Assembly (NCBI GenBank): GCA_965200865.1
Contig: CBDAVG010000002.1
Coordinates: forward strand, 1,746,712-1,810,711
Direction of reading: 5' to 3'
DNA: 64,000 bases
Origin: an uncultured candidatus Porisulfidus sp.
GTDB lineage: Bacteria; Pseudomonadota; Gammaproteobacteria; Poriferisulfidales; Oxydemutatoraceae
Part shown: piece after piece, positions 1-64,000 of the stretch
Position numbering within the stretch: the stretch's first letter is position 1
How the letters are laid out: each line of letters opens with the position of its first letter
Notes under the pieces: model-generated
Database searches by the model: none
The model's input: only the letters and a program-made list of their open reading frames with translations
Told to the model about the DNA's origin: nothing
Made by a program: the position numbers and the translations under genes

Positions 1-127
1 CGTCTTTATATGGCAATGATAATTTGAGCAATAACTCGGGATGTTCGTTGAAAAAATCAGTATGCCGAGTTAGAAAGTCTATGACCTGTTGTTCGTCTAT
101 ATTCGTAGTTTTATTCTTTGCTACCAT
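1..127 (-). CDS. DUF484 (YigA-like) family protein, N-terminal part only; it runs off the window start
   Basis: The reverse strand reads MVAKNKTTNIDEQQVIDFLTRHTDFFNEHPELLLKLSLPYKD. Its ATG sits 4 bp from the dapF stop, and dapF-yigA is conserved synteny in gammaproteobacteria. Confidence 0.55.
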   Translation of the reverse strand, partial: MVAKNKTTNIDEQQVIDFLTRHTDFFNEHPELLLKLSLPYKD

Positions 128-130
128 AAG

Positions 131-994
131 TTATATCTTAACAAGACCCTCAAAAACCGATTCTGCTGGTCCGACTAGTTTAATTCTATCCTTCTCAAAT
201 CGTATGTTCAACAACCCTCCGGCTAATTGTACCGGCACCCAATCAAGGGTTTGAGGGATCCATCCTTGGACATGGGCGATCACCGCAATCGCACAAGCAC
301 CACTTCCGCATGATGGAGTTTCACCTGCACCGCGTTCGTAGACTCGTGCATGCAAAACATCGTCTCGTACTTCCACAAAAGACACATTGACGCTGGCCGG
401 GAAACAGCTATGTGTTTGTAAAACCGCACCTATCTCGGCAATCGGCACTGAGTTTATATCTTCAACTTTAATGACCGCATGAGGATTACCGAACGATACA
501 GTTCCAAAGCAAATTTCTAGTGCGGCAGATTTAACCGTGTACATTTTCTTTTCTATCCGTTCACCGACCGCAAGCAATCCTATAGGGTTAAACGGAATAA
601 GTTCAGGAGCAAACACCGCCGCCCCCATATCAACCGCAATGCTATTATCGTCTTGGATGGTGATCTCTATGATGCGCTCTACCGTGCGAACTCGTATTGT
701 TTTCTTATCGGTCAGTCCTTTTTCGCTAACAAAGCGAGCCACACACCGCGCGCCGTTGCCACATTGAGCCGACTCGCTACCGTCGTCGGCATTATAGATG
801 CGATAGTCAAAATCAACACCTGGTTGCGAAGGATTATCTATTATTAATAGTTGATCAAAACCAATGCCAGTGCGACGATCCGCCCATCGGCGAATAGATT
901 TTTCATCTATGGCAAACGGAGTAGAATAGTCGCAGCCATTAATTAGCATAAAATCATTTCCGCAACCGTGCATTTTTGTAAATTTGATGTTCAT
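131..994 (-). CDS. dapF: diaminopimelate epimerase
   Basis: The 287 aa product has MHGCGNDFMLI at the N-terminus and the QCGNGARC and ERGAGET..CGSGACA active-site Cys motifs, and aligns over its full length with E. coli DapF. Confidence 0.93.
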   Translation of the reverse strand: MNIKFTKMHGCGNDFMLINGCDYSTPFAIDEKSIRRWADRRTGIGFDQLLIIDNPSQPGVDFDYRIYNADDGSESAQCGNGARCVARFVSEKGLTDKKTIRVRTVERIIEITIQDDNSIAVDMGAAVFAPELIPFNPIGLLAVGERIEKKMYTVKSAALEICFGTVSFGNPHAVIKVEDINSVPIAEIGAVLQTHSCFPASVNVSFVEVRDDVLHARVYERGAGETPSCGSGACAIAVIAHVQGWIPQTLDWVPVQLAGGLLNIRFEKDRIKLVGPAESVFEGLVKI

Positions 995-1084
995 GTATGC
1001 TATGTAAATAATACGGGTGTCGGCTTCTCGCTGTGGTGCTTATAAATCAATAAAGCAATTTTATACTACTTTGTGGCACTAAGT

Positions 1085-1480
1085 GAAACTGTTGAAAAAG
1101 TACCGCTACTGCATGAACCTAATCACTTGCGCCATTGAATTTATGATAACCTCCTGTAGGGGAGGGCTAACATGCCCTCCCTAAAGTACCGTATTGCACA
1201 GGCATAACCGCTATGCGCCATAAGATTATGGTTTACGTAAATTTGATGGATGAATGGATTGTTTGTGCAGATGCAACGCGTTTCGGGAGGGCATGTGGGG
1301 CTGTTGAAAAAGTACCGTCATGCACCGTAGGGGGTAATTGTCTAGTGCAGAACCGCCACAACCACCCCGTCAGGCTTCGCCTGCCACCCCTCCAAAGGAG
1401 GGGAATGTACCAGTGCAGGCACTTTTTCAACAGTCCGATGTTAGCCCTCCCCTACGGTGCATGAAATACTTTTTCATAGG
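1085..1480. repeat. REP/MITE-like composite palindromic repeat cluster 1
   Basis: It contains units gggrctgttgaaaaagtaccgtcat, ctgtaggggagggctaacatg, ccaccccgtcaggcttcgcctgccacccctccaaaggaggggaatg and gttagccctcccctacggtg, which recur throughout the window. Confidence 0.8.
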
Positions 1481-1533
1481 TTGATATACCTTTATAATAA
1501 GCAACATTATTTCATCTTAATTCCCGTGTACAA

Positions 1534-2424
1534 ATGAAAGACATCAGAGATATTAAATGCGTCGGCTTGATTCTTAAATATAGCGAGCGTAGCAAAACGC
1601 AGGCAGTGGCAAAACGTTTGAGTGATTATCTGTTGCAACGCTTTGACTCTATCGTTGTGCGAGAGGAGGACAGAGCTATCACGCTTGATCAAGAAGGCAT
1701 AAGGTTTGTATCCACCGAGCAATTCAGACAACAGTGCGAGCTTGCCTTTTCTATAGGTGGCGACGGTACTTTATTACAAGCGAGCCATCTATGTAGCGAG
1801 CATGATATTCCTATCGTCGGTATCAACTTGGGACGATTAGGATTTCTCGTAGAGATATCGCCGGATGATTTTCACAACCGACTGGATGCTATCTTTGCAG
1901 GCGACTATCGCATAGAAGAGAGAATTATGCTTGAAGTAATGTTACACGGTAGTGAGGGCGGCACCGAAAACTTTATCGCTTGCAACGATGTTACAATGCG
2001 CAACAAAAACACTGTGCGTATGCTTGAGTTAGATACACAAGTAGACGAGGTTTATCTGAATACCATACATGGCGACGGGCTTATTATTTCTACACCCACA
2101 GGTTCAACCGCCTATGCTCTGGCAAGCGGCGGGCCGCTACTAGAGCCGACCATGGAAGCAATACTTTTGGTGCCTATCTGTCCGCACACGCTGAGCCAAA
2201 GACCATTGGTCATAGATGCAAAAAAAGTTATAGAAGTTTCGGTAACCGAAAGGTACCACAGCGATGCGGTCGTGGCTATAGATGGTCAAATAACTCGCAA
2301 TCTTGAAACCGGCAATAAAATTGCTATCAGACGCTTTTCTCATAAACTAAAATTGATACAAACACTGGAGCATGATTATTTCACCACTCTGAGAAATAAA
2401 CTCATGTGGAGTGCCAAACCTTAG
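1534..2424 (+). CDS. nadK: NAD+ kinase
   Basis: GGDGTLL, NDVTM and DGLIISTPTGSTAY motifs; 296 aa. Confidence 0.92.
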   Translation: MKDIRDIKCVGLILKYSERSKTQAVAKRLSDYLLQRFDSIVVREEDRAITLDQEGIRFVSTEQFRQQCELAFSIGGDGTLLQASHLCSEHDIPIVGINLGRLGFLVEISPDDFHNRLDAIFAGDYRIEERIMLEVMLHGSEGGTENFIACNDVTMRNKNTVRMLELDTQVDEVYLNTIHGDGLIISTPTGSTAYALASGGPLLEPTMEAILLVPICPHTLSQRPLVIDAKKVIEVSVTERYHSDAVVAIDGQITRNLETGNKIAIRRFSHKLKLIQTLEHDYFTTLRNKLMWSAKP

Positions 2425-4105
2425 ACTAATGCTTAGTGCATTAACGATAGAGAATTTCTTAATCGTAGAACGAATAGAAGTCTATTTTGAACGCGGCATG
2501 ACGGTTCTGACCGGCGAAACCGGTACCGGGAAGTCTATACTCATAGACGCGTTAGAACTTGCTTTGGGTAGACGTGCGCAAAGCCATCTGGTACGCCCCG
2601 GCGCCAACAAACTCTCAGTAAGTATTGGTCTAGACCTCACCAAACAGCCGGATGCAGCCCAATGGCTTGAAGAACGAAGCATGGACAGCGAGGGAATCGA
2701 CTGTATTATCAGAAGAGTTATAAATGTTGAGGGTCGTTCTCAAGCATTCATCAATGGGGCACTTTCAACCCTGGAACAGCTAAGAGAATTCACAGCACTA
2801 TTGATAGATGTAGTCGGTCAAAACAATCAGCAACAGCTATTGGATCGTTCGCGTCATTTGGCTTTATTAGACCTATACAGCAACCATGAACCGCAGTTGG
2901 CGGAAATGCAAACTATCTATAAAAAATGGAAAACGATTGCCGATCAATTAAACCATAAACAGCAACAATCGCAAGAAATGGAAATTAGACATCAATGGCT
3001 ACTACAACAATGTGAAGAATTAGAACGGGCAGAGGTTAAACCGGGTGAGTTTGAACACATAGAACAGGAGCATCGCGTACTTTCACAAAAGGAAAAACTC
3101 AAACAGGCACTCTCTACAGCTCACCATGCCTTAGATGACGAATCTCACCAAAACGCGATACGCCTACTAGGTGTTGCACATAGGGAACTTCAATCTTTAG
3201 GTGAAATAGATCCTAATTTACGAGAAATCGTTGGACTGATTGACAACGCCCTTGAACACAGCAATAACGCAACACATGAGATCGAACAATATCTAGACCG
3301 TATAGATACGGCACAAGGCGATTTTGAAGCATTGGAAAAACGTCTTGCCACCTTGACCGAACTTGCCCGCAAATATAAAACAAATGCGGAACTATTACCT
3401 GAGAAACTGGAACAAACCCGTGCCGAGTTAAAGGCATTGGACGATCCCGAACAAAGTATAGAGCAACTTCAGAACAAAAAATCAGCACTGGAAGACGATT
3501 ATAAAAAAATTGCTGGCAAAGTGAGCCACACCCGAAAACAGTCTGCACAAATACTGGAAAAAGAAGTATTAGAATTGCTAAAACAACTGAATATGCCACA
3601 AGCACAATTCCAAATAAACTTTAGTGCCTTGGATTCCTCTGACCCTACCCCAAACGGCACTGAACGCATTGAATATATGCTGTGCGCCAATCCCGGACAG
3701 AAACTGCAGAGCTTAGCAAAAGCGGCATCGGGTGGAGAGCGATCTCGTATCAGTTTGGCACTACAGGTCGCACTTTCTAATCAGCGCATGGTGCCAGTGC
3801 TTATATTTGATGAAGTTGATAGCGGGGTCGGCGGTGCTACTGCAGAAATTGTCGGTCGCCTACTGAGAAAGTTATCTACCCAAGCGCAAGTGTTTTGCAT
3901 TACACATCTAGCTCAAATCGCAAGTCAAGCAGATCGTCATTTCTATGTGCAGAAAAACGCCAAAAACAAAACCACATCAGTATCACTGAGCAAATTGGAC
4001 AAACAGCTCAGGTTGCAAGAACTTGCACGAATGATAGCGGGTACGAAAATCAGCGAGCAATCGTTAGCACACGCCAAACAGATGCTTGAAGCGCATACCC
4101 AGTAG
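2411..4105 (+). CDS. recN: DNA repair protein RecN
   Basis: N-terminal Walker A GETGTGKS, a central coiled coil, and C-terminal LSGGERSRISLAL signature plus Walker B LIFDEVD. It overlaps the nadK 3' end by 14 bp. Confidence 0.93.
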   Translation: MPNLRLMLSALTIENFLIVERIEVYFERGMTVLTGETGTGKSILIDALELALGRRAQSHLVRPGANKLSVSIGLDLTKQPDAAQWLEERSMDSEGIDCIIRRVINVEGRSQAFINGALSTLEQLREFTALLIDVVGQNNQQQLLDRSRHLALLDLYSNHEPQLAEMQTIYKKWKTIADQLNHKQQQSQEMEIRHQWLLQQCEELERAEVKPGEFEHIEQEHRVLSQKEKLKQALSTAHHALDDESHQNAIRLLGVAHRELQSLGEIDPNLREIVGLIDNALEHSNNATHEIEQYLDRIDTAQGDFEALEKRLATLTELARKYKTNAELLPEKLEQTRAELKALDDPEQSIEQLQNKKSALEDDYKKIAGKVSHTRKQSAQILEKEVLELLKQLNMPQAQFQINFSALDSSDPTPNGTERIEYMLCANPGQKLQSLAKAASGGERSRISLALQVALSNQRMVPVLIFDEVDSGVGGATAEIVGRLLRKLSTQAQVFCITHLAQIASQADRHFYVQKNAKNKTTSVSLSKLDKQLRLQELARMIAGTKISEQSLAHAKQMLEAHTQ

Positions 4106-4117
4106 GAACAAACCATT

Positions 4118-4262
4118 CGGGGCTGTTAAAAAAGTACCGTCATCAAACAAACAGAACCGCTTGCACCACCGAATTATGGTTGCCGTAAATAAAATGGTGA
4201 AAGATACTGGTTATGCGGTTGGCACAACACATTTGAGCGTACAGCAAGACCGTCTCAACCTG
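4118..4262. repeat. REP-like repeat cluster 2
   Basis: ggggctgttaaaaaagtaccgtcat and gaaccgcttgcacc...attatggttgccgtaaat units shared with other clusters. Confidence 0.6.
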
Positions 4263-4292
4263 CTATAATATAGATAAAGAGTAAGAGAAAAT

Positions 4293-4520
4293 GTGAATCA
4301 TCATAAAAAGGAGAAAATTATGGATATAGTTTATGAAGCACTTAAAAAAACAGGAATGACCGACAATGAAGCACATGAGGTTGCTTCAAAAATCAATAGG
4401 CAAGATGATTTAGCGACTAAGGCAGATTTAGCTGAGTTAAAGGCAGAGATATTTAAGATGCAATTTGTGATTGCTTTTTTGATTATTGCTGCGGTAGGAT
4501 TGATAATTAAATTTGTGTAG
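4293..4520 (+). CDS. DUF1640-like small coiled-coil protein with a C-terminal transmembrane helix
   Basis: LATKADLAELKAEI coiled-coil motif followed by a hydrophobic tail. It is a paralog of the ORF at 62525..62779. Confidence 0.6.
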   Translation: MNHHKKEKIMDIVYEALKKTGMTDNEAHEVASKINRQDDLATKADLAELKAEIFKMQFVIAFLIIAAVGLIIKFV

Positions 4521-4655
4521 TTACCGAACGCGTTGCGTCTGCACAAGGCAATTCCCCTCCTGTGGAGGGGTGGCAGGCGCAGCCTGATGGGGTGGTTGTG
4601 TCAGTTCTCCACAATGTTACGCCGATTGACCTACTGACTCAATCGGTGTTTTGAT
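4521..4655. repeat. REP-like repeat cluster 3
   Basis: Palindrome cccctcctgtggaggggtggcaggcgcagcctgatggggtgg plus a gccgattgacctactgactcaatcggtg hairpin. Confidence 0.75.
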
Positions 4656-5073
4656 TCAGATATTTACAATTTTTAGCAGTGCAGTCAACATACATCACCA
4701 AGGAATGGTCGGTGAGTGTAAAACCGTGTTTCTTGGCAATAGATTCTTGGCGTTTTTCTATGGTTTGATCAACGAATTCCACTATTCTACCGCACTGGGT
4801 ACAAACCATGTGGTCGTGATGTTCACCTCGGTTAATCTCATAACAGGCTTGTCCCTTTTGTAGATAGCGACGTAGTATCAGTCCGGATGCTTCAAATTGG
4901 GCAAGCACATTATAGATAGTTGCCAAACCGACATTCTCTCCCTTTAGGGTCAACTTGCGGTGTATATGCTCGGCGGTTACATGGCGAGAGTCTGCTCCCT
5001 CCATGATTTCCAGTATTTTGATTCGCGGCACCGTGACCTTAAGTCCTGCCCGTTTTATATCTTGCTGGTTCAT
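4639..5073 (-). CDS. fur: ferric uptake regulator
   Basis: Winged-helix N-terminus, HHDHMVCTQCGRIVEF metal-binding motifs, 144 aa, divergent from bamE as in other gammaproteobacteria. Confidence 0.9.
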   Translation of the reverse strand: MNQQDIKRAGLKVTVPRIKILEIMEGADSRHVTAEHIHRKLTLKGENVGLATIYNVLAQFEASGLILRRYLQKGQACYEINRGEHHDHMVCTQCGRIVEFVDQTIEKRQESIAKKHGFTLTDHSLVMYVDCTAKNCKYLNQNTD

Positions 5074-5114
5074 AATTCCTTACTAATTTAAGCTGTTTAT
5101 ATTATCATTGTGCA

Positions 5115-5525
5115 ATGGGCAAACCAAATTTTAAGCTAATTATCGCAATTTTAAGTATATTGCTATGTTCTTGTGGCAGTGAATTGACTGAGGAGTCAAC
5201 CGGATTTTTTACCCGCCTATTCAACCCCGACACTTATAAACTCTATAGAATCGAGATTACGCAAGGCAATATACTGGAGCAATCAAAGGTTGCACAAATA
5301 AAAACAGGTATGAATAAAAATCAGGTGATCTATCTGCTGGGGGAACCAGTGTTGCCGACCGTCTTTCACGATGACCGCTGGGATTATGTTTATTACAGCA
5401 ATCCTTCAAACGAAGAAATAGAGCTTTATCGTCTGACATTGTTTTTCGACGGCAGCCGCATAGAACGTTTGCGAAAAACAAAAAATCTTGTTGAAAATAG
5501 ATCCACAGAAACCAACAAAAACTAG
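5115..5525 (+). CDS. bamE: outer membrane protein assembly factor BamE (SmpA/OmlA lipoprotein)
   Basis: Lipoprotein signal with LLCSCG lipobox, a BamE-like core (ITQGNILEQSKVAQIKTGMNKNQVIYLLGEP), and the classic fur-omlA arrangement. Confidence 0.85.
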   Translation: MGKPNFKLIIAILSILLCSCGSELTEESTGFFTRLFNPDTYKLYRIEITQGNILEQSKVAQIKTGMNKNQVIYLLGEPVLPTVFHDDRWDYVYYSNPSNEEIELYRLTLFFDGSRIERLRKTKNLVENRSTETNKN

Positions 5526-5812
5526 ACATACTTGAATGCGCGCCGGCGACGGGCATCTTGTGGAGAACACTCCAAGGGACGATAAATCTCTACGCGATCA
5601 CCTTCGTTAAGCGTTGTATCTAAGGACACTTTTCGACCGAAGATGCCGACCGCAGGTTGTGTTATGTTGATTTCTGGAAACTCCTCTAATAAACCCGATT
5701 GATGAATTGCATCTATGACTCGCATCGCCGGCTTGAAGCCAATATGTACCACCTTTTGGCTGTGCGCCGAGGCATAAACAATCTCTATTTGCCCTTCAGT
5801 CGGGCGTTCCAT
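5522..5812 (-). CDS. RnfH family protein (YfjF/RatB-like)
   Basis: Aligns with E. coli YfjF, including the GDRVEIYRPL motif. The start is taken at the internal Met MERPTEG rather than the upstream ORF start. Confidence 0.85.
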   Translation of the reverse strand: MERPTEGQIEIVYASAHSQKVVHIGFKPAMRVIDAIHQSGLLEEFPEINITQPAVGIFGRKVSLDTTLNEGDRVEIYRPLECSPQDARRRRAFKYV

Positions 5813-6239
5813 ATTTTTGCTTTGCACGCACACGAAAAGCATCCAACAAAGATGTCGACACTTCGTTAAAGACTCGTTTGACCAGTAAGTTCTTCAAGGA
5901 TTTTCTAAACTCGTAATCCAATTGAAAGATGACTTTACAACCGTCTTCTCCCAAAGAATTGAAATACCAACAGCCGCGCAAACGGCTAAAGGGACCATCC
6001 GCCAATTTCATTTCTACGGATTGATCGGGTGTATTGGTATTGATAGTCGTAAAAGACAAATCTACGGTTTTCTTATAAAGTATTCCCAACCGCACTTTAA
6101 CTGAGTTTTGGTCTAAGGTTTCAGAGTCAACGCGGTTACACCATGAAATGAATTCGGGATAGCTTTTCACATCAGTAACTAAATCGTACATCTGGCGGCA
6201 AGTGTACGGTACTATTGCCTCGCGTGCAATACGACTCAT
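5796..6239 (-). CDS. ratA: SRPBCC-family ribosome association toxin RatA / COQ10-like
   Basis: VPYTCRQMYDLVTDVKSYPEFISWC N-terminus aligns with E. coli RatA, and it lies adjacent to rnfH and smpB as expected. Confidence 0.85.
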   Translation of the reverse strand: MSRIAREAIVPYTCRQMYDLVTDVKSYPEFISWCNRVDSETLDQNSVKVRLGILYKKTVDLSFTTINTNTPDQSVEMKLADGPFSRLRGCWYFNSLGEDGCKVIFQLDYEFRKSLKNLLVKRVFNEVSTSLLDAFRVRAKQKYGTPD

Positions 6240-6246
6240 TGACCAC

Positions 6247-7608
6247 CTAACTCATCCAATTAGCAATCATAATAGCCAATATCAAGATCGGACAAAAATA
6301 GCGGACACTCCATCGCCAGACCTGATAATACAACTCGGAACTTAGACCAAATTGTTCTCTGCTTGCTGTCGCAGGCAAAAACCAACCGGCAAACAGGATA
6401 ATCAGTAGCCCGCCCAAGGGTAGCGTGATATTGGTGGTGAATTTATCCAGTAAATCAAACGGTGTCATTCCTCCTAGTTTGACCTCTTGCCATATATTGA
6501 AAGAAAAGACGGTGGCAAAGCCCAACAACCAAATCGAACCGGCAACGATTGCGGCAGCTTGGCCGCGTGTCCAACGGGTATGTTTTATCAACCACGCAAC
6601 GGCAGGTTCCAGCAATGATAATGCCGAAGTCCAGGCAGCGATAAAAAGCAGTACGAAAAATATGAAGCCTACTAAATTACCTCCGGGCATTTGTGAGAAA
6701 GCGATAGGGAGAGTCTTGAAAATCAAGCCTGGTCCTGCTGCCGGCTCTAGGCTAAAGGAAAACAAAATAGGAAAAATCATCAAGCCGGCAAGAATAGCAA
6801 CCAGAGTATCGGCTACAACGATGGTAGCAGTTGTGCTTAATAGCGGTACTCGGTTCGGTAGATAAGAGCCATAAATCATTACTGCTCCCATGCCGATACT
6901 CAATGAAAAAAATGCCTGCCCTAAAGCAACTATAACCATCTCGGCACTGATATCATCCCATCTGAATTCAAATAGAAAGCGTAAGGCCTTCCCCATCTCG
7001 GCGTTATAAGAATTGTAGATAATGATTGCGATTATCAGCAGTAGCAACAACGGCATAAAATAAGAGACTACTTTCCCTATGCCGGCATTGATGTTGCGCA
7101 TAAATACGATTGCAGTGATGAGCATAAATAAGCTGTGCCATAAAATCATGCGACCAGGATTTGCGATGAGTTCGCCGAAGATACCCGCAATGCCTTCGAC
7201 CGATTGATTTTCAAAAGCACCTTGCGCTGAATTGAGTATATAAAACACCAGCCACCCGGCGATCACGCTATAGAAGGATAGAATCAAAACACCCGTTATA
7301 ATCCCCATCAAACCGATTATTTTCCAGAATGAGCTGGTTCCATATTTTGAGCGAAAACTTGTAAAAACATCTATGGTGTTGTTTTTCCCTAAACGACCTA
7401 GCATGACCTCGCTCAGCATTACCGGCAAGCCCATCGCCAATACAAAGAATATATAAAGCAACACGAAAGCACCGCCACCGTATTCTCCGGTGACATAAGG
7501 GAAACGCCATATATTGCCCAAACCGACCGCCGAGCCGGTTACTGCCATAATAAAAACGAAGCGAGAACCCCATTGGCTATGTATATAGTGGTTATCGTTT
7601 GCTTGCAT
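6247..7608 (-). CDS. sodium-dependent transporter, SNF/NSS family
   Basis: GLGNIWRFPY signature near the N-terminus and about 12 predicted transmembrane segments; 453 aa. Confidence 0.85.
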   Translation of the reverse strand: MQANDNHYIHSQWGSRFVFIMAVTGSAVGLGNIWRFPYVTGEYGGGAFVLLYIFFVLAMGLPVMLSEVMLGRLGKNNTIDVFTSFRSKYGTSSFWKIIGLMGIITGVLILSFYSVIAGWLVFYILNSAQGAFENQSVEGIAGIFGELIANPGRMILWHSLFMLITAIVFMRNINAGIGKVVSYFMPLLLLLIIAIIIYNSYNAEMGKALRFLFEFRWDDISAEMVIVALGQAFFSLSIGMGAVMIYGSYLPNRVPLLSTTATIVVADTLVAILAGLMIFPILFSFSLEPAAGPGLIFKTLPIAFSQMPGGNLVGFIFFVLLFIAAWTSALSLLEPAVAWLIKHTRWTRGQAAAIVAGSIWLLGFATVFSFNIWQEVKLGGMTPFDLLDKFTTNITLPLGGLLIILFAGWFLPATASREQFGLSSELYYQVWRWSVRYFCPILILAIMIANWMS

Positions 7609-7661
7609 TGGATAAAATATGAATTAGTAAATTGAAAATGAGGCTATATTATAGTAGAACC

Positions 7662-8132
7662 ATGAAATCTAACAAAATAAAGAGAAACAAAACGGCACAT
7701 AACCCTAAAGCGATGCGCGACTATTTCATAGACGAGCGTATAGAAGCGGGGATTGTACTCGATGGCTGGGAAGTTAAAAGCCTAAGAGCTAATCGCATAC
7801 AACTAAAAGAAAGCTATGTGATATTAAAAGATAACGAGGCGTGGTTGATCAATGCGCATATCAGTCCGCTGCCAAGCGTAAGCAATCCGCAAGCAAACCC
7901 TACTCGCACCCGCAAGTTATTACTCAATCGCCGTGAACTGCGTAGCTTGCAAGGAAAGCTCACGCGCAAAGGCTACACCCTAATACCACTAGATTTGCAT
8001 TGGAAAAATAACTGCGCCAAACTTCAACTGGGAGTCGGTAAAGGAAAGCACAAATACGATAAACGCATGGCTGAACGCAACCGCAGTTGGAACATGGAAA
8101 AGCGCAGATTACAAAAGACGCTACATAAATAG
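7662..8132 (+). CDS. smpB: SsrA-binding protein
   Basis: DYFIDERIEAGIVLDGWEVKSLRA and the C-terminal basic tail are typical of SmpB. The start is moved to MKSNK, 10 codons inside the listed ORF. Confidence 0.92.
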   Translation: MKSNKIKRNKTAHNPKAMRDYFIDERIEAGIVLDGWEVKSLRANRIQLKESYVILKDNEAWLINAHISPLPSVSNPQANPTRTRKLLLNRRELRSLQGKLTRKGYTLIPLDLHWKNNCAKLQLGVGKGKHKYDKRMAERNRSWNMEKRRLQKTLHK

Positions 8133-8158
8133 ACCGACGTTCTACTGTTTCAGCGGAG

Positions 8159-11100
8159 CTACTGGAGGGGGCCTTCTAGAAACACTCTGGAGCGTATTCT
8201 AAGTACTGGACGGGTCGTATAAATACGCCCTACCGAATTAACAGTCTTTTCATATCCTTGACGATCAGTGTAGGTCACTCTTGCGCGAAATCTGTTACCT
8301 TCTACCAAAATGCTACTATCGCGTATTACATATGGTGTTACGGTAGCCGAAGAGATATCACTATACGCATCATCCAGAGAACAATCCACAGCATCATCAC
8401 TTCCCCTACATACTTGCCATTGATAAGTCATCTCTGATGATGTATCAATGCCACCGTCGGGATCTGGGACTAATATGCTCGCCGTTAGTGTCGTTTCGCC
8501 ACTTCCCACATCTATAGAAACCCCAAAAGTAGCATCATCATTATCATTCTTACGCACCACTACTGATACCATTGTAGATACAGCTTCACCATTGCCGTCG
8601 CTCACACGCACACTCAACTCCAATGTCTGTTGCATTATGGTGTCACTCTCTATCAAATAGTCGGGTAGGGGAAAACTTACTTGCTGATCATTAGGTAGGG
8701 GAGGTATTCCGCTATGCCCACTGATCACGCTCCAACTATGAGTCAATCTATCGTTGTTTTCATCGGTTGCAGTAACGGTTATGGTCACATCATCACCCTC
8801 TTCTATTGGTGGTGATGGTGGGTCGTCGGTAATCATAATTCTACTAATAACTGGCGCGATGTTGTCTATCGTAATCACATCATTAGATCGAATAGTCTCC
8901 GATTGTCCTATGTTATCTAGAAATGTCACTACTAATGTATATGTTGTGCCTGCAGTTCGTCCGTTGTTAGGTATCGTATAGGTATTATTTTCGGTTTCCA
9001 AATCTAGGGTGTTGCCTCTATACCATTGATATGTACTGCTTACGATACGACCGTTGTCATCCGAAACCCCTGTTGTATCTCCCTCCAGTTGCCATATATT
9101 AGTGTTATTCCGCGTTATCACCACCGGGCCACTTGATGGCGCATCTACTAAAAATGTGAAGGTCGCCCGGGCTGTGCCACCATGGCTGTCATCTGCCAAT
9201 ATGGTTATCGTGAAACCCATTGTGTTTGTGCTTGCATCTGCAGGTGTGAATATCAATATGCCGTTGCTGAGGTTAGGCATTAAGCTATCCGGAACTCTCG
9301 CAGTACTGTCAATACTATATGTTAGGGTATCGTTGTCGGCATCGCTAAAGAGTCTGCTGGTTTCTAGTCTAAATAGTTCTCCTACTGTTGCCACCAACGG
9401 TTCTGTTGGCATAGTCGCTTCTGGTGGTGTATTGACACGCACCGACAAGTCATTACTAACACTTGATCCCATGCTATCAGTTGCAGTAAAGGTAATCGTT
9501 GCCATGCCTCTTCTCAAAGCGTTTAGTGTGAAGGTTCTAGGCATGTTATCGGTTATACCGGTAAATGCCGACGGTGAGACTGATACGACAGTCGGAGTCG
9601 ATGACACCGCCATCAATGTGACGCTATCGCCCACATCAAAATTATTGTCCGCTACTGAGACTATGATATTGATCATATCCATGGGTGGTGATAGCGTTTG
9701 ATCTTCCGATGGTGTAATCGTAATGATCGGCTCAGTGTTTTCTTCTACCGTCACTGCAAATGGTAAAGAGGCCATAGAGTTTGTTTCTCCTAGACGGTCG
9801 TCCACCGTCACAGTAATCACTGCCCTGCCTGGTTCTAAACCGCTAATCTCGATCACTCGGGTGGCACCATTGCTACTGATAATCGTTGCGGTCGCAATCA
9901 TACTGTCTTCGGATGTAATCCTTATATCAAGATCGTCGCCATCAACATCGTTCACTACGACACTCAATGTGGTGCTGGTATCCTCAAGTAATCTTAAGGT
10001 TTGAGGGAAAGTGGTCATAATCGTCGGTGTGGTGTTTTCTCCAAAACTAACAGTCAGCAAAACTTCATCGGATCTTGCATTACCAAAACCGCTATTATCT
10101 TTTGCTACCAATCTCAGTTGGGTCACTGACTCGGGAACTCTGATCCTTAGGTCAATCGTCCTTTGAACAGTACCGGTCGGAATACTCAGCGCGCTAGTGG
10201 TATCTAACTCTACGATATTTTGATCTTCGTCGAACGCATCTAGTTTTACGATTATATCGTCGTTTATATTATTATCGGACACCGTTACACTTACACTAAG
10301 TATTGCCTCTTCCTCTTCTTCTTCTGCTACGAGTACAATTACACTGCCATCTCTTGGGGATATAATTTCAGGTTGGGCGTTTTTCTGACCCGGTAACAAG
10401 CTACGACAAGGAGGCAACGGTGTTGCCTCACCAGTATCATCACAGGCATCCACATTGGTAACCTCGTTATACAGCAGCTTTGGATAACTCCTTCTATCGC
10501 CGAAATCCCAATCGTCCTTACTCCAAGTATAGTAAATCTCACCTACTACTGCGCTTGGCGTGGTTGGCCTTCGCAATGCTCTGGCAGTTTGAGGTGTGCC
10601 GTAGAGGCGCGTAGAGGCGGAGACCTCGTCATTAACCGTACTATTCCAATAACTACTCTCCACAACTAATCCGCCTGCTCTATTTCCGATTAAACCCCCA
10701 GTTTGCTCACTATCCGTAGCAGCACTTGTCGCTTTAGCAGTTGAGTAGCTGTTGCGAATGCTACCTGAACCGAATAATCCAGCAACAAGACCTCCCACAG
10801 CTCGGTTTGCTTGTGTAGTGGTTATATGAGCAGATCCCATTGAATAACTATTGATAATAGGTCCTTGATTCTCACCCACCAAACCACCGCCTCCCCTTAA
10901 TCCGGTAACCATAGCATCCGCATAGCTGTTGATAATTCTGCCAAAGTTGAAACCACAGATACCACCAACAAAACGCATTTTTGAGGTGACAGTGCCACGC
11001 ACATAACTGTTGATAATTAATGCACCCGACAGGCTTACGCCGACTAAGCCACCGATAGTATTACTTTCTCCTTCAACAATACCTCTGTCAACATAGACAT

Positions 11101-20808: not shown

Positions 20809-23078
20809 TTCCGAGACGACGAGACCAATACTTGGCGTGAGCCGCTCGATTGTATGCTGGAAACTATCTTGGCACTTTCCATTTCTTCTATCATACGCGC
20901 CGCTCGGTTATAACCTATTTTGAGACGGCGTTGTAGATGAGAGATAGACGCTTTGCCCGATTCGGTTACGATTTCCACCGCTTGCTTATAGAGCGGGTCT
21001 TCGGTTTCGGTAGCATTGAAATTGGCCATCCCGTTGTCCGATGTGTCTGGGCTTTCTATATAAGATGGTTCTCCTTGCTGGCGTAGAAAGTCGGCAACCG
21101 CTTGCACTTCACCATCCGATATAAAAGCACCGTGTACGCGCATCGGCGTTGCGTAGCTCGGCATCAGACATAGCATATCGCCTTGTCCGAGCAGTTGCTC
21201 AGCACCGTTTTGATCCAATATGGTGCGCGAATCAACCTTTGAAGAGACTTGAAATGCAATTCTCGCCGGCACATTCGCTTTGACCAAACCAGTAATGATA
21301 TCCACCGAAGGTCTTTGTGTAGCCAGTACCAAGTGTATTCCTGCGGCGCGTGCTTTTTGAGCGAGTCGGATAATCAGTTCCTCTACTTTTTTGCCCACCA
21401 TCATAATCATGTCTGCGAATTCATCAATGATGATTACGATATACGGTATCTCATCGAGTGGTGGAGCTGTCGCAGATTCGTCTTCGCTCTCAAAGAGAGG
21501 ATCGGCAATCGGTTCCTTTCTTTTTTTAGCCTTAACAATTTTATTATTATACGATGTGATGTTGCGTACGTTGAGTGCTGCCATCAGACGGTAGCGCCGT
21601 TCCATTTCGGCAACTGCCCATCGTAAAGCACCGGCAGCTTCCTGCATATCAGTAATCAGAGGTAACAGTAAATGGGGAATATCTTCATACGATTTAAGTT
21701 CAAGCATTTTAGGGTCTACCAAAATCAAACGGACTTGCGAGGGCAGATTACGAAATAATAGGCTCGCCAACATAGAATGTACCGCAACTGATTTGCCTGA
21801 GCCAGTAGTGCCTGCAACCAACAGGTGAGGTAGTTTTTCTAAATCTATAAATATCGCCTGACCCGCAACATCCTTACCTAATGCGAGCGTTAACGGCGAG
21901 TGCTGTTTCTCGTATTCTTCGGATTGCAAGAGTTCACCGAATTTTACAACTGACCGCGTTCTATTCGGCATCTCTATGCCAATCGACGATTTCCCTGGGA
22001 TCACCTCCACCACTCGCACACTGGGGAGCAATAACGATCGTGCAAGGTCTTTTTGGAGGTTGCTGATACTACTCGCTTTAGTGCCGGGAGATGGCGTGAC
22101 TTCAAAACGGGTGACCACCGGGCCGGGTTGTGCTTCGGTTACCTGAGCTCCGATGCCAAAGTCTTCTAATTTAATTTCTAGTTGTCTAGCAAGTCTTTCC
22201 AGTTCGTCTTTAGAGTAACTTGAAACCGATTCTGTTTCTTGATCCAATAGACTCAACGGGGGTAATTCCTCTTTTCCTTCAATCGGCAATGCGATTTGTT
22301 GTTTTTTGGTAGTCTTGGTGCCGGGCGACAAGCTGTTGAGCATATTCCCTATTTTGGGAGGAGTTCTGTTGACGAGTTTTTTCTTACGCTTTGAGACTAC
22401 TCGGGTGCGTTCTACGGAACGCTCGTGAACCAATAGACGGCTTTGTATCCACTGCTTGGTATCTATCAGCCATTGTGCAGCCGAGAACAACGCCAAACCG
22501 ACTGCATCCGCTATCCTCAGCCATGCAATGTCTACCATCACCGTGATGCTAGCTACAATCAAACCCAGCAATAATAGGGTGGAACCTATCATGCCAAATA
22601 GTGGATAAAAACTTTGTATAACTAATTCACCCAAGCGACCGCCGCTACTAGTAGGAAGATCGGGTGTAACAAAATGTAAGGTTGCCAATCCGCAACAAGC
22701 GATTATTGCCAACGATGTCGCCAGCCAAATAATTAAATGCCTATTCCATATAGAACGCTGAATATAGTTAGGGTTGAACAAGCGGCGGGCACTCGTGAAA
22801 ATAGCCAGTGGCAATAGCACCAGCGACGGTGTTCCAAAAAGAAAATAAAAAGTATAGGCAACCCATGCGCCAACGAACCCTCCCAAGTTTTGCGTCTCGT
22901 CCATACTGATATTGTTTGCCCACGATGGGTCGTCTGCTTGATAACTCAACATAGAAAGCAAAAAATACAAGCCTATGAAGATAAGCAACCAACCGCTTCC
23001 TTTGCGCACATACATGGAGTCGTATCCCGAAATTTTTGCGGTGGATCTTGATTTCTTGGTAGATGCTCGGTATTTCAC
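20805..23078 (-). CDS. ftsK: DNA translocase FtsK
   Basis: N-terminal transmembrane helices, a linker, a motor domain with Walker A GTTGSGKS, and the C-terminal gamma winged helix; 757 aa. Confidence 0.93.
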   Translation of the reverse strand: MKYRASTKKSRSTAKISGYDSMYVRKGSGWLLIFIGLYFLLSMLSYQADDPSWANNISMDETQNLGGFVGAWVAYTFYFLFGTPSLVLLPLAIFTSARRLFNPNYIQRSIWNRHLIIWLATSLAIIACCGLATLHFVTPDLPTSSGGRLGELVIQSFYPLFGMIGSTLLLLGLIVASITVMVDIAWLRIADAVGLALFSAAQWLIDTKQWIQSRLLVHERSVERTRVVSKRKKKLVNRTPPKIGNMLNSLSPGTKTTKKQQIALPIEGKEELPPLSLLDQETESVSSYSKDELERLARQLEIKLEDFGIGAQVTEAQPGPVVTRFEVTPSPGTKASSISNLQKDLARSLLLPSVRVVEVIPGKSSIGIEMPNRTRSVVKFGELLQSEEYEKQHSPLTLALGKDVAGQAIFIDLEKLPHLLVAGTTGSGKSVAVHSMLASLLFRNLPSQVRLILVDPKMLELKSYEDIPHLLLPLITDMQEAAGALRWAVAEMERRYRLMAALNVRNITSYNNKIVKAKKRKEPIADPLFESEDESATAPPLDEIPYIVIIIDEFADMIMMVGKKVEELIIRLAQKARAAGIHLVLATQRPSVDIITGLVKANVPARIAFQVSSKVDSRTILDQNGAEQLLGQGDMLCLMPSYATPMRVHGAFISDGEVQAVADFLRQQGEPSYIESPDTSDNGMANFNATETEDPLYKQAVEIVTESGKASISHLQRRLKIGYNRAARMIEEMESAKIVSSIQSSGSRQVLVSSSRK

Positions 23079-23105
23079 ATATTCCTCTTTGAACGATATA
23101 GACTT

Positions 23106-24125
23106 TTAGTATAAATCAATAAACCCCGCCGTTTCATCTATGCCGAGCATCAAATTCATATTCTGCACCGCCTGACCGGCAGCACCTTTGATTAGATTGT
23201 CAATCACCGAAAATACGACTGCGACATCACCATATTGCGGTTTATGCACCGCAAGCAGACAGAGATTGGTGTTGCTCACATCGCGAGTTTGCGGATGGCT
23301 ATTAGGCGGCATGACCTGCACGAAAGGTTCATCTGCATAAGCCTGCTCTAAACAGTGCTGAAGTTCCGATTGCTCGGCAGTCGTTTTGATATACAGGCTA
23401 GATTGCAGACCGCGAAAAATCGGTAACAAGTGGGGTGTAAAACTAAATCCTACTTCGGCACCGGCGATGCGACATAATTGTTGCTTGATTTCTGGCCAAT
23501 GCCTGTGGGCAGAGGCTTTGTAGGCTCTAAAGTTTTCGCTACACTCTCCGAATAGCAATTCCACATTCGCTTGACGACCTGCACCGCTTACACCAGATTT
23601 TGAGTCAGCTATCAAACATGAAATATCAGCATAGCCCGATTCTATCAATGGTTTTAAGCCGAGTATCACCGAAGTCGGATAGCAGCCCGGGTTAGCCACC
23701 AAAGTCGCATCGGCAATAGGGTCGCGATTCATTTCGCTTAGACCGTAGACTGCTTTCTCAAGTAAATGTGGGCAGGCATGATCCTCTGCGTACCAATGCT
23801 TCCATTCGTTTGCATCGCTCAATCTGAAATCCGCTGCCAAATCTATGATACGTATTCCCGAGTCAAGCAACGCTTCGGCTTGTTTCATTGCTGTCCCATT
23901 GGGTGTTGCAAAAAACACTAAATCCGCACCAAGGGCAGGATCAAAACTTTGTGTATAACATAAATCAGTATGCCCTCTCATTTTAGGAAACACTTCGGCT
24001 ATGGCGTGCCCGGCCTTGCTGCGAGACACGGCTTGAGCGAGTTTAATACGCGGATGACGCACCAAAAGACGCATTAATTCGTACCCCGTGTAGCCGGTAC
24101 CGCCTATGATCGCTACGGAATGCAT
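23106..24125 (-). CDS. argC: N-acetyl-gamma-glutamyl-phosphate reductase
   Basis: IIGGTGYTGYEL Rossmann N-terminus and a PGCYPTS active-site Cys region. Confidence 0.92.
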   Translation of the reverse strand: MHSVAIIGGTGYTGYELMRLLVRHPRIKLAQAVSRSKAGHAIAEVFPKMRGHTDLCYTQSFDPALGADLVFFATPNGTAMKQAEALLDSGIRIIDLAADFRLSDANEWKHWYAEDHACPHLLEKAVYGLSEMNRDPIADATLVANPGCYPTSVILGLKPLIESGYADISCLIADSKSGVSGAGRQANVELLFGECSENFRAYKASAHRHWPEIKQQLCRIAGAEVGFSFTPHLLPIFRGLQSSLYIKTTAEQSELQHCLEQAYADEPFVQVMPPNSHPQTRDVSNTNLCLLAVHKPQYGDVAVVFSVIDNLIKGAAGQAVQNMNLMLGIDETAGFIDLY

Positions 24126-24184
24126 TGTTTAACTTCGCTGATTAATGTTATATGATGCCGTATTTTATCACCAATGATGAAATG

Positions 24185-24360
24185 TGGGGCTGTTGAAAAA
24201 GTATCGTCATCGCATGAACCCAACCGCTTGCGCCATTAAATTTAAGAAAATGGTAGGGGCAGAATAAAGCCGCCGATTGAACCAGTAGGTCAATCGGCAT
24301 TTCAATTATCCGCCCCTACGGTGTATGGAATACTTTGTCAACAGCCCCACATTTCAATTT
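24185..24360. repeat. REP-like repeat cluster 6
   Basis: ggggctgttgaaaaagtatcgtcat, gccgattgaaccagtaggtcaatcggc and ccgcccctacggtgtatggaatactttgtcaacagcccc. Confidence 0.8.
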
Positions 24361-24390
24361 TGGGTTGACATTATGGTATTCAAGAATGTC

Positions 24391-25215
24391 TCAAACTAAC
24401 TTGATTTTGCGCTGTGGAAGAAGAGTGTGATTAGAATCGGGTCTTCTTTCCCACTCCGATTTTTGGGTAGGCCAATAATCATGTAAAGCAAATAGTAGTC
24501 GTGCTTTTGCTTTGGAAAGATATCCTGGTTCTGAAATTTTCTGGCTTAACCTTTCCTTATACAGCGGGTAGTATTTTTGGATAAGTTCATTATCGTTGAT
24601 AATTCGGGAACAATACATGTCAATTAGTGCTCTTGTTACTGGGTATTGGGAATAAACTTTGAAGACATCTTGGCCAAGAGGTCGACATCCGCGGTGACTC
24701 TTCTGATATTTATAGGTGTTTAGCAAGCCGCGACAGCCTATTTTCTTCTCCAAAGTTTTAATATCCTCATCTCTATTTTCATATTTAATAATAAAATCAA
24801 TCACGCATCGTCGATCAATGCAGAGGTTTGAAAAATTTTCCTCTATGTGTCTAATCCCTACTTCCAAAAAGTATTTATTAAAATTCTTCTCGTAAAATCT
24901 ACGTTTACACGTAGGGTGATTATGATGATAAAAGTATAAAGAAATAATGGTATCGTAAATATCTCGGACAAAGGATACTTTAAGGTAATCATCCCAAATA
25001 TTTTTTGGTATCCTTTGCTTTATTTCAGAAGCACTTATGTGGTCGTCTACAAAATCATAACCGTTATAGTGAACCACAAACTCAGATTTCTGACCCCGCC
25101 TTTTAGCAACCACATCATCTTTATCACAATAGCTTTTTAGTGCAATTTTAAATGATCTACCGCTAGTCTTGTATGGTTGTATGAATATGACTTGCAATTT
25201 ATGCGAAATTATCAT
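24391..25215 (-). CDS. sulfotransferase-family protein (Sulfotransfer_2-like), AT-rich accessory gene
   Basis: A 5'-PSB-like IQPYKTSGRS and a 3'-PB-like VRDIYDTIISLYFY motif. Its GC content is markedly lower than the neighbouring genes. Confidence 0.45.
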   Translation of the reverse strand: MIISHKLQVIFIQPYKTSGRSFKIALKSYCDKDDVVAKRRGQKSEFVVHYNGYDFVDDHISASEIKQRIPKNIWDDYLKVSFVRDIYDTIISLYFYHHNHPTCKRRFYEKNFNKYFLEVGIRHIEENFSNLCIDRRCVIDFIIKYENRDEDIKTLEKKIGCRGLLNTYKYQKSHRGCRPLGQDVFKVYSQYPVTRALIDMYCSRIINDNELIQKYYPLYKERLSQKISEPGYLSKAKARLLFALHDYWPTQKSEWERRPDSNHTLLPQRKIKLV

Positions 25216-25344
25216 AGAAATTAATTTTCCTGAAGTACTTTTAATAAGTGGTTACTATACCTTATGAGAATGTTGAAAGAGTATTATACTCGTACCATCT
25301 CAATTACTCTGTGCCATCTGTATGGTTGCCATAAATCAAATGGA

Positions 25345-25640
25345 TGAATGGGACTGTTGAAAAAGTATCGTCATCGCATGAACCCAACCGCTTGCGCCAT
25401 TGAATTTAAGAAAATGGTAGGGGCAGAATAAAGCCGCCGATTGAGACAGTAGTTCAATCGGCAATTTTAATATCCGCCCTACGGTACCGTCCTGCAAAAC
25501 CGTAACCGCTTTGCGCCACAAGATTATGGTTTGCATAAATTTGATGGATGAATGTATAAATCGTGCAAGTACGTCGCGTTAGGGTGGATATATAAATCCG
25601 CCCCTACGGTGTATGGAATACTTTGTCAACAGCCCCGAAT
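25345..25640. repeat. REP-like repeat cluster 7
   Basis: Same unit types as clusters 4 and 6, including gggcggatatataaatccgcccctacggtg. Confidence 0.8.
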
Positions 25641-25641
25641 G

Positions 25642-28350
25642 TTAGTGTGCTTCGTCCCAATTCTTGCCGATACTTGCGTTGACTTTTAGCGGCACTGATA
25701 GTCCCATCGCCGACTCCATCAATTCACAACATTTGTTCATCACATCTTCGGCATGCGGCACTGCCACTTCTATGATGAGCTCGTCGTGCACTTGCATAAT
25801 CATCATCGCATCATTTGGGTTATCCTTGAATTGCTCGGCGATTCGTATCATCGCTAGTTTGATGATATCGGCAGCCGAACCTTGCATCGGCGCGTTGATT
25901 GCGGTGCGCTCGGCGTAGCGTCTACGGCGAGAATCTTTGGCTTTGATTTCCGGCAAATACAACCGCCGACCGATGATGGTTTCCACATATCCTTGTTTGC
26001 GTGCTTGCTCTCGCGTGTCGTCCATATACGCTCGCACATCGGCAAACCGTTCAAAATAAGTTTTCACATAATCCGCCGCCTCTCTATTCTCTATGTTGAG
26101 TTGTTTGGCAAGACCGAATGCCGACATTCCGTAAATCAGTCCGAAGTTGATAGCTTTGGCAATGCGTCGTTGATCGTCATCAACTGCCTCTGGTTTGCAA
26201 CTGAAGACCTCGGCTGCGGTTGCACGGTGCATATCCATACCTTTTTGGAATACATTCAATAGACCCGGGTCTTGAGACACATGCGCCATAATACGCATTT
26301 CTATCTGCGAATAGTCTGCGGCGATCAAGCAATAACCTTCGCTGGCAATAAAGGCTTGGCGTATGCGCCGTCCTTCGGCAGTTCTGATAGGAATGTTTTG
26401 CAAGTTTGGGTCGGACGAAGATAAGCGTCCAGTTGAGGTAACCGCTTGGTGATAAGAAGTATGTACCCGTCCGGTTTCGGCATTGATCAACTGCGGCAGT
26501 TTGTCGGTATAGGTTGATTTTAGTTTACTGAGCGAGCGGTGATGCAAGATCAATCTTGGGAGTTCATGGTTGTGAGCAAGTTCTTGTAGCACGTCTTCGG
26601 AAGTAGAGGCTTGACCTTTGGGAGTTTTGCTAATTACCGGCAGTTCGGCTTCGTCAAACAGCACGGTTTGTATTTGTTTGGGTGAGGCGATATTAAAGTC
26701 GTGTCCTGCCAGCTGGTAAATTTGTTGTTCGGTTTGAGAAATTGCTTCTTGTAATTCATGGCTGTGTTCGGATAAGCGGTCAGCATCAATCAACACGCCG
26801 GTGCGTTCCATCTCAGCAATAACCGGCAACAACGGCATCTCTATTTCTTCATAGACTTTGAGCAACGGTGGAGTTTTTTTCAATCGCGGATGAAAATATT
26901 CATGCAGTTGTAAGCTGAAATCGGCATCGGCTGCAGCGTATTCGGCAGCGGTTCTCACCGCAATCTGTGCAAAAGGTCTTTGCTTTACACCTTTGCCGGT
27001 AATATCCTCGTATGTTTGCATCCGAACATTCAGGTATTTGTATGTAAGCTCTTTTAGGTTATGCCTACTTGCAACCGAATTATAGGCATACGACTCCAGC
27101 ATAGAGTCGTGTCTGATACCTTGCAGGCGAATGTCGTAGTTGAGCAGTACTTCCATATCGTATTTAAGGTTATGTCCTAACTTGCCGATTTTTTGATCCT
27201 CTAATAACGGACCCAGTTTCTTTAAGACCGCATCCAAAGACAACTGCTTAGGCGCACCAAAATAATCATGTGCCACAGGTAGATATGCGGCCTCGCCAGC
27301 AGCAACTGCAAAAGATAATCCGACAATTTGCGCCTGCATATAGTCCAGACTCGTCGTTTCTATGTCCAGCGCAAAGCAGTCTACCGACTTTAGTTTTTCC
27401 AGCCAACGATCCAATGTTTTTTGCGTCAGGATTAGTTGATATCTAGGTTGATATTTGGGATGTTCGGTCGCTGTGCTTGGCTCGGCAACCGTGTCGGCAG
27501 CTGCTTCGGATTCTTCTTTGAGCCATTGGGTAAACCCGTATTCACGGTAGAAAGCGATTAGCCGTTCGTGTGAGGGGGCAGTAATCTTTAGCTGATCAAT
27601 CGTGTGGTCTAGAGTTATATCGCAGCGTATGGTCACCAAATCTTTATAGAGAGGTAGTTTAGGTAGCGCATCTTGCAATGCTTTACCGCCTTTGCCAGTG
27701 ATGGAGTCTGCATGTGCGATAATTTCGTCTAGGTTTTGATATTCGCAAAGCCACTTCGCTGCGGTTTTGGGTCCCACACCGACAACTCCGGGGATATTGT
27801 CGGAACTGTCTCCTGCCAAAGCTAGATAATCGATCATCTGCTCTGGTAGCACACCGAATTTTTTTTGTATCGCAGCGGAGTCTATATGCTGATTTTTCAT
27901 CGTATCAACTAAGGTGATACGCTCGGAGATCAATTGCGCCATATCTTTATCACCAGTAGAAATCAACACATCCCAACCTGCCGCCTCGGCGCGGCGAGCT
28001 AGCGTGCCGATGACATCGTCCGCCTCTACACCAGGCACTTCCAATAACGGGTAACCCTGCTCTTTGATAAGGTGTTTCAGAGTATCCGATTGGGCAATCA
28101 AATCCTCCGGTGTCGGTGGTCTTTGTGCTTTATACGGAGGATATAGCTCGTGTCTGAAGGTTTTGCCGTGCGCATCAAGCACAACCGCAAAATAATCGGG
28201 TGTCTCTTGCCTAATCAGTGCCTTTAACATTTTCCCTACGCCGAAGACTGCCCCGGTCGGTTGTCCTGCAGGTCCGGTTAAAGGTGGCAGCGCGTGGTAC
28301 GCGCGATATAGATACGCGGTGCCGTCCACCAGTACTAGTTTTGTTGCCAT
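25642..28350 (-). CDS. polA: DNA polymerase I
   Basis: 5'-3' exonuclease, 3'-5' exonuclease and polymerase domains. The start is placed at MATKLVLVDGTAYLYRAYHA, because the upstream 16 codons of the listed ORF read into a REP element. Confidence 0.95.
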   Translation of the reverse strand: MATKLVLVDGTAYLYRAYHALPPLTGPAGQPTGAVFGVGKMLKALIRQETPDYFAVVLDAHGKTFRHELYPPYKAQRPPTPEDLIAQSDTLKHLIKEQGYPLLEVPGVEADDVIGTLARRAEAAGWDVLISTGDKDMAQLISERITLVDTMKNQHIDSAAIQKKFGVLPEQMIDYLALAGDSSDNIPGVVGVGPKTAAKWLCEYQNLDEIIAHADSITGKGGKALQDALPKLPLYKDLVTIRCDITLDHTIDQLKITAPSHERLIAFYREYGFTQWLKEESEAAADTVAEPSTATEHPKYQPRYQLILTQKTLDRWLEKLKSVDCFALDIETTSLDYMQAQIVGLSFAVAAGEAAYLPVAHDYFGAPKQLSLDAVLKKLGPLLEDQKIGKLGHNLKYDMEVLLNYDIRLQGIRHDSMLESYAYNSVASRHNLKELTYKYLNVRMQTYEDITGKGVKQRPFAQIAVRTAAEYAAADADFSLQLHEYFHPRLKKTPPLLKVYEEIEMPLLPVIAEMERTGVLIDADRLSEHSHELQEAISQTEQQIYQLAGHDFNIASPKQIQTVLFDEAELPVISKTPKGQASTSEDVLQELAHNHELPRLILHHRSLSKLKSTYTDKLPQLINAETGRVHTSYHQAVTSTGRLSSSDPNLQNIPIRTAEGRRIRQAFIASEGYCLIAADYSQIEMRIMAHVSQDPGLLNVFQKGMDMHRATAAEVFSCKPEAVDDDQRRIAKAINFGLIYGMSAFGLAKQLNIENREAADYVKTYFERFADVRAYMDDTREQARKQGYVETIIGRRLYLPEIKAKDSRRRRYAERTAINAPMQGSAADIIKLAMIRIAEQFKDNPNDAMMIMQVHDELIIEVAVPHAEDVMNKCCELMESAMGLSVPLKVNASIGKNWDEAH

Positions 28351-28364
28351 GTCATTATTTAGAG

Positions 28365-28730
28365 CTATTAAAAAAGTATTGTCATTGTAAAAACTCAACC
28401 GCTTGCATCACCAAATTAACGATAACCACCTGTAGGGGAGGGCTAACATGGGACTGTTGAAAAAGTATTTCATGCACCGTAGGGGCGGATTTATATATCC
28501 GCCCTAACCCAACGTACTTGCACGATTTATACATTCATTTCGTTTATGGAAACCAAAACCAAATGGCGCAAAGCGATTGGGTTTGTGCGAGACGGTACCG
28601 TAGGGCGGATATGCAAATCCGCCCCTACCGTTTGCATAAATTCAATGGCGCAAGCGGTTGGGTTCATGCAATGTCGGTACTTCTTCAACAGTCCCATATG
28701 CCCTCCCCAATAGAGTACCGTTCTGCACAA
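28365..28730. repeat. REP-like repeat cluster 8
   Basis: ctgtaggggagggctaacatgggactgttgaaaaagtat and tagggcggatatgcaaatccgcccctaccg, among others. Confidence 0.8.
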
Positions 28731-28755
28731 GTAAAATATTTATTCATCCAATTAT

Positions 28756-28830
<75 letters not shown>

Positions 28831-28875
28831 GTATCTTTATAGTTGCCGAGTATTTAACATCATCGTCCAAGACGA

Positions 28876-29148
28876 CTATTCGTTCGGGTCAACAAACTCC
28901 TTAGGTTTTTCCGAACCTTCGCCGAACAGAAATTTTTCCATCTCGTCCTCTAGGAATTTGCGCGCTTTAGGTTCCACTGGGGTAAGGCGATACTCGTTGA
29001 TCAACATCGTTTGATGGTTGACCCATTGCTGCCATACTTGCGCGCTTATATTGTCATAAATGCGTTGCCCCAGTTCACCCGGATAAGGTACATAATCCAA
29101 GCCTTCGGCTTCTTTCCCAAGTTTCAAACATTGAACTTTGCGAGTCAT
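28876..29148 (-). CDS. yggX: Fe(2+)-trafficking / oxidative damage protection protein YggX
   Basis: Aligns with E. coli YggX ([23 protein letters not shown]...QTMLINE) and sits immediately downstream of mutY as in E. coli. Confidence 0.85.
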
Positions 29149-29151
29149 CGT

Positions 29152-30192
29152 CTATCTGTTAATTTTTTGCAGTTGTGTTATCAGTTTCTTAACGGGTGCA
29201 GGCACACCGTTGATTGAGGATAAAAGTTTACACCAAACAAGATGATTTTCCTCGCTTATTTGCGAATGAATTTTAGAAAGCCTTGCTTCTAAAGGTGTTA
29301 TGATCAATGAGAAATGGGTAAATTGATGTTTGAAAGACGGCAGGCATCGTGTACTCCGAATATGCCCGAGTCGTCTTTGGCACCACGCTTTGGCTTCCTT
29401 CTCACCACGCATTTCCGGGAAACTCAATAATCCACCCCATATCCCTGACATTGGTCTGCGCTCCAGCAAAACACGGTCTTTGTATATTGCCATTAGCATG
29501 AATACATGGCGGTGTGGTTTTATCTTTGTTGGTGGTGGTTGAGGGCGTTCGGCTATACGCCCGGCTTTTCTGGCAAGACAATCTGCAGAGATTGGGCAAA
29601 GTATGCATTGGGGTTGTGCTTTTGTGCATATCATTGCACCTAAATCCATTAGTGCTTGAGTATATTGTGCTACATTTTGTTTCGGCAAGTATTTTTCCGC
29701 CTGCTCCCACAGAGCACGGTTCACCGATGCCTCTCCCGGCCAGCCGGCGATATCGGCATGGCGGGCAAGCACGCGTTTAACATTGCCGTCCAGAATAGGA
29801 TGCCTTTGATTATAACTAAGCGCGAGAATTGCACCTGCGGTAGAACGTCCGATACCGGGCAATGTCATCAAAGTTTTTTTATCTTTAGGAAAACGACCAC
29901 CGTGCTGTTTTCTTATCAGGCGCGCCGTGCGGTGTAAATTTCTAGCACGCGCATAGTAGCCCAACCCCGCCCAGTGTTCGATTACTTCCGACAAAGGTGC
30001 ATCGGCTAGCGATTTAAGACTTGGGAAACGATTGATGAAGCGACGATAATACGGTATGACCGTTTGTACCTGTGTTTGTTGGAGCATGATTTCGGAGGCC
30101 CATACCCGATAAGCCGACACATTGCGCTGCCAGGGCAAATCAGTTCGTCCGGCGTGTGCATACCATTTCAATAACCGGTCTGAGATGGCCAC
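29152..30192 (-). CDS. mutY: A/G-specific adenine DNA glycosylase
   Basis: HhH-GPD domain with a 4Fe-4S Cys cluster (CxxxxxxCxxCxxxxxC) and a C-terminal NUDIX-like domain. Confidence 0.92.
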   Translation of the reverse strand: MAISDRLLKWYAHAGRTDLPWQRNVSAYRVWASEIMLQQTQVQTVIPYYRRFINRFPSLKSLADAPLSEVIEHWAGLGYYARARNLHRTARLIRKQHGGRFPKDKKTLMTLPGIGRSTAGAILALSYNQRHPILDGNVKRVLARHADIAGWPGEASVNRALWEQAEKYLPKQNVAQYTQALMDLGAMICTKAQPQCILCPISADCLARKAGRIAERPQPPPTKIKPHRHVFMLMAIYKDRVLLERRPMSGIWGGLLSFPEMRGEKEAKAWCQRRLGHIRSTRCLPSFKHQFTHFSLIITPLEARLSKIHSQISEENHLVWCKLLSSINGVPAPVKKLITQLQKINR

Positions 30193-32535
30193 CTATGTTT
30201 TGACTTTTGCTTTTTTCTTTGCTGGTGCGCGCTTGCGTTTCTCAGGTGCTTTAGCTATTAGTTCCAGACATTGTTCGGCGGTTAAAGTGGACGGTTCTTG
30301 TTCTTTAGGTATTTTTGCATTCTTAGAGCCGTCGGTCACATAAGGACCATAGCGTCCTTTCAATACTTGTATGTTGTGTTCGGGAAAGTCGGCAATGATT
30401 TTTTCTGCGTCCGCTTGTTTTTTCTCGGCAATTACAACCAATGCGCGTTCAAGATCAATTTCATGCGGATCGTCTTCTTTGAGTGAGACATATTTTTTAC
30501 CGTACTTAATGAACGGCCCGTATCTCCCGATACCTGCCGATACCTGCTCTCCGTCTGGGGTTTCACCCAAATCACGAGGAAGTTTGAACAATTCCATCGC
30601 CTCTTCAAAATTAATCGTCTCCACTTTTTGTCCTTGTCTAAGAGATGCAAAACGCGGCTTTTCCTCGTCGTCTTTGGTGCCTATTTGAACATAAGGACCA
30701 TATCGCCCATAGCGTACGCTCACCGGCTTGTTGGTTTTAGGATCTGTCCCCAAAACACGTTCATTTGCCGCTTCGGCTTTTGACACCGTATCCATTTTTT
30801 CGTCCACTAGTTGCTTGAAAGGTTGCCAAAACTCTTTGAGTGCCGGAATCCATGTTTTTTCACCTCGTGATATCTCGTCCAAAACATTCTCCAAGTTTGC
30901 CGTAAAATCATAATCTACATAATGTGAGAAATGATTGGTTAGAAACTTGCTGACGATACGTCCTGTAGGTGTAGGATAGAAACGACGTTTTTCTAGAGTT
31001 GCATATTTCCGATATTGTAGTGTAGAAATAATGCTTGCATAAGTAGAAGGACGCCCAATCCCGTATTCTTCCAGTGTTTTTATCAAAGATGCCTCGCTGT
31101 AGCGGGGTGGTGGTTCGGTAAAATGCTGCGACGCGGTTAATTCTTTCAACGGCACTTCTTCTCCTTCGTTCAACGGCGGAAGTTTTTTCTCTGTTGCAGA
31201 GACTGTTTTGCTGTTTTTTGTATCGCTGCTTTTATCACTACCCTCGGTGTAGACAGCCATAAATCCCGGGTCTTTGATAGTAGAACCAGTTGCCCTAAAG
31301 ATGCAGTATTCCTGACACGACAAGTCAGCGGTCACAGTATCTAAAGTCGCATGGATCATTTGACAAGCAACCGTTCGTTTCCAAATTAAGTCGTACAACT
31401 TATATTGGTCGGTGCTCAGATAGGCTTTGACTTGTTCAGGGGTGTGTTTTACCGAAGTCGGACGTATGGCTTCGTGAGCTTCCTGTGCATTTTTTGATTT
31501 GGTTTTGTATTTCACAGGTTTAGACGGCAACCGGTCGGCACCGAATTCCGATTTGATGTATGCACGCAGTTCGGTAACCGCCTCTTCGGCAAGCGTCACC
31601 GAGTCGGTGCGCATATAACTGATTAACCCTATAGGTCCGGAACCTAAATCGATACCTTCGTATAATTGTTGCGCTATACGCATCGTGCGCGACGACGAAA
31701 AATATAATTTGCGTACGCTTTCTTGCTGTAGTGTGGAAGTAATAAAAGGTGGCGACGGGTATCTTTTACGTTGCTTTTTTTCGCAACGGGTAACTTTCAA
31801 GCGGTCTTGTGCTTTTTCAAGAATGGTTTCGCGTATTTCGTTTGCCTGTTTTTCGTTGTTGATATCAAACTGCTTGAGCTTCTGACCTTCCAGTTCAAAC
31901 AACTTAGCATTAAAAGGCGTGTTTTCTTTTTCGGAGAGTGCCTCTAGAGTCCAATACTCCTGCGCCTTAAATTTTTCTATTTCCTCTTCCCGCTCTACCA
32001 ATAGGCGAAGTGCAGGGCTTTGCACACGCCCGGCGGAAAGCCCCTGTTGCACTTTACGCCATAAAAGCGGCGACAAATTGAAACCAACCAGATGGTCCAA
32101 AGCCCGCCGTGCCTGTTGTGCATTAACTAAATCATCCGACAGCTGGCGAGGATTTGCAATTGCATCAGAAACCGCACGCTTCGTGATCTCATGGAATACC
32201 ACTCGATACACACCCTTATCTTTGATTATTCCTTTCTCTTTCAATATCTCGTAAAGATGCCATGAGATTGCCTCACCTTCACGATCCGGGTCGGTTGCCA
32301 AGTAAAGATTTTTAGATTTCTTTAAGGTTTGTTCTATTTTACGTACATGTTTGGCACTATCTTTAATAACTTGATAGTTCATAGCAAAATTATTATTCGG
32401 GTCTACCGCACCTTCCTGCGATACCAGATCCCTAACATGACCGTAAGATGCCATCACCTCAAAGTTAGATCCAAGATACTTTTTGATAGTCTTGGACTTG
32501 GCGGGGGATTCTACGATTAAAAGATTCTCAGCCAT
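30193..32535 (-). CDS. topA: DNA topoisomerase I
   Basis: TOPRIM N-terminus MAENLLIVESPAKSKTIKKYLG, an active-site Tyr region and C-terminal zinc-ribbon repeats; 780 aa. Confidence 0.95.
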   Translation of the reverse strand: MAENLLIVESPAKSKTIKKYLGSNFEVMASYGHVRDLVSQEGAVDPNNNFAMNYQVIKDSAKHVRKIEQTLKKSKNLYLATDPDREGEAISWHLYEILKEKGIIKDKGVYRVVFHEITKRAVSDAIANPRQLSDDLVNAQQARRALDHLVGFNLSPLLWRKVQQGLSAGRVQSPALRLLVEREEEIEKFKAQEYWTLEALSEKENTPFNAKLFELEGQKLKQFDINNEKQANEIRETILEKAQDRLKVTRCEKKQRKRYPSPPFITSTLQQESVRKLYFSSSRTMRIAQQLYEGIDLGSGPIGLISYMRTDSVTLAEEAVTELRAYIKSEFGADRLPSKPVKYKTKSKNAQEAHEAIRPTSVKHTPEQVKAYLSTDQYKLYDLIWKRTVACQMIHATLDTVTADLSCQEYCIFRATGSTIKDPGFMAVYTEGSDKSSDTKNSKTVSATEKKLPPLNEGEEVPLKELTASQHFTEPPPRYSEASLIKTLEEYGIGRPSTYASIISTLQYRKYATLEKRRFYPTPTGRIVSKFLTNHFSHYVDYDFTANLENVLDEISRGEKTWIPALKEFWQPFKQLVDEKMDTVSKAEAANERVLGTDPKTNKPVSVRYGRYGPYVQIGTKDDEEKPRFASLRQGQKVETINFEEAMELFKLPRDLGETPDGEQVSAGIGRYGPFIKYGKKYVSLKEDDPHEIDLERALVVIAEKKQADAEKIIADFPEHNIQVLKGRYGPYVTDGSKNAKIPKEQEPSTLTAEQCLELIAKAPEKRKRAPAKKKAKVKT

Positions 32536-32759
32536 AGCTATTCATATAAGATTGTGGTTGTTCGGAATATCTTGCGAGAGGGATTATAGTATAAACTATA
32601 ACAAAGTATAAAGTTATTTTATGAAAAATATTGAGGATTCTAGATTTGTTCACCATTTGGCACTGGTAGCTTTAGGCTGAAAAAATTTCTATCATTCGTA
32701 TTTAAGTTTCTATAGAGCATTATTTGAGAACGATCTATCAGGTAAATATGAGGCCATTG

Positions 32760-32935
32760 CAAAAGTATTTCACGCACCGTAGGAGAGGGCTAACATGGGG
32801 CTGTTGAAAAAGTACCATTATGCATCGTAGAAGGTAATTGTCTAGTGCAGAACTACCACAACCACCCCGTCAGGCTTCGCCTGCCACCCCTCCACAGGAG
32901 GGGAATGTACTAATGCAGACACTTTTTCAACAGCC
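32760..32935. repeat. REP-like repeat cluster 9
   Basis: ccgtaggagagggctaacatggggctgttgaaaaagtacc and ccaccccgtcaggcttcgcctgccacccctccacaggaggggaatgtac. Confidence 0.8.
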
Positions 32936-32980
32936 CATATTATTTCTATCGCTTAATATAGACCGCAACTTCTCTTTTTA

Positions 32981-33991
32981 ATGGACTCAATCACACAAGC
33001 GGCACTAGGTGCCACAGTTGCCGGCGTTAGTGCTGGAAAGCGTACTTCTAAAAAAGTATTGCTTTGGGGGGCATTGGCTGGCACGCTTCCTGACTTAGAT
33101 ATAATCCACAGCTTTTTTACCAACGATGTAGGCAGGCTGGTTTCCCACAGAGGTGTCACGCACTCGTTCATCCTCGTTCCTTTTGCCGCTTATTTGTTTT
33201 CTAGACTTTTCGTTCGGCTCGCACCGCGAACCGCATTATCTGCCCAACAATGGTTTTGGTTATTCTTTTGGTGTTTTACGACGCATATCATCCTGGACTT
33301 ACTGACGGTTTACGGCACACAAATCTTTTATCCGTTAAGCCGTTATCCTTATGCGTTAGCGAGCTTATTCATCATAGATCCTTTTTATACCTTCCCGTTG
33401 ATTGGCGGGCTTGCATACTTTGCTATATCTAGAACTCCTGTGATGCATCGTCGCCATGTTTTAATCTCAATAGCCACACTGACCTCTTTATATATAGTGA
33501 TGGCTATGGTGTTTAAGACTTACGCGAACCACCGCTTTGAAGCCGCGCTAGATCGACAGGAGATTGATTATCAACAAATAGAAACCTTGAATTCGCCCTT
33601 TAATGTTCTGCTTTGGAGGGCTGTGGTGATCACTGAGGATGCAAACCTGAGTGCTTGGTATTCCATACTGAGTCCGAACAAGCCTATAGTATTCAACCAA
33701 ACCGTCGCCTACTTGGAACGAGAAAAACTTAATGCATTTGCTACACCGGGTTCTGATTTGGCTAAACTGATTCGTTTTTCCAAAGGTTTTTATCGTTATG
33801 AAGAAGACACCGAAGGTGTCAAATGGATTGATTTACGTTTTGTGGCAGGCGGTATGTATCCGTTTCGTTATCTGGTTGCCAAGCGCAACGACGAAGGGGA
33901 ATTGCGACCGCTAACGACCGCAACGCAGGTCAAAATCAAAAGACGCGCGCCGATAAAAGTAATTTTTGAGGAACTATACGAGAACATTTAG
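32981..33991 (+). CDS. membrane-bound metal-dependent hydrolase, YdjM/DUF457 family, with a C-terminal extension
   Basis: N-terminus MDSITQAALGATVAG...LLWGALAGTLPDLDIIHSF...HRGVTHSF is typical of the YdjM family, and several transmembrane segments are predicted. Confidence 0.7.
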   Translation: MDSITQAALGATVAGVSAGKRTSKKVLLWGALAGTLPDLDIIHSFFTNDVGRLVSHRGVTHSFILVPFAAYLFSRLFVRLAPRTALSAQQWFWLFFWCFTTHIILDLLTVYGTQIFYPLSRYPYALASLFIIDPFYTFPLIGGLAYFAISRTPVMHRRHVLISIATLTSLYIVMAMVFKTYANHRFEAALDRQEIDYQQIETLNSPFNVLLWRAVVITEDANLSAWYSILSPNKPIVFNQTVAYLEREKLNAFATPGSDLAKLIRFSKGFYRYEEDTEGVKWIDLRFVAGGMYPFRYLVAKRNDEGELRPLTTATQVKIKRRAPIKVIFEELYENI

Positions 33992-34044
33992 CCGATTGAT
34001 ATGCTTGACTCACGATTAGAATGCTTTTAGATATCTAAAATAAT

Positions 34045-34824
34045 TTATGTTTTTTTAACTTCCTTTATTCTATTTATCATGGTTTGAAAATACTCTGCAT
34101 TGTTCTCGAAACCTATATATTTTCTATTGCTGTTTATTACGGATATTATCGTGCTACCGCTTCCGGCAAAACAATCCAACACCACATTGCCTTCGTTACT
34201 AAATATACCTAATATCCTGTCCATCAGTTTCAGAGACTTCTGTGTTGGATGATTAACTCTTTCTCTACTCCACGGCACAATAGGGGAAATGTCTGTCCAT
34301 ACATTAGACATCGCTCTGTATTCGTTGCCGTTCTTTCTTCCGATGGTTCCACCGGTCTTCTTTTTTATGTTTGACGATATTTTGTTATAGGTATAGTTAT
34401 CTTGGTCATTGATAAACCATAATATATCTTCTCTAGTAGAAACGAGGTCTGTTTTTGTTCCGCGACCTTTGACTCGGTCATAAATAATCCAATTTTTTAG
34501 ATAAAAATACCTAGAGAGGTGGTCAATAGTCTTTGAAACATTAGACCAACCCTGGAATATAGCTAAACTACCGTTGGGTTTGATAATTCGCTTAAATTCT
34601 TTTGCCAAGTAATCCCAATTCAATTTGTTTTTTGCATCCCATGCGTAATTGGAATAGCCGATTTCATAAGGGGGGTCTGTTGCTATTAGATCTATAGAAT
34701 TGTCTTCTACATGTTTTAATAATTCCATGCAGTCTCCTAAAACCACTTGGTCGGGCAATATTATCTGCGGTCTTTTTTTTGCTGTAAATTGTTTAGGGTC
34801 AGTGTGGAAATTCTCTGTTTGCAT
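34045..34824 (-). CDS. beta-class DNA methyltransferase (N6-adenine or N4-cytosine), apparently orphan
   Basis: Motif IV DPPY (IDLIATDPPYE) precedes motif I (VLDCFAGSGST), the beta-class order. The gene is AT-rich and no restriction-enzyme-like gene is adjacent. Confidence 0.8.
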   Translation of the reverse strand: MQTENFHTDPKQFTAKKRPQIILPDQVVLGDCMELLKHVEDNSIDLIATDPPYEIGYSNYAWDAKNKLNWDYLAKEFKRIIKPNGSLAIFQGWSNVSKTIDHLSRYFYLKNWIIYDRVKGRGTKTDLVSTREDILWFINDQDNYTYNKISSNIKKKTGGTIGRKNGNEYRAMSNVWTDISPIVPWSRERVNHPTQKSLKLMDRILGIFSNEGNVVLDCFAGSGSTIISVINSNRKYIGFENNAEYFQTMINRIKEVKKT

Positions 34825-34839
34825 AGTCGGATTATATCA

Positions 34840-35085
34840 CCTGTAGGGGAGGGCTATCATGCCCTCCTTAAAGTATTGTACTTGTATCATCTTGACCGCC
34901 ACGTGCCACTTAGTTTTGGTTTCCATAAAAGAAATGAATGAATGTATCGGTTGTGCGAGTACGTTGCGTTAGGGCGGATATATAAACCCGCCCCTACTGT
35001 TTTCGTAAATTTAATGGCGCAAGCAGTTATGTTTGAGCGATGACTGCAATTTTTCAACAGCCCCACTATCTCCCCTTTTGAGAGA
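34840..35085. repeat. REP-like repeat cluster 10
   Basis: ctgtaggggagggctatcatgccctcc, tagggcggatatataaacccgcccctactg and tgcaatttttcaacagcccc. Confidence 0.8.
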
Positions 35086-35104
35086 GGAATGGTCCACAAT
35101 ACGG

Positions 35105-35461
35105 TTAATTGTCGGGGATTGATTTACCGTTGACCTCAAAGCGAGTTAAAGTGATGTCACCGGTGGTGTCCATGTCTATATGTTCTACTCCGGGCAGACG
35201 ACTTAGTATATACGCTGCAGCTAATCCGACCATTGGATTATTTTTTGTTTGTATGGCAGTAAGCATTCGATCGGCAAGAATTTGGCATCGCTGAACGGTA
35301 TCGGGATTTTCCACCCACTGGCGGCTCATTTGCCAACCGCGATCCATATCGGAGTCAACTTTGGCAAAAAAACTTTCACCTTCCTCCAACATATAATGGG
35401 GAACTTGGATGGGATAATTGTCTTCCCCTATGGTTATGTTCAATATCTTGACGGAATCCAC
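35105..35461 (-). CDS. hypothetical protein (118 aa)
   Basis: Clean ORF with reasonable codon usage between a REP cluster and priA; no recognisable motif. Confidence 0.45.
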   Translation of the reverse strand: MDSVKILNITIGEDNYPIQVPHYMLEEGESFFAKVDSDMDRGWQMSRQWVENPDTVQRCQILADRMLTAIQTKNNPMVGLAAAYILSRLPGVEHIDMDTTGDITLTRFEVNGKSIPDN

Positions 35462-35560
35462 GATAATTTAAGACTTAGCTAAGAATACTATTGGCATCTA
35501 TGATACATCATTATTGATTTTCATATAGCGATACAATACCCTTTTATATAATCCGATGTT

Positions 35561-37750
35561 ATGACTTCTGTACTGCGAATTGCAATACCTTCCTTGATGC
35601 CCGATTGCTTGGACTATCTGCCCAATGGGCAAAAGGTGCAACCGGGGATGCGAGTAAAAATCTCTTTACGAGGCAAGGATTGTATCGGCATCGTGATATC
35701 CGAAGAGCAGGATACCGAAGTACCGGTCAAAAAGCTAAAGTCGATCACTAGAGTGGTAGACAAAAAAGCCGTGATTCCCGACAGCTTGTTGTCGTTGCTG
35801 AGATGGGTGTCGTGGTATTACCATTATCCGCTTGGCGGTGTGCTGAAAGTCGCTTTGCCACGTTTGCTTCGTTTGGATAAATCTTTGCCTCCCGACACGA
35901 TAGAGGTGTGGCGGGTTTGTCGTGGTCAAGGGCATAACACTGAGCTTTCTAAGCGCGCATTCAAGCAGCGTGCATTACTTGAATGGCTAGGAAAACTAGA
36001 GGGTGCCGATAAAACATTACTTGATATAGAGTTTAAGAACTGGCGCACCTCACTTAAAAGTCTAGAGCAGAAAGGTTGGGTTGAGCGGCAACAAGTAAAA
36101 GTAAAAGAACAAATGACTGCACCATGCTCAGCACCGCGTCACAAACTCAATGCCGATCAACAAAATGTGGTGGAAGCAATGCTTGCTGAATTTGGCAATT
36201 TTTCATGTACCTTGCTAGAAGGGGTCACTGGCAGTGGGAAAACAGAAGTCTATCTGGAACTATGCGAGTTTGTCCTCAAACAAAAAAAGCAAGTGCTTGT
36301 TTTGGTGCCTGAAATTGCATTGACGATACAAACGGTGGCACGATTTAGAGAACGTTTTGGTCAATCGGTGCAGGTTTTTCACTCTGGACTAAGCGATAAC
36401 GAGCGTCTGCGTGTCTGGAGCTTTGCATTGGATGGCACGGTGCAAATCGTCATCGGCACGCGCTCGGCATCGTTTTTACCGTTCAAACAACTGGGTTTAA
36501 TCGTTGTTGACGAGGAACACGATAGCTCTTATAAACAAATGGAATCGTTGCGCTACCATGCGCGTGATATGTCAGTGAAACGCGCACAACTTGAAGGGGT
36601 GCCGATATTATTGGGCAGTGCAACCCCTGCGCTTGAGACTTTACACAACGCACTTGATAATCGTTATAAACACCAACGGCTTATGCGGCGTGCTGGCAAT
36701 GCAGTAATGCCGAACTTCCACATCATTGATGTGCGCGGGAAATGGCTGGACGGTGGCTTGTCCGAGCCGCTTATTTGGATGATTGAGGACCGCATTAAAA
36801 AGCAAGAGCAGGTTTTGCTGTTTATCAATCGCAGAGGCTTTGCACCGCTTATAATGTGCCGGCAATGCGGTGAGGCGTTGACATGCACACATTGTGATGC
36901 CTACCTTGTCTATCATAAGCACATCAACAAACTCGTTTGTCATCATTGCGACGCACGGTTTTCGATACCGCAACGATGCCCAAAATGTCAATCGGATAGG
37001 TTGGAACCTGTCGGAGTCGGCACTCAGCAAATAGAGGAAAAAATACAAACGCTTTTCCCAAATGCGCGCACCATCAGGATAGATACCGATGTCGTCCGTC
37101 GTAAAGACGCACTTGCACAACGGCTTGAACGAATTCATGCAAAACAGGTGGATATCATCGTTGGTACTCAGATATTAACCAAAGGACATCATCTGCCGGG
37201 GATTACATTGACCTGTGTCGTCGATGTGGATCAGGGATTATTTTCGCCCGATTTCCGCAGTACCGAACGATTGGCACAACTGATTACACAGGTCGGCGGT
37301 CGCTCAGGCAGAGGCGATGTGGTCGGCGATGTGGTTTTGCAAACCCATCATCCCGACCACCCTTTATTACGTACTCTATTACGCAAAGGCTATTCGGCAT
37401 TATCGGCAGACCTGTTGCAAGAACGGCAACAAGTGGGATTACCACCGTATTGTCATTTAACATTGCTCCGTGTGAAAGCGCGCCAGCCGAACTTGAGCAT
37501 TGAGTTTCTGCATCGTGTTGAACGATACGCAAAACAGTTAGCACAGGACGTGCAAGTACATGTTTATCCGCCGATACCGGCAATGATGGAGAAAAGAGCC
37601 GGCTATCACCACGCATGTATGCTATTTGAAGCACCCAATGCCACCGTGCTAAATCGCTATGTAGCTGGGCTTACAAAAAAAGTAAAGGCTCTGCCTCTAC
37701 AGAAAGATATGCGCTGGCATTTTGATGTCGATCCACTGGAAATAGATTAA
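35561..37750 (+). CDS. priA: primosomal protein N' (replication restart helicase)
   Basis: Walker A GVTGSGKTEVY, DEEH box, and C-terminal Cys-rich zinc-binding CxxC repeats; 729 aa. Confidence 0.93.
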   Translation: MTSVLRIAIPSLMPDCLDYLPNGQKVQPGMRVKISLRGKDCIGIVISEEQDTEVPVKKLKSITRVVDKKAVIPDSLLSLLRWVSWYYHYPLGGVLKVALPRLLRLDKSLPPDTIEVWRVCRGQGHNTELSKRAFKQRALLEWLGKLEGADKTLLDIEFKNWRTSLKSLEQKGWVERQQVKVKEQMTAPCSAPRHKLNADQQNVVEAMLAEFGNFSCTLLEGVTGSGKTEVYLELCEFVLKQKKQVLVLVPEIALTIQTVARFRERFGQSVQVFHSGLSDNERLRVWSFALDGTVQIVIGTRSASFLPFKQLGLIVVDEEHDSSYKQMESLRYHARDMSVKRAQLEGVPILLGSATPALETLHNALDNRYKHQRLMRRAGNAVMPNFHIIDVRGKWLDGGLSEPLIWMIEDRIKKQEQVLLFINRRGFAPLIMCRQCGEALTCTHCDAYLVYHKHINKLVCHHCDARFSIPQRCPKCQSDRLEPVGVGTQQIEEKIQTLFPNARTIRIDTDVVRRKDALAQRLERIHAKQVDIIVGTQILTKGHHLPGITLTCVVDVDQGLFSPDFRSTERLAQLITQVGGRSGRGDVVGDVVLQTHHPDHPLLRTLLRKGYSALSADLLQERQQVGLPPYCHLTLLRVKARQPNLSIEFLHRVERYAKQLAQDVQVHVYPPIPAMMEKRAGYHHACMLFEAPNATVLNRYVAGLTKKVKALPLQKDMRWHFDVDPLEID

Positions 37751-37751
37751 C

Positions 37752-38100
37752 GTGGGACTGTTGAAAAATAGAACCGCCGATTGAGCCAGTAGGTCAATCG
37801 GCGTAACATTGTTCAGAACCTTAACAACCACCCCGTCAGATAGAACCGCCGATTGAACCAGTAGGTCAATCGGCGTGACATCGTTCAGAACCATAACATG
37901 ATTGCTAAACGCATACATTACAAAATCCATAAGCCTGCCACCCCTCCAAAGGAGGGGAATGTACTAATGCAGACACTTTTTCAACAGTCCCATGTTAGCC
38001 CTCCCCTACAGTTGGTTTACATAAATTTCATGGCGCAAGCGGTTGAGTTTTTACAATGACAGTACTTTTTCAACAGCCCTATATATCAAAATCAATCGGC
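37752..38100. repeat. REP-like repeat cluster 11
   Basis: It includes a ~125 bp stretch identical to 62871..62996. Confidence 0.85.
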
Positions 38101-38136
38101 GTAACATTGTGCAGAAACTGGTAAAATGTCCGTTCA

Positions 38137-39876
38137 ATGCACGTTCAAATCAAACAATCAATCAGTGATAGTCTAGTAACCCTGCACAAGACAGGTGTTT
38201 TGCCTGAGGTAATTGAACCCGAGGTGCAGCTAACACGAGAGAGTGCGCACGGTGATTATTCCAGCAATGTCGCACTAGCACTTGCATCGTCGGCAAAGAT
38301 GGCGGCGTGTGATTTAGCCGATCGCATTATAGCCGAATTACCCAAATCAGATTTTATAGAACAAGTTGCAGTTGCAGGTCCCGGTTTTATCAATTTTCAC
38401 TTGAAAGAAACAGCCTATGCAGAGGTGGTTTTGGAAGTCGTTCGTCAAGGTTCTCAATACGGATGTGCGCCGGCTGGTAGCCGAGGTCGTGCATTACTGG
38501 AGTTTGTATCAGCAAATCCTACCGGACCGCTTCATATTGGGCACGGACGCGGTGCTGCTTTTGGTGCTGCCCTTGCCAACATACTCAAAGCAAATGGTTA
38601 TAGTGTTGAGTGTGAGTATTATGTGAACGATTGCGGACGGCAGATGGAAATGCTAAGTTTGTCGGTATGGTTACGCTATCTAGAACTGTGCGGTGTCAAT
38701 GTTGAATTTCCGGCTAAAGCCTATCACGGTGACTACATTTGGGATATCGCTGCCCAGCTCCATCGCCAACAAGGCGAACAATTTTATGTTGCAAGCTGGC
38801 AACCCGAAATGCCGAATGACAGCGATGATGAAACGCAAGAGAAACACTTGGATTATTTGCTAAGCTGCATGAAACAAGAACTTGGAACTAAGCACTATTC
38901 AACTGTTTATGCCGAGGCGTTAAACATGATGATGGAGGTTATCAAAGCAGAGCTAAAACTATTCGGCATCGTCTATGACAGATGGTTTTTTGAGTCCTCG
39001 TTGCGTTCTGAAGATCATATAAATAAAGCGATTGCCCAACTGGAGGCACACGGCACGTTATATGGGAAAGAAGGTGCGCGCTGGTTTCGTTCGACTGATT
39101 TCGGCGATGAAAAAGACCGGGTTTTGGTGCGCTCCAACAAACAAAGCACTTATTTCGCTGCCGATATCGCGTACCATTTAGATAAATATCAAAGGGACTA
39201 CGACCTTGTTATTAATATTTGGGGTGCCGACCACCACGGTTATGTGGCAAGGTTGCGCGCTGCGATTGCAGCCTTAGGGTTGGATGCCGACAAGCTGCAT
39301 GTCATATTAGTACAATTCGTCAACCTTTACCAGAGCGGTCTAAAGACTGCGATGTCTACCCGCAGCGGGCAATTCATTCCACTAGCTTCGATTAGAAAGC
39401 AAATCGGCAGCGATGCGATGCATCTGTTTTACATGATGCGCAAATATACCCAACACATAGACTTTGATGTAGAACTTGCTAAATCTCAAAGCAACGATAA
39501 TCCGCTTTATTACTTGCAATATGCACATGCTAGAATTTGCAGCGTATTCAGACAAATGGAACAGCAAGGCTATCACCACACAGTTGTTGCCGCCGAACTT
39601 GACCGCTTGAAAGAAGCCGAAGAACGTACTCTGATGAAATCGCTGTTGCGTTATACCTCAGTATTGTCGACAGCTGCCGAAACCAAAGAACCACAAGTAT
39701 TATTAGAATACTTGCGCGAACTCGCAACTGATTTCCATAGCTACTACAACCACTACCGCTTTCTAGTGGAAGACGAACAACTGCGCAACGCCCGATTGAT
39801 ATTGATTACTGCGGTGAAGCACATACTGTTCAACGGACTGACTATGCTGGGAGCATCCGCACCCGAAAGCATGTAG
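38137..39876 (+). CDS. argS: arginine--tRNA ligase
   Basis: HIGH motif PTGPLHIGHGRGA, a class I catalytic core and a C-terminal DALR anticodon-binding region; 579 aa. Confidence 0.93.
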   Translation: MHVQIKQSISDSLVTLHKTGVLPEVIEPEVQLTRESAHGDYSSNVALALASSAKMAACDLADRIIAELPKSDFIEQVAVAGPGFINFHLKETAYAEVVLEVVRQGSQYGCAPAGSRGRALLEFVSANPTGPLHIGHGRGAAFGAALANILKANGYSVECEYYVNDCGRQMEMLSLSVWLRYLELCGVNVEFPAKAYHGDYIWDIAAQLHRQQGEQFYVASWQPEMPNDSDDETQEKHLDYLLSCMKQELGTKHYSTVYAEALNMMMEVIKAELKLFGIVYDRWFFESSLRSEDHINKAIAQLEAHGTLYGKEGARWFRSTDFGDEKDRVLVRSNKQSTYFAADIAYHLDKYQRDYDLVINIWGADHHGYVARLRAAIAALGLDADKLHVILVQFVNLYQSGLKTAMSTRSGQFIPLASIRKQIGSDAMHLFYMMRKYTQHIDFDVELAKSQSNDNPLYYLQYAHARICSVFRQMEQQGYHHTVVAAELDRLKEAEERTLMKSLLRYTSVLSTAAETKEPQVLLEYLRELATDFHSYYNHYRFLVEDEQLRNARLILITAVKHILFNGLTMLGASAPESM

Positions 39877-39886
39877 GCACTTACAG

Positions 39887-40624
39887 ATGGCAATAAAAGA
39901 TTACAAGAAAAAATCACCTGCTACGCAGCCGCCCACAAAAAAAAGCACAAGTAGTGAAAGTCCATCTAAAAAAACAACGACTGCTTTCGGAGTAGGCTTT
40001 TTTTCAGGATTACTCGTTGCGAGTGTGGTGTTCATAACATACCTAAACTACTATCATTCAACTATTGACGGTGATAGCAAACACAGCGAGACGGCTACTC
40101 CTGAACCAACCAATAATAAAGCACATTCGGCGACCTCTCCTCCGACCAAGGCATCTAAAGACCAACCCAAGAGTCAATCCATAGATTATCAATTTTACAA
40201 AGAACTAGAAGAGTTTGAATTGCCGCCTGCTCCCACCGCCGATAGCCCTCCTCAAGACCAGCCACTTATTCCTGACACCACAGATGAGAATTTTTCTGAA
40301 GATGATGTGAACGATAAAGTTGATGGGAATACAAGCGAAGACGATAAAGGTGATGAAGACAAATCACCGACGCGCTATATCTTGCAAGCTGGCACTTTTA
40401 CAACTATGCTACAAGCACAAATACAACGTCGCAAAATTATTGATTTGGGCTATAAAGATGTGCATATTTTTCAAGCTGCCTATAACGACGAGCAATACCA
40501 TAGAGTATGGCTAGGTCCCTACAGTGAGCTGGAACAAGCTAAAACCATAGGCAACGCATTGAAGGCTGCTCAAATAGAAGTTGTGTTGCGCCATAACTTG
40601 CGGAGTTTTGACCGCAAAGAATAA
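39887..40624 (+). CDS. SPOR domain-containing (peptidoglycan-binding, cell-division-associated) protein
   Basis: N-terminal transmembrane helix, a Pro/Thr/acidic low-complexity linker and a C-terminal SPOR fold (RYILQAGTF...VWLGPY), positioned after argS as in Pseudomonas. Confidence 0.75.
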   Translation: MAIKDYKKKSPATQPPTKKSTSSESPSKKTTTAFGVGFFSGLLVASVVFITYLNYYHSTIDGDSKHSETATPEPTNNKAHSATSPPTKASKDQPKSQSIDYQFYKELEEFELPPAPTADSPPQDQPLIPDTTDENFSEDDVNDKVDGNTSEDDKGDEDKSPTRYILQAGTFTTMLQAQIQRRKIIDLGYKDVHIFQAAYNDEQYHRVWLGPYSELEQAKTIGNALKAAQIEVVLRHNLRSFDRKE

Positions 40625-41301
40625 TGTACCGAATAAACGCACTACTCTCTGCCGAAGATTTAACTGAGATTAACAAACTGCTCAGGCAAGCCCGCTTTGT
40701 AGACGGTCGCTTATCTGCAGGCAAACATGCCCGATTGAATAAACATAACCAAGAGATTTCAAGTGCCGATGTTACTCTAGAAAAACTCAATGCAATCGTC
40801 ATGCCCAAACTAATTAACCATCCCGAGTATCAAGCGATCGCACTGCCGCATAAAATTGCCGAACCCTACTACGCTTCGTATTGCGAAGGAGATTATTATG
40901 GCGACCATACCGATAACCCAGTGATGGGACAAGCACCGCATCTCTATCGTTCCGATATCGCAATAACCATTTTTCTAAGTCACCCGAACGAATACGAAGG
41001 CGGCGAGCTGCTTATCGGCACACTGGAAGACAACCACACGCATACCGCCAAATATCCTGCCGGCGATGCCGCGCTATACACCGCAACAACTACCCATCGA
41101 GTTGAACCCATCAAAAGCGGTCGTCGTCTAGTTGCCGTGACTTGGGTACAAAGCCTAATACCCAACCCCCTACATCGTGAGCTGATATATAGCCTTGGCA
41201 AAGTGCAAAACCATATAAAAGCTAAAGCCCCCGACTCTCAAGAAAGTAAAGAACTAGAATGGCTATATACAAATCTGTTTAGAATGTGGACACAGATTTA
41301 G
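40624..41301 (+). CDS. PKHD-type Fe(II)/2-oxoglutarate-dependent hydroxylase (YbiX/PiuC-like)
   Basis: Aligns along its length with the YbiX family, including HTDN and TIFLSHPNEYEGGEL motifs. Confidence 0.8.
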   Translation: MYRINALLSAEDLTEINKLLRQARFVDGRLSAGKHARLNKHNQEISSADVTLEKLNAIVMPKLINHPEYQAIALPHKIAEPYYASYCEGDYYGDHTDNPVMGQAPHLYRSDIAITIFLSHPNEYEGGELLIGTLEDNHTHTAKYPAGDAALYTATTTHRVEPIKSGRRLVAVTWVQSLIPNPLHRELIYSLGKVQNHIKAKAPDSQESKELEWLYTNLFRMWTQI

Positions 41302-41420
41302 AGCTAGCAAACGCGTTTACTATTTGATTTACGGTAAAACCGCCTTAGTGTAAATATCTAAAACCATTGGTTGTAGTAAAATAAGCGGTCAACAAAATTG
41401 TTATAGAACGAGGAGTCATT

Positions 41421-43334
41421 TTGATACAGGTAATTATTCAAACTATACAGTTATTAGGACGGCGTATCATGCTAAAGATAGGTACTCTTTCGGGGGCACT
41501 TGTATTCTCCGGATTATTTCAGATAATACCCCTAATGCTTATTATGCCCCTTATACGAGTAGTAGCCCGACCTAATAAGCAAGGCGAAGGTTTGCCCAGG
41601 AGGATGAAAAGACTGCTTCCAGAAGACTTTGCAAATTATCTAGATAATCTGATAGCGACTACGGACACAACTACATTGATAGTTTCTGTTGCGGTAGCTG
41701 CATTATCGTTATTCACTATTCAAGGTTTGATAACTAGATATATAAGAAAATATACAACTAACTTTGTGAACAAACAAACTACTATATTGGCAAATAAACT
41801 GTTTAATAATTACCTTGAAGCGGATATATTTAGTTACACTAATCCTATATCTCAAATAGACTCCGGATGTGATGCTTTGGCAGGTGTATTGAATTGTTCA
41901 ATTTTAACCTTTTTTAATGTCAGTATGTTTTTTTTATTGGCTTTTATTTTGATTTATATATATCCCTTATCCGGACTTGCCAGTGTAACAGTTATCGTTG
42001 TTTCTATTTCTATACTTGCCTTTGTCATTCAACCTAAAATGAATCTTTTAATCAATCAAGCCAATTTAGATATAAGCAGAGGCTCACGAGCATTACAGGA
42101 TAGTATGGGTGCCATTAAGGAAATCAAATTGATGGGCAGAGAACGCTTCTTTTTCAATCGTTATCTGCAAAGCCAAATACAAAAACAGGATCAACAAGAA
42201 CTAAAAGAGAGATTTCAGGGCATGTTGAATATTGTACAGTTAGTTATGCGATATTTAGGACTCGCTGTAGGTATTGGATTGGCTGTATACTCGTTGCCTA
42301 AAGAGGATTTAGCAGGTTTTGTGATGATTTTTATGCTACTAGCATCAAGAGTAACTTCACACGCTCAACAAATAATCGGTGAAAGTTCGATGGTTTATCA
42401 GAAACTCCTAGTGCTTCAGATACACTACAAAACTTTGTTAAAGTACCATAAAGCACAGTCAAATTTTACAGACGATGCGATAGTATGCGAAAAAGACATA
42501 GAATTTAAGAACATATATTTCCGCCACGATAATACACAAGATGATAAAGAGGAAGATTATGAAGCTTTAGCATTAGTACAACAAGAGGAGAAAGAGGAAA
42601 AGAAGGAACTTCCATTTATACTAGAAGACATAAATTTCAAGGTGAAACAAGGTCAATTAGTGGGATTAGTGGGAAGGAATGGTTCGGGGAAAAGTACTAT
42701 TCTTGATCTGTTTGCCGGCCTTATTATACCTACTCAAGGTAGTATATTAATAGATGGAAAGGAATTGGAAGTGTCTGACCGTAGGAACTGGCGTCGGCAA
42801 ATTAACTATGTAATCCAAAGACCTCATATCATATCAGAAACTATTTTATACAATGTAACCGTGGGCTTGGAAGAAGAGAAGATAGATAAGAAACGTTTGA
42901 ATAGCGCACTTAGACTGTCTATGCTAGATCAAGTGATTGAGCAATTACCTGAAGGTTTAGACACCCCGGTCGGCATTAAAGGAACAAAAGTTTCTGGGGG
43001 ACAAGCACAGCGTATAGTGCTCGCTAGAGCAATTTATCAAGATCGTCCAGTATTATTTCTAGATGAAGCTACTCGCGCTATTGATGCAGCGACTGAGGCT
43101 GAGATAATGGAGAAAATTTCTGTTATGCGAGGCCAGAAAACGCTTATCATCGTGACACATCGGGTGCAATCACTCAAACAGTGCGATAAAATTTATGTTT
43201 TGGAAGATAAAAAAATAGCTGCCGAAGGTGATTATGAAACACTATGCGAGACTAGTGAATTATTTAGATTATTTGCTCTAGGTGAAAAGCAGACGAAGGA
43301 AAAGAAAAAAGAAGGAATTCCCTCAGTTGCTTGA
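41421..43334 (+). CDS. ABC transporter, fused permease/ATP-binding exporter type
   Basis: N-terminal transmembrane domain with about 6 helices, Walker A GRNGSGKST, signature LSGGQAQR and Walker B LFLDEAT. Confidence 0.85.
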   Translation: MIQVIIQTIQLLGRRIMLKIGTLSGALVFSGLFQIIPLMLIMPLIRVVARPNKQGEGLPRRMKRLLPEDFANYLDNLIATTDTTTLIVSVAVAALSLFTIQGLITRYIRKYTTNFVNKQTTILANKLFNNYLEADIFSYTNPISQIDSGCDALAGVLNCSILTFFNVSMFFLLAFILIYIYPLSGLASVTVIVVSISILAFVIQPKMNLLINQANLDISRGSRALQDSMGAIKEIKLMGRERFFFNRYLQSQIQKQDQQELKERFQGMLNIVQLVMRYLGLAVGIGLAVYSLPKEDLAGFVMIFMLLASRVTSHAQQIIGESSMVYQKLLVLQIHYKTLLKYHKAQSNFTDDAIVCEKDIEFKNIYFRHDNTQDDKEEDYEALALVQQEEKEEKKELPFILEDINFKVKQGQLVGLVGRNGSGKSTILDLFAGLIIPTQGSILIDGKELEVSDRRNWRRQINYVIQRPHIISETILYNVTVGLEEEKIDKKRLNSALRLSMLDQVIEQLPEGLDTPVGIKGTKVSGGQAQRIVLARAIYQDRPVLFLDEATRAIDAATEAEIMEKISVMRGQKTLIIVTHRVQSLKQCDKIYVLEDKKIAAEGDYETLCETSELFRLFALGEKQTKEKKKEGIPSVA

Positions 43335-43335
43335 T

Positions 43336-43500
43336 AAATAGAACAGCCGATTGTTGCCGAGTGGACCCGCCATTTGAGCCAGTAGGTCAAGTGGCATTTT
43401 CGATTATCCGCCCTAACGCGTTGTGTCTGTACAAGCAATCCATTCATTCATTTCGTTTACGGTAACCATGATTTGGTGGCGCAGAGCGGGTAGATTGGTA
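43336..43500. repeat. REP-like repeat cluster 12
   Basis: ccgccatttgagccagtaggtcaagtggc and cgccctaacgcgttgtgtctgtacaagc. Confidence 0.7.
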
Positions 43501-43868
43501 CAAGGATCCGACATGGATTGGGGCAGGCAAAATATTGAGGTCTGGAGAAAACGCAGATACAAGTCCTCGGAATTGGGATGACCCAGAACCTAAAGAGACT
43601 AGCGGTTTCTTTAGATTTTTATTTGTGCTGGATCAGATTTCAGTTTATACAAAGATTTTTATTATTACGGTATAGCTTCCAAGAATAAAGCTACTTATTC
43701 AACAGCCACGTCTTGTGTGGTTTGAGTATCTATAGTCGTCCATGTCGCACAATATTTGCAGCCAGTCCAAACACTTGCACTCGCAGCGTAGGTGACGTTA
43801 GTTCTCAAAACAAGGCCATGACAAAAATGAGATTTTAAGTTAAATTAGAAAACAACAGGAGTTTCAAA

Positions 43869-44290
43869 ATGAAGAAACGATTTACACAAGAGCAACATCA
43901 GAGCGATCAAATCACGCAAGACCAGTCGCACGATAGAAGACATTTGCCAAAAACTAAGTATAGCCCATGGCACCTTTTACAACTGCCGTAGCAAATATGC
44001 CTGATTAGAAGTTAACGAAGCGAAGCGATTAAACAGCCTTGAACTGGAGAATAACCAACTCAAGAAACTACTTGAAAAAAGCTCTCAGGGACATGCTATC
44101 AAAAAAGCGGTGCCCCCCGGCAAGCAAAAGAAGCGTTGCGGCAGACTTAAATAGGCATTATGTTAAGTGAGAGATGCAGTTATGAGCTGGTCGAGATAAG
44201 CCGTAGTAGTTATCACTACCAAGCATGCCCGGTGTATTTGCGAAGGCAACAATATGAAAAATGACTTTTTATGTAGTCCTAAAAATGGGA
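43869..44290 (+). pseudogene. IS3-family transposase remnant: orfA plus the N-terminus of orfB, with stops and frameshifts
   Basis: Reads MKKRFTQEQ...TIEDICQKLSIAHGTFYNCRSKYA*LEVNEAKRLNSLELENNQLKKLL (HTH plus leucine zipper of IS3 OrfA), followed by a degraded OrfB N-terminus. Confidence 0.6.
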
Positions 44291-44417
44291 GGCCTCATGT
44301 CCTTTTGCTCCAATTTTTCCAATATGTCCAATATGTCATGGCATCGTACAACAATTTGCACCGTGGTTCAGATTGTTCCATAATGCATATAAATTTTGCA
44401 ACTAATTAACCATTGCT

Positions 44418-45502
44418 ATGACTTGTCCGATATACATTATCCACCTGAAGCGTAGTTTAGAAAGGCGGCTTTATATGCAAAGACAGCTAGATGCCTTTGG
44501 TTTGGATTACCGTTTTGTAGAGGTAGATGTTTTTGATAAATACGAATTGGAATCCAAGGCCTACCGCATCCGTGTTGCCCAAATGTTGGGCATTGACGAG
44601 CAGGCTTTGGAGAGTAAATATGAGGCGGTGTTCAATTATGCGACAAGGTACTCTAGAGTTGATTATAGTGAATTAGCATTACTTGCTATTGGTTTGAGCC
44701 ATATAAAAGTCTACAACTTGATGATAGAAAACAACCACGAGATGGCTTGTATATTAGAAGATGATGTTAAATTATTGCCGACTTTCCCTGAGGTTCTTAA
44801 AACTACACTTGATCTAGAGTGGGATATATTACAATTTTGTCATCAGCCTGATTGGTCTCCCTTTTATCCATTTTTTATCCGTTATTTTCGTAAAGTAGGC
44901 TTTCTCAAATTTCCTAATTTTCGGTTTCTTTTTTTCAATGATGAAATAGATAAACAAATGATCAGAGAATATGGTTTTGATAATCCCAAATATTCAAAGC
45001 CGGCGGCATATATAAAAAAACCATGCAACTATATCGTAATAGGTACAAAAACATAATTAAACCACCTCTACTTCCGATAATTCACTTACTTCCCAACACA
45101 ATTAAGAAATTCTTGTTTCCTAAGAGTGATTTACTATTTATAAACAACCTCTGGGGCAATAGACTATTATTAGAACTAAATACTATAATTGAGCTAGGTA
45201 TGCTTCCTAAAGAATCCAACCCAAACCTGATAACTGAAGATCACTGTATTGCTGAGCCCAGACGTGAAGTTCTATCGACAACGGCTTATTTAGTAAGACA
45301 ATCGGCTACAGCTAAATGGAAACAAGAATTACTCTCCGAGAATTCTCTAGCTATAGATCAGATTCCTTGGAAGTTATACAAGAACGGGCAAGTAAAACTA
45401 CGTATCATTAGCCCGCCTTGTGCGACGGCTACTTTTAATTACTTAAAATATACGGTGCGTGCTTCAAACAGTCACTTTAGCATAGGTAAAATAAATTTTT
45501 AG
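44418..45502 (+). pseudogene. glycosyltransferase family 25 (LPS biosynthesis, Lic2/LgtB-like) split by a frameshift at an A7 tract (45014..45020); possibly phase-variable
   Basis: ORF 44418..45056 is the N-terminal part (PIYIIHLKRSLERRLYMQRQLDAFGL). ORF 45023..45502 matches the C-terminus of the paralog at 45773..46828. One extra A in the A7 run fuses them into about 358 aa. Confidence 0.7.
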
Positions 45503-45511
45503 GTTGCAATC

Positions 45512-45770
45512 CATGGGCAGCCGCTAAAAAAGTAGGTCAATCGGCGTGACATTGTGCATAACTTTAATTTGATTGCTTGTCGTACATTACAAAATGCAAT
45601 ATCCGCTCTGCGCCACCAAATCATGGTTACCGTAAACGAAATGGATAGAATGGATTGCCTGTACAGACGCAACGCGTTCAGGCGGACATACAAGCCCGAC
45701 AACTCAATCGGCGGCTCTATTCTATCCCTACAAGCTCAATCAACGGTCCTATTTCTCAACAGCCCAAAGT
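45512..45770. repeat. REP-like repeat cluster 13
   Basis: aaaagtaggtcaatcggcgtgacattgtgca and ctgtacagacgcaacgcgttcaggcggacatacaagcccgac. Confidence 0.7.
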
Positions 45771-45772
45771 TA

Positions 45773-46828
45773 TTATCTAAGTCGAGCACTATACTTCCAT
45801 GAACTATGTCTAGGTGTCGCACAAGGCGGAGTAATCATTCGTAGCTTCGCTTGTGCATTTTTGTATAATTGCCAAGGAATATCGTCTATTGCCAGGGTGT
45901 TTTCTACAAAAGCTTCGTGTCTCCATTTTATTGCAGCATGCTGTTTTACTAAATAGGCTGTAGCCGAGAAAGTAATGCCTCTTGGCTTGGCGATACAGTG
46001 ATGCTCTGTTATTAAATTCAGACTAGTTTTTTCGGGTGGCGCACCAAACCGCATATAAGTATATGGGTTTAGATGTCTGCACAAAGTTCTGTAATCCCTA
46101 TATTGCTTGTGTTTAATCAAAGACAAACGGCGATTAGCCGGTATAATCGTCTTTGCAATCTCTGCGTATTCACTGTCATATTCTTTTAGGATGTTTACGA
46201 AACTTTCCGATTGCTTTAGATATGTACTAGAATCAAAGCCGTATTCACCCAATAAGCGTCTTATGCGATAATCTTTTTCGTTTTGAGTTGTTGGAGTTTT
46301 CTTGAATTGACGACTTAAGAACACTAAATCTTTGCCAAAAATACGAAGACTTTTAATAGGATCTTTTAGTGTTTTAGAATACGTTCGATCAGAGTTATTA
46401 GAAAATAGCAGTATATCCCATTCAAGCTTAGGAGCAATTTTGAGAACCTCAAGGAAAGTCGGCAATAGCGTAGCATCGTCTTCCAGTATGCAAGCCACGT
46501 CAATGCCATTTTTAACCATCAAGTCATAAACCTTTGTATGGCTGAATGTGATAGCAAGCTGAGCCAGGCTTGTATTTTTCCAGTTTTCGCATGCCTCAAT
46601 TTTTGCACGATCTATTATCTTGGCATATTTCTTTTCTAAAACCGCTTTTTCAATACCCAACATGCGGCCAATCCGACTACAGTATTGGGACGATTTCAAG
46701 TCAACTTTATCAATTGCGTCTATGAATTGATAGCTTAAGCCAAGCGAATCCAGCTGTCTTTGCATATAGAGCCTACGCTCAGGGGTACGTTTTAGATTGA
46801 TAACATAGATAGGAGGAAAGTTTGCCAT
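45773..46828 (-). CDS. glycosyltransferase family 25 (LPS biosynthesis glycosyltransferase), intact paralog
   Basis: PIYVINLKRTPERRLYMQRQLDSLGL N-terminus is characteristic of GT25; 351 aa, convergent with the split paralog. Confidence 0.8.
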   Translation of the reverse strand: MANFPPIYVINLKRTPERRLYMQRQLDSLGLSYQFIDAIDKVDLKSSQYCSRIGRMLGIEKAVLEKKYAKIIDRAKIEACENWKNTSLAQLAITFSHTKVYDLMVKNGIDVACILEDDATLLPTFLEVLKIAPKLEWDILLFSNNSDRTYSKTLKDPIKSLRIFGKDLVFLSRQFKKTPTTQNEKDYRIRRLLGEYGFDSSTYLKQSESFVNILKEYDSEYAEIAKTIIPANRRLSLIKHKQYRDYRTLCRHLNPYTYMRFGAPPEKTSLNLITEHHCIAKPRGITFSATAYLVKQHAAIKWRHEAFVENTLAIDDIPWQLYKNAQAKLRMITPPCATPRHSSWKYSARLR

Positions 46829-46956
46829 TATGGTTCCTTAAAACGAGAATCTTTAAATTGATCTTTCTACAAATAGTGAACATGTTTTTATGCTCGCTTG
46901 GTGATAGATCTCTCATAATCTACAGAACACATATAGCCTAGTGCAGAGTGTCTGCA

Positions 46957-47235
46957 CTGCCTATTATGCTAGACTATGTACTTAAATATAGATGACCGTG
47001 CCTCTGCTATTGAACTAAAAGTGCAGCGGTTGACTAACTCCAATTTGAGACTGCGAAACAGGCTTTCAACATAGGCATTACCGTAGCAGTTTCCGGCGCG
47101 AGACATGCTCATAGTGAAGTGCTGTTACGATACCAAATCACGATAGTCTTGGCAGGTGTATTGGCTGCCTCCGCCAGAACTTCTCACTTTACCCAGAGGC
47201 AGAGAGTCTAAGGATTGTACTTCTTTTAAGCCTTT
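46957..47235 (-). pseudogene. IS3-family transposase OrfB C-terminal remnant
   Basis: Reverse strand reads GSQYTCQDYRDLVS*QHFTMSMSRAGNCYGNAYVESLFRSLKLELV...IFKYI, the conserved C-terminus of an IS3 integrase core with an in-frame stop. Confidence 0.6.
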
Positions 47236-47384
47236 TTTTAGGAGAATTATGTACATAAATCTACAAGATTCACTTAAAAGACTTACTATACAACACTTTC
47301 AGATCTTGACAGCTATTCCAATCAAGGAGACTAAACAATGAATAAAGTGGCTAAAACAATTAGCGTAGTTAAACTGCTAAAGAT

Positions 47385-47680
47385 CAACCCAATTATGGTT
47401 TCCATAAATCAAATAAATGAATGGGGTTGTTTGTGCAAGGACAACACGTTCGGACAGACACATAAGTCTGCCCCTACCAGTACATGTGCGTTGTATTAAC
47501 ACACAATATCGTGCAAGTACTCGGCAAATGGTTTCCATAAATCAAATGGATGAATGGATTGTCTGTACAGACGCAACGCGTTAGGGCGGATATATAAATC
47601 CGCCCCTACCCATGTAGTTGAAGTTGCGGTTCTGCACAACGTCACGCCGTTTGTGCTACTGCAGCAAACGGCGATTCTAT
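47385..47680. repeat. REP-like repeat cluster 14
   Basis: tagggcggatatataaatccgcccctaccc and a cgccgtttgtgctactgcagcaaacggcg hairpin. Confidence 0.8.
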
Positions 47681-47910
47681 TTTTCCCACTCCTTTAGTAT
47701 TGGTGGTGTACGCTTTTCTTTGAGTCTAGCTTCGGCTTCTTCCTGAGTTTCAGCAAAAATAATTTTTGCAATAATCGCATCGTCTTCTAAGCTCGCCCGT
47801 ATTTCGCGAACTTTGGTCTTCGCCTCCTTAAAAGAGACAAAGCTATCTAACTGCTCTATACTATTTGCTTGTTTATCTATCTTATATATGAAATACGGCA
47901 TACCAATCAA
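47677..47910 (-). CDS. hypothetical small protein (77 aa) immediately downstream of the soeC-like gene
   Basis: ORF 7 bp after the membrane subunit gene and co-oriented with it. No motif recognised, so whether it is real is uncertain. Confidence 0.35.
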   Translation of the reverse strand: MIGMPYFIYKIDKQANSIEQLDSFVSFKEAKTKVREIRASLEDDAIIAKIIFAETQEEAEARLKEKRTPPILKEWEK

Positions 47911-47916
47911 ATAGTC

Positions 47917-48855
47917 TTAAACTTTGGTGGTACCGTGATATAGATTTACGACATGCCGAGCTTCTGAGAAAAATAACCAGCGTTCTATCAATACGCCTAA
48001 AAAGGAAGACAAGAACCCTATAAGCATCAGGGGAAGTGCGATAGATACCTTTGTCATTGTGCTAATCAATAAAAATGCCGGTAGTATGAATGTCAGCACG
48101 AAAACCGAAATGCGTAACAACAAACTCTTGTTTTTCGTTATCATATAGCCAAACTCGTCGGTTAAAAAGGTACCAGAAGTATGTCCTACATCAAGCAATC
48201 GCACCGGCTCGCGTGTGAATCCAGTTGCAGTTGCAATCGTGGATCCCTTGGGAATACCGATCCATGCGTAATAGATAAGTTTTGAGACAGCAGACATCAC
48301 GATAAAAGTTAGCGCAAGGATTAAAACGGTCAAAGAATATGTGCCGGTTGCTTCCAATATCGCAAGTATCAAAAGACTACCTGTGGTCAGTGCCAAAAAA
48401 ATATAATTCATCGGTGTCATTGCAGTGTGCCATTGTGGTATGGTTTTCAGGCAGGCGTATATCATCGCCGTTGAAAAAACCGTAGCCAATGCCACGCCCA
48501 AAGTTAATAGAGAAGCAACCACCCATAAGGCATACGATTGCTCGGCAATACCCAGCCACCATGCGGCTATCCAAAGTAAGGCAACAGGGAAGAATACGAC
48601 GGCTATCACGGCTTCTCGCGCCAACCACGATGTTTTAAAACGGCTAAATGCTCGCCACGCATTTTTAGGGTTTGCCAAATGTAAGGTAGACGAAAACAAA
48701 CCCAAGATGATCAGTATAAAACCAATCACGCATAGGGTCATAAATAGTGTAGTGTCGGGCTTATTGAATAAGGTATAAGCGGATAGAACCATGAATAAAC
48801 CGAATCCTGCGCCAGAGGCGGTGGTAAAAAATATAATCGATAGAGCAGGTTGCAT
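47917..48855 (-). CDS. soeC: membrane anchor subunit of a complex iron-sulfur molybdoenzyme (NrfD/DmsC-like), SoeC-like
   Basis: 312 aa and about 8 predicted transmembrane helices, directly downstream of the Fe-S subunit. Confidence 0.6.
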   Translation of the reverse strand: MQPALSIIFFTTASGAGFGLFMVLSAYTLFNKPDTTLFMTLCVIGFILIILGLFSSTLHLANPKNAWRAFSRFKTSWLAREAVIAVVFFPVALLWIAAWWLGIAEQSYALWVVASLLTLGVALATVFSTAMIYACLKTIPQWHTAMTPMNYIFLALTTGSLLILAILEATGTYSLTVLILALTFIVMSAVSKLIYYAWIGIPKGSTIATATGFTREPVRLLDVGHTSGTFLTDEFGYMITKNKSLLLRISVFVLTFILPAFLLISTMTKVSIALPLMLIGFLSSFLGVLIERWLFFSEARHVVNLYHGTTKV

Positions 48856-48868
48856 CGTGGATTGGAGG

Positions 48869-49582
48869 TTAGTAGTCTATCGCTCGGTTGACCCAGTCTT
48901 TGACTTTGCCGACTAATCCTCTGCTATCACCATTGCGTGAAGTTGCTTTTGGGTACTGTGGTGTGGGTTTAACTTCGCGTGGCGGTAAGTATTTGTTAAC
49001 TGGGTTATAGCCGAGCTCCGGCATCAGTTGTGATCCGCCGCGTTGGCGCGTCATTTTGGATACCTCTGAGTCGGGGTCGTCAAAATCTCCGAAAAAGCGG
49101 GCATGGGTAGGACATGTTAGGACACAGGCGGGTTGTCTTTCCTCTTCGGGTAATGCCTCATCGTATATACGGTCTATGCAAAGGGTGCATTTTTTCATAA
49201 CACCATCTTCCCGGTCCAACTCCCGTGCGCCGTAAGGACATGCCCAAGCACAGTAATTACAGCCCATACATTTCTCTTGGTCTACCAGTACGATGCCATC
49301 TTCGGGACGTTTATAAGATGCTCCCGTAGGACAGACTGTGACACAATCGGCATCCTCGCAGTGCATACACGACATCGGAAAATGTACCGTTTTACTATCT
49401 GGATAATCGCCTACCTCGTAATTTCGGATGCGATTGAACCATACGCCGGAGGGGTCTTTACCGTAAGGGTTATAGTCGGTGAGTGGTCCGGTCATACCCG
49501 AAGTGTTCCATTGTTTGCAAGCCACTGCGCACGCATTGCAACCTACACAGGTATCTAAATCTATTACTAATCCTAACTTCAT
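48869..49582 (-). CDS. soeB: 4Fe-4S ferredoxin-type electron-transfer subunit of a molybdoenzyme (DmsB/PsrB class), SoeB-like
   Basis: Four Cys clusters of the CxxCxxCxxxCP type (CVGCNAC..C, CMHCEDADC..C, CMGCNYCAWACP, CTLC). Its start overlaps the catalytic subunit stop by 4 bp. Confidence 0.75.
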   Translation of the reverse strand: MKLGLVIDLDTCVGCNACAVACKQWNTSGMTGPLTDYNPYGKDPSGVWFNRIRNYEVGDYPDSKTVHFPMSCMHCEDADCVTVCPTGASYKRPEDGIVLVDQEKCMGCNYCAWACPYGARELDREDGVMKKCTLCIDRIYDEALPEEERQPACVLTCPTHARFFGDFDDPDSEVSKMTRQRGGSQLMPELGYNPVNKYLPPREVKPTPQYPKATSRNGDSRGLVGKVKDWVNRAIDY

Positions 49583-52539
49583 TTGAATCCTCTGGTTATG
49601 ATGTCTTTGAAAGAACGTTTTAAGTGCACCGCCTTATGCGATTGGTAACGCAACGAGGTGTCCGCACCTTGCTGTGTCGATTTTATCTGCGGTTCGTAGA
49701 GCGGCTGCACACCGTCACCGCTTCCGTTTGCAGGACTGATTTTGACACATAAATCGTACCATGCCGCTTGCCCAGTGACAGGGTCGGAATTAGAGGCCGG
49801 ACGGTCATACAAATCTTTGGGCAACAATTCATCTATCAAATGGTTCAACAAAAATCCTTCGGTAGCCTCGTTGGCATCTTCGGATAACCCCCATGCGCCA
49901 CGCGCCTTGCCTATGGCGTTCCACGTCCATACGGTATTTTCTTGGATGCCTTCCATCAATTTTATCTGCACACGAATTTTAGCGTTGCGCGATTCCACCC
50001 ACACCCACGACAGATCCTCAATACCCATCTGTTCGGCACGCTTGCGGTTCATATAAAGAAAGTTTCTTGCAATGATTTGCCTGAGCCATGGGTTTTGTGA
50101 ATCCCACGAATGATACATCATCATCGGTCGTTGGGTAATCGCATAAAAAGGATAATCGCGACTGTCGTGCACCTGTGGTGTTTGCTCCAGTGGAATGTAG
50201 TGTGAAGGCAAAGGGGCGCAGAAGGTTTTGATGCGCTCCCGATCCTTTTGCTGTGGCGGTTGTGGTCCGTCGTATAAACCCATCGCTGCCAAACGGAATT
50301 TTTGCAAAGTCTCCGAATAAAGCTCTATCACAACGGGTTCGGAGCTTCCGTTAAAGCCAGCCTCTTTTGCAAACTCCAGATAGTCTTTGTTGGCAAAGCG
50401 GTAAAAGCGCATATGTTCGGGCAACTCGTAATGCAGAAAACATTTGTTTTCAATGTAGTTTTCCCATTGTTTGGGGTTGGGTTCGCCTCGCAAGTGCTTG
50501 CTTCCGTCTGCCCCACGCCAGCCTGCTAGAAAACCAATCCCCGGGGCCTTCTCAAAGTTGATTATAAAGTCTTTGTAGTCTTTATATTTGGCACTGCCGT
50601 CCTCGTTCAAGAATGCCGGGAATTTTAATCGGGATGCCAGTTCAACCATGACTTCTTGCCAGGGTCTTGCGTCGCGATCTGGTTCTAGTACCGGGGCGCG
50701 TATAGAGTCGCAAATGGCATCAGGATCCGAGATCGGTCTATCCAACAGCGATATAGTATCGTAGCGTTCCAAATAGGTTGTGTCGGGTAGAACCAAATCG
50801 GCAAATTGCACCATCTCCGAGTTAAACGCATCTATGACTACCAAAAACGGGATTTTATATTCTCCGTCGGCATCTTTGGCTTTGAGCATATCTTGTATCT
50901 TGGCAACATTCATCGTTGAATTCCAACTCATATTCGCCATAAACAGCATCAGAGTATCTATCGTATAAGGATCGCCATTGGCTGCATTTGTTATCACGGT
51001 GTGCATCAGCCCGTGGTTAGCCAAAGGTGCTTCCCATGAATAGGCTTTATCTATGCGCAAAGGCTGCCCTTTATCGTCAATGACCAAGTCCTCAGGACAA
51101 GTAGGGAACCCCAGCGGAGGTGCGGGAAGAGCTTCGCCAGCTTTGCTTTGCTGTGCGGGTTTAATCGGCGGAGGAATATGCTTAGGATAAGGTGGCTTAG
51201 CCCGATGCGCTCCGGGGCAATCTATAGCACCGAGTAAAATTTGCAAGAAATGAATCGCTCGGCAAGTTTGAAAACCATTGGAGTGTGCCGAAATACCGCG
51301 CATCGCATGCATAGATACCGGCCGCCCGATAAAGCTATCGTGTTTTCTTCCCGCACTATCAACCCATTGGCATGGCACTTCTATAGTCTCTTGGAAAGCG
51401 ATATGCGCCATTTCAAGTGCCAAACGCTCTATCGTGTCGGCACTGACACCACAAACGGCGGCGGCGTGTTCGGGTGCATATTTTTCATCAAGATACTGTT
51501 CGGCGAGTGTTGTGAATACGGTTTTCAATTTAATGCCTTCTTCGCTCTGATATTCACCAAACAATGCAGGCTGTGTGCCGCGCATCGCCGCCTCCGCAAC
51601 ACTTTCTGCCTTTAGATCCCATATATACGGTTTGCCCTCGGCGTTGCGATAAACCAAACCATCGTTGGAAGCACCCGGATTATTGATTAGCAAATAAGGC
51701 GCATTGGTATAACGAACTAAAAATTCCCAGTCAAACAATTCGTTTTTCAATAGCACATGCACCATAGATAAGGCTAGCATTGCATCGCTACCGGGAATGA
51801 TAGGAACCCACTCGTCGGCAATGGCTTGATAGCCGGTGCGCACCGGATTGATGGCAACAAACTTGCTTCCTCGTCGCTTGAGTTTCTCTAGACCGATTTT
51901 AATCGGGTTGGAGGCATGGTCTTCGGCAACCCCCCAAAGCATAAAATACTTGGTGCGATCCCAGTCCGGTTCGCCGAATTCCCAAAACGAATATCCCATC
52001 GTATACAAACCGCCGGCGGCCATATTTACTGAGCAGAAACCACCGTGGGCTGCCCAGTTGATTGTTCCAAACTGTTGCGCCCATAATCCAGTTAGTGCCT
52101 GCATTTGATCGCGACCAGTGAAATAAGCGAGCTTTTTAGGATCACTTTTTCTAATTTTATCAAGCCGCTCAGTCAGAATGTCCAGTGCCTTCTGCCAACT
52201 AATTTCTTCAAACTCTCCGCTACCTCTTTCTGCGGTTGCCTTGCGTAGCATGGGCTTTTTGAGCTTGGCAGGTGAGCACTGCTTCATGATGCCAGCGTTG
52301 CCTTTGGCACATAACACACCACGGTTCACCGGATGTTCACGGGTGCCTTGTATAAAACGAATTTTGTTATCTTCCAACGTCACCTTAATCCCGCAACGAC
52401 AGGCACACATATAGCAAGTTGTATGCTTTATCTGTTGTTTAGCGTGATCTTCAAAACAAGGTAAGTTGCCGTCTTCGGCGGTATCGCCTGCAATTACTTT
52501 ATCGGGCAATGATTGCTCTCCACTTAAATGATTATCCAA
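49579..52539 (-). CDS. soeA: molybdopterin (bis-MGD) oxidoreductase catalytic subunit with no Tat signal, SoeA-like; candidate sulfite dehydrogenase (quinone)
   Basis: N-terminal 4Fe-4S motif CYMCACRCG...(27 aa)...C of the MopB superfamily. 986 aa with no twin-arginine leader. The 986/237/312 aa three-gene architecture matches cytoplasm-facing SoeABC. Confidence 0.7.
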   Translation of the reverse strand: MDNHLSGEQSLPDKVIAGDTAEDGNLPCFEDHAKQQIKHTTCYMCACRCGIKVTLEDNKIRFIQGTREHPVNRGVLCAKGNAGIMKQCSPAKLKKPMLRKATAERGSGEFEEISWQKALDILTERLDKIRKSDPKKLAYFTGRDQMQALTGLWAQQFGTINWAAHGGFCSVNMAAGGLYTMGYSFWEFGEPDWDRTKYFMLWGVAEDHASNPIKIGLEKLKRRGSKFVAINPVRTGYQAIADEWVPIIPGSDAMLALSMVHVLLKNELFDWEFLVRYTNAPYLLINNPGASNDGLVYRNAEGKPYIWDLKAESVAEAAMRGTQPALFGEYQSEEGIKLKTVFTTLAEQYLDEKYAPEHAAAVCGVSADTIERLALEMAHIAFQETIEVPCQWVDSAGRKHDSFIGRPVSMHAMRGISAHSNGFQTCRAIHFLQILLGAIDCPGAHRAKPPYPKHIPPPIKPAQQSKAGEALPAPPLGFPTCPEDLVIDDKGQPLRIDKAYSWEAPLANHGLMHTVITNAANGDPYTIDTLMLFMANMSWNSTMNVAKIQDMLKAKDADGEYKIPFLVVIDAFNSEMVQFADLVLPDTTYLERYDTISLLDRPISDPDAICDSIRAPVLEPDRDARPWQEVMVELASRLKFPAFLNEDGSAKYKDYKDFIINFEKAPGIGFLAGWRGADGSKHLRGEPNPKQWENYIENKCFLHYELPEHMRFYRFANKDYLEFAKEAGFNGSSEPVVIELYSETLQKFRLAAMGLYDGPQPPQQKDRERIKTFCAPLPSHYIPLEQTPQVHDSRDYPFYAITQRPMMMYHSWDSQNPWLRQIIARNFLYMNRKRAEQMGIEDLSWVWVESRNAKIRVQIKLMEGIQENTVWTWNAIGKARGAWGLSEDANEATEGFLLNHLIDELLPKDLYDRPASNSDPVTGQAAWYDLCVKISPANGSGDGVQPLYEPQIKSTQQGADTSLRYQSHKAVHLKRSFKDIITRGFK

Positions 52540-52569
52540 AGCATTGAATTTTACCCATTAGTAGAGATT

Positions 52570-53130
52570 AAAGCAAGGCGATATGGGGCTGTTGAAAAAA
52601 TATCCTTGAGCCGTAGAGGAGGGCTAACATGGGACTGTTGAAAAAGTGTCTGCATTAGTACATTCCCCTCCTGTGGAGGGGTGGCAGGCGAAGCCTGACG
52701 GGGTGGTTGTGGTGGTTCTGCACAAAGTCACGCCGTTTGTGCTACTGCAACAAACGGCGGTTCTATTTTTCAACAGCCTCACATGCCCTCCCTAAAGTAC
52801 CGTTCTGCACCAGGAGAACCGCTTGCGCCACTTGGTTTTGGTTCCCATAAATTGGATGGCGTACGAAGGATAATGTACGACAAGCAACCATGTTGAGGTT
52901 CTGCACAATGTCACGCCGATTGATTTTGATATATGTGATGTTTTTAACGAACACAGCATTTAGATTTTGCACAAAGTTACGCCACTTGACCTACTGGCTC
53001 AAGTGGCGGGTTCACTCGGCGATAATCGGCGATTCTACTTGTGCAGACGCAACGCGTTTCGGGAGGGCATGTTAGCCCTCCCCTACCAGTTGCGAGACTT
53101 TTTCAACAACCTCGACATGAGTTACCCGTG
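52570..53130. repeat. REP-like repeat cluster 15
   Basis: Multiple units: ggagggctaacatgggactgttgaaaaagtg, cccctcctgtggaggggtggcaggcgaagcctgacggggtgg, a cgccgtttgtgctactgcaacaaacggcgg hairpin and cacttgacctactggctcaagtggcgg. Confidence 0.85.
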
Positions 53131-53165
53131 CATAAGACGAGGATTTTCTGCATAGATTATTGCAG

Positions 53166-53597
53166 TCATCTAGGCGCAATCGTGTCGGGTACGCAACAGG
53201 CACTTTCGGCTTCCTGCACATCGTCCGAAAATATCTGTGCGTCTGCCATCGTGTGATAGGTTTCCCACACAATGCCGTTAGGGTCTTCTATCCATGACTT
53301 TTCAGACTTGGCGTAGCAACAAGTCGTTTCACCATCTCCGTATGTGCTGATATCGGCAGCCTCCATACGGGAACGCATCGCCTCCAACTCCTCGGTATGT
53401 TCGGTTTGAATACCCAAATGGTTAATGCTCTTTTTGTTTGAACGAGTAGAGATAGCAAAATTGACACGCGGGTCATCCAACATCCATTTTGCATAGTCCG
53501 ATTTGACTTTACTCGGCTCTGCACCAAACAAAGTAGAGTAAAACTTCACACTTTTGTCTATGTCTTCCACACCAACGTGGATATGTATACGCTTCAT
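53166..53597 (-). CDS. ArsI/CadI-family VOC (glyoxalase-fold) protein; possible organoarsenical C-As lyase
   Basis: Aligns with ArsI: MKRIHIHVGVEDIDKSVKFYSTLFGAEP...HLGIQ... and the vicinal Cys pair TTCCYAKSEKSWIEDPNGIVWETY. A second CC lies near the C-terminus. Confidence 0.7.
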   Translation of the reverse strand: MKRIHIHVGVEDIDKSVKFYSTLFGAEPSKVKSDYAKWMLDDPRVNFAISTRSNKKSINHLGIQTEHTEELEAMRSRMEAADISTYGDGETTCCYAKSEKSWIEDPNGIVWETYHTMADAQIFSDDVQEAESACCVPDTIAPR

Positions 53598-53643
53598 AAA
53601 TATCTCCTTTTATCGTGGTTGATAACAAACAATATCAAGATAG

Positions 53644-53717
53644 GATAGACGACAGGGCTTGAACCCATAGTCTCAGGAACCACAATCGTGCGCTCCATCA
53701 ACCGAACTACGCCTACC
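53644..53717 (-). tRNA. tRNA-His (GTG) with G-1:C73
   Basis: The reverse complement G|GTAGGCG TA GTTC GGTTGATG GAGC G CACGA TTGTGGT TCCTG AGACT ATGGG TTCAAGC CCTGT CGTCTAT C folds as a cloverleaf. All stems pair (several G-U wobbles), the anticodon is GUG, and the extra 5' G pairs with discriminator C, the hallmark of tRNA-His. The 3' end reads CCTA rather than CCA. Confidence 0.6.
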
Positions 53718-53888
53718 ATTTCCAACGCCATTATAAACTGGAACACTGAGGTTATTGTGACAAACATGGGACAAATAGCGGAAAATTTTCATGGTTTTGC
53801 AGGGTGTCAGGTCGCTTATGCTGACGGCTTGATCGGCGATACTTTTCGTGAGGCTAGTTTGGTGGTGAGCCTTGCTATGATAGAGGGG

Positions 53889-54704
53889 TTAGCTTTCTGT
53901 TGTAGTTTGATCACTTTCCTTGTTAATCCGAGGCGCATCCTTGTATGCTGTAGAAAGGTTCCAGAGAGAAAAATTTATTATTTGGCTATAAGGCATAATA
54001 AGCCCCGCTTCTTCTCCAAGCTCTTCTTTACTGAATACCGGATATCTATCAGTCCAATCAACTTTTCTTCGCTCATCTCTATATCCACTAATAATAGGCA
54101 CTATTTTAATTGCAGGTTCAATTCTTGAACTTTTTGTGTAATCAACTAATAGCCCAACATATACTTTGCGGTTACTCAATGTAACAAATATAAGTTTTCT
54201 ATGCCAAGAATAACAACAATTGTGAAATGTACTAGGTGTTGGATCATCAAAATAATTATTCCTGATCCAGGCAGAGAACCAACCTAATGCTGCAGAAAGA
54301 ATAATAGAAAAGAATAATTGAAGAAGCTCGTGAAACCATTGTTGTTTAGGAAAAATGTCTATTAAAACATAGTATGGTATCGCAAAAAACACCACCGCAA
54401 AAAGATATTCCCAGCCTTCTAATTGATAGTAGTTCCGGTTTATATATCTATTTATAGATCTGTTATAAAACCAGAGACCTACTATAGAAAGAATAACGGA
54501 AAAGAACAATTGAAGAAGTTCGTAAAACCATTTTTGTTTAGGGAAAACGTCTATTAAAACATAGTATGGTATCGCAAAAAACACCACCGCAAAAAGATAT
54601 TCCCAGCCTTCTAATTGGTAGTACTTCCGATTTATAGATCTGTTATAAAGCGAGAGACCTACTATGCCTGGAACAACCCAAATTAATAACTCTATATCAA
54701 ACAT
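53889..54704 (-). CDS. membrane protein with an internal tandem duplication and a soluble C-terminal domain of unknown function, in an AT-rich island
   Basis: 271 aa. The segment YNRSINR..YYQLEGWEYLFAVVFFAIPYYVLID.FPKQ.WF.ELLQLFFS.ILS occurs twice, with near-identical DNA. Confidence 0.6.
   Translation of the reverse strand: MFDIELLIWVVPGIVGLSLYNRSINRKYYQLEGWEYLFAVVFFAIPYYVLIDVFPKQKWFYELLQLFFSVILSIVGLWFYNRSINRYINRNYYQLEGWEYLFAVVFFAIPYYVLIDIFPKQQWFHELLQLFFSIILSAALGWFSAWIRNNYFDDPTPSTFHNCCYSWHRKLIFVTLSNRKVYVGLLVDYTKSSRIEPAIKIVPIISGYRDERRKVDWTDRYPVFSKEELGEEAGLIMPYSQIINFSLWNLSTAYKDAPRINKESDQTTTES
54296..54700. repeat. intragenic direct tandem duplication (2 copies, ~195-205 bp each, >90% identical) inside CDS 53889..54704
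   Basis: Both copies carry the same run of about 80 bp, gtctattaaaacatagtatggtatcgcaaaaaacaccaccgcaaaaagatattcccagccttctaattg. Confidence 0.8.
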
Positions 54705-54869
54705 TGAAAGTTATGTGTCATGTATCTACCAGACTTATGTCCAAAATCTATGCGTTTTTACAGAAAATACTGCTTTTTATAAGTGGTAGCAGTGTAAGGG
54801 ATTTTTTAGAAACTAAAACTATTTCTTAATTCATGGTGTTGAATCAAGGAATATAGAGAAAATAATTAT

Positions 54870-55145
54870 TTATTTACCTCCCTGACTATCAGGTATTAAT
54901 TTTTGAACTTCTTCTATTGCCGCTCTATTCTCTTCAATGATCTCACTGATTGGGCGAGGAATTTCGCCATAAGTTCCTTCAATGTGCATGATTTTATTAA
55001 ACCATCCCTTTTCTTTTTTCTTGGACACCTCCTCTATTATCCCCTCATAGGATTTTGTTTCAATAAGCTTACCCTCTTTATTAGCATCGCGGTAAGTTTC
55101 ATCCGAAGGGTCAACATTAAATTGGTCATTTATTTGGTAACTCAT
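54870..55145 (-). CDS. hypothetical 91 aa protein; candidate toxin partner (PanT-like) of the upstream Panacea-domain antitoxin
   Basis: Begins 4 bp after the stop of the Panacea-domain gene on the same strand. Sequence is charged and helical with no recognisable toxin motif. Confidence 0.45.
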   Translation of the reverse strand: MSYQINDQFNVDPSDETYRDANKEGKLIETKSYEGIIEEVSKKKEKGWFNKIMHIEGTYGEIPRPISEIIEENRAAIEEVQKLIPDSQGGK

Positions 55146-55148
55146 TTT

Positions 55149-55610
55149 CTATCCTTTTGCTTTATCCTTCAATTCACAAAAGTGATTTTTAATCACACTT
55201 TCGGGGATAGCTCTCCGAGGGAGCTTTTCACCTTTATATGTTTTATGCCATGGCGATCCTCTCTTATGAGTTAGAGCAGATAGTTCTACTCCTTTGTATT
55301 TTTTGTAATGATTTACTACAGCATTCACTAATTCTTTCATATCATCAGAAAAGTTAGCATCTTTATCGTTTGCAAGACCTTCAAGGCAATTAGAAGACAA
55401 TGAGCTGTCTTTATGCTTGAGCGCATAATATAGCTCTGGGATTACCGGGCCGTATCTCCACGCTTCAATATTCTCTCTAAATAATATTTCGTCATGGTAG
55501 GTTAAATACCACCCATACGATAAGTAGCACAGCTTGATTAGCTGCAATAAATCAAATCCTTCGTCGCGTTTTAATATATGATTTGCAACATTAAATACTG
55601 TCGTAGTCAT
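55149..55610 (-). CDS. Panacea-domain (DUF4065) antitoxin, SocA/PanA-like
   Basis: DLLQLIKLCYLSYGWYLTYHDEILFRENIEAWRYGPVIPELYYALK matches the DUF4065 core (KLqKLlY...gw.L.......lf.e.feAW.yGPV.p.lY). Confidence 0.7.
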   Translation of the reverse strand: MTTTVFNVANHILKRDEGFDLLQLIKLCYLSYGWYLTYHDEILFRENIEAWRYGPVIPELYYALKHKDSSLSSNCLEGLANDKDANFSDDMKELVNAVVNHYKKYKGVELSALTHKRGSPWHKTYKGEKLPRRAIPESVIKNHFCELKDKAKG

Positions 55611-56059
55611 TGCCAGTCGGTACTTCTAAAAAAAATGACAGATGTCTCCTTCCGAGACTACTGCCGGTAATGTTCAATTTATTAGTTTTTCTATATTTGA
55701 GTTTATTTGCCGGCTGTTTTAATTACTACTTGAAGTGTTGCCAGCTTTAATAGATTTATGTGTTGATATTATTATTATTATTTTGATTTGTTCTCTTTTA
55801 ATTAAATTTTTCATCTTGTTTCTCCGTAAGTAGTCATCTTAGGGTCTCTATATTGATAGGATTATAAGGCCTCTCAATATACTAATTTGTTCAAGATGTA
55901 AGGTTATTATGATTCGCACATTATGTCAAGGATTATTATGCGGGATGGCCTAATAATTTTCAATGAAAATGCACTGCATGTGGCCTATAAATGTTTGTAT
56001 ACAGGCTGTTTTTTTTATCATCGCCCGAAATTTGAGGGAAACTAATTATCATGCATTTT

Positions 56060-56135
56060 ATACATGCAGGGGGGCTATTATCCCCCCTACTCCCACGGTT
56101 GTCCCCCCGTCAGGCGGGGGCTACCCCCCCTTCAC
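56060..56135. repeat. diverged REP type-B unit with G/C-tract hairpins
   Basis: ggggggctattatcccccc, ccccccgtcaggcgggggctaccccccc and ttcacaggagggaaatg. Compare the canonical ccaccccgtcaggc...cccctccacaggaggggaatg. Confidence 0.5.
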
Positions 56136-56249
56136 AGGAGGGAAATGGCAATGGGGCGGCGGCTGAGGTAAGCACCCAACATGCGTGGGAAAGGGAGTTG
56201 TATCTTGAATAATGCCAGATACATATTGGACTCTTTAGAACCTAATCTT

Positions 56250-56279
56250 CCCGCTAGAAAAAGTACTTTTTCTAGCGGG
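56250..56279. repeat. perfect 30 nt palindrome (13 bp stem, GTAC centre) upstream of the IS481-family transposase
   Basis: cccgctagaaaaagtactttttctagcggg. It could be a hairpin terminator or insulator, or the IS end. Confidence 0.5.
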
Positions 56280-56308
56280 AAAACCCTCAAAAAATCAAGG
56301 TAGATAAC

Positions 56309-57354
56309 ATGAAATATCAACACCTCGGCTATCGCATTAAAGGGTTTTATAAAATAGCCTCTTTTGCTAATAAGTGGGAGGCTATGATGGCAACTGATGC
56401 TAAACAAAAACTTGAGGCTTTAGAGTTCTGGAAAAACATGGTTTAATTGCGGCTCTGGACTTTTCTAAGGTGAGCCGTGCGACCCTATATCTCTGGAGAA
56501 AGCACTTTGACGAGGGCGGCGTGTCGGCTTTGCAGGATGCAAGTAAAGCACCTCACCAGCACCGCCGTCGCAATTGGTCTACTCGCATCACTGACGAGAT
56601 TAGACGACTGCGATACAGCTATCCCAATATGGGTGCTCCGAAGATTTATTACTTCTTAAAGCCGTGGTGCGATGAACGAGGATTGAAGTGTCCGAAGCCT
56701 CGCACCATCGTACGATTGATTGCCGATGCACCCGATAAAATGCGCTGCTCACCGCCGACTATCTCTGGCAAAACACGCAAAAGCAAGGCTTCTAAGCCAC
56801 GCGATCGTATTGACAAAGATGCCAAAGCCCTATTTCCTGGAAACTGCGTGGCTATAGACACCATCCATTATTTCGTTGAGCAAACCCGCTATTATCTGTT
56901 TACTGCGATTGATCACTACAGCCGTTTTGCCATGGCTATCACGTGCCGACGTGCAAGCAGTAAAAATGCTGTGGCATTTGCAAAGTTGGTGCATATGGTA
57001 TTCCCTGACAACATCTCTCAGGTATTGACTGATAACGGCAGCAAGTTTCAGGGAGACTTCGATGCTTATCTACAACAACATAACATTAAACACTGTTATA
57101 CTTATCCTCGTTGCCCGAAAATGAATGCCATAGACGAGAGATTTAACCGCACTATTCAAGAGGAGTTTGTCGCACATAATGTGGATATTCTAGAGAAAGA
57201 TTTAGCATTGTTTAACGACGTATTATTTGAATATCTTGGGCGGTATAACTTCAGAAGACCGCACCAAAGCCTAGGCTATAAAACACCGGCACAACAGCTT
57301 GCTTCTTTTTGCCCTTATTTGTCTAATATGTCATGGCATCGTACATATCTTTGA
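56309..57354 (+). mobile_element. IS481-family transposase gene with a -1 frameshift at a GGAAAAAC run (~56440), either inactivated or recoded
   Basis: The N-terminal piece 56309..56446 (HTH: ...DAKQKLEALEFWK) continues in the -1 frame into ORF 56470..57354, whose integrase core has a DDE catalytic region including TDNGSKFQG. Confidence 0.75.
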
Positions 57355-57456
57355 CTGTATTGCTGCAAAGTGCTAGGATTAGCACATTTATACTATCATT
57401 TAGAAAAAGACCCAAATGCAAAATCATACTACTGCACGGACTAGTTAGGCGCAGAT

Positions 57457-59307
57457 ATGTCGAAACTTTATTTCAGGGTCGGTCCAATGGAGGGATTTAC
57501 CGGAAGTGACTTAGCAGATAAAAAAGAAGGCTATACAAATCCAATTAGAGAGTTGCTGCAAAATGCTCTAGATGCTTCCCACGAAGCACATAATAATGAG
57601 TGTAAAGTAAATATATACATTGAAACAATCTCGGCTCATCAAATACCGCATATTAAAGAATATAAAGAGGTCTTGCGTAAAGCCATTGAAACAGCAGAAA
57701 AACAAGGCAGTTATAATGAAAACTCAAAGCAAAGGGTGGCACTCATTAAAGAGGCTCTACACAAAGAAAAGCTAAAAGTCTTGTTGTTTGCCGATGACGG
57801 TATAGGAATGGAACAAAATCGTTTGGATGCCATACTGACCGGAGGCGTTAGTATTAAAGGCGATGAAAAATCAGGTGGTTCTTTCGGGGTGGGCAACTTA
57901 TCCAGCTATTCACTCTCATCGCTGTGCTATGTGCTTTATGCTACCAAGTATAAGGACAACGGTGCTACAAAAACATTGTTTACTGGTTCACCAATTTTAG
58001 CCGGGCATCAAGATGGAGAAACTCAGCGAGTCAAAAGAGGTAGGATTGTAGCAAAGGAGCCTAAAGATCCAGTGAATCCAAAGTTCACTTATCTCAACGA
58101 TCCTCCCCCTTTTATCAAACCTAAGATGCGTGAATTTAATACTGGCACCATCATAGCCATTCTAGGTTTGTCCGAAGATTGGAATGAGGATGCCGAATAC
58201 GCCATCGTTAGCAACTTCTTCCATGCTATTCCCTATGGTCATTTAAGCATTACCATCCATAAGAACGGTAGTTCAGAGAAAATCTCTTATGCTCGAGTTG
58301 AACAACTAATCAGTAGAAAAAAAGAGGGTAAAAGAGCAATGGGAGACAACATACTATCCGGCAAAACAGTCTTTCAAGCATGGCAGACGCTTCAAGAACA
58401 AGGCTCACAAAAAACCATTGAGCTTAGCAATGCGGATAAAGTTTGTGTTTTTATTAAAAACGACAAAAGCACCAATTCCGCTATCATACTGGTTAGGAAC
58501 GGGATGGTCGTCGCTCGCCATGACTCTATGTTATCTGTGGACATAGACAGGCTAAGAAAAGACACCGATTTTGAGCCTTTTACTGCGATTATTGATATTG
58601 ATAAAAAAGATGCCCCGGAGTTGTTTCGGCTGGTGAAAAATGCCGAAGGCCCGTATCACAATAAGTTGCAGAAAGGTGTGCTGATTAAAAAAGATGAAAA
58701 AGAACTGAAAAAACTACTAAAAGAATTAAGTGAGAAGATAAAGGAAGGTTACCTGAAAAAAATAGAGAGAGATTCTTTCAATTTGCCGTTGTTCACCATC
58801 CCTAGCGAAGCCCAAGAAAATGCCGGCGGTGTCAAAAAATCAGATGGGCAAGTAGAAGAGGCTTCGCCAGCACCTGGATCAAAGAAACCACCCAAACCTC
58901 AAAAGGAGCAAGTAGCGAGAGAAGATAGCGGAAACAACTCCGCACCCACTGTTATTTCCAGAGTGCTGGAGTCAAAGACTGCCGCTAGATATACAGAAAA
59001 TGGCAGCATATGGGAAGTGCAATTAAGAATTACTCCCACACAACAAGAAAATGATAAAGACAATGCCTACTTGTCAATAGGTTTAGGGGATGATAGCGAT
59101 GGCGAGCAATGCACCTACCTTGACTTCATAACAGCCGAATTGAACGGCGATAAAATTGAGATTTTTTATGACAATAAAAAGCAGATTAAATTGGGTTCGT
59201 TAAGCAAAGATACACAATACGATGTGGTCGCAAAAATCAAAAAACCGAATGATATCGGAGATGTGAAAGTGGCATTGCAACCACTGCTAGGGTTGAAACG
59301 ACGCTGA
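57457..59307 (+). CDS. GHKL/Bergerat-fold ATPase (HATPase_c_3, MORC/MutL-like N-terminal domain) with coiled-coil middle and unknown C-terminal domain; first gene of a 3-gene cassette
   Basis: Motif I ELLQNALDA, motif II FADDGIGME, motif III GGSFGVGN; 616 aa. Confidence 0.75.
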   Translation: MSKLYFRVGPMEGFTGSDLADKKEGYTNPIRELLQNALDASHEAHNNECKVNIYIETISAHQIPHIKEYKEVLRKAIETAEKQGSYNENSKQRVALIKEALHKEKLKVLLFADDGIGMEQNRLDAILTGGVSIKGDEKSGGSFGVGNLSSYSLSSLCYVLYATKYKDNGATKTLFTGSPILAGHQDGETQRVKRGRIVAKEPKDPVNPKFTYLNDPPPFIKPKMREFNTGTIIAILGLSEDWNEDAEYAIVSNFFHAIPYGHLSITIHKNGSSEKISYARVEQLISRKKEGKRAMGDNILSGKTVFQAWQTLQEQGSQKTIELSNADKVCVFIKNDKSTNSAIILVRNGMVVARHDSMLSVDIDRLRKDTDFEPFTAIIDIDKKDAPELFRLVKNAEGPYHNKLQKGVLIKKDEKELKKLLKELSEKIKEGYLKKIERDSFNLPLFTIPSEAQENAGGVKKSDGQVEEASPAPGSKKPPKPQKEQVAREDSGNNSAPTVISRVLESKTAARYTENGSIWEVQLRITPTQQENDKDNAYLSIGLGDDSDGEQCTYLDFITAELNGDKIEIFYDNKKQIKLGSLSKDTQYDVVAKIKKPNDIGDVKVALQPLLGLKRR

Positions 59308-59328
59308 AAAATCTAAAGAGTTACTGCA

Positions 59329-60198
59329 GTGTCAGATAATCTAATACTTGATTTTCCGATTCTAAGAGAGGACAGCAGTGATTTCCCGGCAACAATCGCT
59401 TACGAGGTCAAAGCCGAACAAAGCAACGGAAAACTACACCTAAGACACAGCCTCAAAGGTCGTTCATTTATTTCTCGTTTGCTGGAGCAAGGCAAAGCTA
59501 AATTTTCCGTTAGATTGCTTTACAAAGATAGTTTCGAGCGACAACATCACTTGTGTGACGAAAGCATCCTGCCCATGCAAGAGGGAATCATAGCCATCAC
59601 GCAAACCATACCAATGGACTTTTCTTATGCTCCAGAAGTTATGCCCAGCATTATCGTTTTGGAGGATGTGAAAGTCACCGTGGATGCTTCATCAGGGTTG
59701 ACTGATTTCTGGAGACCAGGCGAGTCCTTTTTCATACCTAGATATGCCCGCATTGCCATAGAGCCGAAATTAACCTTCTCTAAAGGCGATGTATATCATT
59801 TGATGAAACTAGAGCATGACGAAGACCTCGACAGCGGAGAGATGAGAGTGGAAGTCAACGAATATGCCGGAGAGGGTGAGATTCCCGTGTCCTTGCTATG
59901 TGGTAGCGATGTTTATGATCAACTAATAAAAGCCTCCCCAACAGAACCAAGAGACTCCAACCAGTCAATGGGTTCGGCTATCGCTACTCAAGCATTGTGT
60001 GCCACTTATGCATATATACACAATTTAGAACCCGACAATAAAGACGAAGTTGGCGGCGTGCTATTGAACCATCTGCAGATGTTAGAAGAGAACACCAGAC
60101 AAGACTGGAAAGATGAAGACTTCAACCCAAGTCTAGCTGCTACGAAAATGAATCCCTATGTCTTGCGTGTATTCAAAGCAGGATCCGATGATGAGTGA
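59329..60198 (+). CDS. hypothetical protein (289 aa), second gene of the GHKL cassette
   Basis: Starts 21 bp after the GHKL gene stop on the same strand and has codon usage similar to its neighbours; no known motif. Confidence 0.6.
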   Translation: MSDNLILDFPILREDSSDFPATIAYEVKAEQSNGKLHLRHSLKGRSFISRLLEQGKAKFSVRLLYKDSFERQHHLCDESILPMQEGIIAITQTIPMDFSYAPEVMPSIIVLEDVKVTVDASSGLTDFWRPGESFFIPRYARIAIEPKLTFSKGDVYHLMKLEHDEDLDSGEMRVEVNEYAGEGEIPVSLLCGSDVYDQLIKASPTEPRDSNQSMGSAIATQALCATYAYIHNLEPDNKDEVGGVLLNHLQMLEENTRQDWKDEDFNPSLAATKMNPYVLRVFKAGSDDE

Positions 60199-61027
60199 AT
60201 ACAGAAAACTTGATGAAAAAGTTTGGGGAGATTTTGGTAAGAAGCTAAACAAGAACAAAGGCTCGGAGGAGCAAAGAGAATTTCTCAGTGCTTGTAAATC
60301 AGGGAAAGATGATTTCCTGACATATCTTAAGCATAATAACTTGTCGGATAGTACTAACAAAGGTGAGCCAGTGAGCTTTATGTACCGATTTACTGAGAGA
60401 GAGTTCATCTACCCGCCTTACGATACTCAGGAAAAAATCTGGCAAGCGTTTAAGGAGCTACCCGATGAAGTAACATGCAGGTGTGGTTTCTGGGGATATG
60501 TGATTATCAAAATGATTGAGGATGGGCAGATCCAACCGTCTTATTTGGCATCGGAATCTAGTGACGCGAATAGCACAGGTAGTTATATGATTTACAATGC
60601 CCTAACATCCGCTGATACAGAAGAAATAGACGGTTGTGTTAGAAGGAGCTTACGCGCCATGTGCAATCCGGCACCAAGAGGGAAAAAGATCGTATTCAAT
60701 GACTTTTATCTCGGAAAGACTTACTGGCGATGGCGGTGGGCGCATAAAATGTCCGACATTATGGAGCCTGACCTCACACTAGAAATTCTGGATGAAAAAT
60801 ATTATGCTAGGGTTTCTGAAAAAATGCATAGCGGGAAAAGCTATATAAGCTCAAAAAACATATTCGGTGGACTATTGCTGTTCCTTGAAAAAAACAGAGA
60901 AGTTGGCAAGGAAAAATTGAAAGCAATCATTGACCAAATTGGATACCTGAGCGTATGGAAAGCACTTGAAGCACAAACCCCACAATCTAACCAAAAAGAA
61001 ATAGAAAAAATAGCCGAGCGGCTGTAA
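60189..61027 (+). CDS. hypothetical protein (~279 aa), third gene of the GHKL cassette
   Basis: Its start ATGATGAGTGA overlaps the stop of the preceding gene, indicating translational coupling. It contains a CRCGFWGY Cys pair and no known motif. Confidence 0.6.
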
Positions 61028-61029
61028 CG

Positions 61030-61560
61030 CATCGGCACAACTACAACCGCTCCGCGCCATTGAGCTTACAAAACTGGTAGGGGCGGAATAAAGCCGCCGA
61101 TTGGGCCAGTAGGTCAATCGGCGTGACTTTGTGCACAACCTGAACATGTTGTGCAAAACCACAATGTTAAACGAAATGTAGGGGCGGACTCATATGTCCG
61201 CCCTAACGCGACGTATTTGCACGATTTATACATTCATCCATCAAATTTATGCAAACCATAATCTTGTGGCGCGTAGCGGTTGGGTTTGTGCAGGACGGTA
61301 CCGTAGGGCGGACATGCGAGTCCGCCCCTACGGTTGGTTATCATAAATTTGAGGGCGCAAAGCGGTTACGTTTGTGCGATGACGGTACTTTTTCAACAGT
61401 CCCAAATGGATTGATTGTGCAGACGCAACGCGTTAGGGCAGAATAAAGCCGCCACTTGAGACAGTAGGTCAAGTGGCATTTCAATTGTCCACTCCTGCGG
61501 CATATGAAATACTTTTTCAACAGCACCAATACCCCCCCAAACACACTATTTCCGCACATC
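61030..61560. repeat. REP-like repeat cluster 16
   Basis: ggggcggaataaagccgccgattgggccagtaggtcaatcggcgtgac, tagggcggacatgcgagtccgcccctacgg and others. Confidence 0.85.
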
Positions 61561-61665
61561 TCATACCGTTTATCGGATATTTACTATCGTTCGTCTAAAT
61601 GTTTTTCCAGCGTATCAAACACTGATCCACACTAGGAGTTTTCATTAAACTTAAGGAGACTTATC

Positions 61666-62406
61666 ATGGAACAAACTAAATATTTATCATTTACACAAGA
61701 TGCCGTTCTCGAACGGTTTTTTACAAGCAATAAACAAGTACTCACCTCTCTGCTTAGAGAGTACTTCTCTATTACTGACAAAGTTTTGGATGTCATTGTT
61801 GTAGATACTGGAAGAGAAAAAACATTCGCTCGTTTTAGGCAAACATCCAATCCAGAAGATTTGCCAGATATTAATCGTGTCGTATTAGACCTGCTGGTGA
61901 AATTAAGTAGCGGGAAAAAAATTGGCATACAGCTACAAGTTGCTATAAACGAGGAAAAAAACTTCCGGGATCACATGATAACTGACTGGACTTTTCTGCA
62001 TTGTTATGACCAAAACATATGGGCAGAGGCTAGTAAGATCCATCCAACCTACTCGTTGATATTTGCACACTTCACAGTGTTTGAAGAAGCGCAAGATTAT
62101 ATAAGCGAACTAGCGTTGAAGCATAGTACACATCCAGAAAAAGATTATATAAGCACAATAACGTTGAGGCTCTGTAAATATCCAGCCCATGGTATAGATG
62201 CGGGTTTAAGGATGGTAGCAGTGGAACTGAATAAATTCAACAAAGGTTGTTCTGAACTGATTAATATGCAGGATAGATGGAATTATATTCTGAAACACTC
62301 GGCGGACTTGACAACCGAACAAGTAGCGCATCTATCACAAGACGAAGAGACAAAAATGGTATTGGAACATCTAGAGGAAATATCAAAAGATCGGAGTGTG
62401 GACTGA
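61666..62406 (+). CDS. hypothetical protein, possibly a PD-(D/E)XK nuclease-family (Rpn/YhgA-like putative transposase) relative
   Basis: 246 aa. VVDTG...IGIQLQV...F..R...Y resembles the D...(E/Q)xK core of the TIGR01784 family only weakly. Flanked by REP clusters. Confidence 0.4.
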   Translation: MEQTKYLSFTQDAVLERFFTSNKQVLTSLLREYFSITDKVLDVIVVDTGREKTFARFRQTSNPEDLPDINRVVLDLLVKLSSGKKIGIQLQVAINEEKNFRDHMITDWTFLHCYDQNIWAEASKIHPTYSLIFAHFTVFEEAQDYISELALKHSTHPEKDYISTITLRLCKYPAHGIDAGLRMVAVELNKFNKGCSELINMQDRWNYILKHSADLTTEQVAHLSQDEETKMVLEHLEEISKDRSVD

Positions 62407-62524
62407 TGTCACCCTATGTATTTAGTTGCTCAGCTTATTGTGCAAATTTATGTCAATTTGCGATTAGCAAAGTTATACACTGGTTTTATAATGGTATTTT
62501 GACCGCAACATATGGAGATCGGAT

Positions 62525-62779
62525 ATGTCAGGAATAGCACTTTATAACACATTAAGAAAGATAGACGGCGTATCCGATGCCGAAGCAAAGGAAGCCGTTG
62601 CCGATATTGCGAATTCAAAGGATGTGTTAACGAAGGCAGACTTAAAAGAAGGTTTGGCAGAACTGAAAGCAGATATTGAGGCACTGAAAGCAGATGTGAA
62701 GTGGATGTTAGGTTTATTACTGGTGATAAACGCTGCTCTTATTGTGTCGACTGTTAGCTTGCTGATCAGTTTTGTGTAG
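62525..62779 (+). CDS. DUF1640-like small coiled-coil protein with a C-terminal transmembrane helix (paralog of 4293..4520)
   Basis: LTKADLKEGLAELKADIEALKADVKWMLGLLLVINAALIV. Confidence 0.6.
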   Translation: MSGIALYNTLRKIDGVSDAEAKEAVADIANSKDVLTKADLKEGLAELKADIEALKADVKWMLGLLLVINAALIVSTVSLLISFV

Positions 62780-62789
62780 AGCAACTAAG

Positions 62790-63225
62790 GCTATCAAAAA
62801 AGTAACATCATCGCCCAAACGTAACCGCTTACGCCATTAAATTTACGAAACTGGTAGGGGAGGGCTAACATGGGACTGTTGAAAAATAGAACCGCCGATT
62901 GAGCCAGTAGGTCAATCGGCGTAACATTGTTCAGAACCTTAACAACCACCCCGTCAGATAGAACCGCCGATTGAACCAGTAGGTCAATCGGCGTGACCTT
63001 GTGCAGAACTTTAACTTGATTGCTAAATTCGTATATTATCCTTCGTACGCCATCCAATTTATGGGAACCAAAACCAAGTGGCGCGTAGCGGTTGGGTTTG
63101 TGCAGGACGGTACCGTAGGGCGGACATGCGAGTCCGCCCCTACCGTTTGCATAAATTCAATGGCGCAAGCGGTTGAATTTTTGCAATGACGGTACATTTT
63201 CAACAGCCCCACTTCCCTTAATATC
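62790..63225. repeat. REP-like repeat cluster 17
   Basis: Contains a ~125 bp segment identical to one in cluster 11, and tagggcggacatgcgagtccgcccctaccg. Confidence 0.85.
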
Positions 63226-63378
63226 GGCAATGATTCTGCCGAGGTGTCAGTGACTTAGAGAGTCCAATATGTATCTGGCATCGCACAATCCTTGTCATTG
63301 CGATCCTGAAATATATCAAATTTACCTAAATATACTAAAATTTTGATATATTTAGATAAACTTGTTATATTTACATCT

Positions 63379-64000
63379 ATGGACTATGAAGAACATGAGA
63401 TAGAAAACCCCTTTTCGCCAGGCGCAGGAGCCCCTCCGCCAGCATTAGTAGGTCGCTCGGAGATATTAGAAAAAGCCCGCCTCGCCATAGCTCGACTCCA
63501 ACGTGGAAAATCAGAAAAAAGTTTCCTATTGGTAGGTTTAAGAGGAGTAGGAAAAACGGTTCTTTTGAACAAAATCGACGGCATTGTAGAAAAATATAAC
63601 TGCCACTCCATTTATATAGAAGCACATGAGAAAAAACACTTTTCTACAAACCTAGCCGCTCACTTGCAGACACTACTGTTCAAACTCCAAAATAAAGGAA
63701 GTAGTCAAAAAATTAAAAAGGCCTTTCGTATACTTAAGAGCTTTCTGAAATCGCTAAAGCTAAAGTACGGCGATATTGAAATAAGTTTAGATTTAGATAT
63801 TGAACCGCAAAAAGGTTCTGCCGATAGCGGTGATTTGGAGATTGATGTTCCTATTCTCTTGGAACATGTCGGTGAAGCTATCAAAGAACACAATACGGTT
63901 TTAGTCCTTATACTGGACGAACTGCAATACTTATCGAAAAAAGAACTCAGTGCGCTTATTATGGCGTTTCATAGAATCGTACAAAAACAACTTCCTCTTA
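63379..64000 (+). CDS. P-loop ATPase (AAA_16/ATPase_2-like), N-terminal part; continues beyond the window end
   Basis: FSPGAGAPPPALVGRSEILEKARLAIARL, then Walker A GLRGVGKT and Walker B VLILDELQY. There is no stop codon before the window end. Confidence 0.65.
   Translation, partial: MDYEEHEIENPFSPGAGAPPPALVGRSEILEKARLAIARLQRGKSEKSFLLVGLRGVGKTVLLNKIDGIVEKYNCHSIYIEAHEKKHFSTNLAAHLQTLLFKLQNKGSSQKIKKAFRILKSFLKSLKLKYGDIEISLDLDIEPQKGSADSGDLEIDVPILLEHVGEAIKEHNTVLVLILDELQYLSKKELSALIMAFHRIVQKQLPL

Follow-up and report, generated by a model that had tools for sequence, protein, structure and literature searches.

The window, i.e. the whole stretch of 64,000 nucleotides analysed here, comes from an uncultured candidatus Porisulfidus sp. 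and carries a module of three co-directional genes, which follow one another on the minus strand in the order panA, small gene and membrane gene (Table 1). The first two ORFs are present as originally predicted, 3 nt apart, and had been regarded as the antitoxin and the candidate toxin of a PanA/PanT-type toxin-antitoxin (TA) pair; the membrane gene had not been mentioned. In the composition profile, the module appears as a low-GC islet (33-35% GC versus 44-50% in the flanks), bordered by a tRNA-His gene that was the only RNA element retrieved by Rfam. Divergently upstream of panA lie an IS transposase gene and a gene for a PDC-M33A-like GHKL ATPase, a 616 aa neighbour that matches PDC-M33A in PADLOC-DB v2; none of the three proteins of the module gave a match in the same database. 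In three of the related loci described below (L003, L004 and L006), panA likewise has a PDC-M33A-like GHKL ATPase gene at its side, and hipA or restriction-modification genes adjoin some of the loci. The loci belong to uncultured Gammaproteobacteria associated with sponges (Ca. Porisulfidus, Ca. Oxydemutatoraceae), and pseudogenes, IS elements and in-frame duplication are often encountered in their surroundings.

Table 1. Features of the module and its surroundings, in window coordinates
Feature	Position	Strand	Basis or remark
tRNA-His (GTG), directly downstream of the module, at the edge of the low-GC islet	53643..53716	minus	ARAGORN; Rfam 36.1 bits
Membrane gene, 271 aa; five predicted TM helices and a predicted cytoplasmic Sm-like beta-barrel	53889..54704	minus	AF2, Foldseek, hydropathy, homologues
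Tandem duplication of 192 nt, in-frame, within the membrane gene	54294..54644	minus	copies 92% identical
Spacer between small gene and membrane gene, 165 nt	54705..54869	minus	about 80% identical in the window and L001-L004
Small gene, 91 aa acidic protein	54870..55145	minus	alignments, profile search, HMM, AF2
panA, 153 aa standalone Panacea/DUF4065 protein	55149..55610	minus	PF13274, NF047745, homologues, dN/dS
AT-rich insertion of about 240 nt, window-specific, between promoter and panA start	55615..55890 (limits approximate)	minus	absent from L001-L004
Putative sigma-70-like promoter (TTGACA, spacer, CATAAT), upstream of panA	55902..55930	minus	conserved in L001-L004

The three proteins of the module

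The product of panA has a pI of 8.6 and no extra domain. It covers the PF13274 SocA_Panacea profile from end to end (positions 1-113 of 113, i.e. a full-length domain) with 68.8 bits (E 9.8e-19) against a Pfam gathering cut-off of 25.7, a result that upholds its assignment to the Panacea/DUF4065 family, although the motif quoted for it in the original prediction had been misread (the actual letters are IEAWRYGPVIPELY, not FEAW....). A match to phrog_1281 of the PHROGs database (E 2.6e-36) was also found, and the AW(R/K)YGPV and SALTH core motifs are invariant across this PanA subclade. On the other hand, the score obtained with the NCBIfam profile NF047745 (67 bits) lies below the equivalog cut-off of 190 bits, and an identity with the type VI antitoxin SocA was rejected on this basis. 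A word-indexed search of 5.8e9 proteins returned 27 relatives of at least 50% identity, and the dN/dS values of panA range from 0.12 to 0.45. The longer PanA homologues (176-208 aa) are extended N-terminally and not C-terminally; with the length surplus on that side and no fusion among the homologues, a PanA fused to the small protein was discarded. Read-through of the panA stop codon into the small ORF was rejected as well: the two ORFs share a reading frame in the window and in L001-L004, but their frames differ in L005, L006 and L017.

Upstream of panA, a putative promoter, proposed solely from its match to the sigma-70 consensus, is kept in the window and in L001-L004 (CTTGACATAA...TCATAAT). 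In the latter four loci it lies about 85 nt from the panA ATG, without the AT-rich insertion that separates both elements in the window, and a repeat check detected no second copy of this insertion within the window.

The small gene starts with an ATG placed 3 nt (AAA) past the TAG stop of panA, and its AAGGA Shine-Dalgarno motif sits within the 3′ end of panA. As had been stated for the 91 aa protein, no homology could be assigned to it, since profile searches of Pfam, NCBIfam, PADLOC, PHROGs and PDB sequences gave no significant match; a VAPB_antitox match (E 0.049), shown by only one of the 11 members of the small-protein family, was taken as chance. The protein is acidic and hydrophilic (pI 4.8, GRAVY -0.95, 35% charged residues), with no TM or hydrophobic segment in the hydropathy analysis and no enzyme or toxin domain in database searches, and therefore shows neither of the traits (toxin/enzyme domain or TM helices) that would give it a PanT-like character. 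Its AF2 model (pLDDT 57.7, pTM 0.23) is moderately confident just for a helix at residues 66-83, so that most of the protein is predicted to be disordered, a prediction that may be partly due to the shallow alignment, the AF2 models having been built on only 11 sequences.

Two parts can be distinguished in the small protein. Residues 1 to about 41 make up an N-terminal extension present only in those loci that carry PanA, and residues from about 42 to 91 correspond to a conserved core (W..EGTYGE.P.P..EII......IE.VQK.I) common to short forms of 59-72 aa, with G57, T58, Y59, I70 and Q81 invariant in the alignment of the core with these short forms. Although predicted to be unstructured, the extension keeps the motifs M-x-Y-Q-I and KE-x-x-L-I-x-N-x-x-Y across very divergent members, and such conserved short motifs look like the signature of a linear binding region. 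Values of dN/dS for the small gene are 0.14-0.31 among close loci and 0.58-0.75 in two comparisons with the diverged copy of the window. The C-terminal core is under tighter constraint than the extension, which has diverged unusually fast in the lineage of the window. The 91 aa ORF can be taken as a real gene, given that each related locus has a homologue of it next to PanA, on the downstream side, and that dN/dS indicates purifying selection.

The family of the small protein is very reduced. Only four relatives were found by the word-indexed search of 5.8e9 proteins, and a profile search of 1.84e9 proteins yielded seven cluster representatives for the whole family, long and short forms included. 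In the same library, a profile built with long forms alone scores significantly against two short forms, P0067 (E 8.7e-6) and P0070 (E 6.4e-4). An HMM from the small-protein alignment A3 matches L020/L021 at E 3.8e-10 and finds L017-L021, absent from the model, at E 1e-10 to 1e-18. The small-protein alignments contain no stretch conserved enough to serve as a query in locus searches.

The third gene is separated from the small gene by a spacer in which no terminator was predicted on the coding (minus) strand. Relatives of its product in a large database number 13 and are typically of 205-224 aa. Canonical homologues of about 207-224 aa have three TM helices, in contrast to the five of the window protein, which result from the tandem duplication within the gene: the repeat constitutes an insertion of 60-64 aa with respect to all homologues (alignment A4), is unique to this genome and adds two TM helices. 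According to the positive-inside rule, the Sm-like domain is predicted to have stayed cytoplasmic after the duplication. The dN/dS values of the membrane gene are 0.25-0.40.

The AF2 model of P0053, which is 74% identical to the window membrane protein (pLDDT 69.5), consists of three TM helices, a helix and a five-stranded bent sheet. Among the best 50 matches of a Foldseek search against the PDB, all were Sm/LSm proteins or Sm-containing snRNP/spliceosome entries, with a probability of 1.0, E about 1e-3 and a TM-score to the target of up to 0.74; the C-terminal domain is thus predicted to be Sm-like, with E-values that are modest. The best BFVD match of the model is an uncharacterised phage protein of equal length, and the C-terminal domain matches phrog_3630 (E 1e-10). 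DUF6338 (PF19865) gave sub-threshold matches in five of 11 members of the membrane family (best E 0.052), with bit scores of 11.3 and 11.7 in two cases, against a gathering cut-off of 26.5, and a distant kinship with this family is possible. A MscS-like channel, which would also combine three TM helices and an Sm-like domain, was discarded after the MS_channel HMM gave no match at E up to 1, leaving an analogy at the level of the fold. When the membrane protein was compared by tblastn with records of phages and plasmids, no match appeared, and a locus search with the membrane-protein alignment found only four loci, all of them from GTDB genomes, JGI metagenomes and IMG/VR yielding none.

Gene order and gene decay across related loci

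The set of PanA-linked loci comprises nine members (the window, L001-L006, L017 and L018), whose PanA proteins span 63-100% identity (63-80% to that of the window). The recurrence of 91 aa homologues beside Panacea genes, which the original prediction had put forward as a check, is borne out: a small homologue of 90-97 aa follows PanA in 9/9 loci of this subclade, either overlapping it by 4 nt or starting 3-32 nt past its end, and a spacing of 3-4 nt or an ATGA overlap occurs in four of the five lineages. According to tblastn and HMM scans, a membrane gene or its pseudogene comes after the small gene in every related locus, 35-170 nt past it, the 165 nt of the window exceeding 100 nt. The panA-small pair thus falls within the neighbourhood limits used to define PanATs (a partner within 100 nt, an architecture kept in at least two species and an operon of at most three genes; PMC8832971), in a unit that consists of three genes. 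Neither partner family was found in 80 distant PanA loci (30-41% identity), which indicates that the association is specific.

A second group of loci (L007, L008, L010-L012/L014, L016, L020 and L021) encodes membrane homologues of 34-44% identity preceded, 35-60 nt upstream, by an ORF of 59-72 aa, the short form of the small protein. Up to 4-5 kb of available sequence around these short-form loci shows no PanA. The small gene is in tandem duplicate in L008. The short ORF was left uncalled in L010-L012. PanA and the N-terminal extension are therefore present together or absent together, in 9/9 long-form loci (the count being that of loci with upstream sequence) versus none of the short-form loci. 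In the tree of the membrane protein, PanA-linked and short-form loci make up two clades with bootstraps of 98-100%, so the state with PanA and the extension arose or was lost once. The co-occurrence thus reflects a single evolutionary event, later co-retained, rather than many independent associations; the co-retention spans saturated synonymous divergence (dS above 1). Because the PanA-less loci pair the small protein with the membrane family, the oldest partner of the small protein appears to be the membrane protein and not PanA, and both proteins would form an ancestral conserved pair independent of PanA. Neither partner is a member of a described family, and both groups are tiny and confined to sponge-symbiont Gammaproteobacteria.

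Among the PanA-linked loci, an intact membrane gene occurs in the window (duplication included), L001, L003 (with a GTG start, and uncalled), L005 and L018, whereas it is broken in L002 (two 1-nt deletions), L004 (a 16-nt deletion), L006 (a frameshift and a stop) and L017 (a nonsense mutation). L013 is syntenic with the window but retains the membrane gene just as a pseudogene, PanA and the small gene having both been lost. The lesions of L002, L004, L006, L017 and L013 are independent of one another, and such repeated inactivation is the behaviour expected of a costly component; it fits the purging of a costly effector. In all short-form loci, the membrane gene is intact. On the other hand, all four PanA-linked loci with a membrane pseudogene keep an intact PanA and an intact small gene, and the comparison of two of these (L002 versus L004) gives omega values of 0.27 for PanA and 0.18 for the small gene, even if part of the divergence between both loci may be older than the lesions. 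This retention is the best argument for a self-sufficient, addictive pair of PanA and the small protein. Alternatively, paralogous copies carried by these genomes could have led to retention as an orphan antitoxin.

Possible roles of the three proteins

As far as can be read from the sequences, the locus would be a PanA-associated TA-like module with two undescribed partner families. The Panacea gene is real, and its pairing with the small gene is conserved, as the original prediction had proposed. Casting the 91 aa ORF in the role of toxin finds no support in a hydrophilic, poorly modelled protein with neither TM segment nor enzyme fold, whose core is common to PanA-less loci, and is probably misplaced because the third gene was overlooked. 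Such a protein is more like antitoxins or adaptors (SpoIISB, for example) than like the known PanTs, all of them enzymes or TM peptides.

The reading favoured here, tentatively and with the balance still tipped slightly against it, is that of a tripartite module. The membrane protein, with three TM helices in its canonical form, five in the window, and a cytoplasmic Sm-like domain, would be a growth-inhibiting effector or toxin, a toxicity presumed because of its architecture. Through its C-terminal 50 aa, which include the GTYGE motif and an amphipathic helix, the small protein would bind and restrain the cytoplasmic domain of the membrane protein, as a neutraliser or adaptor. Finally, the N-terminal extension of about 40 aa would offer a handle on which the standalone Panacea protein docks, acting in trans as a stabiliser or as a trigger sensor of the small neutraliser. 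Such an arrangement would be a 'split' version of the multidomain PanAs, where Panacea is the platform and an attached linear element neutralises. The proposal that PanA in trans holds a disordered antitoxin, which in turn restrains an undescribed and possibly ring-forming membrane effector of the 3TM plus Sm-like type, seems rather unlikely when taken as a whole.

Several published observations relate to these steps. Membrane proteins are the commonest class of validated PanTs, and in its partner, standalone Panacea is predicted to grasp the unstructured N-terminal region and a short helix (PMC8832971; PMC10440598). Ernits et al. proposed that Panacea would be a sensor or platform where a separate element neutralises, as in multidomain PanAs (PMC10440598). 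A toxin with three TM helices and a cytoplasmic domain that is neutralised by a small natively disordered protein is known in SpoIISA/SpoIISB(/C) (PMC3057836, PMC4926146).

The next alternative, which amounts to the original prediction, is a type II PanA/PanT pair that is complete with PanA and the 91 aa protein, the latter being a new soluble toxin and the membrane gene an accessory or dispensable neighbour; in PanA-less loci, the membrane protein would be the alternative neutraliser of the short form. This explanation, unlikely in our opinion, would account for the tight juxtaposition of both genes, which are probably translationally coupled, for their presence in 9/9 loci, for the opposite charges of a basic PanA and an acidic small protein in the window group, and above all for the survival of both genes under purifying selection in four loci with a broken membrane gene. 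The membrane gene is also intact wherever PanA is absent, as if it were needed there and dispensable together with PanA, but this contrast of pseudogenes (4/9 PanA-linked versus 0/8 short-form loci) is based on small numbers and on loci that are not phylogenetically independent. Moreover, the candidate toxin has no TM, enzyme or toxin domain and is predicted to be mostly unstructured, and its conserved part is precisely the one common to PanA-less loci. To our knowledge, there is no precedent for a membrane protein as the antitoxin of a soluble toxin. Of 25 predicted PanA-adjacent candidates tested, only nine were toxic and 16 were not validated (PMC8832971).

Another possibility, quite improbable, is an effector of two parts, with the small protein as an activating subunit or sensor of the membrane protein in a response of the abortive-infection type and PanA as the antitoxin that grips the extension; this would be equivalent to a PanT split into two polypeptides, one of them charged and soluble and the other with the TM helices. 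The short-form pairs, which have no obvious third (antitoxin) gene, as happens in many two-gene defence systems, and the position of the module in a low-GC islet, with a tRNA gene, an IS and a candidate defence gene (PDC-M33A-like) as neighbours, would agree with such a role. Nevertheless, the three proteins have no PADLOC match, the data do not separate activation from inhibition, and the retention of PanA and the small gene after the loss of the membrane gene would be left unexplained.

Very doubtful too is a possibly phage-derived cassette with no role in TA or defence, made of a membrane-anchored Sm-like protein and two small partners and decaying in reduced symbiont genomes, since all three genes are under purifying selection (omega 0.1-0.45), the architecture, the genomic-island setting and the adjacent hipA or restriction-modification genes are typical of TA/defence cassettes, and Panacea is experimentally known to us only as an antitoxin or sensor domain, even if many DUF4065 proteins are described just as phage-associated proteins (phrog_1281, and phrog_3630 for the membrane protein), 16/25 of the predicted PanAT pairs failed validation, pseudogenes, in-frame duplication and IS elements are frequent nearby, and the families are tiny and taxonomically confined.

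Relation to known toxin-antitoxin systems

In the tripartite reading, an architectural parallel would be the SpoIISA-SpoIISB-SpoIISC system of Bacillus (PMC3057836, PMC4926146). The toxin SpoIISA has three N-terminal TM helices followed by a cytoplasmic domain, as in the canonical membrane protein described here, and SpoIISB is a hydrophilic and natively disordered protein of about 56 aa that binds the cytoplasmic domain of the toxin, in the way proposed for the small protein. The duplicated small genes of L008 recall the SpoIISB/SpoIISC duplication. In contrast, the cytoplasmic domain of the membrane protein is predicted to be Sm-like and not GAF-like, the order of the genes is reversed, with the small gene first, and the module has an extra Panacea component and gammaproteobacterial hosts. 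Pfam searches with the three window proteins and the homologues aligned to them brought up no SpoIIS family, even with E values as high as 1, and the resemblance, which involves predicted folds, would be purely architectural, with no sequence homology.

In toxin-antitoxin-chaperone (TAC) systems, such as HigBA1-SecB(TA) of M. tuberculosis, a third protein targets the antitoxin by way of an extension that the antitoxin carries. The module would be similar to these systems, mentioned also in PMC10440598, in that the extension of its putative antitoxin is present only together with the third gene. Unlike them, its third protein is a Panacea protein instead of a SecB-like chaperone, the extension is N-terminal, and the gene order and the type of toxin are different. 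Panacea proteins can be adaptors rather than simple blockers, as illustrated by SocA, which hands its partner over to a protease. The SocA/SocB type VI TA system (NF047745) shares with the module the Panacea domain of SocA, but no SocB-like partner occurs at the window locus.

If the tripartite reading were true, Panacea would regulate an antitoxin rather than a toxin, and two new families would be added to the known ones, a GTYGE-motif small protein and a membrane effector with 3TM plus an Sm-like domain. The loci offer a natural comparison between a clade with the small and membrane proteins alone and a sister clade that adds PanA and the N-terminal handle. The hyperpromiscuity of Panacea, and whether it neutralises the toxin or senses a trigger, are questions already raised (PMC10440598); if the split reading were correct, an effector and neutraliser core existing with and without PanA would give a direct handle on the sensor role proposed for this domain. 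If, on the contrary, the original prediction was right, the 91 aa protein would be a toxin of an unusual kind, soluble and disordered. To date, the three-gene system has been seen in uncultured sponge symbionts only, and the roles given here to its components are all inferred.

A further system to compare with the module is PanA/PanT itself (Kurata et al. 2022, PMC8832971; Ernits et al. 2023, PMC10440598). In both cases a standalone Panacea gene comes first and is followed a few nucleotides downstream by a partner conserved across species, and the operon described here includes a gene for a membrane protein, the class to which validated PanTs most often belong. In contrast to PanA/PanT, the gene beside PanA encodes a hydrophilic protein, predicted to be disordered, whose core is common to PanA-less two-gene modules, and the likely toxin would be the product of the third gene, 165 nt further on. 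Finally, the third gene of the published three-gene PanA clusters is sporadic, whereas the one described here would be the ancestral partner of the small protein.

Duplications and an insertion within the module

The membrane gene of the three-gene module carries an in-frame tandem duplication, found only in this genome, which is accompanied by a 12-nt micro-duplication and gives the membrane protein two extra TM helices (see table). That this duplication has aged without any frameshift suggests that the altered membrane protein is still under selection. Duplications also affect the small gene, which occurs as tandem copies at one homologous locus (L008), and in P0069, a long-form relative of 128 aa, the motif of the N-terminal extension is duplicated internally. 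The AT-rich insertion in the panA leader is not present in the orthologous loci L001-L004, and no second copy lies elsewhere within the window. A possible ORF of 31 aa (MKNLIKREQIK...) with a GGAG site is found inside this insertion.

Features of the window and of homologous loci (L handles)
Feature	Position	Strand	Remarks
Molybdopterin oxidoreductase, 986 aa	49579..52539		Flanking housekeeping gene
Glyoxalase-like ORF	53166..53597		Flanking housekeeping gene
tRNA-His (GTG)	53643..53716	-	Directly downstream of membrane gene
Tandem duplication, 192-nt, in-frame	54294..54644	-	Inside membrane gene; copies 92% identical
AT-rich insertion, ~240 nt	about 55615..55890	-	panA leader
IS-type transposase	56470..57354	+	rve integrase core + HTH; E 1e-13
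GHKL-type ATPase-like protein, 616 aa	57457..59307	+	PADLOC match PDC-M33A, E 5.8e-27
Two 289 aa ORFs	59329..60198; 60158..61027	+	After PDC-M33A-like gene
Tandem small-gene copies, 72 and 65 aa	L008 4493-4953
Short-form pair + hipA	L007 3384-5672; L016 2334-4642; L010-L012 4754-6953
Membrane-gene remnant	L013 4001-4640		Ca. Porisulfidus OZ241323.1

Genomic setting of the module

The module forms an islet of 33-35% GC, whereas the housekeeping genes on either side reach 44-50%. On its upstream side, an inserted IS-type transposase separates the PDC-M33A-like gene from the promoter region of panA, and just upstream of this transposase there is a perfect 17-nt palindrome (56248-56281). The orthologous, syntenic site of another Ca. 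Porisulfidus genome (L013), also beside the 986 aa oxidoreductase, retains no more of the membrane gene than a pseudogene interrupted by two in-frame stops, and an OmpA-like gene stands in place of PanA and the small gene; an intact short-form pair is found at another site of the same genome (L016).

Between the oxidoreductase and glyoxalase genes of the window (52600..53300), numerous short overlapping ORFs occur on both strands, with peptide motifs that look repetitive (e.g. 'FSTVPC', 'VTLCRT'). Similar motifs occur in L010 (7070-7730), and they may represent a family of repeats dispersed through the genomes of these symbionts.

Toxin and candidate defence genes as neighbours

In three lineages, and in both orders, the PanA-less pair of short-form small and membrane genes adjoins a full-length hipA kinase-toxin gene. 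At L010-L012, hipA starts 40-49 nt past the membrane gene and no hipB is visible beside it; at L007, it is preceded by a frameshifted remnant of a hipB-like HTH.

PDC-M33A is a candidate defence protein in PADLOC, a search that gave no match for the two 289 aa ORFs. The PDC-M33A-like gene also lies upstream of panA, in divergent orientation, at L003, L004 and L006. Between the window and L006, its product shows 81% identity, as compared to only 64% for PanA and 32% for the small protein. This suggests that a defence gene is conserved here next to a cassette that evolves fast or can be swapped, or else that there is a functional link.

What the first reader, a model, noticed from the sequence alone, without database searches (positions are those of the whole stretch)
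57457..61027. Translationally coupled three-gene cassette led by a GHKL (Bergerat-fold) ATPase, a candidate undescribed defence-type system
A 616 aa protein carries all three Bergerat ATP-binding motifs (ELLQNALDA, DDGIGME, GGSFGVGN) of the MORC/MutL-like HATPase_c_3 type, then a coiled coil and an uncharacterised ~110 aa C-terminal domain. It is followed on the same strand by two ~285 aa proteins with no recognisable motifs. Gene 2 starts 21 bp after gene 1, and gene 3 overlaps gene 2 through ATGATGAGTGA, which points to operon-level coupling. The cassette lies in an AT-rich island next to a Panacea-type antitoxin pair and an IS481 element and is bounded by REP clusters, the usual setting for anti-phage or anti-plasmid modules. 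It follows from established work that bacterial MORC-like GHKL ATPases are embedded in R-M-like conflict systems. This particular three-gene combination matches no named system I can recall.
Basis: partly seen in the sequence, partly recalled or inferred. Interest (0 to 1): 0.78.

Follow-up and report, generated by a model that had tools for sequence, protein, structure and literature searches.

The report
GHKL ATPase operon missing its sulfurtransferase
Three tightly linked genes led by a MORC-like ATPase are real and conserved. They are the surviving core of a four-gene operon whose first gene, a sulfur-transfer-type enzyme related to DNA phosphorothioation enzymes, was deleted in this sponge-symbiont lineage, and the core is a distant relative of an untested candidate anti-phage cassette (PDC-M33).

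Summary
The three ORFs, the GHKL motifs and the translational coupling are all real. The interpretation needs two corrections.

1. The trio is not unrelated to everything catalogued.
- Gene 1 hits PADLOC's untested candidate PDC-M33A (E 6e-27).
- Gene 2 is a remote PDC-M33B homologue (hhalign 93-96%).
- Gene 3 belongs to a family that reaches DUF6339/PDC-M33C only through intermediates.
- Natural gene2-gene3 fusions exist.

2. In about 35 other loci (marine and sponge-symbiont Gamma- and Alphaproteobacteria, Nitrospirota, Nitrospinota) the unit has four genes.
- A PP-loop ATP-pyrophosphatase (g0) with DndC/SspD-like features lies directly upstream of the ATPase.
- The window keeps only the last 14 nt of g0 (57431-57444), next to the retained g0 leader and promoter.
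- g0 was lost independently at least three times, while genes 1-3 stay intact (dN/dS 0.03, 0.015 and 0.22).
- One divergent locus adds an IscS-type cysteine desulfurase next to g0. Others pair the trio with DUF262 (GmrSD-like) proteins.

Best reading: this is an ATP-driven GHKL-B-C nucleic-acid-handling core of a modification-linked conflict system, here without its modifying enzyme. Function is untested. I rate it a new variant of a known (candidate) kind, interest about 0.6.

The parts
57345..57426 (+). Conserved upstream element. It is the ancestral leader that lies upstream of the PP-loop gene g0 in intact loci, and here it is joined almost directly to g1.
   Evidence: 88% identical to L028 6602-6683, which lies about 195 nt upstream of g0 there. 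Also present in L001 7848-7930 and in L019.
57351..57379 (+). Sigma-70-like promoter TTGACT-17 nt-TAGGAT with an extended -10 TG, inside the conserved element. It is the likely promoter now driving g1-g3.
   Evidence: 9/12 match. The number of promoter-like sites in the region is not above chance. The weight comes from conservation of this stretch in L028, L019 and L001.
57431..57444 (+). Remnant of the deleted PP-loop gene g0: ACTGCACGGACTAG, its last codons (N)-C-T-D-stop.
   Evidence: Aligns to the 3' end of g0 in L028 (8113-8126), L030 and L010, where g0 ends ...PCNCTD*. No other g0 sequence is found anywhere in the window by tblastn.
57457..59307 (+). g1: GHKL (Bergerat-fold) ATPase, 616 aa. 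It has the GHKL domain, a middle domain, a charged helical segment, a Lys/Pro-rich linker and a conserved C-terminal domain of about 110 aa. It is a remote homologue of PDC-M33A.
59329..60198 (+). g2: 289 aa, GTG start. Beta-sandwich (FN3/Ig-like) domains plus a C-terminal helical part. It is a remote homologue of PDC-M33B.
60188..61027 (+). g3: 279 aa (or 278 aa from 60191). All-alpha protein with an Arg/Trp-rich conserved core. It is a probable divergent member of the DUF6339/PDC-M33C superfamily. Its start overlaps the g2 stop.
61030..61500 (.). REP-like repeat cluster forming the downstream boundary of the cassette.
   Evidence: families D2, D4, D6; inverted pairs I3, I4, I10-I12. Copies are scattered through the window.

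Best explanation
The three genes are an intact operon encoding the ATPase-B-C core of a PDC-M33-type conflict system.

- g1 is an active GHKL ATPase.
- g2 (beta-sandwiches plus helices) and g3 (all-alpha, basic and aromatic conserved core) work as a pair. They are fused into one protein in some bacteria.
- In the marine clade to which this copy belongs, the ancestral unit has four genes. A PP-loop ATP-pyrophosphatase (g0) lies immediately upstream of the ATPase. It carries an SGGRSS loop, three conserved Cys and a C-terminal CxC dyad, which is the DndC/SspD-like layout.
- This lineage deleted g0 cleanly, kept its promoter region, and has kept g1-g3 under purifying selection.

Inferred mechanism:
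- The GHKL dimer acts as an ATP-gated clamp or switch on nucleic acid.
- The B-C pair supplies substrate binding or recognition.
- The core recruits an exchangeable enzymatic partner. In full systems this is a sulfurtransferase that adenylates and then thiolates (or otherwise substitutes) nucleic acid, as DndC, SspD and TdpC do (TdpC recalled from memory, not checked here), fed by a cysteine desulfurase. In other branches the partner is a DUF262/GmrSD-like protein.
- In this window the core stands alone, like Firmicute PDC-M33. It probably still works as a modification-independent module, or with a partner encoded elsewhere.

Shown: gene structure, homology links, the deletion, co-inheritance and selection.
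Inferred: complex formation, a nucleic-acid substrate, sulfur chemistry and a defence role.
For: Real genes, coupled as an operon.

GHKL motifs invariant.

Link to PDC-M33:
- g1 hits PDC-M33A at 5.8e-27. BLASTP gives 24% identity over 444 aa, E 6e-17. hhalign gives 99.1%.
- True PDC-M33 trios on Lactococcus and Ligilactobacillus plasmids have the same order and sizes. They lie beside AlwI and AbiG or inside a type I R-M locus.
- PDC-M33 is defined as a three-gene cassette.
- A g2 superfamily profile matches PDC-M33B at 93-96%, E 2.6e-7 to 1.9e-9.
- The g3 profile finds 266 representatives, including g2+g3 fusions. These hit PDC-M33B/C and Pfam DUF6339.

Four-gene unit:
- g0 lies directly upstream of g1 in 15 of the 19 GTDB loci with enough upstream DNA (in two more g0 is IS-disrupted or separated from g1 by an IS, and in two it is absent), and in all 10 informative JGI contigs. 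It is also there in L002, L007, L028, L029, L030 and L057.
- Pairwise distances of g0 against g1-g3 correlate at r = 0.82-0.86.

Nature of g0:
- Invariant SGGRSS plus C130, C316xxC319 and C411xC413.
- PADLOC SspD at 1e-10, and weak DndC and BrxP hits.
- Weak PAPS_reduct hits in 9 of 17 members.
- Phage 'PAPS reductase family' proteins at 3e-9.

Deletion in the window:
- The syntenic locus L028 has g0. The window keeps only its last 14 nt, next to the g0 leader.
- Junctions differ in L019, and g0 is broken by an IS in L013.
- The g1 tree is ((window,L001),L028),L019.

Selection: window against L001 gives dN/dS of 0.029 (g1), 0.015 (g2) and 0.22 (g3) at dS of about 0.1.

Sulfur link: L054 carries g1-like, g2-like, g3-like and g0-like genes, then an overlapping IscS-type cysteine desulfurase (E 1e-101 to IscS, 2e-66 to DndA, 3e-62 to SspA).

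Alternative partner: DUF262/GmrSD_N next to the trio in L056 and L058.

The parallel with DndC+DndD+DndE and SspD+SspC+SspB, and with DndD-DndE cores that lack DndC, is described in PMC10853773.
Against: - No component has a recognisable nuclease or other effector fold.
- No experiment exists for PDC-M33 or DUF6339. No paper mentions either.
- The g3 to DUF6339 link is weak by direct profile-profile comparison (E 0.017-0.03).
- The similarity of g0 to SspD and DndC is local and below curated thresholds. PP-loop plus IscS pairs also serve tRNA thiolation.
- The cysteine-desulfurase link rests on one contig.
- Immediate neighbours across 25 loci are mostly unrelated housekeeping or transposase genes, so there is no strong defence-island signal.
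- No relatives were found on viral contigs.
- If g0 marked self DNA against a g1-g3 restriction activity, its repeated loss should be toxic. The simple R-M analogy therefore does not fit.
Confidence: 0.5

Rival explanations
1. The system is a pure nucleic-acid modification machine, a Dnd/Ssp-like analogue. g0 (with IscS) is the only catalytic part, and g1-g3 only target or deliver it. In this window the trio is therefore a functionless leftover on its way to decay.
For: - g0 is present in nearly all intact loci and co-evolves with g1-g3.
- A cysteine desulfurase is fused into the operon in L054.
- No effector fold is seen in g1-g3.
- Other signs of erosion occur elsewhere: an IS inside g1 in L014 and a g2 frameshift in L027.
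Against: - g1 and g2 show strong purifying selection between two g0-less genomes (dN/dS 0.03 and 0.015 at dS of about 0.1).
- All three ORFs are intact and all GHKL motifs are kept.
- The promoter element is retained.
- g0 is lost independently at least three times with the trio spared.
- Bona fide PDC-M33 trios and the DUF262-linked trios exist without any PP-loop gene.
Confidence: 0.2
2. The target is RNA, not DNA. g0 plus a cysteine desulfurase thiolates tRNA or another RNA, as ThiI, MnmA and TtcA do, and the GHKL-B-C core is an RNA-handling or regulatory module.
For: - PP-loop enzymes with Fe-S-type cysteines working with IscS are the hallmark of tRNA thiolation (established knowledge).
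- g0 falls below every curated DndC and SspD cut-off.
- A profile of g0 finds no solved DNA-modifying PP-loop enzyme.
Against: - The distribution is sporadic and driven by horizontal transfer, with insertion at different sites. This is not a conserved housekeeping pattern.
- The only significant defence-library hit of g0 is SspD.
- The closest annotated relatives are phage PAPS-reductase-family proteins sitting in DNA replication and recombination modules.
- Relatives of the trio are embedded in R-M loci or joined to DUF262/GmrSD-like DNA-modification readers.
Confidence: 0.1
3. The cassette serves a mobile element (maintenance, transposition targeting or exclusion) rather than host defence.
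For: - Transposases and IS elements are frequent next to the cassette: rve, IS66, IS1595, DDE_Tnp_1 and PDDEXK_2.
- PDC-M33 sits on conjugative or mobilisable plasmids.
- The unit is compact and self-contained, and is inserted between housekeeping genes.
Against: - No integrase, relaxase or transposase is consistently linked: 161 Pfam families were found among 144 flanking genes.
- No terminal repeats of the cassette itself were seen.
- The IS elements differ from locus to locus and sometimes disrupt the cassette.
Confidence: 0.07
4. g1 is an Hsp90/sacsin-like chaperone, with g2 and g3 as co-factors in a housekeeping protein-folding role.
For: Weak sub-threshold NCBIfam hits of g1 to the sacsin N-terminal domain (3e-6, 27.5 bits against a cut-off of 50) and to an HSP90 family model (2e-4).
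Against: - The family is tiny: about 80-190 clusters among 5.8 billion.
- It is patchy across phyla.
- It is absent from most genomes, lies in variable regions, is plasmid-borne in Firmicutes, and is linked to PP-loop, DUF262 and R-M genes.
Confidence: 0.03

Closest known systems
PDC-M33, a PADLOC v2 'phage defence candidate' (Payne et al., bioRxiv 10.1101/2024.01.29.577857). It was predicted by guilt-by-embedding and is untested.
   Same: - Three genes in the same order, with overlapping or adjacent ORFs and near-identical sizes (655/286/273 aa against 616/289/279 aa).
- The A protein is homologous over the GHKL, middle and helical regions.
- The B protein is remotely homologous.
- The C protein is probably homologous through intermediates that reach DUF6339.
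   Different: - The sequences are so divergent that the PADLOC B and C models and Pfam DUF6339 do not detect g2 or g3, so PADLOC would not call the system.
- The C-terminal part of g1, about 170 aa, does not align with PDC-M33A.
- The marine clade carries an extra PP-loop gene that PDC-M33 lacks.
- The window copy is not embedded in an R-M, BREX or DISARM locus.
DndABCDE and SspABCD DNA phosphorothioation modules (as summarised in PMC10853773)
   Same: In the full relatives the logic matches:
- a PP-loop ATP-pyrophosphatase with a Cys triad and a Cys dyad (g0, like DndC and SspD);
- an ATPase;
- small non-catalytic partners;
- an IscS, DndA or SspA-type cysteine desulfurase in L054.

Cores without the PP-loop enzyme also occur, as reported for DndD-DndE.
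   Different: - The ATPase is GHKL, not an ABC/SMC type (DndD) or an Orc/Cdc6 AAA+ type (SspC).
- g2 and g3 show no similarity to DndE, DndB or SspB.
- g0 is far below the DndC and SspD family thresholds.
- No phosphorothioate chemistry has been shown.
- In this window the PP-loop gene is absent.
MORC and paraMORC GHKL ATPases of restriction-modification operons (Iyer, Abhiman & Aravind 2008, PMC2292703)
   Same: A GHKL ATPase with intact motifs in a horizontally mobile, conflict-type context. The best Pfam match is HATPase_c_3, the MORC/MutL-type model.
   Different: - None of the defining partners is in the operon: no SF-II helicase, restriction-fold or HNH nuclease, or methylase.
- The Pfam score is below the gathering threshold for this protein.
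- The S5 domain was not tested.
VcSduA, a paraMORC3-type Shedu protein (GHKL ATPase fused to a DUF4263 nuclease). It is experimentally validated as anti-phage (PMC12137116).
   Same: An N-terminal GHKL ATPase is proposed to act as a dimeric clamp that controls a downstream activity. It shows that GHKL-led systems can be true defence systems.
   Different: It is a single protein with a PD-(D/E)xK nuclease. The window's system has no nuclease domain and uses two separate partner proteins.
Tiamat (TmtA), a single-gene defence system in PADLOC
   Same: A weak local hit of g1 to the N-terminal GHKL part of TmtA (E 0.0076; 7.7e-4 for the L007 homologue).
   Different: The hit covers only the ATP-binding motifs. 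TmtA is a single protein (model length 1370) with a different architecture.

Membership tests
GHKL (Bergerat-fold) ATPase superfamily | Motif I / N-box (E..N..D) | tested here: met
   ELLQNALDA at residues 32-40. E32, N36 and D39 are invariant in 61 homologues.
GHKL (Bergerat-fold) ATPase superfamily | Motif II (DxGxG) and motif III (GxxGxG) | tested here: met
   D113-x-G115-x-G117 and G141, G144 and G146 are invariant.
GHKL (Bergerat-fold) ATPase superfamily | Motif IV (conserved G-T) | tested here: met
   NTGT at residues 228-231, with G230 invariant. The assignment is by position only.
GHKL (Bergerat-fold) ATPase superfamily | ATP binding and hydrolysis | not testable with these tools
   Needs biochemistry.
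Pfam HATPase_c_3 (MORC/MutL-type) / MORC-paraMORC | Score above the Pfam gathering threshold | tested here: not met
   20.5 bits against a cut-off of 25 for the window protein. Many homologues carry a precomputed PF13589 hit.
Pfam HATPase_c_3 (MORC/MutL-type) / MORC-paraMORC | S5-fold domain after the GHKL domain | not tested
A profile of g1 finds no PDB sequence.
Pfam HATPase_c_3 (MORC/MutL-type) / MORC-paraMORC | Operon partners: SF-II helicase, nuclease or methylase (PMC2292703) | tested here: not met
   None is present in the cassette in any of about 40 loci.
PDC-M33 (PADLOC candidate) | The A protein matches the PDC-M33A model | tested here: met
   E 5.8e-27, 92.6 bits, residues 30-440. 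hhalign to a true PDC-M33A gives 99.1%. The true member scores 538 bits, so the window protein is a distant relative.
PDC-M33 (PADLOC candidate) | The B protein is detected by the PDC-M33B model | tested here: not met
   No hit at E <= 1 for g2.
PDC-M33 (PADLOC candidate) | The B protein is homologous to PDC-M33B (remote) | tested here: met
   A g2 superfamily profile against true PDC-M33B gives Prob 93.4%, E 2.6e-7 over 198 columns. With remote members only it gives 96.3%, E 1.9e-9. The N-terminal parts of the fusion proteins hit PDC-M33B at about 6e-6.
PDC-M33 (PADLOC candidate) / Pfam DUF6339 | The C protein is a DUF6339/PDC-M33C member | tested here: inconclusive
   - Direct: no Pfam or PADLOC hit for g3, and hhalign gives E 0.017-0.36.
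- Indirect: proteins found by the g3 profile at E 1e-27 to 1e-50 hit DUF6339. P0311 scores 26 bits, above the gathering threshold of 23.2; P0355 and P0303 score about 18.5-19 bits. The fusion proteins (P0355, P0344, P0311, P0339) also give weak PDC-M33C hits.
PDC-M33 (PADLOC candidate) | Gene order A>B>C on one strand, tightly packed | tested here: met
   Window: 21-nt gap, then an 8-11-nt overlap. True PDC-M33 in L031 and L032 has overlapping ORFs of 655/286/273 aa.
PDC-M33 (PADLOC candidate) | Embedded in or adjacent to R-M, BREX or DISARM loci (the basis of its prediction) | tested here: not met
   No such genes are next to the window cassette. Its neighbours are a transposase, a Panacea pair, PDDEXK_2 and AAA_16.
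PDC-M33 (PADLOC candidate) | Demonstrated anti-phage activity | not testable with these tools
   None is reported in the searched literature.
Dnd/Ssp-type DNA phosphorothioation module | PP-loop sulfurtransferase (DndC or SspD) in the operon | tested here: not met
   - It is absent from the window. Only a 14-nt remnant survives.
- In relatives g0 is present, but it reaches SspD only at 1e-10 to 5e-5 locally, and DndC at 0.03.
Dnd/Ssp-type DNA phosphorothioation module | Dedicated cysteine desulfurase (DndA or SspA) | tested here: not met
   None is in the window or in the four-gene loci. It is present only in the divergent locus L054. The Aminotran_5 gene next to g1 in L001 is a histidine/serine decarboxylase.
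Dnd/Ssp-type DNA phosphorothioation module | DndD (ABC/SMC) or SspC (AAA+) ATPase, and DndE or SspB DNA-binding subunit | tested here: not met
   The ATPase is GHKL. g2 and g3 have no PADLOC Dnd or Ssp hits and no fold match to them.
Dnd/Ssp-type DNA phosphorothioation module | Phosphorothioate in DNA | not testable with these tools
   Needs LC-MS/MS or iodine cleavage.

The most novel reading that the evidence does not exclude
The complete relatives of this cassette consist of the PP-loop g0, the GHKL ATPase, and the B and C proteins, with an IscS-type desulfurase in one branch. They may be a previously unrecognised, third architectural class of nucleic-acid sulfur (phosphorothioate-like) modification machinery, alongside Dnd and Ssp/Tdp (Tdp recalled from memory, not checked here). 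In this class a GHKL clamp replaces the DndD ABC or SspC AAA+ ATPase. The same GHKL-B-C core would be a reusable chassis that also pairs with DUF262/GmrSD-like readers, or works alone as PDC-M33. The window would then be a natural 'modification-minus' derivative that is still kept by selection.
Probability: 0.3. Interest if true: 0.85.

Novelty: new variant of a known kind. Interest (0 to 1): 0.6.

Why it matters
If the inference holds, several things follow.
- An uncharacterised PADLOC candidate (PDC-M33, containing DUF6339) would be tied to the chemistry of DNA phosphorothioation.
- GHKL/MORC-type ATPases would be shown to serve as the motor of such machines.
- A modular core (ATPase plus a B-C pair) would be defined that swaps enzymatic partners.

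The data also offer a natural experiment. One sponge metagenome sample holds closely related symbionts with and without the PP-loop gene, and their long-read modification signals could be compared directly.

For genome annotation, the result shows that this trio is missed by current defence finders. It also shows that the unit to clone is four genes, not three.

Tried and rejected
- **Direct family searches of g2 and g3** (Pfam, NCBIfam, PADLOC) gave nothing at E <= 1.
- **Sequence and profile searches of g1, g2, g3 and g0 against PDB chains** gave nothing meaningful. A true PDC-M33A also has no solved relative.
- **Foldseek of g3 against viral structures** found nothing.
- **The afdb50 library** was unavailable.
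- **Viral contig scan for g3 relatives** found none.
- **Aminotran_5 gene next to g1 in L001.** I considered it as a possible DndA-like desulfurase and rejected it. It is a histidine/serine decarboxylase.
- **DndB gene near the cassette in L002/L003.** I considered it as a conserved partner and rejected it. It is absent from the closest relatives L024 and L025.
- **IS-mediated loss of g0.** I considered that the upstream rve transposase caused the deletion, but this is not supported. The g0 leader lies between the IS and g1, and the deletion is a clean excision of about 1.43 kb.
- **AT-rich island claim for the cassette itself.** Rejected.
- **ORF start at 60158 for g3.** Rejected.
- **Literature searches** for PDC-M33, DUF6339 and PAPS reductase + GHKL + defense found no papers.

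Full report

Yes. The mechanical ORF list gives three ORFs:
- g1, 57457-59307 (+), 616 aa.
- g2, 59329-60198 (+), GTG start, 289 aa.
- An ORF ending at 61027 whose homologues all begin at M(M)SEY. This places the true g3 start at 60188 or 60191, giving 279 or 278 aa.

The g1 stop and the g2 start are 21 nt apart, with an AAAGAG Shine-Dalgarno-like site. The g2 stop lies inside ATGATGAGTGA, with AGGA upstream of the g3 start.

The quoted motifs sit at residues 32, 113 and 140 of g1. In an alignment of 61 homologues the diagnostic GHKL residues are invariant: E32, N36, D39, D113, G115, G117, G141, G144, G146 and G230.

All three proteins have full-length homologues. About 188, 81 and 83 clusters were found among 5.8 billion. 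Many lie on the same contigs.

- The cassette itself is not AT-rich. It is 41.7% GC against a window mean of 43.7% (sd 2.9). The AT-rich stretch (36.5% GC) is 53720-56460, beside a tRNA-His gene.
- The 'IS481' ORF is an rve/rve_3 + HTH_32 transposase. Its family is unresolved.
- The Panacea domain and the REP-like clusters are confirmed.

**2. Where does the window come from?**

The window is 97% identical over the cassette to a chromosome of an uncultured Candidatus Porisulfidus sp., a sponge symbiont (OZ241323.1). The sequence upstream of g1 differs between the two, so the window is from a close relative and not from that record.

**3. The unit is four genes elsewhere.**

Contexts fetched for distant homologues show an extra gene of about 405-440 aa directly upstream of the ATPase. 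I call it g0. tblastn over all loci gives the following picture:

| Source | Finding |
|---|---|
| 20 GTDB species loci | One is cut at the contig start. g0 abuts g1 in 15. In two it is IS-disrupted or separated from g1 by an IS. It is absent from two, both Porisulfidus (one of them the same locus as L001). |
| JGI metagenome contigs | g0 abuts g1 in all 10 contigs with enough upstream DNA |
| ENA contigs L002, L007, L028, L029, L030, L057 | g0 present |

Hosts span Gamma- and Alphaproteobacteria, Nitrospirota and Nitrospinota, mostly sponge-associated or marine.

Features of g0:
- An invariant PP-loop (VKFSGGRSSGMML).
- Invariant C130, C316xxC319 and a C-terminal C411xC413 in the motif ...PCNCTD.
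- Its significant library hit is PADLOC SspD (1e-10 for L002). It has weaker DndC, BrxP and PAPS_reduct hits, all below curated thresholds.
- tblastn finds phage 'PAPS reductase family' proteins at 3e-9. These sit in phage replication and recombination modules.
- Pairwise distances of g0 correlate with those of g1-g3 (r = 0.82-0.86), so the four genes are inherited as one unit.

**4. The window's copy lost g0 by deletion.**

Locus L028 comes from the same sponge sample as L001 and is 84% identical to the window. It is syntenic with the window: molybdopterin oxidoreductase, glyoxalase, Panacea gene, cassette, AAA_16 and PDDEXK_2. It carries g0.

- Window 57345-57426 matches the region upstream of g0 in L028.
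- Window 57431 onward matches from the last 14 nt of g0 (ACTGCACGGACTAG, that is (N)CTD-stop).
- About 1.43 kb has therefore been excised cleanly.
- The retained leader contains a TTGACT-17-TAGGAT promoter-like site.

A second Porisulfidus genome (L019) lacks g0 with a different junction. It keeps a degenerate 45-nt remnant. The g1 tree is ((window,L001),L028),L019, so at least two losses occurred.

In a Halioglobus genome (L013) g0 is broken by an ISL3-like insertion while g1-g3 are intact.

Between the two g0-less genomes (window and L001), dN/dS is 0.029 for g1, 0.015 for g2 and 0.22 for g3, at dS of about 0.07-0.12. L001 shares the left part of the junction and then has a REP insertion. 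I read this as one shared deletion followed by later change. That reading is an inference.

**5. What the trio is related to.**

*g1.* It hits PADLOC model PDC-M33A (E 5.8e-27, residues 30-440).

*What PDC-M33 is.* It is one of 145 untested 'phage defence candidates' predicted because they are embedded in BREX, DISARM or type I R-M loci. It is defined as a three-gene cassette with 98 RefSeq instances.

*True PDC-M33 loci.* tblastn of g1 against plasmids found Lactococcus lactis and Ligilactobacillus salivarius plasmids carrying GHKL(655) + 286 aa + 'DUF6339 family protein'(273).
- They lie beside AlwI and AbiG, or inside an hsdS-hsdM/MmeI cluster.
- They score 538, 212 and 159 bits on the PDC-M33A, B and C models.
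- g1 aligns to that A protein at 24% identity over 444 aa (E 6e-17), and hhalign gives 99.1%.

*g3.* A profile of g3 searched over 1.84 billion representatives found 266 proteins. These include full g2+g3 fusions (P0355, P0344, P0410, P0417; about 580 aa) and shorter fusions.
- The g2 profile matches their N-terminal halves at 1e-10 to 3e-16.
- They hit PDC-M33B (about 6e-6), and weakly hit PDC-M33C and Pfam DUF6339. P0311 scores above the gathering threshold.
- For g3 the direct profile-profile link stays weak (E 0.017-0.03). I call its DUF6339 membership probable, not proven.

*g2.* A broadened g2 profile aligns to true PDC-M33B with 93-96% probability.

**6. Partner enzymes vary.**

| Locus | Gene content |
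|---|---|
| L054 | g1-like, g2-like, g3-like, g0-like (332 bits; PP-loop VIKFSGGRSSG; ends CECTD), then an overlapping IscS-type cysteine desulfurase (E 1e-101 to IscS, 2e-66 to DndA, 3e-62 to SspA), then a B-C fusion |
| L056 and L058/L059 | The trio with homologous DUF262/GmrSD_N proteins, on different sides of the trio, and no PP-loop gene |
| L055 | A B-C fusion beside an AAA_15/AAA_21 ATPase, with no GHKL gene |

The recurring element is therefore the GHKL-B-C core, or even B-C alone. The enzymatic partner changes.

**7. Mechanism.**

*Shown:* an intact, selected operon; an active-looking GHKL ATPase; B and C linked by gene fusion; ancestral linkage to a PP-loop enzyme with the Cys pattern described for DndC (three Fe-S cysteines plus a dyad; PMC10853773); and linkage to a cysteine desulfurase in one branch.

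*Inferred:*
- The GHKL dimer is an ATP-gated clamp on nucleic acid, as proposed for MORC, paraMORC, MutL and topoisomerase VI-B (PMC2292703).
- B-C binds or recognises the substrate.
- The core positions a partner enzyme. In full systems the partner adenylates and thiolates nucleic acid, in parallel with DndC+DndD+DndE and SspD+SspC+SspB.

The same review notes that DndD-DndE cores often lack DndC. This mirrors the g0-less trio here and PDC-M33.

Repeated loss of g0 with retention of g1-g3 argues against a simple scheme in which g0 protects self DNA from a g1-g3 restriction activity. It also argues, though less strongly, against the trio being a dead leftover.

I put about 0.5 on this modular-core reading. 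The rivals are:
- A functionless remnant of a pure modification machine, about 0.2.
- An RNA-thiolation system, about 0.1.
- A mobile-element function, about 0.07.
- A chaperone, about 0.03.

**8. Context.**

Three genes on each side of the cassette in 25 loci gave 161 Pfam families among 144 proteins, with no conserved neighbour. They are a mix of housekeeping genes, transposases, Panacea, Fic and AAA_16.

The cassette is a self-contained insert. It sits, for example, between aroA and hisD in L004 and between ilvD and folate genes in L029. A defence-island signal in the marine clade is modest. It is clearer for PDC-M33 proper and for L056. No relatives were found on viral contigs.

**9. Novelty and limits.**

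No paper in the searched library mentions PDC-M33 or DUF6339, or a PAPS-reductase + GHKL combination. The library lacks most subscription journals.

- The trio is a very divergent member of a catalogued but untested candidate kind.
- The PP-loop (and IscS) association and the exchangeable-partner pattern appear to be undescribed.
- I rate it 'new variant of a known kind'.

Limits:
- g1 and g0 were not modelled because of the prediction cap.
- afdb50 was unavailable.
- The cysteine-desulfurase link rests on one contig.
- The rest of the host genome could not be searched for a g0 paralogue.
- Nothing about function has been tested experimentally.

Noticed in passing
window 53643-53716 (-) and 53720-56460: A tRNA-His gene (only 36 bits in Rfam, against 74 for the tRNA-Phe at 28755-28830) sits exactly at the edge of the only truly AT-rich segment (36.5% GC). 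That segment holds a 271-aa membrane-like ORF and the Panacea pair. It looks like a tRNA-adjacent islet, and it is conserved in the syntenic locus L028.
   Followed up: partly
window 54294-54452 and 54486-54644: A 159-nt direct duplication (92% identical) lies inside ORF 53889-54704 (271 aa). It gives an internally repeated, hydrophobic protein with no family assignment.
   Followed up: no
window 52560-53100, 61030-61500, 62790-63170 and many other sites (e.g. 1100-1460, 18240-18790, 24180-24350, 25350-25640, 28360-28730): Several families of REP-like palindromic elements of 35-100 nt are scattered through the window. They are shared with related genomes. One such element was inserted at the g0-deletion junction in L001.
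   Followed up: partly
window 56470-57354 (+): An rve/rve_3 transposase ORF with a GTG start and an HTH that looks N-terminally short. It is absent from the syntenic locus L028 and from L001, so it is a recent insertion just upstream of the retained g0 leader.
   Followed up: partly
window 61666-62406 (+); L030 9365-17950: A PDDEXK_2 (Rpn/transposase-like) gene follows the cassette. In L030 five paralogues of this family are arrayed within 9 kb downstream of the cassette, interleaved with an AAA_16 gene.
   Followed up: no
L001 17811-20821 (beyond the window end): About 7 kb downstream of the cassette in the related Porisulfidus chromosome there is a second, unrelated GHKL gene (647 aa, clear HATPase_c_3) whose end overlaps the start of a DNA cytosine methylase gene. 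This is a classical MORC/paraMORC-methylase pair.
   Followed up: no
L057 (same 33.8-kb contig as L030): One organism carries two paralogous four-gene cassettes on one contig. In the second, more divergent one, g1 is split into 92-aa and 518-aa ORFs. This is either a frameshift or a 3x-coverage assembly error.
   Followed up: partly
L055 493-4222: A g2+g3 fusion protein (P0344, 584 aa) stands without any GHKL gene, divergently next to an AAA_15/AAA_21 (ABC-type) ATPase. The B-C module may therefore work with other ATPase classes.
   Followed up: no
L056 192-5619; L058 1-4258; L046 3351-3680: DUF262/GmrSD_N genes flank the GHKL-B-C trio in a divergent branch, upstream in L056 and overlapping downstream in L058. 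A weak DUF262-like hit also follows g3 in the marine contig L046.
   Followed up: partly
L002 13738-20670: Downstream of the cassette in an alphaproteobacterial contig lies a separate cluster: PAPS_reduct (271 aa), two unknown genes, DUF2201 and a 796-aa ParB_N protein. A DndB-family gene lies upstream. This is another modification-type island that is unrelated in sequence to g0.
   Followed up: no
L014 6988-8259; L027 10001-10737: Other erosion events occur in the family. An insertion of about 1.27 kb lies inside g1 in a Halieaceae MAG. An apparent frameshift and N-terminal loss affect g2 in Ca. Zeuxoniibacter abyssi.
   Followed up: partly
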